Shown: in pieces, positions 1 to 64,000 of the stretch
Position numbering within the stretch: position 1 is the stretch's first letter
Layout of the letters: every line of letters starts with the position of its first letter
Origin: Tetramitus jugosus
Lineage: Eukaryota > Protista > Heterolobosea
Length of the DNA stretch: 64,000 nt
Reading direction: 5' to 3'
Assembly: GCA_937625935.1 (NCBI GenBank)
Contig: OW569395.1
Coordinates: 186,001 to 250,000, forward strand
The notes under the pieces: model-generated
Seen by the model: only the letters and a program-made list of their open reading frames with translations
What the model was told of the DNA's origin: nothing
Databases searched by the model: none
Program-made: the position numbers and the translations under genes

Positions 1-1
1 G

Positions 2-1021
2 AAACAGTATTCAGTATCGTCTGCTAGCAGCGATAAGTCAAGTGAAAATGCTGAAAGTAACAAATCGTCGTCTGCTGTCGAGTTGTTTGACATGTCCAGA
101 GGTATCGATTTTCAACACGTTGCCGCTGTGATCAATTTCGATGTACCAAACACACCTGAAATGTACATTCACAGAATTGGTCGAACGGCTCGTGCAGGAA
201 AGTTGGGTGTTGCTGTTTCGTTGCTTCACTACGATGAACCTGATTATCGACAATCACTGGTCGATGACAACAAGGACAAGACCAGTCAGGAACAACAGAA
301 GAAAGCAGAGCAGTCACAAAAGTTTACTGACAAGTTGAGATGGAACAATATTGTCAAGCACATGTACGAAACAGAGTACAAGATGACCAATCATCATGAT
401 GATGATGATCAAGCCAAGAGCATCTTTGAAATGGAACAATTGATGAAAGTATCAGAGTATCCCGATATTGTGCTCAGCGAAGTCGAAGCAGCACGGTACC
501 GTATTTCTGATCTCTACCGTCAATCACTGAAGATGGGTAACAAGATCAAACTGGACTCTATCAAATCAGAAATTCACAATGCCGAGTTGCTCAGTGCTCA
601 ATCACAAATGAGCACGACTCACGATAGAGCAATGAATGCTGTTGTTGCTTCATCTATTGGTGCTCGTGTGAATCACTTTGTCGTCGGTGAATCCGAGTAT
701 GAAGACGTGCCGAGCTATTTGGATGTCAAGGGTGAGAAAGACAAGTACCTCTCACAGTCTAATCTACTTGGTGATCGTGCGGCACAACAGTCCATGAAGT
801 TGAACGAGCTTGTCGATCAGAAATCAAAGAGAAAGAAGAGACGAGAAGATCCGTTGTTCCAATTCGATGCACCAGAGAGGAAGAAGAAGCTTGAGGAGAA
901 GAGACATGCCAAAGACAGAGAGATGATGCACAAGGAAGTCATGAAACACAAGCGAAAGATGGGTCAGGTGTACGGTGACATGAATCCTCACAACAAAAAG
1001 TCCAAGAAGAATCATTCATAA
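2..1021 (+). CDS. DBP9: DEAD-box RNA helicase DBP9/DDX56-like, 3' part (5' end outside window)
   Basis: Frame is open from the window start. Helicase motifs V/VI are present ([28 protein letters not shown]), followed by a basic tail with REDPL. The SRGIDF variant is typical of Dbp9/DDX56. Confidence 0.8.
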
Positions 1022-1063
1022 ACAGTTGTGACGAAATTAATTTAGCAAATATAATTATTATTG

Positions 1064-4003
1064 TTATGGTGAAGCAGAGGTCGTGTCTTCGACAGTTTCC
1101 CCAGACCCAGATGAAGTTGATGAGATAATGTTGCTCACATCCTGCTCGGTCAATCCAGAAACATACATGACAGCACCTTCGAGACATGTCAAATAATAAA
1201 CCAACTCTGGCTTTTCTTCTCTCTCCTCTGGACTCATAAACTTGGCCATGAGAGCCAAGTTGGTATGAATAAAGGACAGTGAGGCTCTCGAAACAACATA
1301 CACTAACAGAGGGATCAGTTCATCAGCACCAAATGTGAAATCCTTATTCTTGAGTTCACACTGCGCCTTTGCAATCAGATGAATCTGCTTTGAACACACG
1401 TGCACACAGTGAAGCATATCACTAGGGACAGTGCAATAGGAAATACAGCTCAATATATCAATAGGAACGGCATATGGCTCCGTTATGGACTGAATCTCAT
1501 TCTGTTTCTCCAACAACTCGGCACTGATATCATCGCCATCATTGTTGATGGGCAGGAATCTCTGTGCAACACCCAACTGTTCAGCAGTCAAGCTTGCCAC
1601 CATTTTTTGCTGAGTGCAGAATTGATTGTTGTCATAGTCATTTCTTATTGACTCCACATGATCAATCTCGCTCGCAATCACACTTCCGAAAATAAAGTAA
1701 TGAACGAGGTACCGCAGAACTTTCAATGTTCTTGCATCACGTGCAATGCTCGATTTCTTGTTCAATGTTAATCCGTTCAACTTGTTGATATAGTTGACAA
1801 AGCTTGATGCATATTCCACGAGTTCTGCTGATGGAACACGATCGAATCCAACATTGTTCACTTCATTTACAAATGTTCGAATAGATTGACCCTCGGCACT
1901 TCTAACATCACCCACGATACAATTGAACTCGTCCTGCAACCGCGTTCTGTCCACATGTGCCAACACATCTTCAATGAACTCTGAACAATTATTTAAAATC
2001 TTTGGTTTCTCTCGAGGCACAACAGCTCCATTCACATTGCTTTGCTGACTATCGGTATCATCATTCGAATACTCAAACACGGGAAACTGGTCAACAATTC
2101 GCCTGAGTGCTCCTTGTTGCTCCCGTTTGGTTCTCGACTTTTTGTGCGCTCCACTGTTCTTTCTCGCAACTTGATACTCTCTCTCCAATCGCTTACTCTG
2201 AACTTCCAATTGCTTAATAATCATTCGTCGTTTCAATAGAGGCTTCCTCTGAACAATCAATTGATCCACATTCAAAAAATAACTCGTCTTTTCCTCAATC
2301 AAATAACTCGGTAGAATCGTCTTGTAATCTTCACTGCTACTACCACCATTGCTATTGCTTGAATAATTTTTGAGAATATCCAGTGCTTGAATCGTATCAT
2401 TCAATCGATCCCTCAACATTTGTTTGACCAATCGTTCCATTCTAGCCTTTCTCTGCAGTTCCATGATGCGAGAAATGTAGTAGCTTCGAAACACTCGAAT
2501 CACACCATTCAATCGACACGATTTCAAATAATTTAATTCTCTATAAATAAACAATCGTTCGACTTGTTCCTTATTCTTCAATTCTCTGATTGTGTATTTG
2601 CAGTCCTTTAGATTTTGATTCAATCGCTGTTCATATTTTGTCAATTCTTGAATCCATTGATACAGTGTATGTGGTTGATTATTGTTACTGTTATTATTAC
2701 TACTATTATTACTACTATTACTATTATTGTTACTATTATTGTTATTACTATTATTACCATGAAGATTATTGCTACTGTTATTGTTGCTATTGTTGTTATT
2801 AGTGAAAAGTCTCTGTAATAGACTCTTCTTTTCTACATGATTGGTTGTTGTGCTGCTCACTGGTGTCGTTGGAGTCGTTGTGTCTACTACTGGATCAATA
2901 GTTGTTGTGCCACTTGTTGATACTGTTACATTATGACTACCACTACTACTACCATTACTGCTACTACCACTACTGTTCGTATGGCTATTGTTATTACCAC
3001 CAAAGAGAGTGGAAAAGGAACGTGAGACAACATTGAATGCAGAGGGAGGTGCATTGGGTGAGGATGCAGCAGCAGCAACAACCGACTCTCCACTGTTGGA
3101 AAGCTTTCGAGGCGTAATCGACGTGGAAGACGAAGATGACGAAGAATCGACATCCAACTCTCTCATCTCCGGCATGTCTAATTCTCCTATTGTCATCGGA
3201 GCGGAGTTTTTACGACAGAGTGGGAGAGAATTGGCCTCTGTAGTTGGCGCCAAAAAATAAGAGTGATGAACGACTGTTGGCGCCAAAATACTTCCCTTAT
3301 TGCTGTTGTTGTAATTGTTGTTGTTGTTGTTCTGATGATTTTGTTCGTTACGAATGAATTGACGCATATGATTTCTGACATTTCTCTTTTGACGTCTTCT
3401 CGACTCATCCATCTCCTCCTCATCGTCATCTACAGTGTCACCACTCTCACTGAAATTTAAGAAAAAGGTTTGTTTCTCTTCTGACATGTTGGATTGAATT
3501 TCTTCGTCCCATGCAGAGTACATTTCAGTGATCCATGATGGCTTATTCGCATTGTTATTGTCATCATGATTATTGTTATTATTGTTATTATTATTATTAT
3601 TGGACGAGTGTTTTTCATGAAGAGCACGAGTTGTTGTTGCTGTGGTTGCATTATTCAGCTGCTGTTCATCATCGTCATTGTCCTCTGTTGTCAAATCATC
3701 ATTTTCTTCTTCTTCTTCTGCTTCGTCGTCTTCACTGTCACGTTCCACTTGCAAGTGTTGCAATGGTTCAATGTCTCTTTTGGAAAGTTTGAGGTGATGA
3801 CCATTTGAGCGCTTACGAGTCATGATACTAGTTGTTGCTGTGGTTGTGGTGAGCTTTTGTCCACCAACACTGCTGACGTGCTGAGGAGTTGCCGTGGAAA
3901 TGAGACTCTTTCGAAGAACGATATTCCGACTCCTACTACGACGTGGGGTGATGACTTCATCTGTTGCTTCTGTATGCTGTTGTTGTGGTTGTTGCTGCTC
4001 CAT
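1064..4003 (-). CDS. VPS9-domain protein (Rab5-family GEF) with long Asn/Ser/Thr low-complexity N-terminus
   Basis: C-terminal VPS9 motifs GADELIPLLVYVVSRA and ELVYYLTCLEGAVMYV; central coiled coil. Confidence 0.85.
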   Translation of the reverse strand: MEQQQPQQQHTEATDEVITPRRSRSRNIVLRKSLISTATPQHVSSVGGQKLTTTTATTSIMTRKRSNGHHLKLSKRDIEPLQHLQVERDSEDDEAEEEEENDDLTTEDNDDDEQQLNNATTATTTRALHEKHSSNNNNNNNNNNNHDDNNNANKPSWITEMYSAWDEEIQSNMSEEKQTFFLNFSESGDTVDDDEEEMDESRRRQKRNVRNHMRQFIRNEQNHQNNNNNNYNNSNKGSILAPTVVHHSYFLAPTTEANSLPLCRKNSAPMTIGELDMPEMRELDVDSSSSSSSTSITPRKLSNSGESVVAAAASSPNAPPSAFNVVSRSFSTLFGGNNNSHTNSSGSSSNGSSSGSHNVTVSTSGTTTIDPVVDTTTPTTPVSSTTTNHVEKKSLLQRLFTNNNNSNNNSSNNLHGNNSNNNNSNNNSNSSNNSSNNNSNNNQPHTLYQWIQELTKYEQRLNQNLKDCKYTIRELKNKEQVERLFIYRELNYLKSCRLNGVIRVFRSYYISRIMELQRKARMERLVKQMLRDRLNDTIQALDILKNYSSNSNGGSSSEDYKTILPSYLIEEKTSYFLNVDQLIVQRKPLLKRRMIIKQLEVQSKRLEREYQVARKNSGAHKKSRTKREQQGALRRIVDQFPVFEYSNDDTDSQQSNVNGAVVPREKPKILNNCSEFIEDVLAHVDRTRLQDEFNCIVGDVRSAEGQSIRTFVNEVNNVGFDRVPSAELVEYASSFVNYINKLNGLTLNKKSSIARDARTLKVLRYLVHYFIFGSVIASEIDHVESIRNDYDNNQFCTQQKMVASLTAEQLGVAQRFLPINNDGDDISAELLEKQNEIQSITEPYAVPIDILSCISYCTVPSDMLHCVHVCSKQIHLIAKAQCELKNKDFTFGADELIPLLVYVVSRASLSFIHTNLALMAKFMSPEEREEKPELVYYLTCLEGAVMYVSGLTEQDVSNIISSTSSGSGETVEDTTSASP

Positions 4004-4369
4004 GGTGTCTGAACTTGAAACAGTTGATAGACCGATGACTTACTTTTGTTTTTGGTGGGACAGAGAGACAGATACCCTTGAAGTTACGAATTGGTGAGAA
4101 GTGAGGGTTTAGGTGTTCGACGATGTTCTGACACGAAAACCAACACTCACATCCAAGATGTCATGGGGCAACATCCAACCTCACACAATGATGGGTGACA
4201 ACAATGTAATGTGAAGAACGGCGAATCAGAATGACTCACTTGGAGTAAAGGAGAGAGTCAACCAAGAGTCGGGCTTTCATTTCGCCGATGACATTTCCCC
4301 TCCAAAAAAAACGCAAGCATCATCCTCTGTGATTATCCAACATAAACGTCGACCATAAACAAAATCAAA

Positions 4370-5447
4370 ATGACAAGCATTCCAGAGGAGGAAATCAAAC
4401 AAAAGCTCAGAGCTGATTACATCAATAGCCTAAAGCTTGACATTGCAGAAGAGCTCCCTCTTCCACCAAAACCAAGCAGAAGAAACTTTAGCGCACATGG
4501 AGTTTTTGAGTACCCAACTACCCCTGAAGGAAAAGTTGCAGTGACTATTGGATCTTCTGTTCTATTGGGTGCCTTTATTGGTGCCACTAGAGCATGGTTC
4601 TACGATTATAAGAAAATTCCAAATATTCAATACATGCAATCATTGCGTGTGAATGCAAGAGTATGTGTGTTTGCGATATGTATATTTTGTTGAATTTGGA
4701 TCCATATGTGTGATTTTATTCTTGTTGTTACTATTCATTGTTTCATCCTGTTTTGAAAAAAAAAGCAAAATTTTGACTCATCCGATGATTTTTTTTGTAT
4801 CCATGTGTCTGTGGATGACATTGACTCAATATATATATACATACAAAATGATGATAACGAATCAACTAATGATATGACAATAACAATCATAATAATCAAA
4901 ACAATAATCATACTCATACTCATAATCATAATCATACTCATAATACTGACATGGATGCACAATCAACAAATTAACAAATTAACAATAGTACATTAAAAAA
5001 CCAATGTTTGCTACAATTGCAATGGGTACCACATGGGCACTTGTCAACTATGCCATGGACAAATACAATACAGAGATGGTCAGACCAGTGAACACTGAAA
5101 AGGAACAATCATTGACTCAAGATTTCTGGAAGGCCACTCTTGCTGTTGCCTCTGCTTCTGCAGTTACTGGAAATCCATCCTTTACTTTGCCAGTGGCCTT
5201 TGGAGTCGGTTCAGTCTACTTGTACTATCGTTACATGAACGCAACTGGATCTTCTATGCAACTGGTGCGCAAGGGACAAGAAGAGAGATTGAGAGTGAAC
5301 TCAAATCCAATGAACTACAAGCCAATTGATTCCTTGTTCAAGTTGAATGAAAACAGAATCAATTATACCTTCTTTTATGAAGATCGTATGGATAAGCCAC
5401 CAAGAAGAGCAGAAGGTTACACAGACGTTGAATACGTGGAGGAATAA
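4370..5447 (+). CDS. Two-exon membrane protein (4370-4660, 4989-5447; 249 aa), possibly Tim17/22/23-NDUFA11 family
   Basis: A phase-0 intron 4661-4988 (GTATGT...AATAG) joins the two ORFs in frame (NAR|YIKKPMF). About four Gly/Ala-rich hydrophobic segments (SSVLLGAFIGAT etc.). Family assignment is tentative. Confidence 0.6.
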
Positions 5448-5896
5448 ATATAGAGAGAGAAATTTAAATGATATTGTTTTTTGAAGTAAGTAATGACAGT
5501 TCATTCGTTTGTTCTCTTGCGCGCCAGTTGTGGGAACCCAAACTCTCTCATCCATCAGGTTCAGCATAGGTTGAACTGTTTTGTTCAACATGTGGGCAAG
5601 AGAACGAAAGAACACACATGATGACACGCGATAACCCGAGGAGCATATGTCTATTTTTTCCACGCTCCTCGTCACATATACCTCATATTGTAATTGAGCC
5701 AGTGAACGGTGAATTTTGTCCGCTGATTTACGAAGGGGTTTCGTTCGAGTTGTTGGTCTTTCTCAAAAATCAACAAGAAAAAAATCTCCTGTTTTGTTGA
5801 TAGAGTAATCAACCAACAAATATTGTACCATAGAGCTTTCAGTTCTCCCAAGGTTCCTCCCTTAACAAAAAAGATATCCAGAGACACAAGGGAATC

Positions 5897-8800
5897 ATGT
5901 CGTCAGCAGAAATCCCAGAGCAGGTTGCTAAGCTCATGAAAGAGACTGGTACTAACATTACCAACCCAAAGGATTTGGAAGCTCTCTCAAAAGTTTCAGT
6001 CAGACAATTGGCCAAGTTGTTTGATGAATTGGCTAAAAACTCAAGGGCTAGTAACCTGAACAAGAAATCGACTGCCGACATTTTCAGATCGTGGACCAAG
6101 GCTGTTGTCGAGCAATTCCATGAAGGAGGTGAAGAGCAAAAGAAGAGAGTCAAAACCAGTGCTGAAATGTACTTGGATCGACAAAACCAAATCTTGACCG
6201 ACAATGAGATGAAGGAAAGAAGAGAGGAGTTGGTGGAGATTGAAGGCAATATTGCCAAGGCCAATGCAGAGTTGGATAAATTAAAGGTGACACTTAAAGA
6301 ATCTGCTGCTAAGAATGACAAATCTGCAGTTGAACAAATCAAAAGAGACATGGAGGACTTGAAAACCTCGAAGCGTGGTGACATAGAAAAGAGTGACAAG
6401 AGAAAGGATGTCGCCTTTTATAAAACAATCTTCTATCATAAGAAGAGAGATAATCTCGTTAGAAAGTCTGATGATGACGACAAGGAGAGAGATGAAGATG
6501 GAAAAACAGAGAAGGAGTTTGTTGAAGATAGTTTGTTTCAAGATAAGTGGAACAATGCAGGAGGGGTAGATGAAACAACAGTTATTATGGAGATGAACCC
6601 TAGTGATTGTGTGGAGGAGGCAGAGAACAAATTCTTGAGATCATTCGGAACTGATATTCAAGGAACAAGTTCAAAAAGTGTTTCATCTTCATCTTTCAAG
6701 TGCCATAAGAAGGGAAAGAAACATCCTGTGGTGATACGCACAGTGCTCGAGCGAGTGGATGAAGAGGGAGTAACAAGAGCTACCATTACAGCTCGTTGTG
6801 CGGGAGAATTTGCTTCAAATGAAATCAAAGAGAACATTGAGCAGTCGATGGATTCGTTGAAAGAGGCAGAGGCAGCTGAGGCTGAGAAACGATATCAGTC
6901 TTATGATGATCGTACAGAGACAACCTCAAATATTCCTCTAGCGGGAACAAAAAGATTAGTGGATGCATGGGAAAGAATGATGCAATCTGTGGCTACAGAT
7001 AAAGCAATCTATCCGGTATACACCAGGGGCGGTCGAGAAAAGGGTCGATCAGTGATGCTCGGATCTGACTACAAGAAACATCCTGTAGTATTAAGGTCAG
7101 ATCTCAAGAATGATGGAGGAGTCTATTCACTCGATCTCTCATGCAAAACACCAGTCGGAGAAGAGGAAGAGGGAAAAGTCTTGATGGAGGCAGTTGAATC
7201 GGTTCTGTTTGAGACAGGATTTGAGTTTGTGAGCAAATTGAACCAATCATCTCTAGAGGTGATTGTTCCAGGCATTCCCGATGTAGACGATGCAGTGAAA
7301 AGATTAATCGATGGGGCAGGATCACAACCCGTTGGTGGAGATCATTCGACAAAAACAGGAGAATTACACTTCATATCGAAGAAGAACAAACGACATCCAG
7401 TCTTTATGAAAGCTGTGTTAGATGAAGACGACGACAGAGTAAAAATTCATCTTACACTTTGTGGTGATGACAAGGGGGTTGTTGACGAGATTGCCAAGGG
7501 TATGAAGGAGTCTGTTGAGAGAGAAGAAGATCCTGCCGAAAGGTTTGCAGATGAATGGGATTTGGCAGAGGAAAACGAGTCTCATAGAATCATAGATCTT
7601 AATTGTGAACAAAACGTGGACGAGGCAACTGAGAACTTTATTCAGAACACAGGCATACAGGTAGTTGGAGTTGTTCAACAAGAAAAGAACGATCGATTGA
7701 TTAACTTCTATGGAAAGAATGGAACCAAGAAGCACCCTGTATTGATGAGAGCTACAATTAAGAGAGACGAAGAAGGAGTCGTTGTGGCTGATCTGAAAGC
7801 GAGAGGTCCTAGTAAGAAAGAGATACGCGCTGATCTTGATTCCTTGAAAGAGTCCCTTGCTTCAAATGATCCTCTCGCACGTTTTGAGAGCGAGTTTGAG
7901 AATCTAGGAGAATCATCAACAAGGAAAGAGGACATTCAAATCCCTAGAGTTTCAACTCTCATCGATATGTTCGAGAAAATGGGAAAGGCTGCAGATTCCA
8001 AACCTTTTGTGAACAGGTCAGATAGAAAGTTAGGACATATCGGATTTATTGGAAAGAAGAACCCTGAACATCCGGTGTATATGAAGGGTAAAGCTGTTAA
8101 AATGGAGGATGGAAGTTACGTGGCCCAAGTGGAAACACGTTGTAATGAAGAGCATGCTCGCTGCGAGTTTTTGAACCGACTCAAAGAGGATCTCTTTGAT
8201 AACGATTGGAACAAATATGGAGCTGCCACAGAAAAAGCAAAGTCTGTTGAGATGTTGGCTGATAATATCGAAGACTCCATCAAACAATTATCAGATGCCA
8301 CTCAATCCCTTCCTACTTCAACAAGGGCAATAGGCAACAAGACTACTGTTTCAATCTACGGAAAGAGACAAGGAAAACATCCGATAATGATGAAAGCAGA
8401 GATTGAACAGAAATCTCCTGGAGTTTTTCACACAATTGTTAAGGCAAGATCGGACGACAATCAATTTAGAGATGAGATGACAAGTGATGTCGTCACACAA
8501 TTAGATCCCATCACTACGTTTGACAAAGTATGGGATGAAAATAAGGGATCTGAGAGAGCTGATGTTGTAAATCTCCCAAATGTTAGATCGCTTATTGAGG
8601 CATTTGAAAGATTAGGGAAAGCGGCTGACGTACCCGTAGCTAAAAGGCCTGGAAAAGTGGGTCAGTGTGCCTTCTTTGCAAAGAAGAATCATAAACACCC
8701 AGTGCTTATCAAAGCAAATGTCAGAGAAAATAACGATGGAACTTTTTCAACAGAGCTGTCTTCCAAATCTGAAGATCAACAACTACTTAAAGTATCTATT

Positions 8801-11800
8801 GACGAACTTCAAGACTCATTGTTCCAGAATGAGTGGCAGAGATTGGGAGAGGATTTAGAATCATTCAATCAAATTGAAATTTCTGGAGATAGTTTGGATG
8901 CGGCCATCAGAAAGGTTTCCAATGCTGCCGGTACCCTACCAGTCGGCAGTATTAAGACTGAAGGAGATAAACATATTGTGTCTTTTTATGGAAAGAACAA
9001 TGAAAAGAAACCAGTTTTGTTGAGGGCAGAGATCTCTTCTAATGGATCTGGAAGTTTTTTGGCTGTTGTTCAAGCACGAGCTGAAGATGAAGATGCGAGA
9101 GACGAGGTGTCTCTAGGCTTGAAGGAACTTCTAGAGAGAGGCGAGGATCCAGCGTCTGTGTTCCAAGATTCTTGGGATCAACTACATGCTCATCATCAAG
9201 AGTTGACTCCTTATGACTTGTATTCAAACGATCTCAACGCCGCAACGGACAAGCTAATTGACGATTTAAGCATCATACCCGCTGCTCCAGTGAACAGAGA
9301 CGGAGAAAAAAATTCAGTGGACTTCCATGGCAGAGATAGTGACAAACCTGTGTTGCTGAGAGCCCTCATTGATAAAGATGGAGATGGAAATGTTCAAGTT
9401 CAAGTGTCTGGTCGGTCTGAGAGTGCCGATGCTCTTTCTTTGTCTTTGAAGGACGTTCAAGAGATTTTAGAGAGCAAAGATCCCAACAACGTGTTCGAGA
9501 GACAGTGGGAGAGTCTAGGAGAGGATAAACAACATAGCAATCATATTCATTTCCCGAATGTGAAATCTCTGGTTGATGCTATGGAATCATTGATACATGC
9601 AGCAAACACAGATCCAATTAGGAGAAGGGAAGACAAAAAGAATGGCAAGTGTGCTTTCCTGAAAAAGACTCAGAAGCACCCTATCCTGATAAAGGCAAAA
9701 GTGAGCGAGAGAGAGCCATGTGAATTTGTTTGCACTCTTGAGGCAAGATCTGAACTCCCTCAAGAAGATATTCTTAAAGAGATAGATTCTCTGGGAGGAG
9801 AACTATTTAACAACGCTTGGGCAGAACTCGGAGAGGGCACGACACATAACAAGGTTGTTCCATTTGAAGGATTGGATATTGATAACATCTTAGAGATTTT
9901 GTCCAAGGAAACAACATTAACTCCAATTGGGGACCTAAGAAAGGGACACAAATCACTTAACTTGATTGGAAAGATGAACAAAAAACATCCGCTTCTACTG
10001 AAGGCTGACTTTACAAAGGATACGGACGGAAAGGTCATCTGTTGTTTAAGTTCTGTCTGCGACGACGAGTCAGAAAGATTAGAAGCAGTGGGAAGCATTG
10101 ACGATCTTCTTGAAAAGATCTCTAACCCACTCTTCCGAGCTGCTCTTGCAAAATCAAATCAATTCTCCAACCTCGGGATACCACACAAATCATCAGAACC
10201 AGAAATGATGACAAAGAAGGACGACGATATCGCTATTACTGTGATCAAGCATGCATTCAAGGATAATGCTGTGATAGAAATCGCTTGTAAACCGATAGAT
10301 CCTCTAGAAACAAAACTCGACTACACTAAGGTTTCGTTTGGTAATGAAGGAACAATTAGACCAGTGAAGCAGAGTACTACGAAGAATGGCACTGGATTCA
10401 ACACATTCGCAGAGATGGGAGGAGTTCCGGGAGATATTGAGGGAACGTTAGTCACACTAGCGACAACCAATCTGAACAGTGGAGAAAGTAAGAAGTCTAT
10501 AATACCTCTTGATATCATCACCATCACACCAGGTGACTTTGTTCGAGATTCGATTGTCAATTTTGACAAACGATGGGAGGAATTGGGGGAGAATTTTGAT
10601 AACGAGTATATTACTCAATTTGATTTCTCAACTAAGGATGATGTCAAGTCAGCTGTGCCCAAGACGATTGAATACTGTCCTCTGATGGCTATCAACAAAG
10701 ACGATAAGATTGATGGTGACAAGCACATTCTCAAATTTTCGGGTGCAGCTCCAAAGAGAGACGGTATTGATCCAAATGTCTTGATGCAATGCACCGTTTA
10801 CAAAGATCCAGAAGGAAATATTTCTTTGATGGCTGTTTGCCGTTCCGAGGATGAAGTTGCAAGAGTTGATATTCCTGAAGAATTAATCCAAAAATTACGA
10901 GTCAATAAGAGCAAACTAGAGAGTGATTTATTTAGAGATATCTTATCTCAACATCCAAAGATTGCCGAGCTAGGAGTTCCTCACAAAAGTTCTCCTGCAA
11001 TCCATTTACTCAGCAATATAGATTATAGAATAGCTGTTACGAAGCACTCGTATGCTGAACATGTCGTTCTTCAGTTTGATTATCAGAATCAAGCTTCTGT
11101 AAGCGAACTCAACAACATTTTGACAAAGTGCAAGGAGGGAAATCCATTTATTAATGATAGGGATGGTTTAATTTTCGAGAGAGCGATTAAGACCGGAGTA
11201 ACACCGACGGGATCAACCTCATACGGATTTATCAGGTTGAAGAAAGTGGAATCAAGTCATTTCGCAAGTGGGACTTTCTTAACGCACACAAAGTTTGAAA
11301 GCCAAAAGATGGACTCTGAAGTGACCCGTGCCGGAGAAATTGCAACAGTTGAGTTGGATTTGTCCCCTTTTAAGATGTATACAATGGATTATTTGGCAAA
11401 CAAACATGTTGATGATGTTGCTGAATTATTCAAGTCCCTCGAAAATGAGAGTTGCAAGAGGGCGATCAAACTCGAAAGACTCAGCTTTGAGGAAGTTAGA
11501 GATCGCGTTTTGAGAGCTGCTTGCTTGAATTTGGCTGATTATGAAGCCAAGGGTATTGGAGGATGCTTGAAGTTCTCAGGAGAATTAGTAGATGGTGAGC
11601 ATGTTCTATTAGAGGCCGTTGTAAGTCCATTGGATGAAGAGAGCTGCTTGATCGAGTTGACTGGAAGATCAACGGTTCCTCTTTTGAGAGAGAGCTTCCT
11701 GAGAGACGTGGAGGAGTTGATCAAGTGTCCCTTGGTTGTTGTTATTGAAGAAAAAGACAACAACGGACAAGAAGAATCAAGAAAAGGAAGGAAACCGTTG

Positions 11801-13642
11801 TTGGATTATAAGGTAGATCTAACATCTATCCCTGAACCCAAGTGGTTGAAACCAAGGTTTAATGTCTTGAAGTATGATCCGAAAAAGAAGTGGTCATCCA
11901 AAGCAAAAAGAGTCTGGGAGTTGGATTTCTTTGGAGGTCAATTCAAGAACATGGATACAAAGGGTGTAATCAAGAAGTGTCCCGAGCCAGCAAAATTGTA
12001 TCACTTGGAGAGAACACCATCTGATGCCACTCGTGTGAGAATGAACTTCTTCGAAAGTTCTCACAAGTATGAGTTGGTCTTTGACAATAATTTCCAGAGA
12101 GAACGTTTCTATGAATGTGCCCACGCTTTGAGGCCAACTTTCTATGTTTGGTGTCCAAATATATGTGCTCCAGGAGAAACTCGATGCAGAGCTGAAATAT
12201 CAGGGTCTTTCAACTTTGATTCTTTAGGTGTTCAACAAAAAGTTACCGGTACTTGTCACATCAATGTGACCTCAAAGCCTTACGAAACAATTTCAGTGTG
12301 GTGCGGAACTTGGAATATGGGAGGTACTACCCCACCAAAGGATCCCCGATTGATGAGAAAGTATATTCCTGCTAATAAGCATGATATTTACGCCATTGCT
12401 GTTCAAGATTCCGGTTACTCCAAGGATAGAAATGCCTTTATTGGATATCTGCAAGGAATTCTGGGAAAGTCAGAATATGTTGTGTTGACTTTCTTGACCT
12501 TGTGGGATATTCAACTCTGTATTGCTGTTCGAAAGCGTCACTTCACAAAGATTACAAATGTTCAAAGCGAGCAACGACCAACACAAATCACGAGTGCCGG
12601 TACCAAGGGTGGCGTGGGAGTGTCACTGACCTTCAACGAAACAAGTTTCTGTTTTATCTCTTCCCACTTGGTTCCTAACAGCTCTGACGACACACCGAAC
12701 AGATTCACGGATAACTCAAAGACCAGAAACCTCATGATTGAAGATATTCTAGGAAATTTGAAGCTGGGCAACAAATCTCTGGATATCAATGGACAATTTC
12801 ATCATGTCTTCCTGTTAGGAGACTTGAACTATCGCATTGAAATGCCTGCTGAAGAAGCTCTCCCATTGATATCCTCTGGTCAATATGATCAGTTGATCGA
12901 AAAGGATGAGTTGAGACAAGAAATGTCTTCTGGAAAGGTTCTTTGCGGTTTTAAGGAAGCTGATATCAAGTTCCAGCCTACATTTAAATTTGAGAAGGCA
13001 ACAATCACTTATGAAACCAAGAAACCAATTACTCCATCCTACTGCGATAGAATTTTATGGAAGAGTATGGCGAACAACACAGTGACCTGTGTGGACTATA
13101 AGGCTTGCACTGACTTGCTTGTGAGTGACCATCTTCCAGTGTCTGCTGTTTTCAAGATCAATACCATTCGTCCTTATGCTAGCACATTTGCCAAGGAACA
13201 AGAAACCTGCCAAATCATATTCGATAGTATTAAGGTTAAGCATAGAGAAGCCACCAAGGAGAACCAAATCAACAAACCAACACTGTCTTTTTATGCACCA
13301 TTCATTGACGACAATATCGTTGTGACCACCAAACAACCGAAGACTTACAACCCAGAGTTCTTGGCTTCTATGATTCCAATAATTGAACCATCGACAGGTC
13401 AGAAGGATTTCCTTAAATTGCAACATCTTGTTATTGCTCTAACCGATGGTCTTTCCAAAGACAACACTGACAATCTCCAAGGTACAGCTCTCTTGCCACT
13501 CAAGAATGGTTTGGATTCAACCAACAACGTCACAGTCACATTGGATCTTGTTAGGTTTGGAAAGAAGGTTGGAGATGTTGAGGTCACCTACAAGTATGTT
13601 TTCCGTCAAAAACAACAATCCAATGACGGTTCACTTTTCTAA
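5897..13642 (+). CDS. Giant (2581 aa) SHIP-like inositol polyphosphate 5-phosphatase with N-terminal coiled coil, tandem gamma-COP appendage domains, PH-like and C2-like domains
   Basis: 5-phosphatase motifs GTWNMG, KGGVGVS, SSHL, LLGDLNYRI, PSYCDRILW and SDHLPV (about 12290-13165). Upstream repeats resemble the gamma-COP C-terminus (NFDKRWEELGE...VCRSED; FSNLGIPHKSS...VIKHAF). Confidence 0.85.
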   Translation: MSSAEIPEQVAKLMKETGTNITNPKDLEALSKVSVRQLAKLFDELAKNSRASNLNKKSTADIFRSWTKAVVEQFHEGGEEQKKRVKTSAEMYLDRQNQILTDNEMKERREELVEIEGNIAKANAELDKLKVTLKESAAKNDKSAVEQIKRDMEDLKTSKRGDIEKSDKRKDVAFYKTIFYHKKRDNLVRKSDDDDKERDEDGKTEKEFVEDSLFQDKWNNAGGVDETTVIMEMNPSDCVEEAENKFLRSFGTDIQGTSSKSVSSSSFKCHKKGKKHPVVIRTVLERVDEEGVTRATITARCAGEFASNEIKENIEQSMDSLKEAEAAEAEKRYQSYDDRTETTSNIPLAGTKRLVDAWERMMQSVATDKAIYPVYTRGGREKGRSVMLGSDYKKHPVVLRSDLKNDGGVYSLDLSCKTPVGEEEEGKVLMEAVESVLFETGFEFVSKLNQSSLEVIVPGIPDVDDAVKRLIDGAGSQPVGGDHSTKTGELHFISKKNKRHPVFMKAVLDEDDDRVKIHLTLCGDDKGVVDEIAKGMKESVEREEDPAERFADEWDLAEENESHRIIDLNCEQNVDEATENFIQNTGIQVVGVVQQEKNDRLINFYGKNGTKKHPVLMRATIKRDEEGVVVADLKARGPSKKEIRADLDSLKESLASNDPLARFESEFENLGESSTRKEDIQIPRVSTLIDMFEKMGKAADSKPFVNRSDRKLGHIGFIGKKNPEHPVYMKGKAVKMEDGSYVAQVETRCNEEHARCEFLNRLKEDLFDNDWNKYGAATEKAKSVEMLADNIEDSIKQLSDATQSLPTSTRAIGNKTTVSIYGKRQGKHPIMMKAEIEQKSPGVFHTIVKARSDDNQFRDEMTSDVVTQLDPITTFDKVWDENKGSERADVVNLPNVRSLIEAFERLGKAADVPVAKRPGKVGQCAFFAKKNHKHPVLIKANVRENNDGTFSTELSSKSEDQQLLKVSIDELQDSLFQNEWQRLGEDLESFNQIEISGDSLDAAIRKVSNAAGTLPVGSIKTEGDKHIVSFYGKNNEKKPVLLRAEISSNGSGSFLAVVQARAEDEDARDEVSLGLKELLERGEDPASVFQDSWDQLHAHHQELTPYDLYSNDLNAATDKLIDDLSIIPAAPVNRDGEKNSVDFHGRDSDKPVLLRALIDKDGDGNVQVQVSGRSESADALSLSLKDVQEILESKDPNNVFERQWESLGEDKQHSNHIHFPNVKSLVDAMESLIHAANTDPIRRREDKKNGKCAFLKKTQKHPILIKAKVSEREPCEFVCTLEARSELPQEDILKEIDSLGGELFNNAWAELGEGTTHNKVVPFEGLDIDNILEILSKETTLTPIGDLRKGHKSLNLIGKMNKKHPLLLKADFTKDTDGKVICCLSSVCDDESERLEAVGSIDDLLEKISNPLFRAALAKSNQFSNLGIPHKSSEPEMMTKKDDDIAITVIKHAFKDNAVIEIACKPIDPLETKLDYTKVSFGNEGTIRPVKQSTTKNGTGFNTFAEMGGVPGDIEGTLVTLATTNLNSGESKKSIIPLDIITITPGDFVRDSIVNFDKRWEELGENFDNEYITQFDFSTKDDVKSAVPKTIEYCPLMAINKDDKIDGDKHILKFSGAAPKRDGIDPNVLMQCTVYKDPEGNISLMAVCRSEDEVARVDIPEELIQKLRVNKSKLESDLFRDILSQHPKIAELGVPHKSSPAIHLLSNIDYRIAVTKHSYAEHVVLQFDYQNQASVSELNNILTKCKEGNPFINDRDGLIFERAIKTGVTPTGSTSYGFIRLKKVESSHFASGTFLTHTKFESQKMDSEVTRAGEIATVELDLSPFKMYTMDYLANKHVDDVAELFKSLENESCKRAIKLERLSFEEVRDRVLRAACLNLADYEAKGIGGCLKFSGELVDGEHVLLEAVVSPLDEESCLIELTGRSTVPLLRESFLRDVEELIKCPLVVVIEEKDNNGQEESRKGRKPLLDYKVDLTSIPEPKWLKPRFNVLKYDPKKKWSSKAKRVWELDFFGGQFKNMDTKGVIKKCPEPAKLYHLERTPSDATRVRMNFFESSHKYELVFDNNFQRERFYECAHALRPTFYVWCPNICAPGETRCRAEISGSFNFDSLGVQQKVTGTCHINVTSKPYETISVWCGTWNMGGTTPPKDPRLMRKYIPANKHDIYAIAVQDSGYSKDRNAFIGYLQGILGKSEYVVLTFLTLWDIQLCIAVRKRHFTKITNVQSEQRPTQITSAGTKGGVGVSLTFNETSFCFISSHLVPNSSDDTPNRFTDNSKTRNLMIEDILGNLKLGNKSLDINGQFHHVFLLGDLNYRIEMPAEEALPLISSGQYDQLIEKDELRQEMSSGKVLCGFKEADIKFQPTFKFEKATITYETKKPITPSYCDRILWKSMANNTVTCVDYKACTDLLVSDHLPVSAVFKINTIRPYASTFAKEQETCQIIFDSIKVKHREATKENQINKPTLSFYAPFIDDNIVVTTKQPKTYNPEFLASMIPIIEPSTGQKDFLKLQHLVIALTDGLSKDNTDNLQGTALLPLKNGLDSTNNVTVTLDLVRFGKKVGDVEVTYKYVFRQKQQSNDGSLF
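6530..11725 (+). repeat. Protein-level tandem array: 11 consecutive ~105-110-aa platform repeats followed by two Ig-like + platform appendages
   Basis: Recurrent F-x3-W/F start, K-[KH]-P-[VIL]-x2-[KR]-A core and AR[SC][ED] end, counted 11 times from 6530 to 10120. Two more platforms follow the LG[IV]PHKSS Ig-like units. Confidence 0.8.
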
Positions 13643-13726
13643 TGGATCTCATGACAATAAACCCGCTTTTCCCGCCGAAAGTTGTTGCCGTTTTCAACTA
13701 CCATTACAAGTGTTTAAAAACAAAGA

Positions 13727-15204
13727 ATGAATCCGACTACTACTTCTAAATGGGAAGTGTATGATAATAATCTTCATGGTGTTCCTGATACTGTAGAGGA
13801 TGAAGGTGGCTATCATCAGCAAATGGACCTTAGCGCACTAGAGGACAGAATTCGAACGGTAACTTTTCAGAAGAGGATCAGAATCAATGAGTTTTTCAAA
13901 GATTTTGATCCTTTGAGATCTGGTTACGTATCTCAACCACAATTTAGAAGATGTCTCAACATGTGTGGAGTGAATTTAACCAACGTAGAAGCTCAGTTGC
14001 TATTGGATACGTACCTCGACAAAGAACGACAAAAGGTTCATTATGTCAGATTTACTGACAATATTGATCAAGGTAACCATGAATACGTTCTTCAATTTTT
14101 CTAGAGTTGAATGAAACTAATCTTGTTCCATAATCTTCAGTGTTCACGGTGAAAAATTTGGAGAAGAAACCTCTCGAGAGTTTGTTTACCATTCAACCTG
14201 TACTACAAGCCACACGTACACCAAAGGAACCGCAAACATATTCCGTCACTGAGTTGAGAGAGTTATTAGAGAGGTTGAAGAGAGAAGCAAGTATCATGGG
14301 ATATGTGGTGAAACACTTCTTTTATGATTTTGACCTTCACAACCATGGTGTAGTGACAAGATGTCAGTTCATCCAATGTATCCCCTTCCGAAATTTGAAT
14401 GAAAAGGAAATGAGAATTATTTTGGAGAGATACACGACATCTTCAGGCGATGTAAATTACATGCTTTTCCACAATGAAATTGAAGGAGATGATGAATCTA
14501 ATATTGTCATTAAATCGTCTCGTGGGGGACAAACAACTGGTTCCGATGCTTGTCATTTGGAAGCAGAGAGCGTTGAAGATTTGATCCGAAAACAGTTGTT
14601 GAAGTACAATCTTAAGCTGGAAGAAGTGTTCCGAGATTTTGATCCTTTACGATCTGGTTTCATTACCAAGCCTCAATTTATATCTTCGTTGGGTACTATC
14701 AAGTTCCACAAGTTGATTTTCTCAGAGAAGGAGTTAAATTCAGTCGCAGAAAAGTACCGAGTGGAAGATGACAATTCCAGGTCGAGGGTAGCATACATGG
14801 AGTTTCTCACAAATATGAACAAGGTATTTAACTATTCCAATCTTGAAAAGTATCCTCAGAGAAGGTTTGAACAACCCAATCACTTGTTGAAAACTTGCAA
14901 GCAATCTTTGAACCAACAATCGATGAGTGACTTGGAAGAGATATTGGCCCGAATTAAGCATGCAACACTGACAAAGAGGATCCTACTAAAGCCCTTCTTC
15001 CAAGATTTTGACAAGACATTGAAGGGAACCTTTTCAACCAAGCATGTGACAAAAACAAGGTTCGAGAGAGTGCTAGCTATGATTGGTATGACTCTGACCG
15101 TAGATCAGTACAACCTCTTGACGAGAAGATACGATGATTTAAACGATGGAACGGTTAATTATGTTATGTTCTTGGAAGACGTTGATGAAGTATCAATGGA
15201 CTGA
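13727..15204 (+). CDS. Multi-EF-hand protein, two exons (13727-14072, 14141-15204; 469 aa); resembles ciliary EFCAB6/FAP115-type proteins
   Basis: Four FF[KRYQ]DFD units, for example FFKDFDPLRSGYV and VFRDFDPLRSGFI. Phase-1 intron 14073-14140 (GTAACC...ACTAA...TTCAG) restores the frame. Confidence 0.75.
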
Positions 15205-15416
15205 TGGATGCAAAAAACAGGTTCGGGTGATCATTTGTATCATGTAGTTGTATTCAATGTTTATGTTCAAATTGTCAAATAAAATTGCCCCAGTTTCTTG
15301 TACATCCATCAGATAACTCCTTCACCTCCTTCATAAAATGAATGATGAGAGCCCAAATCATCATTCCGGAGAGGAACGTGCATATGTTTTAAAGTGTATC
15401 AACAGATCTATTTCAT

Positions 15417-18400
15417 TCAGTCGTCCAGATCTAGATTGTAACGTTTATACATTTCCTTGGTTGTTGTTCCTTCCAACTCTGCCAATCTTCCGAAAATATT
15501 CTGAGCAGCATCCTTCAAGTCATTGTATTGATGCAAAGAAACAATTAACTCATTGAGCTGATGGTCATGCTCCTGTTTCTCTGCAGTCAACTCCTCAATC
15601 TCTGCATCCATCTGAGCCAATTCCTTTTTCAACACTTGTACTAGTTCCATTTCTTCAGATGTCAATTGAATCCTCTTGAAACTGATTTTAGGGAGAGAAA
15701 GAGAATCAGAAGTGCTGTTGCTTTCTTTCGTCATTGATGATTCTGTTTGCTTCTCATTGATATTCTTAAAAGTTGTTTGTTTCAACTTTACCACTTTTTC
15801 AATGAGTGGTTCCTCAGTTTGAGTCTTGGTTCTTGGTGGTTTGAACTTGTTTCTCTTCTTCTGAATGGATTGTTGCTCGGCGTTGGTATCGTTTGACGGC
15901 CCTTGACATGTTCGTTTGACTTTTTCTTCTTCCACCAACTAAAGTACCAATATTGCAAAAGTGATCATGTTAATGAGACAACAAAAGGAGAAATGAAATC
16001 AATGCCTATACGTACTCTTTGATAAGAAGGAGAAACTTCGATTGGATCATAAAAAGAGTGCAACTTTTTGGCAGCACTCAAATACATTCCAAAACCATGT
16101 GCCAATGTGTTTGAGCATGGATCGTTCTCCTTTTGGATTCTTGGTCTTTTGGCAGCTGAAGAAGGAGGAGGCATCGTTGCACTATCGTCTTCTTCTTCTT
16201 CTTCATTCTGAACCCAGACAACTTCTTCTTCTTGTTGCTCTGCTTGTTGAGTTTGTGCCATGTCATATTCAGGAAACACTGGATTTCTCATCATCTCATC
16301 ATCTTCACCATCATCTGACGATGACAATAGCAATTGGTGGTGATTAATTTCTCCAGTAGCAGTAGCAGTAGCAGTAGGAGTCGAAAAAACATGATCAATC
16401 ATCTGAGAATGAAAGAATCCTAGTTGAGTACCAGATTGTACATCAATCGTCAACTGTTGTGGAAGTGTTGTTGTTGTTCCAACCAAGTGACAACCGCTCA
16501 CTTGTCCATCTAATACAATTTGATGATGATTCTGTTCCGTGTGGTGTACTTGTTCTTCATAGTCGTCATCATCATTCATTGCTTCACTATTCATGAATCT
16601 CATGTTATTGTTAGTGTCATCATGATTTTCAATGAGATTCGATTCAACAACCTCTTCTTGTTCTTCCTGTGGAGCTTCTTCATCATTCCCATCTTGTTGA
16701 TTGTTGTCTTGTTCTGTCACAGGGTATTGTTGTTCTTGTTGTTCTTGTTGTTGTTCTTCACAATTATTATGATAATGATCCATCATGACATCATCAGGTG
16801 AAAATTGAATCAATGGTTCATTATCATCACAATGATGTGGCACAATTGCAAGTACTGATTCTTGTGGTTCTGCTTCGTCTTGTCGTTGCAAGAATGAGTC
16901 GTTGTTGTGGTGTCTCAATCGTTGAGAGTGCACTGATAGAGGTGCACCACATGTTGTATCATTTTCTTGAGCAACAACAACAACAACAGCCACATTATTC
17001 ATAGTACTAGTACGTATCATTACATCAGAGAATGGATGACTAGTGTGACAATTGTTGATACTATTGTTGTTATGGTGGTTGTCATTGATAATTGTTGTTG
17101 GAGTGAACATGGTGGTGGATACTGGTGTTTCGTTGTTGCTGTTGTTGTTGTTGTTATCATCATTCACAGTTCCCATATCAAGTGAATTGTTCGTGCTTGG
17201 AGCGTCGTCAACAACAGCAATGAAATGATTCTCATCCTTGTGAGATTCATGATGATCAGTAAAAGTAGTCACTACAGGTTCAGCATCCACAATAGTAGTG
17301 GTTGATACATCATCATCAATCTTCCTGTTGTTGTTGCTGTCATACGATGAAGAGGCCACAACAGGCAACAATGGAGTTTGTTCATCTGACTGTTGTAGTA
17401 CTACTTCTTTGACTACTTGTTTCATCATTTCATTATCCTTTATCACACAATTACTATCATTCCATTGCTGTTCTTCTTCTTCTTCTTCTGGCTGATGCTG
17501 TTGTTGTTGTTGTTCAATGATGATGCTAGTAGTTGTTGATGTTGTTGTTGCTGATTCCTCTACACTGCGAGTACTCACCACAGATGATGCGCCAACATCA
17601 ACAACATCAACATCAACAACTACAGTATCAACACTCTTGGTAGATTCATCAGTAGTGGCAGCAGCAATTGTTGTTGTTGTTGTAGTTGTGGAAGTATCAG
17701 AAGCTGCAGTAGGAAGCAAAGAAGTAGTAGTAGTAGCAGTAGTAGTTGCAGCAACTGGTTTCCTGAGCCAATCAAAATTGAGATTCATTTTTGGCATGAA
17801 TGAAAAGGTGTGGTGATGTGGATTACTACTCAACTTGACATGATTCATCGAAACACGTGAATTGTGATGATAGTTGGTAGTGTTACTATCGTTGTTGTTA
17901 TTGTTGTCATTGTCATTGGTAGTGCTCATTGCTGGAAACCATAGAGAAGAAGCATGATTGTTGTTGTTGTTGGTTTCTTGCACAAGAGTCGACATGGTTG
18001 TTGTTGTTGTATTCTCATGAATCACATGAACATTACTACTATTATTACTAGTTGGTCTCTCAGTATCAATGGCAGCAGCTGCAGCAGTTGAAGGTTGTTC
18101 AGTCGTATCCATAGTCGTTGTATTCTTAATCGTATCAATAGTGGTAGTAGATGAAAAAGAATGTGAAAATGGATGTTGTTGTTTGAGACGTTGTGCTTCT
18201 CTTTGAAACTCTTGCATCTCATTGTCATCTTCATCATTCTCACAGCTGCTACTACTACCCTTCTGATTCTTGTTATTGTTGTATTCGTCGTTACCTTCAT
18301 TATCAAAGTACACGAATGGATCTTCTTGTTGATCATCATTATTTATGTGCTCAATATTTTTGTTGTTGTTGTTGTGGTGGTGGTGGTGGTCGTCGTGTGT

Positions 18401-18784
18401 TTTTTTGTATTCTGTTTGGATGTTGAGAGAGTGATGATGGATAGCGTTATCCATCATGTTATCCTCATCATCATCATCATCGAAATCATTCATAGTATCA
18501 TTCATTGTATCTAACAGTAGTGGTGATGGTGATGGTGATGATAAAAAGTTGTTGTCATCATCCACGTATTCACTTGTTGTTGCGTTTTTTGTATCATGCT
18601 GGTTGTTGGTGTTACGAGTGAGTGGGTGGTATTGAGTGTAATGGAAATCAAAGGGATCATGGTACGATTGTTCATCTTCTTCTTGCATTGCTTTTGTTGT
18701 TGTTTCTATGTTGTCGTTTATCATTGTTGTTAGGTGTCGTTTTTTATTGTATTGTTTTTTTGTATTGTTAAGAAATGGGAGCAT
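15417..18784 (-). CDS. SWI5: Swi5/Sae3 DNA-repair protein, predicted to be spliced to a ~920-aa low-complexity first exon (18784-16016, 15938-15417)
   Basis: C-terminal Swi5 signature LHQYNDLKDAAQNIFGRLAELEGTTTKEMYKRYNL. Phase-0 intron 16015-15939 (GTACGT...ATTAAC...TTTAG). The Swi5 domain is confident; the fusion and start codon are less so. Confidence 0.65.
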
Positions 18785-19685
18785 TTCGAACAGTGTTGTC
18801 AATGGCCGAGTTTCTCCGATGAAATAACCCTTTCTCTTGTTGTTCAAAACTTGCAGTTTAATAGGGTAGGAACGTTCTGGTTCTGGGCTGGATGCTTCAA
18901 AGTTTGATGGCGCATTCCAAAGATGGATAGAGATTAATGGAACAATAAGAATTGTTACAATTTATTCAGAGGAGCAAATTTAAGCAGATCTCTTGACGGC
19001 AGTCTTCTTATCAGAAGCGCCTTCCTTCATAGCAAGGCTTCTCCATTCAGAACGGATTCCAAACCCTTTTGACCAGTCCATGAGACAGGACTATCCCAAA
19101 AACAACCAAACAAGAGATCTCTATTGAAACTTAGGATAGGTTGATGGGGCCAGAAACTCAGAATTTCTGCACTTTGACAAGTCTTATAAGTACTTTTGAT
19201 CAATGAAAATACAAAGTACTCTAATTATTAACAATAATTTAAATAAGAATTACGTTAAACAAGATAAAATTGACATTAACATCATTAAGAAATATATAAT
19301 GTATAATCAATTTTTAATATTTTTTGGTTGGATCAAGTTTAAAGATCGTTGATATCTTATTAAGGAGTTGCATCACACAAATGACGAACGTGTTGCTCTG
19401 AAGAGTTGCGTTTCTTCCAATCGGAATTGTTTTCTTTTTTGTTCGCTCGTGTCTGTCAAGATAGCACGGAGAACGAGAATTTCAACACAATTAGTTTATA
19501 AGCATGAAGATTGATACATATGCTTATTTAATAGATTCCTCTAACTTTGGATTTTGACCTATTCCGAAGGTCTATTCTATCTTTGCTCAATCTTGCAGCA
19601 TGACCTGGACAGTAAAGAAGAGAGTGGACAGTAATTTTTCAAGGAAAATTGCAGGAATAAAACCTTAGAAAGTCTTCCCTCACAG

Positions 19686-22600
19686 TTACCAACCAAAAAC
19701 CTTGCTCTTTTTCTTTTCTTTTTTGTACTTCTTTACCTGGTCTTCCATCTGTTTGTCATACTTTTGTCTTGTCTTCTTACTAATTTTGTTGTACTCGTAG
19801 GTGCTGTGTGCTTCTCCCACATTTTCCTTTCGAATCATCCTGAGTTCTTTTTCTTCCCTTGCTCTCCTCTCCAAATCTTCATAATCGTGGGAGTAAAAAG
19901 CTTCAATTCCTTCCATGGCACTGTTGATCATATTACCAAAGAGTTGAATTGATTCCTTCTCCATCTTCCGTTTCATAATTGTTTGGTACTTTCCTACTTC
20001 TTCTCTCTCCTTCTGCCTTCTTTTTCTTGTCATATCATGACACTTGGTGTACAACCTGACAGCAATGTAATCAATGAGTTGGTCATCATGCCAACAAAAC
20101 TCTAGCCTCCTCATGCGTTCTCTCACAAACTCTTTCATCTGAGAGGGTGAAAGTTCAGCGAGGTGTTTTGTCCATAGGAAATTCATCTTCCACGTAGTTG
20201 CCTTGTTTGTTCTACTGTCAACATCTACAGTTCGTGCGTGCTGACCCATATCACTCGCTGGACTACCTGTCGTCATCAAATCTAGAACGGAATAGTTGAT
20301 CATCGTTTCTTCTTCGTCGTGCCTGTTCGAGCTGTTGAAAGATGGATAAAGAGGTGACTCATCCACACCAAAACAATCTTCTTTGCTAGTAAATTCAATT
20401 TCAAGCATATCATCCGTCGATCCTTTGTATGTTATCTTGGGTAATTTGTCAGTTAGTGCAGTTAACACCATTTTCTTAAAGTCAGATTTGTTCTGGTCGT
20501 ACTTCTTCAAACAACTTCTGTTAGCTCTTGTGTACATGAGCAAAGAATCAACAAGAGCAGCTCCATTGCACTCCTCACATGACATAGTGTGATAGAGATT
20601 CGATGGTAGTACCAAGTGTTCTTTCAAGTAATCACGCGTATGTACAGTAAGTGTCGTAACAGTTTCAAACTGTTGAAAGATAGGTTTCCAGACATGGACC
20701 ATATCCAACTCCCATTCTTTCAATTCCTCCTCCGTTTCATCACCAACACTTGACCCACTATTAGGTGATGCTTGCGCTATTTGAGAATCATCTGAAACAA
20801 TAATACTATCAAATGTTTCTTTCTCTTCACCAGATGGTAATTCTCCCAGAAAGGAAGAAACTTGACTGCTCAATGATTCCTTACTCTCAAAATCATTATT
20901 CATCGCTAATTGCATTAAAATACTTACATCTCCGATATCCGGGTCAGAATTTTGTTGAAAGAGATACTTCTTTGATCCAGTCAAATCCCTTCTCTTCCTC
21001 CTTCCCTTGTGAATTCTTTTGTAGAATTCAGACATATTCATCTCGTATCCAATAGCTGTGGATTCCCAAGGATCCAAACCCTTGATAACCACGTTTGAAA
21101 ATTCTAGGGATGGCGTCTCGAAATGCTGTGCCAGATCCGTAAGAAAAACCTTGTTAAATACAAAGCTGAGTGAATCTGCCGAAACCAGGTCCTTGTTCCT
21201 TTCAACCAGCTTTTCAAACTGAGAGTACATTGTACACCTCGATATTGGAATTCGAAGAATGATAAGAATGGAAGAGCAAAGAGCTGTCATGACCTTGATA
21301 TCGAATTGAGAGATAACAAGTTGGTCCAGAATGAAAATCACAGAATCTCTATCCAAGATTCCAACATAGAGAGTCAAAAATCCCTTTAGCATCTGATTCA
21401 TCAACCATTCCATCTTGGACGATTCTTCTGCATTCTCCATCTCTTCTGATTCTTCTTCCTTATCACTCAGGTCACAATATTCTGACGATTCGTCACAGGT
21501 CATCTCATCATTCTCCGTGTCAGAATCCTCTGTTGATATCTTGGCAAACTTGTTGTACAAGTACCTATACAAGTAACGGTCTTTGTCCCTGATACTGGTT
21601 CGAACAGCAGATAATAATAAAGATGATAGATCCTGATTCAATCTATGCTGGTTCAAGTAGTGCACAAGAATGGACAATCTTTCCGCTACTTCCCTCTGTT
21701 CAAATCTCTCGTAATACACCCATACAAGTGGTATACACAAGTACCCCATTTGAAGCGTTCGAGTCACTAAATCTCCTTCCAAACCTTGTTCGATACTCTC
21801 GGGTTCAATGATAGTGGCACAATACTCTATCGCCCGGTGTATACACCTCGTCTCCACTCTTGCCATCTCTGATTTGAAAAGAGGCGATTTGGCCAACTCC
21901 TCCATTGCTCTCGAGACTACTTTGTGCAAAAAGATGGATAATGTGCCTGTTTGTTGTTCGTCGTAGTTGTCAAAGAAGTCGTTCCTAATTGTGTTCTGTT
22001 CCAAGTCACCATACTTCAACGAACTGGTGTAAAGGTAAAAACGAAGAATGTTTGGTATTTCATGACTCATCAGAGGCAGTAGAAACTTTTTCATCATTCC
22101 ATAGGGATACTTTAACAATAAGACACACATAGGATACAATGGATTCAACTCCTCGCTAACCGTAGGAACCGGATTACGCTCTCTTTCCAGGGAAACGAGA
22201 TCAAGATGCGATATCACTGTAGGATTGCTTTCTGAATCATTATGAGGCATAGATGTTGATCTTGATGCTAGGAACTCGTGTATGTCTGTTTTAAACTCTC
22301 TGATTAGATTTTGTTGAATCTTGTTAGCCATTCTTCTCTGGTTTCTCCTTTCTTCGTTCGTACTTGATACACTGATCGTCACACTGTTGGCATGCCCAAT
22401 GTTCGTGTTCGGTACAGAAGAAGCAACTTCTTCACTCCTAATATTCACACTTACTGGAGGTTCGAATAGCGTATGTACCACTTGGTCATGAATTTGTTGA
22501 TTCAATTGATGCAGTGAGCTCTTATTCACCAGCTGACTTCGAAATTGCTCAATTAATTGATTGACACGAGGTGATGCATCAAACAACTCCTTCTTCTCTG

Positions 22601-22859
22601 GAGAAGAGTTGAACTGGAATTGATTGTTCATACTGTTAAAAGGAGGTATCATTTCTCTGTTACTGCTGCACGTGTTCTGTTGATTACTTTCCTTGCTGAC
22701 TCTATCAGAAACAAGAAAGGAGTAATTCTTCATTTGTTTCTTCATTCTGTCCATTGTTTCTTGTGGTAGTAGATTGGACCATGACTTGTTTTGCTTGAGT
22801 CTTCTCTCCAGTGGAGATAGAACTACCTCTGATTGTTGCATCGTGCCCAAATTCTCCAT
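19686..22859 (-). CDS. Divergent TBC (Rab-GAP)-like domain protein, ~1057 aa
   Basis: EIPNILRFYLY (motif A-like), TLQMGYLCIPLVWV (YxQGM-like) and GFLTLYVGILDRDSVIFILDQL (C-terminal TBC subdomain-like). Confidence 0.5.
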   Translation of the reverse strand: MENLGTMQQSEVVLSPLERRLKQNKSWSNLLPQETMDRMKKQMKNYSFLVSDRVSKESNQQNTCSSNREMIPPFNSMNNQFQFNSSPEKKELFDASPRVNQLIEQFRSQLVNKSSLHQLNQQIHDQVVHTLFEPPVSVNIRSEEVASSVPNTNIGHANSVTISVSSTNEERRNQRRMANKIQQNLIREFKTDIHEFLASRSTSMPHNDSESNPTVISHLDLVSLERERNPVPTVSEELNPLYPMCVLLLKYPYGMMKKFLLPLMSHEIPNILRFYLYTSSLKYGDLEQNTIRNDFFDNYDEQQTGTLSIFLHKVVSRAMEELAKSPLFKSEMARVETRCIHRAIEYCATIIEPESIEQGLEGDLVTRTLQMGYLCIPLVWVYYERFEQREVAERLSILVHYLNQHRLNQDLSSLLLSAVRTSIRDKDRYLYRYLYNKFAKISTEDSDTENDEMTCDESSEYCDLSDKEEESEEMENAEESSKMEWLMNQMLKGFLTLYVGILDRDSVIFILDQLVISQFDIKVMTALCSSILIILRIPISRCTMYSQFEKLVERNKDLVSADSLSFVFNKVFLTDLAQHFETPSLEFSNVVIKGLDPWESTAIGYEMNMSEFYKRIHKGRRKRRDLTGSKKYLFQQNSDPDIGDVSILMQLAMNNDFESKESLSSQVSSFLGELPSGEEKETFDSIIVSDDSQIAQASPNSGSSVGDETEEELKEWELDMVHVWKPIFQQFETVTTLTVHTRDYLKEHLVLPSNLYHTMSCEECNGAALVDSLLMYTRANRSCLKKYDQNKSDFKKMVLTALTDKLPKITYKGSTDDMLEIEFTSKEDCFGVDESPLYPSFNSSNRHDEEETMINYSVLDLMTTGSPASDMGQHARTVDVDSRTNKATTWKMNFLWTKHLAELSPSQMKEFVRERMRRLEFCWHDDQLIDYIAVRLYTKCHDMTRKRRQKEREEVGKYQTIMKRKMEKESIQLFGNMINSAMEGIEAFYSHDYEDLERRAREEKELRMIRKENVGEAHSTYEYNKISKKTRQKYDKQMEDQVKKYKKEKKKSKVFGW

Positions 22860-23062
22860 CTTCTTGGTGTTGGCTCTCAGTTTCAACCATGTGAGTCGGC
22901 TCGTGATTGGAGCGCAATGAAAAACAACGGTTGTAGTGGAAGCAGCGGAGAAACTGTTTCAAAAGACGACCGGACAATGTTACGCGTGTGCTTTGGTGAT
23001 GATTTCTTCAATCCCAGTCATCGTCGATCGCCACCTCCTAATTTTTGCTTTCTTCACATATT

Positions 23063-26000
23063 ATGGAAATCAAAAAAAATTCTGTTCCACAATCGCAACA
23101 ACAACTGAGAGAGAAACATTTTAATAACATGCAATCATCACAACAACAAAATGAACCATCACCATCACCATCACCACCATCTCCTCCTCCTCCTCACTTG
23201 TTTCTCATCCATTCGATTCATCAATTGATGATCATGATGAAGAGTAGCTATCCTCATTTTTTTTATCCATTTTATACACCATCATCACAATCATCACAAT
23301 CACAACAACCTCGATCAACAACAACAACACAATCATCAGTCTCATCACCATCCATCATTGTGGACAATATGAATAACAATGATTCATCATCATCAAAAGA
23401 TCATCGATTGATTCATCAATTGAATCAATTACGTGATTCTTTAATTTCATCAACATCAACAACAACTCATAACAATAGTAGTGGTGGTAATAAGAATAAT
23501 AGTGTGCCAATGGTCAATGTATTGTATCCATTTATGAACATGATTACAAGTGATGAACTCAATTGTTCCATTACTGCATGTGCACTTGATATTCTCATTC
23601 AATGTATTCAATGGTATCATCCACAACAACAACAATACACTGCTACTACTACTAGTACTACTACTACCTGTGAAATTCACAATAATAGTAATGGAATGAT
23701 TGTGAATCACATGAATGAAATATTGAATTGTGTGTTGAATGTTCAATTGGAATTATCACCTCACTCTACATGGTCACTCTTATCATTATCTACTCTGAAT
23801 CACACTACTACTACTACCAGTGCTGCTGATATTCAACAACAACAACAACAACAATACTATCATTATCATCACGACTATTGTGCAGCATTGATTAAAATTG
23901 TTCAATCATTGGAATACATTGTACAACAATTCCATACTCATCTCAATCATGAAACAATTGTACAAGTGATTCAATCCATGATTCAAATCAGTCATCACTC
24001 CTTTTCTCAACAACAAATGAGAGTAAACAAGAATAATAACAGTAGTCAACATCATCATCATCATCATCAGTTTGAATGGGTAAAGTATGCATGTGATCAT
24101 TCCATACAATCTCTCATGTATCATCTCTTTTCATCAACTACTGCTTCTGCTATGAATAATAATAATAAGAATGATGATAATTGGTTACAATTATTGTATA
24201 CATTGATGAAACACATGATTGAATTATCGGATCCAAATGTATCTGGTGTTCACATGAGTATTCGTCTCTCTGCTCTCCACTATTGTCTCTTGCTCTTTCA
24301 ATTCTATTCTACTACTGCTAATTCTGCTACTGCTGCTGCTGTCCATGATACAAATGATGAAATAGTGATAAAGATGAGACAATTGATCAAGAATGAATAC
24401 AGTAGATGTCTATTGAGAAATGCAAATGTATTGTTCAATGATTTCTATCATCAAGACAAGTATCATCACATTCAATCACTAAAGTATCACCAGTATGCTT
24501 ATGCCTATCGACCCTCTTCTACTCTTTCATCATCACATTATCAACAACAACAGTCAGCATCCTATATGAATGATCACAACAATAATAATAGTAGTAGTAG
24601 TAGTCGAAGCAATAACATGAGAACATTGACTGGTCACTATCAACAACAACAACAACAACAACAATATTCATCACATGTGACTTCTGCTTCCTCTCATTTG
24701 AACAACAACAATAATACTCGTTCATCTCCACTCTCTTCATCACCACTCTCATCATCACCATCATCACTTTCATTCAATAACGACAATGATCACATGTATT
24801 CCTATCCTCCTCCTCCTCCTCCTCATCAACAACAACAACAACAACAACAGAATATCAATAATAATAATAACAACAGTAGTAATTATCATCATCATTATCT
24901 GAATATGAATATGAATAATAATCCATATCACACTCAACAATCATCACTCTTTTATTTGAATCTATTGTTGAGGAATATGACTTGTGTCATGACACTCATG
25001 GATCACTCGTATCAGAACATTAAGGTTGAATTTCTCACTGTTCTCTTTTATCGTATTCTCAATCCAAAACTCAATCATTTGGTGGTGAATACTACATCAC
25101 CTACTACTACCTCAACTACTACTACCAGTGGTAATAAGACCAATAGTAGTAACAACAATCATTTCCAGAATTTTGAAATGATGGAACTCGTGTTGGAACA
25201 TGTGATTGAACTGTGTCGCAACAAGCAATTTCTCACAGAAATTTATCTGTACAATGATTGTGTGATTGATCGAAGAGACGTGTTTGCTCAATTGTGTCAC
25301 TTGTTGGTCCATGTGCTCAGAGAATCACCATCCGATCTCTATCATATTCATTCATTGGCCATGACTGCCATTCTCAACATGATCAAATGCTTTAGCAGTA
25401 GCAGTAGTAGTAGTAGTAGCAGTAGTGATAAGAGTAATAAGACGGATAGTCATAGTAGTAGTAGTGGTAGTGATAACATGATGATGATGAACATGAGTCA
25501 TAATCACAAGTGGAGAGACATGAAAAAAATGAAGCAAATGTCTATTCAATTTGCACTCGATTTGAATGCCAGTGTCAAGAATGGTCTCAATGCTCTCTGT
25601 CAATTCTACATGTCTCAAATCATGTTTTATCAAAAGACGCGAAAAGTATCATCATCATCATTATCACCCACTAGTACGACCACCACTACATCTACATCTA
25701 TGATTACATTCCTCAACATACCAGACGAGTACATGGACTTGATTGCTCAGCACATTGCCACCTTTCTCCATGAATTCTCCTACTGGCTCGACAAGGAAAT
25801 GATTTTCAATGTGTTGAAACGAGAGGAGCCACTGTGTCTCAAGATTATGCAATTCTACATGAGCATGTTCGATATGAGAGGCATGCGAGTAGATGATGCA
25901 CTGAGACTCGTTGTCTGGCAAGTCAAACTCAACGGTGAAGGACAGCAGATTACACGTGTGTTGCAAGAATTTGGCACAGCGTACTATAAGCAAAATAGTG

Positions 26001-29000
26001 ATCTCACCATTTTGGACAATGAAGAAGAGTGTTGGGCGTTGGCTGTGGCAGTGTTGATGCTGCAAACTGATTTGCACAACATGAGAAACTTTAATCGACG
26101 AATGACCATGGATCAATGGCTCACCAACACATCATACATTAACAATGGTCGATTGAACGAAGAGGAGATGAAACAAATTTATCACTGTGTGGCATCGTGT
26201 GAGTTTGTTTCGAGTGCCAATGTGCCGTTTGCTGCCTTTATGAGTGAACCAGTGTGGAGCGAGTTGGTGAATCAAGATTTGATTCATCATCCGCTCTCTA
26301 CACTGTTGCCATCATCAGCATCATCATTCTTTAGCACTGCCATGCTTCTCGATGCCTCTCAAGTGACAACTCAATCGCCATTGATCACTATCACTCCTCA
26401 ACACAACAACAAGAACAACAACAAGAATAGTAGTCATAGTTCTGATCTGAGAGAGATTCAAGAGGAGAAGCAATGGATGAGTCATTTGGGTCTCGATGTC
26501 GAAATGTTTAGTGCCATGTGGTCCGGTACTCTCCTATCCACGTGCATTGTGTTGGAGAATGCCATTGACACGGATTTGTTGGAGATGAGCATACGTGGAT
26601 TTTTGGACTCTGCCAAAATTGCGGCTCACTATCACTTGACACCCATTTTTGATAATTTGGTCACTACGCTCACAAAGTACTCTTCCATTGTCGCAAACAG
26701 TGCCAGTCATGCACCACACGATACTCAAAGTAGTCATTATGACCATTCATCCCATTTGCGCAAGCAACATCGTGCATCCTCTGACTCGTCGTCTTACAAT
26801 GATGATGATCAGTCATCTGCATCGATCCCTCTCTATGACACGATAGCATTGACTGATCCAATGACATTGGTGCTGAGTCTCATGAACAGTGGTGCTAATG
26901 AGAATGATGATAATGAGAATGATATGGGTGGCTCATCACCCTTACTACAGAGTGATCACCCATTCCTCACTGCATACAGTCGTAGTGTCAGTGGTGATGC
27001 TGCTGATTCAACTGTTCATAACACGAGCAACAACAGCAACAACCATCTTGTCAAGTCTACAAACAAGAGAAGAAAGAGAAGAAGAAGAAGATCTCAGCCT
27101 AGCTATGTCGATTCTGGTAGTCATGAAGCACAACGCAGAAGAAGAGAGTATCAAATGATGGCCTCCAAGTTTGGAGCGGACGACAAGGCACAGATTGCGT
27201 GTCGAACTGTGTTTGCCATCACGAGAAACTATGGTGATAACTTGAGAGAGGGATGGAGAGACATTGTGCGCATGATTCGTCAAATGTTCAACCTCAGGAT
27301 CATACCAAAGATTTTGCTCGAGTTGATCAACAAGGAAGAAAACTCGTACGCGAGACGTATTGAGAATGAGAAGAACACTTCACCAAACACTCGCTCCAAC
27401 AGCTATTTGTTTGGTTTCTTTGGCAACTCATCCGACAATGAAGAGATGTTTGAGAAGGAAGCAATCGAGAAGGCCAAAAAGTGTATTCTTCAATGCAGAA
27501 TCGATGAATTGTTGCTATCAGTTCACGTGCTCACTCATCACAGTCTCGATTATTTGATTCGAGAGCTCGTTCAATACTTTTTGAACGTGTCAATCGATTC
27601 GACCATCAACAGCAGCAGTGCAAGTGGCAACACGATGATTGATCTCATTCTCAAGGATCAAGACACTGCTGTTGACAATGAACAACAGAGACTCATGAGA
27701 AGCATTGGCAGTGATAGTGATCTCAATAGCAGCAGCACAAGTGAGGACGATCATCACGATGAAGATGACGATGATGAAGATGAGGACTTGTATCCTTCAG
27801 TGTACTCTGATCTCGATCTCTTCACATGGGATCTACTGTCATTTGTGTGTCTGAAGAATGTGGAACAGGGCATTGCATTTGAACAGAATGTGCGAGTGGA
27901 AACTGCCTTGAGCAATGTGGGCAAATTGATTGTCAAGTGCAACGGTCGACACACACCTGACATTATGCTGCACCAATGTCTCAAGATGCTCCTCAAGTTG
28001 ACTGGTATCATTGTTGTGCGATCATCCAAGTGCATTCAACAACAACGAGAACAGAAAGAAGAAGATAATCTAGAACAGCAGCAGCAGCAACAACAAATTC
28101 AAAAACAATTGCTCAAATACCTCAGATTCTGCTTCTACTTGGTGTCTATGCTCTTGAAGAGACTTGCTGAATCACCAAATGCCATTCCTGATGACTGTTA
28201 TCATCTATTGGCAACCAGTTTGAACAAGCTATATCAGAGCAATGATGTTCGATTGATTGATTTGGTCAACACTCATGCTCCCACTCTCAATCAATACCAT
28301 GACATGCTCGCCTGCGTGTTTGTTCACTTGTTACAACCAAGACAGCAAATCATTGGTCAGTGCCCAAGTTACTTTTCTCTGTTGATCAGTCTCACTGTCA
28401 ACGAATGCTATAGTGTTCAACCTGTTCATCTCAGCATCCTCGTCTCATGCATCAGCAACTATGGCGTCAAGATTATGGAGCATGATGTTGATACGTTGAG
28501 TCAAGTCACTGTTATGATTGAACGCGTGCACAAGTGGTGCCATTCCGTACCCAAAGAGCGACTTCAGGGCCCATGGCTCGATGCCTATATTCTCACGTTG
28601 CAGAGTCTCAGTATTCTTTCTGCACGAGGATGTAAGACTCTCAGAAACGTCTCATTGAACACACTGCAGCGAATTCTGGTGTCTTTGGTCGATGCCTACC
28701 CGTCAAGCTCATCTGCCTCTGCTCAGCAACAACAACAACAGCATCAACAACAACAATTGCTCATGATTGTCATTCATCGATGTTTGTTTACTCTGTTGGA
28801 TGAACTGCTGAGTGCTCTGGAGAGAAAGTTGGCTCAGAGACAAAAGAGAGGAGGATTCTTCTCATCAGTCACATCCTCTGCATCATCCTCTGATGATCAC
28901 TTGCTACAATCAGTGAGTTCAATTGGCAGTGGACAATTGGTGCTATCGATTCAACACTCCAATGCCAACATTGATTTGGCCAGCTTGGAGGAAGTTCAAT

Positions 29001-29455
29001 TCCGAGCATGTCATTTGTTGGCCAAAATCTTCTTGCACTATTTGCCTCTGGTGTATCACTTGCAACAATTTGATGCACTGTGGGGTCGCGTTCTTTCCTA
29101 TATGGCTCGTTATTTGAGTCTGGGCAGTGAATTATTGTTGGAAGCAATTCCTGAACTGATCAAGAATATGGTGCTTGTGATGAACAATCATCGAGTATTC
29201 AGACAGAGACCACACCTGTGGAGTTATGTGTTGCGTGAATTGGAAGAAATGATCCCAGATCTGTTGCAGGAACTAGGTCAAAAGATTTATGACGATGAAC
29301 AACAATTCTTGCAAGAACAATTGAGATTACAACAACAGCAACAAGCAACATCCCTGCCGCAGCAAGAACCCACTGCCAATGAAGCTTCTTCTATCGAAAC
29401 TCAAGTCCAAGAGCTCGCAATTGGAGATGCCCCAACTGTAGACGCTCAACAATAA
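23063..29455 (+). CDS. GBF1: Large ArfGEF, GBF1/Gea family (DCB-HUS-Sec7-HDS) with many homopolymer insertions
   Basis: Sec7 motifs VKLNGEGQQITRVL (Glu finger intact) and VLMLQTDLHN; HUS-like IYLYNDC; GBF1-type FGADDKAQIACRTVFAITRNYGDNLREGW. The start may be 23063 or 23129. Confidence 0.85.
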   Translation: MEIKKNSVPQSQQQLREKHFNNMQSSQQQNEPSPSPSPPSPPPPHLFLIHSIHQLMIMMKSSYPHFFYPFYTPSSQSSQSQQPRSTTTTQSSVSSPSIIVDNMNNNDSSSSKDHRLIHQLNQLRDSLISSTSTTTHNNSSGGNKNNSVPMVNVLYPFMNMITSDELNCSITACALDILIQCIQWYHPQQQQYTATTTSTTTTCEIHNNSNGMIVNHMNEILNCVLNVQLELSPHSTWSLLSLSTLNHTTTTTSAADIQQQQQQQYYHYHHDYCAALIKIVQSLEYIVQQFHTHLNHETIVQVIQSMIQISHHSFSQQQMRVNKNNNSSQHHHHHHQFEWVKYACDHSIQSLMYHLFSSTTASAMNNNNKNDDNWLQLLYTLMKHMIELSDPNVSGVHMSIRLSALHYCLLLFQFYSTTANSATAAAVHDTNDEIVIKMRQLIKNEYSRCLLRNANVLFNDFYHQDKYHHIQSLKYHQYAYAYRPSSTLSSSHYQQQQSASYMNDHNNNNSSSSSRSNNMRTLTGHYQQQQQQQQYSSHVTSASSHLNNNNNTRSSPLSSSPLSSSPSSLSFNNDNDHMYSYPPPPPPHQQQQQQQQNINNNNNNSSNYHHHYLNMNMNNNPYHTQQSSLFYLNLLLRNMTCVMTLMDHSYQNIKVEFLTVLFYRILNPKLNHLVVNTTSPTTTSTTTTSGNKTNSSNNNHFQNFEMMELVLEHVIELCRNKQFLTEIYLYNDCVIDRRDVFAQLCHLLVHVLRESPSDLYHIHSLAMTAILNMIKCFSSSSSSSSSSSDKSNKTDSHSSSSGSDNMMMMNMSHNHKWRDMKKMKQMSIQFALDLNASVKNGLNALCQFYMSQIMFYQKTRKVSSSSLSPTSTTTTTSTSMITFLNIPDEYMDLIAQHIATFLHEFSYWLDKEMIFNVLKREEPLCLKIMQFYMSMFDMRGMRVDDALRLVVWQVKLNGEGQQITRVLQEFGTAYYKQNSDLTILDNEEECWALAVAVLMLQTDLHNMRNFNRRMTMDQWLTNTSYINNGRLNEEEMKQIYHCVASCEFVSSANVPFAAFMSEPVWSELVNQDLIHHPLSTLLPSSASSFFSTAMLLDASQVTTQSPLITITPQHNNKNNNKNSSHSSDLREIQEEKQWMSHLGLDVEMFSAMWSGTLLSTCIVLENAIDTDLLEMSIRGFLDSAKIAAHYHLTPIFDNLVTTLTKYSSIVANSASHAPHDTQSSHYDHSSHLRKQHRASSDSSSYNDDDQSSASIPLYDTIALTDPMTLVLSLMNSGANENDDNENDMGGSSPLLQSDHPFLTAYSRSVSGDAADSTVHNTSNNSNNHLVKSTNKRRKRRRRRSQPSYVDSGSHEAQRRRREYQMMASKFGADDKAQIACRTVFAITRNYGDNLREGWRDIVRMIRQMFNLRIIPKILLELINKEENSYARRIENEKNTSPNTRSNSYLFGFFGNSSDNEEMFEKEAIEKAKKCILQCRIDELLLSVHVLTHHSLDYLIRELVQYFLNVSIDSTINSSSASGNTMIDLILKDQDTAVDNEQQRLMRSIGSDSDLNSSSTSEDDHHDEDDDDEDEDLYPSVYSDLDLFTWDLLSFVCLKNVEQGIAFEQNVRVETALSNVGKLIVKCNGRHTPDIMLHQCLKMLLKLTGIIVVRSSKCIQQQREQKEEDNLEQQQQQQQIQKQLLKYLRFCFYLVSMLLKRLAESPNAIPDDCYHLLATSLNKLYQSNDVRLIDLVNTHAPTLNQYHDMLACVFVHLLQPRQQIIGQCPSYFSLLISLTVNECYSVQPVHLSILVSCISNYGVKIMEHDVDTLSQVTVMIERVHKWCHSVPKERLQGPWLDAYILTLQSLSILSARGCKTLRNVSLNTLQRILVSLVDAYPSSSSASAQQQQQQHQQQQLLMIVIHRCLFTLLDELLSALERKLAQRQKRGGFFSSVTSSASSSDDHLLQSVSSIGSGQLVLSIQHSNANIDLASLEEVQFRACHLLAKIFLHYLPLVYHLQQFDALWGRVLSYMARYLSLGSELLLEAIPELIKNMVLVMNNHRVFRQRPHLWSYVLRELEEMIPDLLQELGQKIYDDEQQFLQEQLRLQQQQQATSLPQQEPTANEASSIETQVQELAIGDAPTVDAQQ

Positions 29456-29516
29456 ATCTATCGCACATGATTGTAAAACTCAAATTAACTTGTCATTCAC
29501 ACAACTAATACTTTAT

Positions 29517-31856
29517 TCAAGCAAGATGAATTGTTTCATCAATGCGCAATATCATCACACATGCCTCCGCAGCCAATTGTATCATTGTTTTCTTGGTTTG
29601 AACACTGTCAATAATTCCTCTTTCAAGAACATTGCAAATCTTGCTGCCTCCCTCTGGAAGAGTAACATCAACACCGTATGGCAACCAATGATCAGGTGTC
29701 TGATTATCATTCGATTCGCTTTGTTGACTGCGATACAATGCTTTTAATTTTGACATCTCGAATTCAATGTCCTGCACCTTGCAAACGGATGCCAACAATT
29801 GTCTCGGTATCACTAACAGTGCCTCTGCAAACGCGCGTATCACAATCTGGATCTTGGAATCGAAAATCTTTAGGCTATACTCGTTCAATGCCCTCCACAG
29901 ATTCATCTCTACATTGCCACCACCTCCCACGAGCATCATTTTTTGATTCTCTTGATCGCTTTTATCATCATCCGTAGTTGGCATCATAGTATTGGTATTG
30001 GATGATGGGAAAATCGACACTGACTCGTGGTCGTGACTCATCAACAACAGTTTCTGAACAACAGAGATTGCATCATTCAAAGCTCTATCAATCTCTTGAA
30101 CAATAATATCCGATGGTCCATGAATGACAATTGTACCATGACTATTGTTCTTGTGACAATCATCATTCTCTTCAATAATCAACAAACATTCATCATCCTG
30201 ATTATTCAATGTCCTATATTCACTCAACGTAAAATGCCTCTGGTCATCACTTGTTGTCTTTTCACCTGTTGTTGTCATTGCATTCGTTTCTTCATCCTCC
30301 CAATCAATAGTAGATTCATAATCATCTGACAACCATGTTACAACTGACGAACTGGCTCCATCACTTCCATCTTTATCACCATTAATAAACTGACGTAATC
30401 GATTCAAATCTCCCTCTGATAAACGATCAAATATGCATATCGGACTCTCACCATCACTATTCAATGATGACATGTGATAGGACAAGGTACGATAGGGAAA
30501 TGAACCACTCATGAACACAAACAATGGCAATTCCTTGTCTTGCTCCAGCTCTCCACTCTTGCTATCATTATCATTATCATTATTATTATTGTTCTTGTGT
30601 TTCTTGTTTGATGAATAATGTGCGATTAATCGTTCCCACCACTCTTGCTCTCTACTCGATTGAAAATAACAATCAATTGATTCACTCTGTTTCTTATTGC
30701 CTTGATCCTCGCTGGTAACACTAGATTCTGTCATTGAAAACATTGGATTTCTCTTATTATTATTACCAATACTACTATTCAATAGACCAACACCTGATGA
30801 TGATGGAAGAATGATAATGATCTGATTGGATGAGACAACACATTGACTCGATGTTTGCTGTTTTTTCATCATTAATCTATTACTACTACTACCACTCCTA
30901 CTACTAATACCACAATTATTAATATTATTACTATTCTTGTGATTGAACAATCGAGACAATGAAGATTCAACTTTGAATGCAACTCCATTCTGAATCACAA
31001 ATGAATCATCAATCAATCCATTGGTCATGCACACCCGATCAATCCTCACATTGTTTCGCTTTCTTTTACTACTACTACTACTACTACTCTTATTATTATT
31101 ATTATTATTATGAAAATGAGATGATGATGATGATGGTTCATTAAAGAGTTGCATCAACAGTGAAGAAAAGTAATGCTTGTAGAATTTGATATTCTTGGAG
31201 TCTAGTACTCTCTCAATCAATAATTGAATTTGTGTTGATCCACTATTATCATCATTATTATCACCACTATTATTACTACTACCACTACTGCTGCTGCTAC
31301 TACTCTTAGTATTCTTGTGATCATGAGAGAGTAAATATTGAATACAATAATCCTTGGCCTGATTCATACCATTGAGTACAGTGTTCAATGATAGATGATG
31401 ATCACTACCACCACCACCACCACGGCCAATTGATGATGATGATGATGATACATGAGAGTGATTGTTGTTGCAACATAGGGCATGATACTGCATCAATAAT
31501 TCACATGCAATCAACAATACACTTGTCGTTCCATCTCCACTCATACCATCCTGAGACATGGACACATCCAACAATAACCTACCTATCCCTAGACTACTAC
31601 TACTATGACTACTACTCTTGTTGTTCGTATACTTATTGTGAAGAGTGGGAATGACATGATTGAGAATTGTGACGCCATCATTGGTCAACAACAGATCACC
31701 CAACTCATCTCGCATCAATTTGTCATGGCCCAACGGACCTAATGAACTCTTCATCAAGTGAAACAGTGATTGAACGACATCGAGAGACGTTGCTGATGAT
31801 GATGATGCAGTGGTGGATGTTTTCGATTTTGTCATGTTCATCTGTTGTTGTTGCAT
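29517..31856 (-). CDS. Divergent group II (CCT/TCP-1-like) chaperonin subunit
   Basis: SSLGPLGHDKL, TNDGVTIL, GDGTTSV, EIDRALNDAI, GGGGNVEM, AFAEALLVIPRQL and MILRIDETI. The apical region is heavily diverged with Ser/Asn runs. Confidence 0.8.
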   Translation of the reverse strand: MQQQQMNMTKSKTSTTASSSSATSLDVVQSLFHLMKSSLGPLGHDKLMRDELGDLLLTNDGVTILNHVIPTLHNKYTNNKSSSHSSSSLGIGRLLLDVSMSQDGMSGDGTTSVLLIACELLMQYHALCCNNNHSHVSSSSSSIGRGGGGGSDHHLSLNTVLNGMNQAKDYCIQYLLSHDHKNTKSSSSSSSGSSNNSGDNNDDNSGSTQIQLLIERVLDSKNIKFYKHYFSSLLMQLFNEPSSSSSHFHNNNNNNKSSSSSSSKRKRNNVRIDRVCMTNGLIDDSFVIQNGVAFKVESSLSRLFNHKNSNNINNCGISSRSGSSSNRLMMKKQQTSSQCVVSSNQIIIILPSSSGVGLLNSSIGNNNKRNPMFSMTESSVTSEDQGNKKQSESIDCYFQSSREQEWWERLIAHYSSNKKHKNNNNNDNDNDSKSGELEQDKELPLFVFMSGSFPYRTLSYHMSSLNSDGESPICIFDRLSEGDLNRLRQFINGDKDGSDGASSSVVTWLSDDYESTIDWEDEETNAMTTTGEKTTSDDQRHFTLSEYRTLNNQDDECLLIIEENDDCHKNNSHGTIVIHGPSDIIVQEIDRALNDAISVVQKLLLMSHDHESVSIFPSSNTNTMMPTTDDDKSDQENQKMMLVGGGGNVEMNLWRALNEYSLKIFDSKIQIVIRAFAEALLVIPRQLLASVCKVQDIEFEMSKLKALYRSQQSESNDNQTPDHWLPYGVDVTLPEGGSKICNVLERGIIDSVQTKKTMIQLAAEACVMILRIDETIHLA

Positions 31857-32185
31857 CTTGAAGCAATGACTATGACGTGATTGATCTGTTGTTGTTGTTG
31901 TTGCATGATTGTTGATCGACTCCAATATTTTTGGTATTCAAGTTTTTGATCAAAGTGAAAAGAGACAAAGCTCAGGACAAATAAACTCTATTTTGACAAT
32001 TTTAATCGATACATGAACACGTTTCTATACAGAATCCCCTCGTTGTCGGCTCTCACAGACACTACACACACAACGCAACCATGTGCCTCCAAGGCACGCA
32101 TCATAGGAGGGGTTGGTGGCAGTGGTGCGCTGTGCTTCGTGTCGAGAGAGTCTCAAGTGTTAGCAAGTGAAAGCAACAGAAAAAT

Positions 32186-33427
32186 TTACTCCTTGACAAC
32201 AAGCTTCTCCATGGATGGTTGGTAGTATTGTTCCAACAAGTCTCTGCAGCGTTGTTCAGAGGCAGCTTGGTGCTCACGAGCTTCTCTTGCAAAAGCAGGC
32301 TCTTCCTTGCTCTCACCAAAGAAGTAGTCAAAAGCAGCTTGTTCATCATACTTGGACTCCAACTCGTTGAGTTTGGCTTGCAATTCAGGCTTAATGTTGC
32401 ATCCAGCCATCTTGACATCATTAGCGGCAAGTTTGGCCAATGGGTATATTGCCTTCTTCAAGTAAAAGTCGAGGACCAAATTCCATGTCTCCTCATTACC
32501 CTTGTCCTTGAACAAAGTGTTCTTTCTCTCAAACTCATCAATCTTTTCGTGCAAGTTGTGAGAGTCACCAGTCAATGACAAAGAGTGGAAGTATGTGTGA
32601 TAGTGAGCCAATCTTGGATGGACACCGCTGACTTGCATCTCAACCCAGCACTTGTGAGCAACAACTGGGAGATCCTTGACTTCTTCAAGAGATTCCAACC
32701 ACTTGTCTGGGTTGTTGGAGTTGTCCTTGACAGTCTTCCAGTAGTAGACCCATGGGTCTTCCAACTCTTCAGTCAAAATCTTCAAGCAATTGTCTTGGGT
32801 CAAAGCTTGCAAAACAATCTTGGAGGCAGTGTTCAATCTAACAGCAACAGCTGGACCAACAAAGTTCAACTTCTTGATCAACAATTGATCAGTCTTGGAG
32901 TTGATGGCAGTGATGACCTCAGGCTTCAAGTGTTTAACAAGACCTGGGTTCAATGACACAGATTGTGGAGCAGCAGTAGAGTAGTGTCTAGCAATGCTTC
33001 TAGAGACTGAGACGAGAAAAAAAAAGATCGAGTCAGTACAATGATATTCAAAAAAGTGAAAAATCAGAGCGCATTTTTTTCACACAGTTTCTCAATTCCC
33101 TCTCTCGTTGCATGCACGTTCCAACTCCGTTTCAACAAATCAATCGTTCGATATCACAAAAGTCCAAGGCAATGATGCGTCAATTGCAATTTTCAATGGT
33201 TGTTGATGATCGAAATGTGGTTGATGTTGTTGTTGAAATCATACAAGGGGCGATTCAAGATAAATCCATAGAGATAATAGGAGTCGTTGTTGAAACGGAA
33301 TGGACATGCATGGCACAAGAGAGAGCGATGTGAAATGTGTTGCTCTTGCGAACAAAGAGGGCAAATTCAAATGCTTGACCTCAAATGGTTGATAAAGACA
33401 CTCACATTGTGGGAATCTGGACAGCAT
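32186..33427 (-). CDS. Putative mitochondrial protein of unknown function, two exons (33427-33406, 33006-32186; 280 aa)
   Basis: Phase-1 intron 33405-33007 (GTGAGT...ACTGAC...CTCAG) gives the presequence-like N-terminus MLSRFPQFSRSIARHYSTAAP. Strongly biased codon use. Confidence 0.7.
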
Positions 33428-33816
33428 GATTTTTTTTAATAATTTGTAGAGTGGGTTGTCGTTGTTTGGTTTTTTCGCCAATGCGCTAATGCTGGTCATG
33501 AAACTTACAACAGCAATTCTCCACAGTTGACCCGATTACAAAATTGAAGCTTACATATTTCCGTGGATAAATCGTCATTTTTGCGTCTATTCAAATTTCA
33601 AAGAACAGGGAGAACAGGTTCAGGTGAGACCTTCTGATGTTGGAATTCAACCGTGTTCAATTTCTTCCATGTTATCCACGGCAATATTCTTTCCTTTTCA
33701 TGAGGATTCAGTATTAGTCGGAAAATCATCAGATTTCTTGGCGGAGACATCTCCCGCGCTTTTTTTCACAGAATACACTCCTGTGCGAACAAAGTGGATA
33801 CAATTTCTTGTTGGTT

Positions 33817-35619
33817 TTACAAAAGTGAAAGCATCAAGCATAAACAAAGGGAGATGAGACCGAGAGCTGAAGAGGTCATTTGATTGAGCGAGACGGATGA
33901 GTTCTCCTGTTCCTCTTCTTCGGGAGCCACAGCATGTCGAGCTAACACTTCTGAAATACTCATGGTCAACTTTTGTGCATAAGGAATATGGAGCATCTCA
34001 TTCGATGAGTGAGCATTTGAATTCGGTCCCATGACTCCAGTAATGACAAATTGAGCACGAGGGTAAGCTTTTCCCAGAGTGTTAATACTTCCAATCGATC
34101 CTCCGGATCCTCTATAGACACTCTCCTTTCCATAATAGGTGGATGATGCATCTACCAATGCAGATTTGAGCCAGTTCTTTACATTTGGTGCTGACCAACC
34201 AGATGTAGCATGACTAACATCACATTTTACATGAGCTCCATATGGGATTGGACCCTTCTCCAGTAGTTCTTTGACAGCTTTTTTGGCTGCTTGAGGATCA
34301 ACTGTAGGCGGTAGTCTGATGCTGAATTTGAGAGTGGTCTCAGGTCGAAGCACATTGCCTGCAATGTCGATTGTGGGTAAACCACTTGCACCAGTAATCA
34401 CCATTGCAGGTCTCCATGTACCTCCCAACAACATCTCTACATCACTGTTGACAACAGGTTGAACACCAGGTAAAGTGGGCATGACTCCGAAAATTCCCTC
34501 AATGCCCAATACCTGTGCAGTGGCTTTCGCTTGTTCAATCTTTTGCTCTGGAATTTTGGTGTGCAATGCTTTTAACTTAATCTCACCAGTAGTTTCATCT
34601 TCTAGCCGAGATAGCAAGTGACGAGCTACACGGAATGAGTCTGCTACAATACCTGACCCACTACCAGAGTGGACACCCTCACTCAAGAGAGACACACTTA
34701 ACGTTCCGACCACAATTCCTCGAAGAGATGTGACGAGCCACATTCTCTCATAGTCACCGATACTTGAATCCATACACACAATCAAACTAGGATTACCAAT
34801 CTTTGGTTTCAAGGATTCCATATGGTACATCAGATCGATTGAACCACTTTCTTCGCTCGCTTCAATAATCATCACAATCCTGTGATGAGAGACATTCTGT
34901 TGCTTGAGTGCCTTGATGGCGACAATACTTGAGAATAGAGCATATCCATTGTCTGCTCCACCTCGACCGTATAGCACCTCTGCTGTCGGGTCCTTATCAT
35001 AAACGCCAATCACTGGTGTGTAGGGACCGAGTCCTGGTCTCCATCCAGTGTATGGAGGTTGCTTGTCCATGTGACCATACATGAGCACAGTATCATTCTT
35101 TGACGCAACATCACTTGTGGCATCAATCTCTATGACGATGATGGGTGTTCGGCTTCTCGTACCATTGACTCCATCTGTGTCTTGAACCATTTCAATTCTT
35201 AAGCCTTCGACTCCCTGAGACTCAATCCAATTGACAATCAAATCAATTGCAAGGTCCATCTTGCCATTGGTCAACACCTCATTGTCAAAGGTCGGTGAGA
35301 GGTTTGGGATCTTGATGAACTCTGACAGCACTGGGATAACAGAGGAATTGTACTCTGAAACTACAAACGCTCTTGTTCTTTCTGGATCCAGTATTGGATT
35401 ATTACTGGTTGCATGTGCCATATTCATCCCTTCTGTCAAGTGTTCAGCCTTGGACAATACCTTTGCTTTTGTAAACTGCGGGGATGACAATGAAGGAGAA
35501 GAGTTATCTGGAAGACAGTTGACAAGGATATCATACCGGACTATCAAAATAATGACCAAGAGCAATAAGCTCAGAAAGTGCAGTTGCATTCTGCTCCTCG
35601 ACATTCTATTCCCTCTCAT
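33817..35619 (-). CDS. M20/M25/M40 metallopeptidase with signal peptide and C-terminal GPI-type signal
   Basis: YGHMDKQPP, GRGGAD, EASEESGS and NAHSSNE metal/catalytic motifs. Hydrophobic N-terminus (FLSLLLLVIILIV) and C-terminus (ALGLISLCLCLMLSLL). Confidence 0.85.
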   Translation of the reverse strand: MRGNRMSRSRMQLHFLSLLLLVIILIVRYDILVNCLPDNSSPSLSSPQFTKAKVLSKAEHLTEGMNMAHATSNNPILDPERTRAFVVSEYNSSVIPVLSEFIKIPNLSPTFDNEVLTNGKMDLAIDLIVNWIESQGVEGLRIEMVQDTDGVNGTRSRTPIIVIEIDATSDVASKNDTVLMYGHMDKQPPYTGWRPGLGPYTPVIGVYDKDPTAEVLYGRGGADNGYALFSSIVAIKALKQQNVSHHRIVMIIEASEESGSIDLMYHMESLKPKIGNPSLIVCMDSSIGDYERMWLVTSLRGIVVGTLSVSLLSEGVHSGSGSGIVADSFRVARHLLSRLEDETTGEIKLKALHTKIPEQKIEQAKATAQVLGIEGIFGVMPTLPGVQPVVNSDVEMLLGGTWRPAMVITGASGLPTIDIAGNVLRPETTLKFSIRLPPTVDPQAAKKAVKELLEKGPIPYGAHVKCDVSHATSGWSAPNVKNWLKSALVDASSTYYGKESVYRGSGGSIGSINTLGKAYPRAQFVITGVMGPNSNAHSSNEMLHIPYAQKLTMSISEVLARHAVAPEEEEQENSSVSLNQMTSSALGLISLCLCLMLSLL

Positions 35620-35803
35620 TTCACTCCTGGTGTCGTGTCTTTGTTTCTAAGCGGAGAAATAGCGGACTTTTCCGAAATAAAAGCGCGCAATAGGCCGAAA
35701 AAAGTTGACAGAAAAAACAAAAATTTTGTATCCATACCATCACATCAACATCCAGTCTCACAAAAGCCACAAAAAAAAAACACAACAACAAAAGCAACAA
35801 TAC

Positions 35804-36649
35804 ATGACAGTCACCGATCAAGACAAACACGCTGCCAAAGTACTCAAAGACAAGGGCAACAACTACTACTTGAGAGATGAATTTCAACAGGCCATCAATA
35901 GTTACAATCAATCACTGGAGTATGACACGAGTGATGCCGTGATTATCCACTCCAACAAATCAGTATGCTATCTGAGACTAAAAAATTTTGAACAAGCACT
36001 GAATGAAGCGAATCGTGCCATACAATTGGACCCCAAAGCCACCAAAGCATGGTACTATCGTGCACAAGCTCTGGAACAAACAAGTGGTGAGAATGGGTGG
36101 CGCGAAGCTGAAAAATCCTATGAGAAAGCACTTGTCGTCGGCAAAGAAAAACAAAATGCAAAAAAAATTGGAGCGGCACTACAAAAGCAAATTCACAATG
36201 GATTGCAGAGTCTGCGCAGAAAAATGTGGCAACTCGATCAACAACGAGAGGCTCAATCAAGAGAACAAGTGGCTCAGTATGTGAGTGATATCATGACAAG
36301 AGTAGGCTCAAACAGTTCACTATCGTCGATCAATGGGATTACAGATCAGGAGACTCATCAGTTGAGAATCATGCAAGTCGAAAGCTTTTTTGAACAGTTT
36401 GCTCAAGTGAAGCAACCGAGAGAAGCTCCAGATTATTTTTGTTGTAAAATTACGTTTGATTTGATGATGGATCCAGTTATGACACCATCTGGTGTTTCCT
36501 ATGAGAGGAGTGCGATTGAAGAGCATTTGCGCGAACATAGCTATGATCCTGTGACGCGGCAACCGTGTGTGTCGAGTGATTTGCGGCCCAATTTGAATTT
36601 GAAGGATGCAATTGATGAATGGTCAAGAAACAATCCATTTTATCTGTAA
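35804..36649 (+). CDS. STUB1: CHIP/STUB1 TPR + U-box E3 ubiquitin ligase
   Basis: Three TPRs (LKDKGNNYY, HSNKSVCYLRL, KAWYYRAQAL) and U-box PDYFCCKITFDLMMDPVMTPSGVSYERSAI...PNLNLKDAI. Confidence 0.9.
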   Translation: MTVTDQDKHAAKVLKDKGNNYYLRDEFQQAINSYNQSLEYDTSDAVIIHSNKSVCYLRLKNFEQALNEANRAIQLDPKATKAWYYRAQALEQTSGENGWREAEKSYEKALVVGKEKQNAKKIGAALQKQIHNGLQSLRRKMWQLDQQREAQSREQVAQYVSDIMTRVGSNSSLSSINGITDQETHQLRIMQVESFFEQFAQVKQPREAPDYFCCKITFDLMMDPVMTPSGVSYERSAIEEHLREHSYDPVTRQPCVSSDLRPNLNLKDAIDEWSRNNPFYL

Positions 36650-37043
36650 TATATACATGAGATCTTTTTTTGTGCATGTTACAACCTAAAAGCTGTGTTC
36701 TTTTGTCGTGGTGTGTGTGTTGTTTGTCATGTGGTATCCCTGTGTCTTGAAAGGGGAGCGAAGGCGTCTGTGAATGTTCCCCAAGAAATTCTACCTCCCA
36801 GATGTCGCAAGCGAAGAAATGCAATCAAAATCCCCACATTCTTCGGACACAAAATATTCGCGTCGCTTTTCTTAGGCACGGAGAGGTTCCACACCCAAAA
36901 CACGATAAAATGCTCAGATGTGAAAATTTTATCTCTGACTCAACAACAACAAACAACCTCCCACCACCAACACAAAAACAAGCAAACACAACAGAACTCT
37001 TCTCTCTACTCTCTATACTTCACCAAGTGACACACCCAGAGAA

Positions 37044-38678
37044 ATGATCATGTCTACCACCTCAGTGAAAGAACCCTCCCTCAAAGGCCACAATAATATC
37101 CCTTCCGATTCTCCGATCCTACACGGGGAGAATTGTTCAAGGACTCCTGAAGAAGAAGAAGACAAGGCCGAGCCAGAAACAACAGAATTGACCAAGCAGT
37201 GCCAAGAAGATTTTGAAGATGATCATCAGAAGACAACAACAACCACATCATTGCATCCACTATTGGATCACGATAGGAGATTTCCCATTGTTCCCATCAT
37301 TGAAACACTGTCCTACGTGTTGATTTTCATTACGCTTGGTATGGGTAATTCTATTCTAGGCCCAAAATTGTCTCAATTGGCTGCTCAAGTCGGTGGAACA
37401 GTGAAACAAATGGGTTGGATCTTCACTGGTCGAAGCATTGGTTCCATTCTAGGTAATCTTGTCAGTGGAAAGCTATTTGATTATTTGAAAGTCAAATCAA
37501 CAAAGTTGGTCAATGTGGTGGTTGCTGTGATGGGCATGCTGTATGGTGTCATGTTCTTGGCCATACCATACATGTCCAATCTTTACCTGTTGGTTCTAGG
37601 ATTCATTGTGCTTGGTTTCACTGCGGCTTTTACAATCATGGGATCGAACCTAGGTATTTTGTGGGCTTGGAAAGCAAGAGCTACACCAGTGATGCTCGGT
37701 GCTCATTGCATGTTTGGTGTCGGCAGTTTTGTTGCACCTCTTATGCTGCGCTATGTTTCGAGTATGCGAGTTGCGTTTGCTGTGATTTGTGTCGTGAGTA
37801 CCATATCTGCACTATCGACGCTCATTGGTCCCATCATTCGATATGTGCTCAAAGAGACTGTAGAACTCGCTCAGAACAACAAGCAACAGGGTTCTACTGC
37901 TGAGCAAGAGCAGATGCGAAGAGATCAATCTATGAAGCAAAATGCTCGTGCTCTCTATGTGAGATCCAAGAGTATTCGAGTTGCTATTTTGTTGGGAGTT
38001 GCTCTTTCATGTATCGTCACCATTGAGACCATTTTTGCCAGTTTACTCTTTCCGTACAATGAAATGAACAACATTGTTAACGAAGAGGACAACAAGATGA
38101 TGATGACAGTGTACTTTTTGTGCTTCACTCTAGGCCGTGTCATTGCCACTATTCTCTCCAGTTTTATTCGACCAATGTATGTCATGATGATTGACATCAG
38201 TGGTTGCTTTATTAGTACTGCTGGATTCTTCCTGTTTGCCCATAACAAGCAAACCGTTTACATCTTTTCATGTATTATGGGTGCTTCAGTGGCTAGCATG
38301 TACCCTGTGACTTATGCATTCCCCAACTCTAGTATGGAGGGAGTGTCCAACACTGGTGTCATGTCTACCATCATGCTTGTGATGACTGGCGTCACTGGTA
38401 TGGTTGTGCCAGTGTTGATCACTGAGGTAATCGGTATTCCCAATATGTTTTGGACAGTTGTAGCGCTGTGCTTCATCTTGGCTGGTGCGTACATGTGGTT
38501 GTTCGTTTGGGCAGCTCGATTGAAGAAGGAAGCTTTGATCCAGACCAAACCTATGGACTCTGCATCGTCAACCTCCGCAGAAGCACAAGAACTAGCAGAT
38601 ATGGACGATGTTGAGCCTGTTACTGAAGGGTACACTGCCAACGACGACCAGCAAGAAGGCAACAAAACTCTGAACTAA
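37044..38678 (+). CDS. Major facilitator superfamily transporter (MFSD4-like)
   Basis: About 12 TM segments; ILGPKLSQLA, GKLFDY and AHCMFGVGSFVAPL motifs. Confidence 0.85.
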   Translation: MIMSTTSVKEPSLKGHNNIPSDSPILHGENCSRTPEEEEDKAEPETTELTKQCQEDFEDDHQKTTTTTSLHPLLDHDRRFPIVPIIETLSYVLIFITLGMGNSILGPKLSQLAAQVGGTVKQMGWIFTGRSIGSILGNLVSGKLFDYLKVKSTKLVNVVVAVMGMLYGVMFLAIPYMSNLYLLVLGFIVLGFTAAFTIMGSNLGILWAWKARATPVMLGAHCMFGVGSFVAPLMLRYVSSMRVAFAVICVVSTISALSTLIGPIIRYVLKETVELAQNNKQQGSTAEQEQMRRDQSMKQNARALYVRSKSIRVAILLGVALSCIVTIETIFASLLFPYNEMNNIVNEEDNKMMMTVYFLCFTLGRVIATILSSFIRPMYVMMIDISGCFISTAGFFLFAHNKQTVYIFSCIMGASVASMYPVTYAFPNSSMEGVSNTGVMSTIMLVMTGVTGMVVPVLITEVIGIPNMFWTVVALCFILAGAYMWLFVWAARLKKEALIQTKPMDSASSTSAEAQELADMDDVEPVTEGYTANDDQQEGNKTLN

Positions 38679-38778
38679 GAATGAAAGGTATTAAGTCCTA
38701 AATAAAATGTTGGTATTTAAGTTTTATTTATTGAGGGTATATCTCAATAAAGCATCGGTACAACCAATCGCACATTGC

Positions 38779-40218
38779 TTACACAGCCATGTCCATTTTG
38801 ATTGGTCCGTGGCAATCATAACCAGTCAACTCAAAGTCTTCAAACTTGAAGTCGTCAATGCTCGTAACATTTCTTGTAATCTTCAATGTCGGGAAAGGTC
38901 TTGGTTTTCTTGTGAGTTGCTCCTCGAGTGGTTTTACATGATTCTTGTAGACATGTGTGTCACCCAACACATGAACAAATTCTCCCGGTTTCAATCCACA
39001 TACATGAGCAACCATGTAAGTCAAAAGTGAATAGCTAGCAATATTGAATGGTACACCTAATCCCATATCACACGATCTCTGATACATTTGGCATGACAAC
39101 TCACCATCGGCTACATAAAATTGGCAGAACATGTGGCATGGAGGTAGAGCCATCTCTTTCAAGTCAGATGGATTCCATGCTGTCATAATAATTCGCCTAT
39201 CTGTTGGATTGTTCTTAATTTTTTGAATACACTCTGTCAGTTGATCTATGCCTCTGTTGGTGTAATCAGTGTGCATATTCTCATACTTTGCTCCCCAGTG
39301 CCTCCATTGGAAACCATACACCGGTCCCAGATCCATTTCTTCTCGATCTCGAAGCCCTATGCTATCTAAGTATTGTCTTGATCCATTTCCGTCCCAGATA
39401 TGAATCTTCTTCTCTTGCAACAGCTTGCCATTGGTTGTTCCAGCAACAAACCACAACAACTCTTCAGCGACACCTCTCCAGAACACTCTCTTGGTTGTCA
39501 ACAATGGAAATGAACCATTCCTAAGGTTAAATCTCATCTGACGACCAAATACAGATATTGTTCCGACACCAGTACGATCACTCTTATCATTTCCAGAGGC
39601 AATCACCTCTCTAATCATATCCAAATACTGGTACTCTTCATGCACAGGAGGCAGTCGTTTATACAACTTGAATTGATATTGAATGTCATGTTCAGTGTGA
39701 GCTGAATCCTTGACAAATTCCTCTCTAAACTGTTCAGGTCTAATCAATGGAAAAGTGGTATCATGCTCAATATCCGCATAAATCCTTGTAATGTGCAAGG
39801 ATTCACACAGGACATGTTTCATTGCTTCTCTGTACAATTGCCCTCCACCAATCACAAAAATTTTGTCAATAGACTTATCATTCTGTACAGTATCGAGTGC
39901 CGATTGAAGACTAGCCACCCAGATTTCATTCTCTTGACGTTCTTGTAAAAGTTCCTTATTGTGAGTCAATATGATATTGAGACGGTTCTTGAGTGGTTTC
40001 AGGTGAGATGGGATCGAATCCCAGGTCTTTCTTCCCATGATTATTGCATTTCGTATATTCTTATTGTAACTGTCTCCTTTACCGCAATTGCAATTGGTCG
40101 TCGAAGTAACATTTTGAAAGTGAGCCATGTCTTTGGAGAGCCGGGGCCATGGCATACCACCCTTGAGTCCAATACCGTTAGAATTCTCAACGGCAACAAC
40201 AATACTAAACGTTTTCAT
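38779..40218 (-). CDS. DHFR-TS: Bifunctional dihydrofolate reductase-thymidylate synthase
   Basis: DHFR motifs [21 protein letters not shown] and FVIGGGQLY; TS motifs [36 protein letters not shown] and C-terminal MAV. Confidence 0.97.
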
Positions 40219-40447
40219 GACTTTGTTCTGCTTGGTTGCACATGATCACTTCGGAAAGAAATATCGTTTTGGTCAAATTCATCTTTAACGGATTCCAACT
40301 GAAAAATATTTTCACAAAAATTTTTGCCGATTGCTTCCAGCAATAGGAGGAACCAACTTTTTTCGCGCTCTCCTACTTTAACGATTTTTTTGGGATTGGA
40401 AACAAAAAAACAACCACAAGTAAGAACAAATCGGTACAACAATAAAC
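40219..40447. promoter_or_regulatory. Bidirectional promoter between DHFR-TS and RPA2 with E2F-consensus site TTTCGCGC (40361-40368)
   Basis: 229-bp head-to-head spacer with an exact match to TTTSSCGC; function is inferred. Confidence 0.45.
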
Positions 40448-41501
40448 ATGTCCAACAACAGATACCAACAAAACAATTATGATCAAGAGGGAGGTTTCGA
40501 TGCAACCAACCAATCTGAAATGAATGATGACTACCATGGTAGTGGTGGTGATGCCACTCAAGGAGGCAGCACTCAAAGGGGAGCATACAAAAAGGGCACA
40601 AAGAAATTTTCCAATGACACTAAGCAGATTACTCCATCCACAGTGAGACAATTATTTGGTGCAAAGTTAGCAAAGGATGATCAATTTGAGATTGATGGCG
40701 TTCAAGTGGGTTTGGTGACCATTTTGGGAAAGATTGTGAGTTTGGTTGAGAATGAGAATTTGACATCATACATGATTGATGATAGCACTGGTGTGATTGA
40801 AGTCAAGAGCTGGAGTAACGACAATTATGCAAAGAGCAAGAGAGCAGAATGGCAGTAAGTTTTGGAATTTTTTGTTTTTTTATGGCGCCAAGAATTTTTT
40901 ACGATTTTGGAACAGTTTCAACTGACACACAAATGACAGAGTGGGTCTATATGTAAGAGTGTATGGCCATTTGAGACAATGGGAGGCCAAGAATTCACTT
41001 GTAGCTTTCAGAATGTGCCATGTAAGTGACTTTAATGAGGTTACATTCCACATGCTAGATGTCATTCACTCTCATTTGCTCAGCACCAAGGGCTCTTTAC
41101 CAACTGTGAATCCAAGAGAGTGGGAAGAAGCTCAGAACGCTCAGAGAAATGCTAGTGAAAGCTCTACTGGAAGTGGTGATTCAAGTGCCATGGTTCACCA
41201 ACAGAGTCAACATGCCTCTTCTGTTGTCCCTCAAGCCCATCCTCAAGGCAATGTTGCGAAAATGCAAGACTATTTGGCAAGTCAATCAGATAATCAATCA
41301 GAATTTGATCAAATCTGTGAAGCTGTGCTCAACATGGTCAGAGCTCACAACAATACGAAGAGAGGTATTCACATTAATGATATTTATGAGAGTTTGAATG
41401 GATCGTACACACAAGATGATGTTGCTCAAGCCATTAATCATCTAGGAACAGAGGGACACATTTACAACAGTGTGGATGACTACCACTTGAAGTGTCAGTA
41501 A
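40448..41501 (+). CDS. RPA2: Replication protein A 32-kDa subunit, two exons (40448-40854, 40940-41501; 322 aa)
   Basis: OB fold (ITPSTVRQL, IDDSTGVIEVKSW, YVRVYGHL, DFNEVTFHMLDVI) and C-terminal winged helix (EGHIYNSVDDYH). Intron 40855-40939 GTAAGT...ACTGAC...CAG. Confidence 0.93.
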
Positions 41502-41587
41502 GAGAGCTCAAACCTGTTTCATATTTCACTCCTTTGTAAGCAGTAATAAACTTGCAAAGTTTATATTTATACAGACAGTGAGCTAGT

Positions 41588-42880
41588 TCAATATAAATAT
41601 TCTGATCCACCCAGATATTGATGCCTAATCTCCTTTGGTAGGTACTTGTTAAACTTTTCCAGCCGTAGAATGGAGGACAGTGAACTCTCGTCACGAGTTC
41701 CTTGAATCATTCGAAGTTTGTAGGGTGGATCGAACGATTCGAGTTGCTGGGTGTATTTCTGGATTTCAGAATCAGACGAGATTACAGGCACATGATGCAG
41801 GTTACGATTACTGTCTTGATAACGACGCGTCAGACACAGTTCATTCAAGGTCTTTGGAGCATTAAGGAGAATACAAGTCAAAACTCCTGCATAATCAGAC
41901 AATATATGGTGCTGATTTCCATGGTAAAGGTGAGTAAATCTCAGTGTTTCTAAAGCCGAGCACTTCTGAAGGAACTGTGCTAACGCATCGTTTTCGACTG
42001 AAAAACAAATTGTTTCGATAGTCAGTTCCTTGAGATGGGTGGGAAGGTACTGGAAAAACTCCAAGTTCGACAGATGAAACTCTGTTTCGGATTGAGTAAT
42101 GCGAAGCACTTGTAGCTTCTTAAACCTTCTTAGACTCTCCAACATGTGGAAGAATCTTCCTTGGTCAAACATGGATTTGTCAAGCACGAGTTCTTCGAGA
42201 TTAGGACAGGCGTGGCTCACTAGAATTTCGACATCAGGACGTGATACTTTCTTTGTGTAACCTCCAATGGTCAATCTCTTGAGGCAAGGCAGTTCAATGT
42301 AAGGAGGTGAGTCATGAATGGATGTTTTTCTGTGACGGAAGAGGTCCGAAATCTTGAACAGTGTTCTCTCGAGTTTCAATTCTTCGAGCACAGGGGCGCA
42401 ACAAGTCAATAGATTTCGCAAGTCATCGATTTGAAGCGGTGTTCGCACAAGTGAGAGACTTCTTATCTGACAAAAGACTCTTCTGGGAATCGACAGTGGC
42501 AATGGAGTAACAACACTTGATTCTCCGGTTTCTTCTTCCACTTGTTCATCCATCCCAATCTTGATGGAATGAATCGAGTCACAATTCTTCAAATGCAATT
42601 CCTGCAATCCCTCCAAGTGAGTCATCATGGTATGCAGAACGGAATTCGTAATCAAATAACACGAATCCAGAGATAAACAACTCAGCCAAGGTCCATAGTA
42701 TTTACAATACGAGTAAATGAACTGAATGGATTTCTTGTTCCAGGCATAGTCCTTCCAGAGAGTATGATGCATGGAAAAATATCTCCACTCGTTTGACACG
42801 GCACCTACGGATTGAAGCAAGTTGCATTTGGGTAGGAAATGGAAGATTTGGATGAGGCAGTCATCTGGGACTTGATTCAT
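41588..42880 (-). CDS. F-box/LRR protein
   Basis: F-box VPDDCLIQIFHFL...VGAVSNEWR...LW followed by LxxLxL repeats. Confidence 0.85.
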   Translation of the reverse strand: MNQVPDDCLIQIFHFLPKCNLLQSVGAVSNEWRYFSMHHTLWKDYAWNKKSIQFIYSYCKYYGPWLSCLSLDSCYLITNSVLHTMMTHLEGLQELHLKNCDSIHSIKIGMDEQVEEETGESSVVTPLPLSIPRRVFCQIRSLSLVRTPLQIDDLRNLLTCCAPVLEELKLERTLFKISDLFRHRKTSIHDSPPYIELPCLKRLTIGGYTKKVSRPDVEILVSHACPNLEELVLDKSMFDQGRFFHMLESLRRFKKLQVLRITQSETEFHLSNLEFFQYLPTHLKELTIETICFSVENDALAQFLQKCSALETLRFTHLYHGNQHHILSDYAGVLTCILLNAPKTLNELCLTRRYQDSNRNLHHVPVISSDSEIQKYTQQLESFDPPYKLRMIQGTRDESSLSSILRLEKFNKYLPKEIRHQYLGGSEYLY

Positions 42881-42965
42881 TTTATTAAACTTTTTGTTGT
42901 GCAAATTGGAACTTTTTTGGGAGAACTCAAATTCAAAGTTAATTATTTACAAAAGGAGTCCAGTT

Positions 42966-45900
42966 TCAGACGATACTTGGCAATTTACTGTCCAATTCCT
43001 CTTTGTATTGTTTCCCTGAAGAAGACTTTTCTTCTCTAGAAGAGGGATGAATGGGAGAGTAAGAAACGTCTTCACTTTCCTGCTCGAAGTGTTGTGCATC
43101 GTCGGGGTAGTCCTTTGATAAAGTTCTTGTTTGGCTGAGGGAATCATTGAGGTAGGCCTTTTTAGGATACATCCTACTCTTTGGATTCGGAAGATGGTTG
43201 ACAAAACTCGTAAAGTTCATACTCAGAGGCTTTATCCTCATTCCAGCGATCGATCTGTTACATGAAAGACATCTATATGCTTTCTTTCCAGCGAGTCCTT
43301 CTCCACTTGTATCTTCCTTATGAGAGGAAGAGAGAACTTCGCGTATCTTTCTTAAGTCTTGTCTGGACGCTTTCTCTTCTAATAGATTTTGTAGAAGATT
43401 CATATCCTTAGCAAATAAATCTGCTGTACTATTATTCAACTGTTCAATAGAGTGAATTAATTCTTTTCTTAAACGTTCAAGCATAGTGTCTACATATTCT
43501 CTGTCAGCCTTTCTAGCAACGATGTTGGCATCAGCTTTGGTCCGTTCGAGCTTTTCAATCTGCTCTGTTTTTTCACCTGTTTGCTTCACTAGTTCTAATT
43601 TATCTGCCTTTTGTTTGGACATTTGTTGGATGGTTGAGGCTTGTTTGTTGATCGCTTCTTTCAAGCGAATGATATCATCACCCTCCAGAGTTATTTGTCC
43701 TCCATGGGACTTCTCGATGTTATCACCCAATGCAAACATCCCATCAGGATTGGAGTTGGTCATTGATTCTTGAGTCATTCTCTCTATAAGAGAGGATACT
43801 TCTTCTCTATCTGCTTTCCTCCTTACTTTTAATTCTAACTCCTTCAGTTGATCGAGGTTTACAACTGTTTCAGAGTTTGCCTTTCCTTGAATATCGTCGT
43901 CCAGTTGGTCAAGTCTTTCGAAAATTTCATCAATTTTCTGTTGTATTATATTCATTAGATCTTGCTCGGCTTTACTATTAAGTTTCAACAGCAATCTTGT
44001 TTCTAGAGAACTATCAGGAGGCGTTTGTGATCTTTCATCCTCATTCTTGATCCAAGCTGCCTTAGGACTATCAAGCGGGCTGTCTTTGAATGAGTCTGAT
44101 CTTCTTGATCTCGATTTTCTAAACATGGTTTCATCGGTTTTCTTCTTCGGTGAATCTACTTGAGATAACGAGCTTCTCAGCGACGTTCTCTTGTCGATGC
44201 TGGGTACTGTTGAAGTGTTTTCTTCAGGTTTGTCTGAAGTTCTCTTCATCACTTGGTCAATATCGCTTCTCAGTTTGTTGTACAATTGATCCTTGATGCT
44301 GTCAACATATGTGACGATATCCTTGAATTTTCGGATTAACTTCTCATCCAGAGCTTGTAGCATAGTATTCAAAGAATTCAATTTTTCTTCTAAACGGTTC
44401 TCTAATTTAACTATTTCTTCTTTCAACACTTCATCAGAGACTTCTCCAACCTTAGGGTTTAGGGGTGTTCCTACTTCCTGAGGGGTTCTTTTAGATTCTG
44501 TTGATTGATCAATCATATCATCATTGAAGATTGTTACACTTGGATTTCGATCACCAGAGATAGAAACATTATTGGTGTTGAAACATGAGCTTTCCTGGTT
44601 CTCACTTGAGTCTTTGTTTTTATCATCTGAATCAGTATCCTCTTGGTAAACTCGTTTTGAGACCTCATTTAGGACTATTGGTGCTGATTGAATGGTGAGA
44701 TGAGTAGATACATGAGGATGTACTCCAGAGGTAGTTGGACTCTCGATATTCATATGCGGGATAGTCTCGTTATTATGAGTTGTCTGAGAGTTTAGGTTCT
44801 CGAACGCTCTCTCTGGCGAGTGTGTTAGCGATCTGACTTGAGTTTCTTTGGATACTTTGGCATTGGTCATGGCCGGGTCGTTGTTAGTTGCTTCTCTCAT
44901 CTCTCTTGGGATTTCTGACATTGAATTCATCCTATTCTTCAACTCGTCAATACATCTCTTGTGGTTCTCCATTTCCAAAGTTTTCGAATTCAAATCTATC
45001 TGATGTTTTGATAATGAGTGTGACATGTCCTGGTTTTGATTTTTCAGAGATGTAATTTCTTCTTCTAATTGTTTGATTCTTCTTTCGAAAGAGTCTGTAA
45101 ATGGCTCAGTAATGTCAAGGTCGGTATGAGGTACCACTAGCTTTTCTGTTGGACTGGCCTCATTGTGTTCTTCTGATTCCTTTTCCTCTTCCTTACGTTT
45201 TTCTTCTTGTTTCTCTTCGTTGGCGGTCTGGGGCTTTTCAGCTTCGATCTCACCATTTCTCAAGATTGTCTTCATGTCCTGCACTTGTTTGTGAAGATTG
45301 ATGTACTGGCTGTCTTTTTCATTCACTTCCTCACTCAACTTACTCAGTTTGCTGTCTAGATCTTGAATACTCTGGAGAATCTTCTTCATCTCATCATGAA
45401 GATCAGTATCATTTTCTTGTGAGTCTTTTGGTTTCTTGAGCTGCTTTTCAGCAATATTGCTCAGGTGTTGATTTTCATTTGATGATTCCCTTTCTTGTTG
45501 TTGAATCGTTTGGAGTAGGTCTGACAGGTTTGAACTCTTTTCGTCATTCTCTGGATCGGTCTTCTCCAGCTTTTGGTGACTGGACCCCACTGTGTCGATA
45601 TCATTCTCCTCTGTTATTTGCTTGGTTTTTTCTTTAACATTCACTTCTTCATCTTTTTCACTGTTTTCATCCTCATTCCTGTCAACTATTTTCTCAAACT
45701 CTTCTTCCCTTGGTGAATCAGAGAGAGTGCTCTCTATGGGAGTTAGTTCGTTGGGAATGTGCTTATTCTCTTCCAAGATTTCCTTTCCTTCATTTGTTAA
45801 CAATTTCTTCTTCTCTCGTGCTTCTTTCTCATTTTGCTTCATATATCGTGCATGCTCATTAATTTTGGAAATAATGCACTTTAGAAGGGCTTGCAGTGGA

Positions 45901-45968
45901 GCATAAGACACTAATGAAATATCAGAGAGCTCGGGGAGTTCATCCCAATCAAATTCTAATTCAGACAT
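42966..45968 (-). CDS. Coiled-coil protein with KAD repeats and C-terminal CLSCNR motif (QRICH2/C16orf96/DUF4795-like, probably flagellar)
   Basis: KADREEV, KADKLEL, KADREYV and KASRQDL repeats; LAGKKAYRCLSCNR. Confidence 0.6.
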   Translation of the reverse strand: MSELEFDWDELPELSDISLVSYAPLQALLKCIISKINEHARYMKQNEKEAREKKKLLTNEGKEILEENKHIPNELTPIESTLSDSPREEEFEKIVDRNEDENSEKDEEVNVKEKTKQITEENDIDTVGSSHQKLEKTDPENDEKSSNLSDLLQTIQQQERESSNENQHLSNIAEKQLKKPKDSQENDTDLHDEMKKILQSIQDLDSKLSKLSEEVNEKDSQYINLHKQVQDMKTILRNGEIEAEKPQTANEEKQEEKRKEEEKESEEHNEASPTEKLVVPHTDLDITEPFTDSFERRIKQLEEEITSLKNQNQDMSHSLSKHQIDLNSKTLEMENHKRCIDELKNRMNSMSEIPREMREATNNDPAMTNAKVSKETQVRSLTHSPERAFENLNSQTTHNNETIPHMNIESPTTSGVHPHVSTHLTIQSAPIVLNEVSKRVYQEDTDSDDKNKDSSENQESSCFNTNNVSISGDRNPSVTIFNDDMIDQSTESKRTPQEVGTPLNPKVGEVSDEVLKEEIVKLENRLEEKLNSLNTMLQALDEKLIRKFKDIVTYVDSIKDQLYNKLRSDIDQVMKRTSDKPEENTSTVPSIDKRTSLRSSLSQVDSPKKKTDETMFRKSRSRRSDSFKDSPLDSPKAAWIKNEDERSQTPPDSSLETRLLLKLNSKAEQDLMNIIQQKIDEIFERLDQLDDDIQGKANSETVVNLDQLKELELKVRRKADREEVSSLIERMTQESMTNSNPDGMFALGDNIEKSHGGQITLEGDDIIRLKEAINKQASTIQQMSKQKADKLELVKQTGEKTEQIEKLERTKADANIVARKADREYVDTMLERLRKELIHSIEQLNNSTADLFAKDMNLLQNLLEEKASRQDLRKIREVLSSSHKEDTSGEGLAGKKAYRCLSCNRSIAGMRIKPLSMNFTSFVNHLPNPKSRMYPKKAYLNDSLSQTRTLSKDYPDDAQHFEQESEDVSYSPIHPSSREEKSSSGKQYKEELDSKLPSIV

Positions 45969-46104
45969 AAGTATCGATATATTGGTCAAGATGAGAGCTG
46001 AAGATACTGCACGTTTCGAGCGCGAGGAAGCCACCGAAAATAAACGAGCATTTTTTCTCCGACTAGAGTTATGCAAATTTAGGTGATTTTTTTTTAAAAT
46101 GTCA

Positions 46105-46178
46105 GCGGTTGTAGATCAGTTGGTTAGATCGTGAGCTTAACACGCTCAAGGTCGCCGGTTCGATCCCGGTCAATCGTA
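46105..46178 (+). tRNA. tRNA-Val (AAC)
   Basis: Cloverleaf: acceptor GCGGTTG/CAATCGT, D stem GATC/GATC, anticodon stem TGAGC/GCTCA with loop TTAACAC, T arm GCCGG-TTCGATC-CCGGT. TTTT terminator at 46184-46187. Confidence 0.92.
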
Positions 46179-46234
46179 TCACCTTTTGTCGATCTTCACT
46201 CTCGCAGTGGTCATAGACGTTCCATCCGTGTGGA

Positions 46235-47187
46235 TTTTTTTTAATACAACAAATGGCGTGAGCACCACGTTGCGGAACTGTAATTTTTCTCTTGTGTGAG
46301 AGCAGGCTTGTTTGCTCTCAATTGTCTAACATGATGTGGTGCTTGCCCAGAGAAGTGGCAGGCGTACGCAACAGGACTCATCCTCTTTTGCAGAGCATCA
46401 GCAACCAGCCATGTTCTTAGAGCTTGTGAAGAGGCGATGCATCACCTCCACACATCTCCTCTTGGTGTTGTCCACAAACCGTTTAGCTTTCTGTTTGGCT
46501 ACCTCCTTCTTGATTCCACTCTTCTTGAGTCCTTTGGCCACTTGCTTAACAGCTTGGGTTTCCACCCCTAACATTCCTATCAAGTAGTCTTTACCTGACT
46601 TTCTTTGCTCGTTCATTGTTCGTCTTCCATTGCACCATTGCTGGTTATCAAACCAAATATCAACACACTGCGACTTATGCAGACCCATAGAGCTTAACCT
46701 TTTTGCGACCTCCTTTGAGAGCAAAATTCTAGCCATTCTGGCAACTGGACAATTCACAAGGCAATGCAGAACCGTCTCTTGCTCAAAATTGCACTTGGGA
46801 CACGCCGTGTCCATATCTTCCACCCCATAGAGATGCTTCACCACGGCCCTTGTGTGAAGTGTTTGGCTTTTTACTTGTGCAATGAACCACTCAAGCTTCC
46901 GATCGACCCTGAAGGGGCATTTCATGAAGGAGAAGTCTGTTGCACCTCCTAAACATGCCTTCTGAATCCACCACAATTTCTCACGACCGATCATCTCTCG
47001 ATAATGCCGAGTGAAAGCATGCCAGATCTGCTGTTTATCAATCACTTCAATATCGTCCTTGTACATCAGGATTGGCAGGGATGTAGCACAGCGGTCGTGT
47101 GTGCCGTTGCATTTTAGGAGTTCGAGGTCCTAAAGAATGTATCCGTATCTCTTCGCACTGATGCCAAAGTTACCGCTACCGCACCGG
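46235..47187 (-). mobile_element. Element B: 5'-truncated non-LTR retrotransposon (3' end of ORF2, 3' UTR, A8 tail)
   Basis: Encodes the C-terminal CCHC finger CPKCNFEQETVLHCLVNC preceded by TLHTR. T8 run on the + strand at 46235-46242; GC-richer than the host flanks. Confidence 0.8.
46398..47187 (-). pseudogene. ORF2 C-terminal fragment (zf-RVT-type CCHC); RT and endonuclease domains absent
   Basis: 222-aa ORF at 47066-46398. The frame extends upstream to the junction with one in-frame TAG near 47131. Confidence 0.75.
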
Positions 47188-47200
47188 CCGGAATCTTGTT

Positions 47201-47202
<2 letters not shown>
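47188..47202 (+). repeat. Target-site duplication, left copy CCGGAATCTTGTTGG
   Basis: Identical to 48525-48539 and abuts the T38 tract. Confidence 0.92.
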
Positions 47203-47241
<39 letters not shown>

Positions 47242-48524
47242 TTCCATACAACCAAGTGTGCGCAAGCACACGATTGCTCATTTATTGACTTGTTTTGTGA
47301 GTGACGACCCGTAGGGCGTCATTCACTCTTCTTCTCTTGTTGTCCCCGACGGTGCACCTACAGGTTGGAAGAATCACTCAGGTGAGTGTTTTGGTTGATG
47401 CTCTTCATCAAAGAGCGTAACCTTGTAGTAGGACCGCCGATGGACACAGAGCCATCTGTTGTTTTTTTCTTGTCTTGGGCCTTGTTGCTCCTCAGATCAC
47501 CCAGTGTGATCCTGGCACTCCTTTTCTTGTTGTCATTGAGTTGTGGACTCTGAATCTCCTTTTCGGAGTCATCATCCACATCCACAATGACTGGTTCGTC
47601 CTCAGTCAAACCATACCTTTTGCGTGCACTGGCCAGTGCCAATGCAGCAATTTCCTTCTTCACTCTGGCAAACACTGGAGAAGTGGCATTCACTTTCTCC
47701 AGGATTTGCTGATTTTCAGTGCTGAGCTGTGCAACAGGCACTGTTGGCAGTGGTGTTGCACTCCTTTGTTCTTCTGCCTCCATTAGATCAGGAGCAGTTC
47801 TTTGTGCAACTTCTTGTTCCGGTATTGGAACCGGTTTGTTGCCCTCTCGACCCTTTGTCTTAGCCAATTCCTTGGTGAGTTCTGTGACCTGTCGACGCAG
47901 TCCGTCAACCACCGTCAGCAGCTCCTCGTACATCTTTGTCAACCTCTTGTTGACGGCCTTGAGAGGATCATGTGGTCTCTCGACGTATCGAGTGACCGTG
48001 GCCTTTACCTTGTTCTCTCCGCTGAGCACTGCTTGTGCATAGGTTTCATCACCCATGACCACGAAAGCAGTGTCACGCTTCTTGAGCACACTGGCGACCT
48101 TTTCAGGTCCCAGTAGCTTCTTGATGTCGTCCACTGACATGTTCTTCATGCCATGGACGACCACCTTTCTTGTGCAATCAACACTGCGCTTGGGTGCAGC
48201 AGTGCTGTTGCCAATCCTCCTTTGTTTGTTGAACAAATCAACAAAGTCATAGATGCGGTCACCCTTGACCGTCACCCATGCAACAAAGCGTTGCTGGCCT
48301 TTCCTCTTGATGACCTGGACTCGGTTGAGCCAGTCACCAAACTCCTCTCCAATCTTTCTTGCCAATGCTGACTGAGAGACACCATTACCGTTGCCAGTAA
48401 TGACGACCTCTCTGTCACTTGGCCTAGAGCCTTTCCGTGCAGTGGTCCACACTGCATAACGGCTGTTGCCGTATTCCTTCACCAAATTTGTTGAATCACC
48501 AGACATGTGATTACGTTTTTTTTT
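47203..48524 (-). mobile_element. Element A: 1322-bp ORF1-only poly(A) retroelement inserted upstream of tRNA-Arg
   Basis: A38 tail (T at 47203-47240), AATAAA (47286-47281), single intact ORF, 18-nt leader and perfect 15-bp flanking direct repeats. Confidence 0.88.
47358..48506 (-). CDS. ORF1-like nucleic-acid-binding protein (382 aa): two RRM-like domains + coiled coil + basic disordered tail
   Basis: RRM-like patterns REVVITG...RFVAWVTV and RKVVVHGM...DTAFVVM; heptads LLTVVDGLRRQVTELTKELAK; no CCHC knuckle. Confidence 0.7.
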   Translation of the reverse strand: MSGDSTNLVKEYGNSRYAVWTTARKGSRPSDREVVITGNGNGVSQSALARKIGEEFGDWLNRVQVIKRKGQQRFVAWVTVKGDRIYDFVDLFNKQRRIGNSTAAPKRSVDCTRKVVVHGMKNMSVDDIKKLLGPEKVASVLKKRDTAFVVMGDETYAQAVLSGENKVKATVTRYVERPHDPLKAVNKRLTKMYEELLTVVDGLRRQVTELTKELAKTKGREGNKPVPIPEQEVAQRTAPDLMEAEEQRSATPLPTVPVAQLSTENQQILEKVNATSPVFARVKKEIAALALASARKRYGLTEDEPVIVDVDDDSEKEIQSPQLNDNKKRSARITLGDLRSNKAQDKKKTTDGSVSIGGPTTRLRSLMKSINQNTHLSDSSNL

Positions 48525-48539
48525 CCGGAATCTTGTTGG
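48525..48539 (+). repeat. Target-site duplication, right copy CCGGAATCTTGTTGG (-44 to -30 from tRNA-Arg)
   Basis: Identical to 47188-47202. Confidence 0.92.
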
Positions 48540-48568
48540 GGATGGTCGTTAATTTTCAACAATATATA

Positions 48569-48641
48569 GCCGTCGTAGCTCAGCTGGAAGAGCACTGGAC
48601 TTCTAATCCAGTGGTCGCGGGTTCGAGTCCCGTCGTCGGTA
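48569..48641 (+). tRNA. tRNA-Arg (TCT)
   Basis: Acceptor GCCGTCG/CGTCGGT (one T-T), D stem GCTC/GAGC, anticodon arm CTGGA-CTTCTAA-TCCAG, T arm GCGGG-TTCGAGT-CCCGT. T7 terminator at 48643-48649. Confidence 0.93.
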
Positions 48642-48673
48642 CTTTTTTTCCTTCGAAAGTTATGTGGTTTTAT

Positions 48674-49336
48674 TTACAACTTTTGCTTCATCTCGGCAGC
48701 TTTACTCTGTACTTCATTGGCTGCTTTGGAACCTTTCTCCTTGATTGTATTGACTGCATCTGTGGCCATGTTCTTTGCAACTTTCACTTCCTCCTTGGCC
48801 TTTTCTTGAGCTTTCTGAGCTGTCTTGACAGTCACATCTTCCGCTTTCTTTGCGACACCTTCGACCACTTCGATTCCTTCCTTGACTGTTTCTTTTGTTT
48901 TCTCCGCTCCTTCTTTGATCATGTCTTCCGCCTTGTTGATTCCCTCTTGGCCAGTTTCGACTGCTTTCTTTGCTCCCATGTGAGCCACCTTTGCACCAAT
49001 TTTCGCACCAGTCTTTGCTGCATCGTAAACCATTTCTGTGGCTCCCTTGGCCAGAGAAGCGGTTCCCTTGACCATTCCCTCTGCCATTTGAGTGGCGATC
49101 TCCGCTCCTTCCTTGGCTGCACCGAGCGCCGCCTTTGAGACTCCCTTGGCAGCGTGAGCGGAAGCTTTCACGGAGTCCTTTGCTGCTTCCCCTGCTTCCA
49201 TGACCACTTGCTTAGTGGTGGACGGAGCGGTGGAAGGAGCGGAGCGATATCTGAGATGAACAAATTCATAAGCCATAAAGGCCACTGCTATCACGATAAC
49301 AATCGAGATGATGTACTTTGTAGAAGATTGTTGCAT
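48674..49336 (-). CDS. LEA group 3-like protein with N-terminal signal/anchor
   Basis: Hydrophobic segment YIISIVIVIAVAFMAY followed by Ala/Lys/Glu/Thr-rich ~11-mer amphipathic repeats (IKEGAEKTKET, VKTAQKAQEKA). Confidence 0.65.
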   Translation of the reverse strand: MQQSSTKYIISIVIVIAVAFMAYEFVHLRYRSAPSTAPSTTKQVVMEAGEAAKDSVKASAHAAKGVSKAALGAAKEGAEIATQMAEGMVKGTASLAKGATEMVYDAAKTGAKIGAKVAHMGAKKAVETGQEGINKAEDMIKEGAEKTKETVKEGIEVVEGVAKKAEDVTVKTAQKAQEKAKEEVKVAKNMATDAVNTIKEKGSKAANEVQSKAAEMKQKL

Positions 49337-49538
49337 TGTGTGTTCTTTGGTTTCTTATGTTGTGAGAAGAACTGGGTCATGATCAACCATTGGTTAACCG
49401 TGTTTTTATATTGAGATCCAAGGTATTAAAATATCTCGATTAGGAAGGTATTTCGATCACATAAAATACTTTGTAAACTTTTTTGAATACAAAAAAACTA
49501 AAAATTTATGTTTTACGAGTCGCAACTCACATCCGTTG

Positions 49539-52500
49539 TTATGACAATCTGAGTTGTTGACTGTACTTTCGTTGAAGTTCATTGTCTCTGTCACAAAATG
49601 AGGTGAGGAACGCTTGGATGGATAGCCTCAGAGAATGGGAAGGCTTCTGCTTCGAGACCATTCTTGCAATCTTGTCCAGGAACATTAAGGCCAAATGTTT
49701 GCTGTCTGATGTCATATCCAGGCAACAAAATATGCGACAAACAAGATGAATTGTCCTCGTGGAGCAACAAGCAATGACAGATGTCATAATACTTGTTTTC
49801 TGATTCGAGATAAAGATATCGCTGGTTTGAAGGGTCTTATCTACTTGCAAGCAAATCAAAATGACATCAAATAAATGTTCGATGAGACCGGCATGAATGA
49901 GTCTAATGTGTTTGTCAGTCTCTGATTGTGCTTGTTTCATTGTTAAGATGAAAGCGTCCCTAACGCAGTTGAGCAATGGTTCTCTATTCTTCTGTACCGC
50001 TGCTTGAGTGTCTTTGGCACAATACGACCATCCTTGGACCAAGTATTCGTGAAGAGCCACACATGCGTTGTTACGGGTGAACGTTTGCTTGCTTTTTAGA
50101 CAATCAATCATCAAACAGAACATGTCTTTCTTCTCCTTGTTCATTAATTTAAAGAATGGTTTGAGAAGCATCTTATTTGCTGAGAGAGAACCAATACATC
50201 TCAAGAGTGATGGCTTATGGATTCTATCATCCTCTAAGTGTGTCTTGAATAATATAGCAAGCTCTTTCATGTAATTCTGAATAAAGAAGGCATATTTCTG
50301 CACATCATTCAATTGAATCTTTGCTATCTCACGATCAGATATGATTCCACAAGTCTCAAAGATGAATTGACTCAACTTTTCGTCAAAAGAACTGGTTTCG
50401 GGTAGAAGAAATGATGAATGCACTTTGATACACTTGATGAGAATCAACCACCAAGGATTGAGGCTATTCAAAATAAAATTCTGAATGGAACGCAATGATG
50501 TCTGATCCGTCTTCCAATTAACATCAATCAATATGTTCGACCATTCCTGGGGAAAAGTTTCACATCCTATTGCTTGTATGGTATCTGAACTTACCTGCCA
50601 ACCATCAATGAGGTTATTCGGATCAGAGGCAACTCTGATCGCATTCACTATGACAACAATGATAGATGACATGGCTGCCTTCAAGGCTGAATTTGATCGA
50701 TTCTTGCCAGCTTCCCTTCCAATAATATGGTAGTATTGATGAAATAGATAGAAGAGATTACCCTGAATGCGTTCATGGGAATTTACACAAGTTGCAAGGT
50801 TGTGCAGCACAGATATTGTGTTGCAAAATGGATTGGATTCAGTCCACTCTGAGACAGATTGCATTTGAAGTTTGACTGTACTGAACTGATGACCCAGATA
50901 CTTCAGAACAAACTTCATCGATGTTGGAACACAATCAACATCGTATAGGTCCAAATTGCTGAGTTGTGGCATTTCAGTTGGTCCAGCAATTTTCTGCCGT
51001 ATGTTTTCAAGGAGATACTTCATCAAGTACATGATATTGTTACATTGAAAATGTTCAGTCGCAACCTGGAAGGAATTTTGGAGGAATACTATGATCTGAA
51101 ATAAGAAGCCATCCAAATCTTCAATCGAAATCCTGTCATAGCTATCAATCAATGATAGCATGAATTGACCCAGCGTATTGAGATTATCGGGTGTGATAGT
51201 CTTGAAGTGATTACCCGTCAATAAACTCTCTCTATAAATGAGTCTTAAGCTCATATAAATGTGGCAAATTTTGAGTTTGACAGAAACAGTTGGTTGAGAC
51301 AAGATGTCGTATGTTACTGTTCTGTGGCAGCACCCAGATAGCACCTGATTGTTATCACACTCATAAAATAGATTGCATATTGCTTTTTCAATTGCTTTTA
51401 ACCTATACTGAACTCTGTTGGCATTCGTGATCAAATTATCAGCTGATAGCATAAACCTTCTGAGCATGACAGGATATTCTTTGATTAACTTTTGACAAAC
51501 GTCTGATGTGGCTTTTGTGAGCAAAACTAGAACCAATTGGTCAACTGGATGATCAATCGCCATGTTGCTCCACAATGGATTGTTTGCATTGGGATCGTCT
51601 TCCATAATATTGACCAATAGTTGATTTGTGCTTCTCTTTTCTACCGGATCAGGAGACGGAACACCCATTTGAATCCAATTCTTTAAATATTGTGCACAAT
51701 TCAGAGCAGATAGATCTTTTAAACTCTGCTTGACTTGCTTATCGATCAATTGATCCAACAAATTGAGATCGCACTCTTCTTGAGCCGCAGCAGTCACAAA
51801 CACATCAAGAACTGACTTGTTGCACCCTTTCATTTCATGGAACAACACATCAAAACAATCACGTAAGACAGAGTTGACATCTGTCTTGATCCGAAGCCAT
51901 TTTCGCATCCATTCGATGCGATCCTCCTCTCGCACCAATCTCTGAGCAAAGTAAAGAATCATTTTGGCCCATTCACTATCATCATTAGTATTGGTGTTCC
52001 CTCCTTGTTCTTCTTTTGGAAATGGTGGTTTCTCCATAATCAGTTGAATCATGAGGAGAGACCTCGACTGCACCCAATTACCACAATTCTCAAGCAACCG
52101 CAAATACACATCAGGAACAGAATAGTTTGGCATGGAGCTATCATCACCACCATCATATGCACATGGATACACATAAATGAGGCTCAACAGTGAAGAACTA
52201 GAATGATAGCTATAATCACTCCTCATTCTTCCTGCACTATCCATTTGAAAAGGTTCATTTGTATCCAGAGAATTGTTGGACGATGAGTGATAATGCCTAC
52301 TATTATTGATGTTGTTGTTGTTTGATGGCAATGCTAGTGCATCCACTACACACCTAGAACAACGATACAACAATTGAATCAACTGTTCATCACTGAGACA
52401 CTCAAACGTGAGTGATTGAAGCTTAGGATTCACAACACACTGAAACCATGATTCCAACTGTGCAGCGGATCGTAAATGGTGCAAAAATTGGCGCCATTTT

Positions 52501-52805
52501 TGATCGTCGCGATTTCTTTCCAAAGAGGAATGTTCGGCAACGTTGTGTGGTTCGTTGCTCACGTGAGAACGTATGAGCCAATCATTCATTTCTCCAAATA
52601 ATAATTGTTCATCAGCTGCTTGAGCTGTCGAAGATGGAATAAGCTTCTTCAATGATTTCAATGATGAATGATAATCTTCATTGCTTTCTGATGAAAAGAT
52701 TGTTTTGGAGTGTTTTGTGATTTGTTTGAAGTCATCTAGATCTAGATCATCATCGTCATCGACAACTGTTGCTCTACTTCTCTTGAGACGACGATTGTTG
52801 TTCAT
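49539..52805 (-). CDS. Hypothetical 1088-aa helical (ARM/HEAT-like) protein
   Basis: Long uninterrupted ORF with Leu/Ile-rich helical character and an NLS-like N-terminus; family not recognised. Confidence 0.75.
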   Translation of the reverse strand: MNNNRRLKRSRATVVDDDDDLDLDDFKQITKHSKTIFSSESNEDYHSSLKSLKKLIPSSTAQAADEQLLFGEMNDWLIRSHVSNEPHNVAEHSSLERNRDDQKWRQFLHHLRSAAQLESWFQCVVNPKLQSLTFECLSDEQLIQLLYRCSRCVVDALALPSNNNNINNSRHYHSSSNNSLDTNEPFQMDSAGRMRSDYSYHSSSSLLSLIYVYPCAYDGGDDSSMPNYSVPDVYLRLLENCGNWVQSRSLLMIQLIMEKPPFPKEEQGGNTNTNDDSEWAKMILYFAQRLVREEDRIEWMRKWLRIKTDVNSVLRDCFDVLFHEMKGCNKSVLDVFVTAAAQEECDLNLLDQLIDKQVKQSLKDLSALNCAQYLKNWIQMGVPSPDPVEKRSTNQLLVNIMEDDPNANNPLWSNMAIDHPVDQLVLVLLTKATSDVCQKLIKEYPVMLRRFMLSADNLITNANRVQYRLKAIEKAICNLFYECDNNQVLSGCCHRTVTYDILSQPTVSVKLKICHIYMSLRLIYRESLLTGNHFKTITPDNLNTLGQFMLSLIDSYDRISIEDLDGFLFQIIVFLQNSFQVATEHFQCNNIMYLMKYLLENIRQKIAGPTEMPQLSNLDLYDVDCVPTSMKFVLKYLGHQFSTVKLQMQSVSEWTESNPFCNTISVLHNLATCVNSHERIQGNLFYLFHQYYHIIGREAGKNRSNSALKAAMSSIIVVIVNAIRVASDPNNLIDGWQVSSDTIQAIGCETFPQEWSNILIDVNWKTDQTSLRSIQNFILNSLNPWWLILIKCIKVHSSFLLPETSSFDEKLSQFIFETCGIISDREIAKIQLNDVQKYAFFIQNYMKELAILFKTHLEDDRIHKPSLLRCIGSLSANKMLLKPFFKLMNKEKKDMFCLMIDCLKSKQTFTRNNACVALHEYLVQGWSYCAKDTQAAVQKNREPLLNCVRDAFILTMKQAQSETDKHIRLIHAGLIEHLFDVILICLQVDKTLQTSDIFISNQKTSIMTSVIACCSTRTIHLVCRIFCCLDMTSDSKHLALMFLDKIARMVSKQKPSHSLRLSIQAFLTSFCDRDNELQRKYSQQLRLS

Positions 52806-53961
52806 GTTTTTTCAAGCCGAAGCCGGAAAAACGGGGCCCAAAACACTTTGGGAGCAGTTTTTAAAAGCCAGTTGTGTCAAAGGACTCCACTGAGGACCAT
52901 CCAATATCGAATCTGATCCGGCAGTCGAGGGCATTGCGCTCATTCATGGCAAACATCAAGCCAATGGCAACTATGTGTCACTGATTTGAGCGTTGAAGGA
53001 ATGGAACCATCGAAAAACATTCTCTGGCTTCAGCCATTGTGGCCCACTCACATATTGGTGATCAACACTGGTCTTGAATGGGCAACCTTGGGCTTTCGCT
53101 ATCTGTTACACTTGCCATCAGAGTTGCTTCATCCAGACACTAAGGTTGTTTGTCTTCAGGAAGGTGTGTAACCTCGTGGTTTCGAAGTATTTGAGATTGA
53201 CAACCAAGAGGTTGGAGTGTTGAAGCGTTAGAGATTGACTCGTGGTTTCGAAGAAGCAAAACATGATCAAGCACATCTACTGATATTTTGAGTATCATAA
53301 AGAACTCCATGCATTGTATCTTATTTCTTTGCGCACAAATGTGCATGAGAGGGCAATTGTCTTTGTAATCCAGCTCACACAGGTCTTGGAGAACAAGCTG
53401 TTGTTGTTACTGCTTGTCTCAATCAAATGATTCAGTAATTGTAGAGACACTGCTTGCCTATACTGCTTGCTGAAAATCCTAGAAGCAGTATAGGCAAGCT
53501 CGATTCCCTTTCCCATGATGTAACCACGAAAAATCTCCTATCTCCTGTTGTGGGATCAACAGTCTTCACTGCACAATCCAACAATCGTCGTAGTGATGAA
53601 CGAGCCAACTGAACATGGTACACGCTGGATGTGAAACAAGTTGCTGGAAGATACACTTCACAATTGGAGGAGCCAATCTCAACTTAAACCCATATCTAAT
53701 GATATATGACAGGAACGGGGCAATCACATTAGCAATATCACTCAACTTGATTGAAAGTTCATTCAACAAGTGTAAGTCATCACGAGCTTTGAGCATAATT
53801 TGAAAGGTGCTAGTAAAACATCCATATTTGATTAAAATGATGGCTCAGGTTGTTCATAGAGTAGTTCGAGATAATTCTCAAGACAAAGGAGAAACAAGAT
53901 AATCTTTGCTTCCTCTCCCTTTATGTATGTCATGGAAGCGACAATGCACCATCTGCTTGAA

Positions 53962-54063
53962 CCTAGTAGGAGTTAATGTAACTCTTCGAATTTGCCGGAA
54001 AATATGTTATTCAAATTTATTCAAAACAGACAGGGAGGGTGAATATAATATCTGGACGCACCC
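53962..54063 (-). mobile_element. MITE family, partial inverted copy
   Basis: Reverse complement matches the first ~110 bp of the 54302-54509 element, including the TIR. Confidence 0.8.
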
Positions 54064-54301
54064 AAGCAACAATTTAAAAATCAAAAATTACAAAAAACAA
54101 ACAATGTTCAGGAGGGTGTCATCAGGAAAGCTGCAATCTTTTCAAAGGATATCTTGATGAGTTTTCATACTCAAAAGTGATTAATTCCTTCGTCAAACAT
54201 AGATACAATTTCTTATCAGTTTCATTAGGATGTAGAAATGACGGACAGTTCTATGATAAAGTTAGAATTGATGAACAGATTAGAGTCTTTGGTTTAACTG
54301 T

Positions 54302-54509
54302 GGGAGCGTCCAGATATTATATTCACCTCTGACCCCCTCCCTGCCAGTTTTGAATAAATTTGAAAAACACATTTTCCTGTAAATTCGAACGTTACATAAA
54401 TTCTCCTACTAGGATTGGGATCAAGAGACCCCCTTTGAATAAAATATTGAATAAATTTCTCAGACCCCCTCCCTAGGGGGTAGGTAAGAAATAATATCTG
54501 GACGCTCCC
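54302..54509 (+). mobile_element. 208-bp MITE with perfect 19-bp TIRs and 4-bp TSD
   Basis: GGGAGCGTCCAGATATTAT ... ATAATATCTGGACGCTCCC, flanked by CTGT on both sides (54298-54301, 54510-54513). Confidence 0.9.
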
Positions 54510-54928
54510 CTGTCAACTTCAAAGAAGAAGGAAAGAATTGACATTTAGTTTATGGCAATTCCATCACAGTTTAATTTTGATTCAATATTTTACGACCAAC
54601 GAGACAGTTTAGACTCCTTGTCAAATTGCTTAATTGAAGGAATCAAATACATACAGATTCATCCTTACATACTCTTCAGTATAATATACTGCAATTAATT
54701 TTTTGAAGTTTTCAAAGTAAAGATCAGACGCAGCCTTAAAGGCATAGAAATCAAGTATTGCTTACAGGTATTTTGAGATGTACAAGCCTCATGCTCAACT
54801 CTGCTGTGTTGTTTTACGAGAAAGTAAATCACAACAACTAAAGAGTATTTAAAAAAAATTATGAGAAGGAAGACGGCACTAAAGATTAATGACATACTTC
54901 TGTCAGTTTATTAGAGCAACAACGTCTA

Positions 54929-55473
54929 TCAATGATAACAGAAAAGGAGTCTATGATCAGTATATTCATATGTGCTCTGAGCTGAGTGGTTGAAGAAATG
55001 CTTTTCTCCGGTCATCTCTGCAAACCTCATCCAATGAACATGACAAACCAAGCATGACCTCATCCAATGAACATAACAACCTTTCAACAAATTTGTAGCA
55101 ACAGAAGCCGAGTCCTCTCCCAGTAACTCTTGAACACAATCAATGAACATCGTTGCTTGGGGCTGTGGAAAAGTCTGCCTCCCTTTCAGCTGTTCTTTCA
55201 GATACACTTCGAGATCAATACCAAACGATTTGGTCTCTGCATTGGAAGGTGAATCGTGATACTGATCCAGGCCGAACTTACTTTTTTGGTAATTTCTGCA
55301 CCAAAAGCATTTAGGCATGTAAATCTCTTACTAGAGTAAGTATTGCACAAAATGGCACTATGCTTTATGACTCCAGTATGATTGTCGAGCTTCACAAACA
55401 CAATTTCTTCATTCTTTGTTTTTAGTTGGGGCGAAACAAAGTTTTTTGAATTTTCTGTAAAAACCTGGCGCAT
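54929..55473 (-). pseudogene. Mutator/MULE-like transposase remnant
   Basis: LLKGCYVHWMRS matches the CxxH motif of MULE-type transposases. Frameshifted, with a local 18-bp duplication at 55024-55041/55057-55074. Confidence 0.45.
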
Positions 55474-55856
55474 AACCGGATTGCCCGCAAATACTCCGAT
55501 CCATTATTTTTGTTTTTTGTATTAAAATTGGTACCGAGTCAATCAGCTGTCTTGACCTAAACTGCCGCCAAATTTTCAATTTACAATCGATCTTTTAGCA
55601 AGAAAAAAGAAAGCTATGCACCCAAGACAAGACAGTAAGCAAGGAACTGGTTTCCATGACCAAGTCATTGACTCCCAAGCTATTCACCCAAGCCAAGAGA
55701 AATGCAGAAGGAAGATCAAGAACTAGTGAACGACAACCTAGAACAACAAGCTAATGAAAACCTAGAGCTAAGAGAAAATGAAAGCAAAGAAGAACAGAGC
55801 ACCAAGTTAATGATGAACTAGAGCCAACCTAGATATAGACAAGATATCACTGAGCA

Positions 55857-55905
55857 AGAAAATTTATTCAAATATTTATTCATAGGGGTATACCTGGACG
55901 CTCCC
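55857..55905 (-). mobile_element. MITE family, internally deleted copy
   Basis: Reverse complement is GGGAGCGTCCAG joined to the CCCCTATGAATAAATATTTGAATAAATT internal segment. Confidence 0.7.
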
Positions 55906-56735
55906 AATATGTTACTTTGATTATTTAGAAGAACCTATTAAAAGAAACATTCGACTGTACATCATCTATGGATTCAAACTCTTCAACTTCAGACCCGTTG
56001 GACCTTTTGTAATCTTCTTCCGTCCTTGAAGTGAAGAACAGTTTCATTTTCTTGATGTGTGAATGTTGGTACAATGTCATTGATCAAGCTATCGATTGTT
56101 TGGTTTTGCTCATTGTATTCTGAGCGGAGTATTATCTTCAACAATTTTGTTGAACGCAAACAACAATGACCACGCAAGACACCATCCTGTTCAAGAATGA
56201 CAGATGAATCATATGTGGAACAAGTGGTTTAACAAGAACAAGAAGACCCAGAACAAGTAGTTGAACAAAATCAAGATCAATTGGCCGAAGAGATGGGGTC
56301 TCACAATCTAAATTCATCTGTGACGATTACTCTTTTTCTATGCTCAACACAAATAACATGATCTCTTTATGACGATATTCTCCGTTGGGATGATTGGAAG
56401 AGCAGTGTTGTTACTTGCGCCCTGTGTCTGTGAGTGACATTTTCTTTCAGGTTTACCCAACGATCACCAACACATTTGTCGCACTTATACTGCAAAATAT
56501 GATAAGACGTACATTTCGTGCACTTTATGACGAGGAAGAAGGCAGATAAGATTGAGACAGTTGACATTGCTGGATTTCTTGAGATAATTCTTCTCAAGGT
56601 ATCAAGTGGCATTACAAGTTGGTTTCTTGTGAGATCTCCTCTTCTCTTGAACACCCTTTGACTAAGAGTGCGACTTGACCTTCTCGTCGTTTGTTCGTTT
56701 CATCTTGATCTTTGAAAATTTTGGAAATTCTATTC

Positions 56736-57110
56736 TTAATTAGACTGGCCCTCAAAATTAATGATTGATCTACGAAGAAATTGTAAAATTAGGTTCCAAC
56801 AAAACAAGATGAATGGAGACTGTAGAATCATAGCTCGTTTCTCTAGTTTGACTCTTTTGGGGTTCTTCTCTTCTAGTGTTTTGAGTACTGCTCGTTTCAC
56901 TGAGTGGAATCCACCACAATGACCGAACAACATTGAATTTGTATTTGAAGCAATTTCGTTCATGCTTCAAATAAAATGACATACCATTTGATCATTCCAA
57001 TCCACTTCTTCCTCTTTACTATCGGAATTTGGATCAATTGACAAGTCAACATTATTTACACCACTTTTCTCGCATTCATTGCACAACCAGTCATCATTCG
57101 GAATGGCAGT
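56736..57110 (-). pseudogene. Degenerate ORF containing the end of a PHD finger
   Basis: AIPNDDWLCNECEK at about 57110-57065; in-frame stop downstream. Confidence 0.4.
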
Positions 57111-57774
57111 TTAGATGCTTATGAATCTACTTTCATATAGGTTTGTGTTGGAAATATATCTGGATTTCCTGTTATTAACAGGAAGGAGAGAAAACAGTCA
57201 ACCTTGTTGGACTACCGTGCACCATATTGTTCCCAGACGGGAATTGGGAAGGGCAGAGAAAATGAGTCAGCTCCACAGAAATTTCGTCGAGCAATCATTG
57301 ATACAGTTCAACCGGTAGAGACGAGAGTAATTGTCCATAGTTTGGATGAAGATGACAACATCAACTCTTCGTCAACTTCTTCTGAGTCCTCTAGTGATGA
57401 AGAAGAAGTAATTGTTGCCTATACTCCTGTTGTCTCTCGTGTTGGTAGAAGAAGACGACGTAAGGTATCAAATTCTGAAGGAGATGAATCAGTAGGGAAT
57501 ATTGCACGAATATAATGAACGATATTTATTAATATTTGACACAGTCACTTTTCAGAGACTATCTGCTTGTGTGTTCGATATTAATTGTCGTTTGGCCTTA
57601 CGGGCGAGTTTTGCCTTCTTTCTCGATACATTTGAGCTCCCACTTGCGAAGATTTAATATACGAATCATCTCACCCAAGAACAAATTGCAGAACACGAAC
57701 TGTCGGTGAAGTGTTTGGAGGAAGAGAGATTCATATGCTTTGGAGGCTTGAAGAAGATAGATAAGATGAAGTCG

Positions 57775-57976
57775 GAAAGCGTCCAGATATTATTTTCACC
57801 TCTGACTCCCTCCCTGTCTGTTTTGAATAAATTTGAATAACACATTTTCCTGTAAATTCGTACGTTACATTAATTCCTACTAGGATTGGGATCAGGAGAC
57901 CCCTATGAATAAGTATTTGAATAAATTTCTCAGATCCCCTCCCTAGGGGCGTAAGAAATAATATCGGGACGCTCCC
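57775..57976 (+). mobile_element. MITE family, full-length diverged copy
   Basis: Colinear with 54302-54509 throughout; slightly mutated TIRs; no matching TSD seen. Confidence 0.85.
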
Positions 57977-58212
57977 CCAGTGAGTGGATGTATCATCCTC
58001 TTCATCATCCTCAATGACTCTCTTTCGTTTGGATAATTTAACACCATCAGCAGGTGCGTATGTTATCTTGGGAGTCATCGTTGTGTGATAATTGTCGGCT
58101 AAGCGCCGTTGACGCTTACGTAAAAAACTTTTGGTCACACAACCACAAGACGTCCTTAATCAATTTGACCAATTGATGGACTCAATCTTGGATCTTCGAT
58201 GTTCAATTTGAA

Positions 58213-58569
58213 TTGCCAGAAATCAAAACGCCTATGATTGTTCTGTTGCCCGGATCACTGTCCTACCAAGATGTTCAGATTGCTTTGATTGAGTTTGATC
58301 AGGGAGTATCTCGAACATACTGTCCTCTTTTTCCCAATCAGATTTCAATGTCCATTGCCGTTTATGGAACTCTTGCAACCAACCTGGTCTATGTGGACGA
58401 GCCAGTAAGTTCGAAGATTGGAATAATCAAAATTGGTATGAGTGATACAACTGCAGGGCTCAACAGAACAGTTCGTGTGACCATGTACTTCGGGAAGTCA
58501 GAGATAAAGCTACATGCCGTGGAGAGGAACTACGGTAGGAAATATGAGGCTTTGTTCATCACAAGATGA
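58213..58569 (+). pseudogene. C-terminal fragment of an HSPA12-type atypical Hsp70
   Basis: RTYCPLFPNQISMSIAVY...KIGIIKI...RTVRVTMYFGKSEIKLHA resembles the HSPA12 C-terminus; the ATPase domain is missing. Confidence 0.55.
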
Positions 58570-59280
58570 GCCACAAGGGTGGAAAGTATTTAAGAAAATG
58601 AATAAATATATTTCACTACTCAGTCTGCCAGTCGTTTGAAAATTGTCTCAACAGAGGCTTAGGAAAAAACTCGGTTATCAACCTCACATATCAACCCTGG
58701 TCTTTTGATTGAACTAACAAGCATTTCATACTCGACAGGAGCATCTTCATGTTTCTCTGGATTGAACAACTCTTTCCCTCCAAGTTTGGTATAAAAACTC
58801 CCATTCTAGGGACATATAGAGTTAAACTGACAAACAAAGCCAACGAACTTTTTCCGCAATCAGTAATGTACTCAGTGACAATTCCCTTAGTTGGTGTTTC
58901 CTTACTCAGTTCTACCTTGATCAATTTTGTAATTTCTTCTTCGATCCTTGCGATGTCGTCAATTTCTCTTTTTCTTTCTCATCATCCTCCTTTCTGACAG
59001 AATGTTGGCTATCTTAAATTCGGTCATATCTCTTTCTCTTCTCAAAATCTTTTCCAATCCCCAAAGAGACATCCAATTAGCTTCTGATGGAAAATTCTCT
59101 TTTTCTGATCGAATGTGGGGCAATCTGTCAAGTTCACAGATTTAGAGAGCAGAGAGTAACTCAGATATACTATCCAGAGTAGTATCAAAATGATATTGAC
59201 CATGGACTTGTCAAATCCTTCTTGGAAAAAACTGCTGGAACATATTGAACTTGGCTTCCTGTCCTCTAATCTAAACTGAA

Positions 59281-59370
59281 TGAAAAGGAATGATTTTAAA
59301 TGATCTTGGGTGATGTGGGATGATGTGGAATGATGTACAATGATGTGGAATGATGGGGAATGATGATGGT
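59281..59370 (+). repeat. 10-bp tandem repeat, ~9 units, consensus TGATGTGGAA
   Basis: Directly visible with exact 10-nt periodicity. Confidence 0.85.
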
Positions 59371-59481
59371 TTTCAATAAAACATTATTTTTATCTACGAT
59401 CTCACCATAAATTGTCAATTGAATTGTTTCTAGACAAGGTCACTACAAACAAACAACAAAATACTACCAATACAGTCACTT

Positions 59482-61178
59482 ATGTCAGATAATAAGAAAA
59501 GAAAGTTCGAAAAATTTGCAGCAACTCTACCCAAGAAAGAATGTAATCTTTGTGGAGAAGAATACCCTGTGAATCAACTCTATGGTCACTTGAGAGAGTG
59601 TTTGAGAGACTGGGAGGAGATGTCTGGTCTTCCTCATGTTTGTTTCTGTGGTGTGTCAACCACCAAAGAGACCATCCAATCAATTCAAGCCAACATTCAA
59701 CCAACACAGTCAAACACAAATAACCCACAACAACAACAACCTAACAGTGGATTGAGTACTGAGAACTGGACACAACAACAAACTATTCAAAGCCCTTTCA
59801 CACAAGAAAACTATTGGCTCCAAAAGAAAGGCCAAACTGAAAAAAAGAGTAAGTCAAAAGTTACGAAAACGTGCTCAATCAACGGTAAGTTTTGCAAAAC
59901 CAAGGACTCACCTCTACAATACTATGTGGTTGTGTCTGTGGGATCAAAAAGCATCAAGATATGTAGAGTCATCCATTTCAGTTCCACCAATATCATACCA
60001 CTCCTATCAGCAATAACATTGATGTGTGCAAAGGATCAAGATATTGTTGCTTGGGCACAAGAAACAACACATAAGTGTACCAAGTGTAACAGGGCATGTA
60101 ACGACTTTTTTGCCGTGTGTAGTTGCCGTCAAGAGAAAAGAGTTTCAAATTTTGCAAAACACAATGCATAATGGATTACTTTGAGTGCAAGCGTGCAGGA
60201 GATTGGGAAAGCTTCTGTAGGAGTAATTCTGAACATTCCAACTACAATTCACCATATACTAACTTCTTTTAAAAAAATTTAGGTTACTTAGTTACATTGC
60301 TCGAAAATGAACCGAGATTATACAAGATAATTGAAGTTGCGTTACACGAGTTGAATGGGAGTGAACAAGCGCTTTGACGCATCCCTTGCTTTAAGTTTTG
60401 TGATATTAGGTTTCTTCACACTCACCCTTTCAATCAACTCCTTAACAACACTTTGGATTAGACAATATGTTGTAGATGATTTCTTGGCATGGATTGCGGA
60501 TACTGACTCCTCCCAGATTTACAGATATAACTATGCCACATTAGTATGTATGTCACATGCGATGGACCAATACATTTCTCTTCCATTGCGTGACAACCGT
60601 GACAATTTTGGTGTACATTGGAGAGGTGTTCAAATAAATTTGGTCGGTGATGGAGTTGAACAATCAGTAAGTAAAAGTATTGATAAATTAATTGAGAGAA
60701 GTCTCTATTCTGGAAAGAAATGCCTCCATACGTTTACAAAGCTGGCATATTGCAGTCCAAATGGAATACTCTATTTTCTTTCCGCTACTTATACCGGATG
60801 TAAAACCGATTCTCAACTAATGTCATTTCCGAGGAAAATTATATTTGGGAAAATCTTGATGAAGATGAATACATTGCGCTTGATAAAGGTTTTAAAGGCT
60901 TTCAGAAATATTGGAAAAGTGTGGCTATGCCATTTATGTATGCTAGAGATAGTGAATTATTACCGGAGGATGCCGATTTCAATAAAGAATTTGCCTCTAT
61001 AAGAACAGTAATTGAAAATGCGTTTTGTTCAATTAAGAAATTCAGAATTTGCTCTGACAAGCTCAGAGTGAAAACAAGTGATCTAGAACATGCCAAATGT
61101 GTGCATGATATGGCTTGGAGATCATGCACCGGTATCGTGAATTTGGTTCGTGCACCACTGAAGTCTTTTCATAATTAA
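59482..61178 (+). pseudogene. PIF/Harbinger/ISL2EU-type DDE transposase (DDE_Tnp_4) with N-terminal zinc fingers; frameshifted; probable intron ~60223-60282
   Basis: Triad GDGVEQ, ALDKGF and RTVIENAF; also YSGKK and FNKEFASIR. Frame changes near 60135, 60355 and 60835. TACTAAC...TTTAG intron end. Confidence 0.8.
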
Positions 61179-61335
61179 GATTTTCAATGATTCGAATAAA
61201 TAAACAATGATAAGGAATGATTTATTAGACTTGGACGAAAACAAATAAAAAATGGGTTGGTGGGTGATGTGTGCTTTTTTGTGGATGGATTGGAAGTGAG
61301 TGGAGTGCTTTGTTTGTGTGAAAAAATGCCGATCT

Positions 61336-62303
61336 TTATTCCTCGACACACTTGTCTTGCTCGACAAGAGTGTCATCAGTAATAAAAAAATCTACCTCGT
61401 CCATACAAATGGTCATCGGTTGTTCTTCTTCTTTCTTCGGCATGATAGTGTAACTATACTTCATACCTTCATGCATGTACATACCATTCATGCATTTTTT
61501 GACATCCACGCTCTTTGGCAGAGGAATTTCGATGTGGTGGCTCTTCTCTTCTGCCCTTTGTTTCAGACATCGGAGACCCTCAACCGTCGTTCTTCGCGCG
61601 ATCGCCAATTTTCCAATGTCCATAGAGGGAAATGTCCACAAATGGAGATCAAGCACTACAAAATAGGACTTCTCCTTCTTCTGAATTTTGACATCCTGTC
61701 TGTAGTGTGAATTTGCGCGCCATTCGTAGTAAAAGAAGTTGTCGCTCTCCATCACTTGATACAACAGGTGAGGGGGCATCTCCTTATGGAACTGCAATCT
61801 TAAACTTTCCAAATTCATCTTGCTAGGAGCACCAACTAATGTAACTCCAGCTTCTTGATCTTCGTCAGTACTTACTTCAGATTCTGATTCAACAAAAGGC
61901 CTATTTCTCTTGGCTCTCTCATCACGTGCCTTGTCTTGTATGGAGCGGCTCTGTGAAACCATCTCAAAGAACTGATCTCTCATATCGACATCAGACCTTT
62001 TCTTTGCCTTTTTGTTCTCCATCTCATCGTCATCATCAGCGCTCTCTCTATCACTCTCTTTTTTCTCTTTGGAGCAGCCTTCTTGCAGTATCTGTACACA
62101 GCACTACCAATTTGCTCTGGGGATCGTTCCCAATGTGGGTTCGACTTAGACATCAAGTCACACAACTTTGCATCAGTATCAGTCGGATGATTCTTCTTGT
62201 GAAGACCCCAGGATATCTTCAGTTCTTCTATCAAATCATCAGACCACTTTCCAGTCTCAATTACCTTTGGTGAAACCTCCTTTCTTCTACCCCTTCTTGT
62301 CAT
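61336..62303 (-). CDS. Myb/SANT-like + HSP20/alpha-crystallin-like protein (Harbinger partner gene); one frameshift near 62060
   Basis: N-terminal KWSDDLIEEL...HWERSPEQI (Myb-like) and C-terminal IPLPKSVDVKK...EGMKYSYTIMPKKEEEQP (ACD-like). The two overlapping ORFs join by a 1-nt shift in an A/G run. Confidence 0.55.
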
Positions 62304-62367
62304 AATTGGTTGAGTTCAACTGAAAGATTGAACTCAACTGAAGGCATCAGCAACTGCATCAGCAACA

Positions 62368-62760
62368 ATGTTGATCGAAATGTTGAATTCGAACTCGCAC
62401 AAAGTGGGCGAACATTCGTTTGTTGCATCATTTGGACTCCATCACACAATAGCCGATGCCATTTTCTCGACATATCTTGCACGAGATATTGATCCATTCC
62501 ACTTCCTTTGGACGTTAATTTATTTAAACGAATATAGTGTCACTCGCGCAGTTCATTGGAAATGGAGAGTATCTAGAACAACATTTATGGATGCAGTGTG
62601 GTCCACACTTCGACAATTGCAATATCTCTTACCCGCATTCGATATAAACGATCGAATGGTCTTTGAGCACTAAAGAACAAGCATGTTTCGTAACATTTGG
62701 ATGATTGTGGATGGTACAGAGTGTCGTGTGAAACGCCAAAAAAGTATCTATCAACAAAGA
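62368..62760 (+). pseudogene. 5' fragment of a second Harbinger/ISL2EU-type transposase
   Basis: FVASFG, HFLWTLIYL and, after an in-frame TAA at 62671-62673, WMIVDGTECRVKR (first catalytic Asp); truncated thereafter. Confidence 0.7.
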
Positions 62761-63266
62761 GGACAGAAAAACAACTATCATTTCGAGTTCTCTCGTTAAT
62801 CAACAGTTGGCTTTGTTCGGAAATGGTTTTTTCTTGTTTTTTCTCTTCGTTCCTGCTGACAATCCCTACTGGCTGTGTTTTTCCTCTCTAACAATTGGAT
62901 TTGACATGTCAACTGGAGCCTCTGTTTCCCATTCTGCGTTGTTGAGGTTAACTTTTGATTGAAACTCTGAACACAATGCAGAGTCAGCACTACGATTCTT
63001 TTTCTTGTTTCCTTTCGCTACAGACTTTTCAACTATGATGATACCTTTTTGGCTTGAGAAAACAGTGTTCTTTCGTCACAAGAAAAAACACAAAAACTGC
63101 TTACAACTTCCTTCAGGTCAAATGTCATTGTAACATTTTCTCCGATCAACTTCCACACAATTCTCGACCGAGGCGCCAAACCTAAAAACCGCGCAAAAAA
63201 AATCAAACAAAACACAGCGATTCACATAACACACAACAACACGAATACTACTACACTTGACAAGCG

Positions 63267-64000
63267 ATGCAACCCATTAGTGCCATCAGTGTAGAATTTG
63301 ATCGCATCTCTCAAAATCGACTCAATCTCAGCAACGCCATCATTGACTACAGTGTCTCTATTGAAGATTTGGCCATTTTACTGGAACGTGATTTTGATGC
63401 ATCACAGGACGGCGTAACAACTGAAGAACAATTGGCACACAAAAAAGTCATGTCTGAACTCGAACATTGTATTCGTGTTTTTTTGAGTCAGAGTCAGCGT
63501 ATAGAGACTAGAAAATCATCGTTTGATCAAATGATTAGGGCATGTGGGAGTGAGATACCTGATGATTTGATGCAAAAATGGGATCAAATCGTAGAAGGCA
63601 ATGAATTGGATGAGAGCGGAGAAATTGAGATGGGCGGAGAAAATTATGGGCGGTTAATGTCGGAGGCGGAGTTGAAGAAGAATGAGCGGTATCGAAGGTT
63701 CATGACTGAGATTTTTAGAGTGCATCATCCGAATGAGACATTGTCGTTTGATGATGATGAAGATGAAGATTTGATTATGGGTGCAGCAGAGATTCAAATT
63801 CATTGTCCTGTCGGAAAAAATATTATGGAGCAGCCAGTAAAGTCGAAAAAGTGTGGTCATGTGTTTGATAGGCCGAATATTGTCGATTTGATTCGGACGT
63901 CGGGTGGTGGAAGAAGAGTTGTGGATTGTCCAGTGGCTGGTTGCATGTCTTCGATTGCAGAAGCTGATTTAGTGGCTGATAGGCAAGTGGAAATTGATAT
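63267..64000 (+). CDS. NSE2: Nse2/Mms21 SUMO E3 ligase (SMC5/6), runs off the window end
   Basis: Not in the ORF track because there is no stop. It translates MQPISAISVEF...DDDEDEDLIM...HCPVGKNIMEQPVKSKKCGHVFDRPNI...CPVAGC (SP-RING). Confidence 0.88.
   Translation, partial: MQPISAISVEFDRISQNRLNLSNAIIDYSVSIEDLAILLERDFDASQDGVTTEEQLAHKKVMSELEHCIRVFLSQSQRIETRKSSFDQMIRACGSEIPDDLMQKWDQIVEGNELDESGEIEMGGENYGRLMSEAELKKNERYRRFMTEIFRVHHPNETLSFDDDEDEDLIMGAAEIQIHCPVGKNIMEQPVKSKKCGHVFDRPNIVDLIRTSGGGRRVVDCPVAGCMSSIAEADLVADRQVEID

What the first reader, a model, noticed from the sequence alone, without database searches (positions are those of the whole stretch)
5897..13642. Inositol 5-phosphatase fused to ~13 gamma-COP appendage platform domains
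Seen: 11 tandem ~108-aa repeats, then two complete appendage-like units (Ig-like FxxLG[IV]PHKSS...KH[AS][FY]...[VA]V[IL][EQ] plus platform NFDKRWEELGE...RSED). These are followed by PH-like, SHIP-like phosphatase and C2-like domains. Known: the gamma-COP appendage normally occurs once, at the end of the coat subunit, and binds accessory factors such as ArfGAP2/3 (Glo3). 5-phosphatases such as synaptojanin and OCRL normally bind coat appendages rather than contain them. Inference: a multivalent scaffold tying phosphoinositide turnover to COPI-type traffic. I do not recognise this architecture.
Basis: partly seen in the sequence, partly recalled or inferred. Interest (0 to 1): 0.82.

Follow-up and report, generated by a model that had tools for sequence, protein, structure and literature searches.

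The report
Lipid phosphatase carrying thirteen coat "ear" domains
A soil amoeba has one expressed 2,581-residue gene that strings 13 copies of the partner-binding "platform" lobe of the COPI coat's gamma subunit in front of a SHIP-like inositol 5-phosphatase; I found no description of this layout, relatives occur only in Naegleria-type amoebae, and its function is untested.

Summary
Window 5897-13642 (+) is one uninterrupted ORF. It has an N-terminal module and coiled coil, then 11 tandem platform-only domains with a period of about 109 aa. Two complete gamma-COP-type appendages (sandwich plus platform) follow, then PH_29, a 5-phosphatase and a SHIP-type C2.

Pfam, my own profile HMMs and two AlphaFold models confirm the folds (TM 0.66-0.79 to gamma-COP and adaptin ears). 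Soil metatranscriptome contigs from three studies tile 7900-13612, bridge the appendage/PH junction without indels or splices, and differ mostly at third codon positions.

This is a heterolobosean family. An environmental ortholog has the same layout. Naegleria orthologs carry one clear platform. A paralog in this genome has four appendages and no phosphatase.

Among 1.84 billion representative proteins, only three carry more than one platform or appendage unit.

This copy keeps the core catalytic residues. Four conserved metal or head-group contacts that its orthologs keep are changed (E to D, N to T, Y to F, R to I), so activity or specificity may have shifted.

The link to COPI rests on homology only. 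I read it as a new variant of known kinds, of moderate to high interest, and I found no paper describing it.

The parts
5897..6121 (+). N-terminal family module (aa 1-75)
   Evidence: It is conserved (24-62% identity) in the paralog on contig C2, in P0047 and P0048, and in the platform-less PH_29 phosphatases P0008, P0161 (Percolomonas) and P0004. It also aligns to N. fowleri P0006. There is no Pfam, PDB or Atlas match. Only two genes in this genome carry it.
6122..6466 (+). Charged helical (coiled-coil-like) stretch ending in the conserved motif R[DN]xx[FY]YxT[IVL][FL] (aa about 169-183)
   Evidence: Alignments show the motif in all appendage-bearing members. The coiled-coil call is from sequence appearance only.
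6518..10096 (+). Array of 11 tandem platform-only domains R1-R11. Cores in nt: 6536-6799, 6884-7150, 7208-7456, 7544-7804, 7883-8146, 8195-8455, 8519-8773, 8822-9085, 9161-9421, 9494-9754, 9806-10063.
   Evidence: The profile HMM scores each unit at 52-90 bits. Pfam PF16381 gives 9 stretches. The AF2 model of R10 has pLDDT 92. It matches gamma-COP 1pzd and 1r4x and beta2-adaptin ears at TM 0.66-0.68, and Atlas gamma-COP clusters at TM 0.76-0.78. The motif is FxxxW in R1, R4 and R6-R11, FxxxF in R3 and R5, and lost in R2.
10133..10861 (+). Appendage A1: beta-sandwich (aa 1413-1545) plus platform (aa 1546-1655, FxxxW kept)
   Evidence: Pfam PF08752 hits partially (E 3e-7) and PF16381 at E 7e-13. 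The AF2 model has pLDDT 86 and pTM 0.78. Foldseek gives 1pzd at E 9.5e-17 and 1r4x at TM 0.76 over 273 columns; AP2 alpha ears reach only 0.44-0.49.
10931..11671 (+). Appendage A2: beta-sandwich (aa 1679-1810) plus divergent platform (aa 1844-1925, FxxxW lost)
   Evidence: Pfam PF08752 at E 1.8e-13; PF16381 at E 4.4e-4, below its cut-off. My own HMMs score the sandwich at 137 bits and the platform at 50 bits. It was not folded.
11810..12205 (+). PH_29 PH-like domain (aa 1972-2103)
   Evidence: Pfam PF25404, E 2e-34 to 7e-36. It is the only PH_29 in this genome.
12305..13147 (+). Inositol polyphosphate 5-phosphatase domain (aa 2137-2417). Variant contact residues: D2171 (nt 12407-12409), T2236 (12602-12604), F2363 (12983-12985), I2378 (13028-13030).
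   Evidence: Pfam PF22669, E 9e-54. It aligns to SHIP2, SHIP1, INPP5E, OCRL and INPP5B structures. D2171 and T2236 are unchanged in an RNA-library contig and in a contig of organism A's own run X8.
13211..13582 (+). SHIP-type C2 domain (aa about 2439-2562)
   Evidence: It aligns continuously with the C2 of SHIP2 Ptase-C2 5oko. Pfam C2_SHIP1-2_2nd is only E 0.031 here, but E 5.7e-5 to 8e-4 in orthologs.

Best explanation
What it is: a single, expressed, selectively maintained gene of a heterolobosean amoeba. It belongs to a lineage-restricted family defined by a conserved N-terminal module plus a helical stretch.

How the family is built: a SHIP-like PH_29-5-phosphatase-C2 cassette acquired gamma-COP-derived ear domains. 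The ancestral state was probably one platform-only unit plus two full appendages. In this lineage the platform-only unit was amplified to 11.

Proposed mechanism (inferred, not shown): the platform lobes act as they do in gamma-COP and the AP2 ears, as exposed docking sites centred on the FxxxW helix for short motifs in disordered tails of accessory proteins such as ArfGAP2/3 (Glo3). Thirteen sites on one chain would give high-avidity capture or clustering of such partners. The two sandwich-bearing appendages could dock on coat components, and the PH/C2/phosphatase end would engage phosphoinositide membranes.

The enzyme end: the catalytic core is intact, but four conserved metal or head-group contacts have changed in this species. 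This end may therefore have altered specificity or reduced activity.
For: Shown:
- One ORF.
- 13 platform and 2 sandwich domains by Pfam and profile HMMs.
- Folds confirmed: R10 has pLDDT 92 and TM 0.66-0.68 to 1pzd, 1r4x and 1e42, and 0.76-0.79 to Atlas gamma-COP clusters. A1 has TM 0.71-0.76 to the whole gamma-COP appendage, E about 1e-16.
- Expression and continuity: RNA-library contigs from three soil studies at 97-99% identity tile 7900-13612. X2 (11411-12361) and X3 (11444-12249) bridge the A2/PH junction. There are no indels or joints. Depth is zero in 13700-13899, which the organism's own run covers.
- Selection: 32 of the 40 variants listed fall on third codon positions, by my count; 9 of 11 inside the array.
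- Conservation: P0001 has the same order. Unit-by-unit orthology is supported for R9 (100/99), R11 (98/93) and the A1 platform (99/95). Naegleria orthologs have the N-module, one platform, PH_29, phosphatase and C2.
- The FxxxW ligand-site motif (gamma-COP F772/W776; W776S abolishes ARFGAP2 binding; PMC2171037, PMC2262067) is kept in 9 of 13 units and is FxxxF in 2 more.
- In the assembled coat the platform is exposed for partners while the sandwich base binds beta'-COP (PMC5482573).
- Active-site table: with roles from PMC5550278.
Against: - No partner was identified, and no binding or localisation data exist.
- The Trp of FxxxW is not conserved between orthologous units: R10 is W here and F in P0001; R11 is W here and I in P0001.
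- The most conserved columns look like core positions (KHP, G, RS) rather than surface.
- Mutating yeast Sec21's FxxxF had no detectable effect (PMC2262067).
- Percolomonas-type relatives (P0161, P0004, P0008) show no platform domains, so the ears are not essential to the cassette.
- The complex prediction of A2 with this genome's beta'-COP propeller gave no verdict.
Confidence: 0.5

Rival explanations
1. The platform array is mainly a structural element. It would be a semi-rigid beads-on-a-string spacer or self-assembly scaffold that sets the distance between the N-terminal module and the membrane-binding phosphatase end, and the FxxxW helix would be a folding feature rather than a ligand site.
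For: - Each unit folds confidently on its own, and linkers are short.
- Orthologous units swap the Trp for Phe or Ile.
- The conserved columns are mostly buried-type positions.
- The number of units differs widely between relatives: 1 clear platform in Naegleria against 13 here.
- Yeast Sec21 FxxxF mutants have no detectable phenotype (PMC2262067).
Against: - FxxxW or FxxxF persists in 11 of 13 units despite 13-38% overall identity.
- The homologous lobes in gamma-COP, alpha-adaptin and beta2-adaptin are partner-binding hubs (PMC2262067, PMC5482573). Several of the AP2 ear structures listed are peptide-bound complexes.
Confidence: 0.22
2. The protein is chiefly a sponge or decoy that competes with gamma-COP's own ear for accessory factors. 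Its phosphatase is drifting towards a non-catalytic lipid-binding module (a pseudoenzyme).
For: - Four conserved contacts are changed only in this copy, while P0001, Willaertia and Naegleria keep E/N/Y/R: E473 to D, N540 to T, Y661 to F, R682 to I (roles from PMC5550278).
- Other family members have lost core catalytic residues: P0009 has Cys at D607, P0004 has Gln at H718, and P0011 has Gly at N609 and D717.
- A paralog with the same N-module has four appendages and no phosphatase at all.
Against: - The core residues are all kept: N432, the SHL His, D607, N609, the CDR motif, D717 and H718.
- Asp can still offer a carboxylate to the metal.
- Variants in the phosphatase region are nearly all at third codon positions.
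- It is the only PH_29-type phosphatase in the genome.
Confidence: 0.2
3. The architecture is an assembly chimera or a read-through of two adjacent genes.
For: I found no positive evidence. The 5' 2 kb of the ORF was not checked against reads.
Against: - An independent metagenome contig (P0001/L016) has the same order.
- Naegleria orthologs are also fused.
- Two RNA-library contigs cross the junction; there are no stops, no indels and no splice joints.
Confidence: 0.02

Closest known systems
Gamma-COP appendage (PDB 1R4X, 1PZD; Pfam PF08752 + PF16381)
   Same: - A1, and by HMM also A2, is a bilobed sandwich plus platform, with TM 0.71-0.76 for A1.
- The platform-only units share the fold and the FxxxW helix.
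   Different: - There is no Adaptin_N trunk. The canonical gamma-COP is a separate gene on contig C5.
- There are 13 platforms in one chain, 11 of them without a sandwich.
- The units sit in the middle of a protein, not at its C-terminus.
AP-4 beta4 ear (PDB 2MJ7), a platform-only appendage
   Same: It is a precedent for a platform lobe folding on its own. It appears among the fold matches at TM 0.50.
   Different: It is a single copy at the end of an adaptin subunit. It is not tandem and is not fused to an enzyme.
SHIP1/SHIP2 (INPP5D/INPPL1) phosphatase-C2 unit
   Same: These are the best solved relatives. The alignment runs through both the phosphatase and the C2 (E 1.5e-49). Like SHIP2, this protein has Gly at the position of INPP5B N275 (PMC5550278).
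   Different: - No SH2, SAM or first-C2 domain; PH_29 stands upstream instead.
- The L4 loop is shorter, and the R682 equivalent is Ile here.
- Four contact residues are changed.
Synaptojanin and OCRL
   Same: They are 5-phosphatases wired to vesicle coats.
   Different: They carry short motifs that bind ears; one example is the alpha-ear structure 1w80 with synaptojanin peptides, listed. Here the enzyme carries the ears itself, so the logic is inverted.
Naegleria fowleri FDP41_004133 and N. lovaniensis C9374_000565 ('hypothetical proteins', about 2,020 aa)
   Same: They are orthologs with the same N-module, one platform, PH_29, 5-phosphatase and C2. Identity over the C-terminal 620 aa is 39%.
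   Different: They have only one clear platform and two weak sandwich remnants. Charged low-complexity spacers stand where the array is here. They keep E/N/Y/R at the four contacts.
Paralog in this genome (G000 C2, L013:5221-9285) and its relatives P0047 and P0048
   Same: Same N-module, helical stretch and motif, followed by multiple gamma-COP appendages.
   Different: Four full appendages (S-P units, one S-P-P) and no PH, phosphatase or C2.

Membership tests
Gamma-COP C-terminal platform domain (PF16381) | Sequence match above Pfam's gathering score | tested here: met
   255 bits against a cut-off of 31.2, with 9 stretches. All 13 units score 50-90 bits with a family-wide HMM.
Gamma-COP C-terminal platform domain (PF16381) | Platform alpha/beta fold | tested here: met
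   The R10 model has pLDDT 92. It matches 1pzd and 1r4x at TM 0.66-0.68 and rmsd 2.8-2.9, and Atlas gamma-COP clusters at TM 0.76-0.78.
Gamma-COP C-terminal platform domain (PF16381) | FxxxW ligand-site motif (F772/W776) | tested here: inconclusive
   FxxxW in 9 of 13 units, FxxxF in 2, lost in 2. The Trp is not always kept in orthologous units. Ligand binding was not tested.
Coatomer gamma subunit (COPG/Sec21) | Adaptin_N trunk followed by a single C-terminal appendage | tested here: not met
   There is no Adaptin_N in this protein. The true gamma-COP is a separate gene, L014:3722-5968.
Complete adaptin/COPI appendage (sandwich + platform) | Bilobed fold superposable on the gamma-COP ear | tested here: met
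   A1 gives Foldseek E 9.5e-17 and TM 0.71-0.76 over about 275 columns. A2 rests on Pfam and HMMs only.
Inositol polyphosphate 5-phosphatase (PF22669) | Domain match | tested here: met
   183 bits, E 9e-54. It aligns to ten or more solved 5-phosphatases.
Inositol polyphosphate 5-phosphatase (PF22669) | Full set of catalytic, metal and head-group residues | tested here: inconclusive
   The core is kept: N432, His of SHL, D607, N609, CDR, D717 and H718. Changed are E473 to D, N540 to T, Y661 to F and R682 to I. Activity is not testable with these tools.
SHIP subfamily | Phosphatase tightly followed by the SHIP-type C2 | tested here: met
   One continuous alignment to SHIP2 Ptase-C2 5oko, query 171-603.
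SHIP subfamily | N-terminal SH2 domain, first C2, C-terminal SAM or proline-rich tail | tested here: not met
   None were found. A fish SHIP2 shows them with the same scan.
PH_29 (PF25404) | Sequence match above the gathering score | tested here: met
   118.7-123.5 bits against a cut-off of 27.

The most novel reading that the evidence does not exclude
Heterolobosean amoebae, whose Golgi is unstacked, evolved a free-standing family of 'ear-array' proteins. These act as high-valency hubs that gather ArfGAP-type and other motif-bearing COPI accessory factors on phosphoinositide-marked membranes. This would be a new layer of coat regulation in which the enzyme carries the ears instead of the motifs. 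In this species the array grew to 13 sites while the phosphatase began to change into a lipid-reading or altered-specificity module.
Probability: 0.25. Interest if true: 0.75.

Novelty: new variant of a known kind. Interest (0 to 1): 0.6.

Why it matters
Appendage ("ear") domains are the interaction hubs of vesicle coats. As far as I know, and in everything I could search, they occur once, at the end of a large coat subunit.

Here the partner-binding lobe has left the coat, multiplied to 13 copies and been joined to a lipid phosphatase. Sister proteins made only of ears exist alongside it.

If the units still bind motifs, this is a natural experiment in multivalency for coat regulation. It would also be a handle for finding what gamma-COP ears recognise, which remains poorly defined.

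The four active-site-adjacent changes, set against intact orthologs, give a compact test case for how 5-phosphatase specificity or pseudoenzyme status evolves.

Tried and rejected
- **Word search with aa 1400-2581 as a stand-alone query.** It returned nothing, because the words come from the first 500, poorly conserved residues. I repeated it with a region setting.
- **Remote jobs with alignment A1.** I removed those rows and did not send them to any remote tool again. They were used only in local scripts.
- **Complex prediction of appendage A2 with the second propeller of this genome's beta'-COP, L020.** No verdict; this is not evidence either way.
- **N-terminal module.** No Pfam hit, no Atlas hit, no PDB relative by profile.
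- **Metagenome scan with a PH-phosphatase-C2 profile.** It gave 55 loci. The listed matches are of low identity over most of the domain, typically 24-35%, with higher values only over short segments, and none is a close relative. No platform or sandwich was found in six frames.
- **P0092 (2,938 aa, 6 'stretches') from the big search.** It is a bacterial Calx-beta/Ig protein, a false positive.
The tree does not support it. Units group as R6+R8 and R2/R5/R7/R10, which fits a two-unit a/b pattern better.
- **Literature searches.** No description of the architecture was found.
Full report
**Setting**

The window is eukaryotic.
- It carries a tRNA-Val with anticodon AAC.
- Its large ORFs encode VPS9, EF-hand, Sec7/GBF1-like, TCP-1 and MFS proteins.
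- Earlier notes of this scan call the organism a soil amoeba related to Acrasis and Naegleria. My homolog hits agree: Naegleria, Willaertia and Percolomonas.
- The genome, G000, is 26.35 Mb in 56 contigs. The window is C52:186001-250000.

**Observation**

Positions 5897..13642 on the + strand form one ORF of 2,581 codons without a stop.

Pfam finds the following:
- Coatomer_g_Cpla (PF16381), E 7.9e-77, nine stretches.
- COP-gamma_platf (PF08752, the sandwich lobe), twice.
- PH_29 at aa 1972-2103.
- Exo_endo_phos2 (the 5-phosphatase family) at aa 2137-2417.
- A weak match to the second C2 of SHIP.

I built a profile from the best platform unit and iterated it on the protein itself, then on the family. 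It finds 13 platform domains at 50-90 bits each. Eleven are tandem between aa 214 and 1389 with a mean period of 109 aa. The other two are at aa 1556-1651 and 1844-1925. A sandwich profile finds two sandwiches, directly in front of those last two platforms.

The units are only 13-38% identical to one another. This is an old protein array, not a recent DNA repeat.

**Fold tests**

- *Unit R10 (aa 1191-1304).* It was modelled with an alignment of the units and has mean pLDDT 92. In the PDB the matches with the highest TM-scores are the gamma-COP appendage and the beta2-adaptin ear: 1pzd at TM 0.68 and rmsd 2.8, 1r4x at 0.66, 1e42 and 2iv9 at 0.67-0.68. One unrelated chain has a lower E-value but TM of only 0.46. 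In the ESM Atlas the top named clusters are gamma-COP, at TM 0.76-0.78 and rmsd 2.1-2.5.
- *Appendage A1 (aa 1405-1660).* The model has pLDDT 86 and pTM 0.78. It superposes on the whole gamma-COP appendage across both lobes: E 9.5e-17 and TM 0.71-0.76 over about 275 columns. AP2 alpha ears reach only 0.44-0.49.

**One gene, expressed, under selection**

Contigs from three soil metatranscriptome studies, at 97-99% identity, tile 7900-13612.
- Two contigs (11411-12361 and 11444-12249) run straight across the boundary between appendage A2 (which ends at nt 11671) and PH_29 (which starts at nt 11810).
- No insertions, deletions or splice joints appear in the RNA-library contigs.
- All three RNA runs have zero depth in 13700-13899, just after the stop codon. 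The run of the organism itself covers that stretch.
- Of the 40 listed differences, 32 fall on third codon positions of this frame, by my count. Inside the array the figure is 9 of 11. Both halves are therefore under purifying selection.

These are contigs, not reads, so they show presence and continuity but not transcript ends.

The second refutation criterion, two separate genes, is not met either.

**Family**

- *P0001.* This is an N-terminally truncated protein on a 5.4-kb JGI metagenome contig, 62% identical over the C-terminal 620 aa. It has the same order: three array units, A1, A2, PH_29, phosphatase, C2.
- *Tree of platform units.* The 11 tandem units, together with P0001's three, form one clade (support 88/80). 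The unit-by-unit pairs are orthologous: R9 100/99, R11 98/93, R10 98/66, A1 platform 99/95. The array was therefore already individuated before these two species split. The appendage platforms cluster with canonical gamma-COP and paralog platforms.
- *Naegleria.* N. fowleri and N. lovaniensis 'hypothetical proteins' of about 2,020 aa share the N-terminal 190 aa, one clear platform (aa 316-404), PH_29, the phosphatase and the C2. Local HMMs also see two weak sandwich remnants.
- *Platform-less relatives.* The Percolomonas-type relatives P0161, P0004 and P0008 have the N-module and the PH_29-phosphatase cassette but no detectable platform.
- *Paralog in this genome.* A second gene, on contig C2 (L013:5221-9285, 1,354 aa), has the same N-module, helical stretch and short aromatic motif. 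Four full appendages follow, with no phosphatase. P0047 (1,402 aa, layout S-P-S-P-P-S-P-S-P) and P0048 (952 aa) are its relatives elsewhere.
- *Within this genome.* Only these two genes carry the N-module. Only this gene carries PH_29.

**Rarity**

I ran a profile of the platform units against 1.84 billion representative proteins. It gave 115 hits at E <= 0.001.
- Apart from short fragments, only three real proteins carry more than one platform or appendage unit: P0001, P0047 and P0048.
- A fourth multi-stretch hit, P0092, is a bacterial Ig-repeat false positive.
- The others have one stretch each. The seven proteins I scanned were those four plus canonical gamma-COPs or fragments of them.
- None of 55 metagenomic 5-phosphatase loci has a platform or sandwich nearby.
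- Full-text searches found no paper on tandem platform domains or on this fusion.

**The ligand site**

The start of each platform aligns with the gamma-COP helix that carries F772 and W776.
- The W776S mutation abolishes ARFGAP2 binding to the gamma ear (PMC2171037).
- FxxxW is the shared ligand motif of gamma-COP, beta-COP and the AP2 platforms (PMC2262067).
- Here FxxxW is kept in 9 of 13 units and is FxxxF in two more.
- In the assembled COPI coat the platform lobe is exposed for partners, and the base of the sandwich binds the second propeller of beta'-COP (PMC5482573).

This is the basis for the proposed mechanism: 13 motif-docking sites on one chain, plus two sandwich-bearing ears that might dock on coat components. 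It is inference, and three points weaken it:
- The Trp is not always kept in the orthologous unit of P0001.
- The best-conserved columns look structural.
- The one complex prediction I ran, A2 with this genome's beta'-COP propeller, gave no verdict.

**The enzyme end**

The C-terminal 620 aa align best to SHIP2 and SHIP1, in one stretch through both the phosphatase and the C2. There is no SH2, first C2 or SAM domain.

I used SHIP2 numbering, with roles taken from PMC5550278: D607 is the catalytic base, N540 and K541 contact P1, Y661 and N684 contact P4, R682 contacts P3, and H718 contacts P5.
- *Kept:* N432, K541, the SHL histidine, D607, N609, the CDR motif, D717 and H718.
- *Changed:* Asp for the QE glutamate (E473), Thr for N540, Phe for Y661 and Ile for R682.
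- P0001, Willaertia, Naegleria and OCRL-type enzymes keep E, N, Y and R at those four positions.
- D2171 and T2236 are not assembly errors. An RNA-library contig whose six differences are all accounted for elsewhere keeps both, and so does a contig of the organism's own run.
- Several other family members have lost core catalytic residues, so erosion of activity recurs in this family.

I cannot decide between altered specificity, lower activity and a non-catalytic role. The domain is still under purifying selection.

**Verdict**

The link to COPI and the 'turnover' function are unproven.

I file this as a new variant built from known parts. It is not a gamma-COP subunit (no trunk) and not a SHIP (no SH2 or SAM). 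It is a member of an undescribed heterolobosean family of ear-domain proteins, here expanded to the largest array I could find.

Noticed in passing
G000 contig C2:95220-99284 (L013:5221-9285): A paralog of 1,354 aa has the same N-terminal module and helical stretch, followed by four complete gamma-COP-type appendages and no phosphatase. Its relatives P0047 (S-P-S-P-P-S-P-S-P) and P0048 exist in other samples.
   Followed up: partly
window 6401-6445 (aa 169-183): A short conserved aromatic motif, R[DN]xx[FY]YxT[IVL][FL]xKK, sits at the end of the helical stretch in every appendage-bearing family member, including Naegleria. It could be a self-ligand for the platforms or a targeting motif.
   Followed up: no
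In a eukaryote this may be coincidence.
   Followed up: no
proteins P0009, P0011, P0004, P0161 (relatives from other samples): Several PH_29-type 5-phosphatases of related protists have lost core catalytic residues: Cys at D607, Gly at N609 and D717, Gln at H718, and QQ in place of QE. Pseudo-phosphatases seem to recur in this family.
   Followed up: partly
ESM Atlas cluster, row 3: A cluster of about 793-aa archaeal (Thermoplasmatota) hypothetical proteins contains a domain that matches the platform model at TM 0.79 and rmsd 2.0. This may be convergence on a common alpha/beta fold, or something more.
   Followed up: no
window 46105-46178 and 48569-48642: Two tRNA genes: tRNA-Val(AAC) and tRNA-Arg(TCT). 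The A34 valine tRNA is a eukaryotic trait and helped to place the window.
   Followed up: no
L016:2-355: On the P0001 contig, a separately called 117-aa gene just upstream of P0001 is itself a platform unit (PF16381, E 1.2e-9). The ortholog's array therefore continues upstream and was split by the gene caller or by a sequence error.
   Followed up: partly
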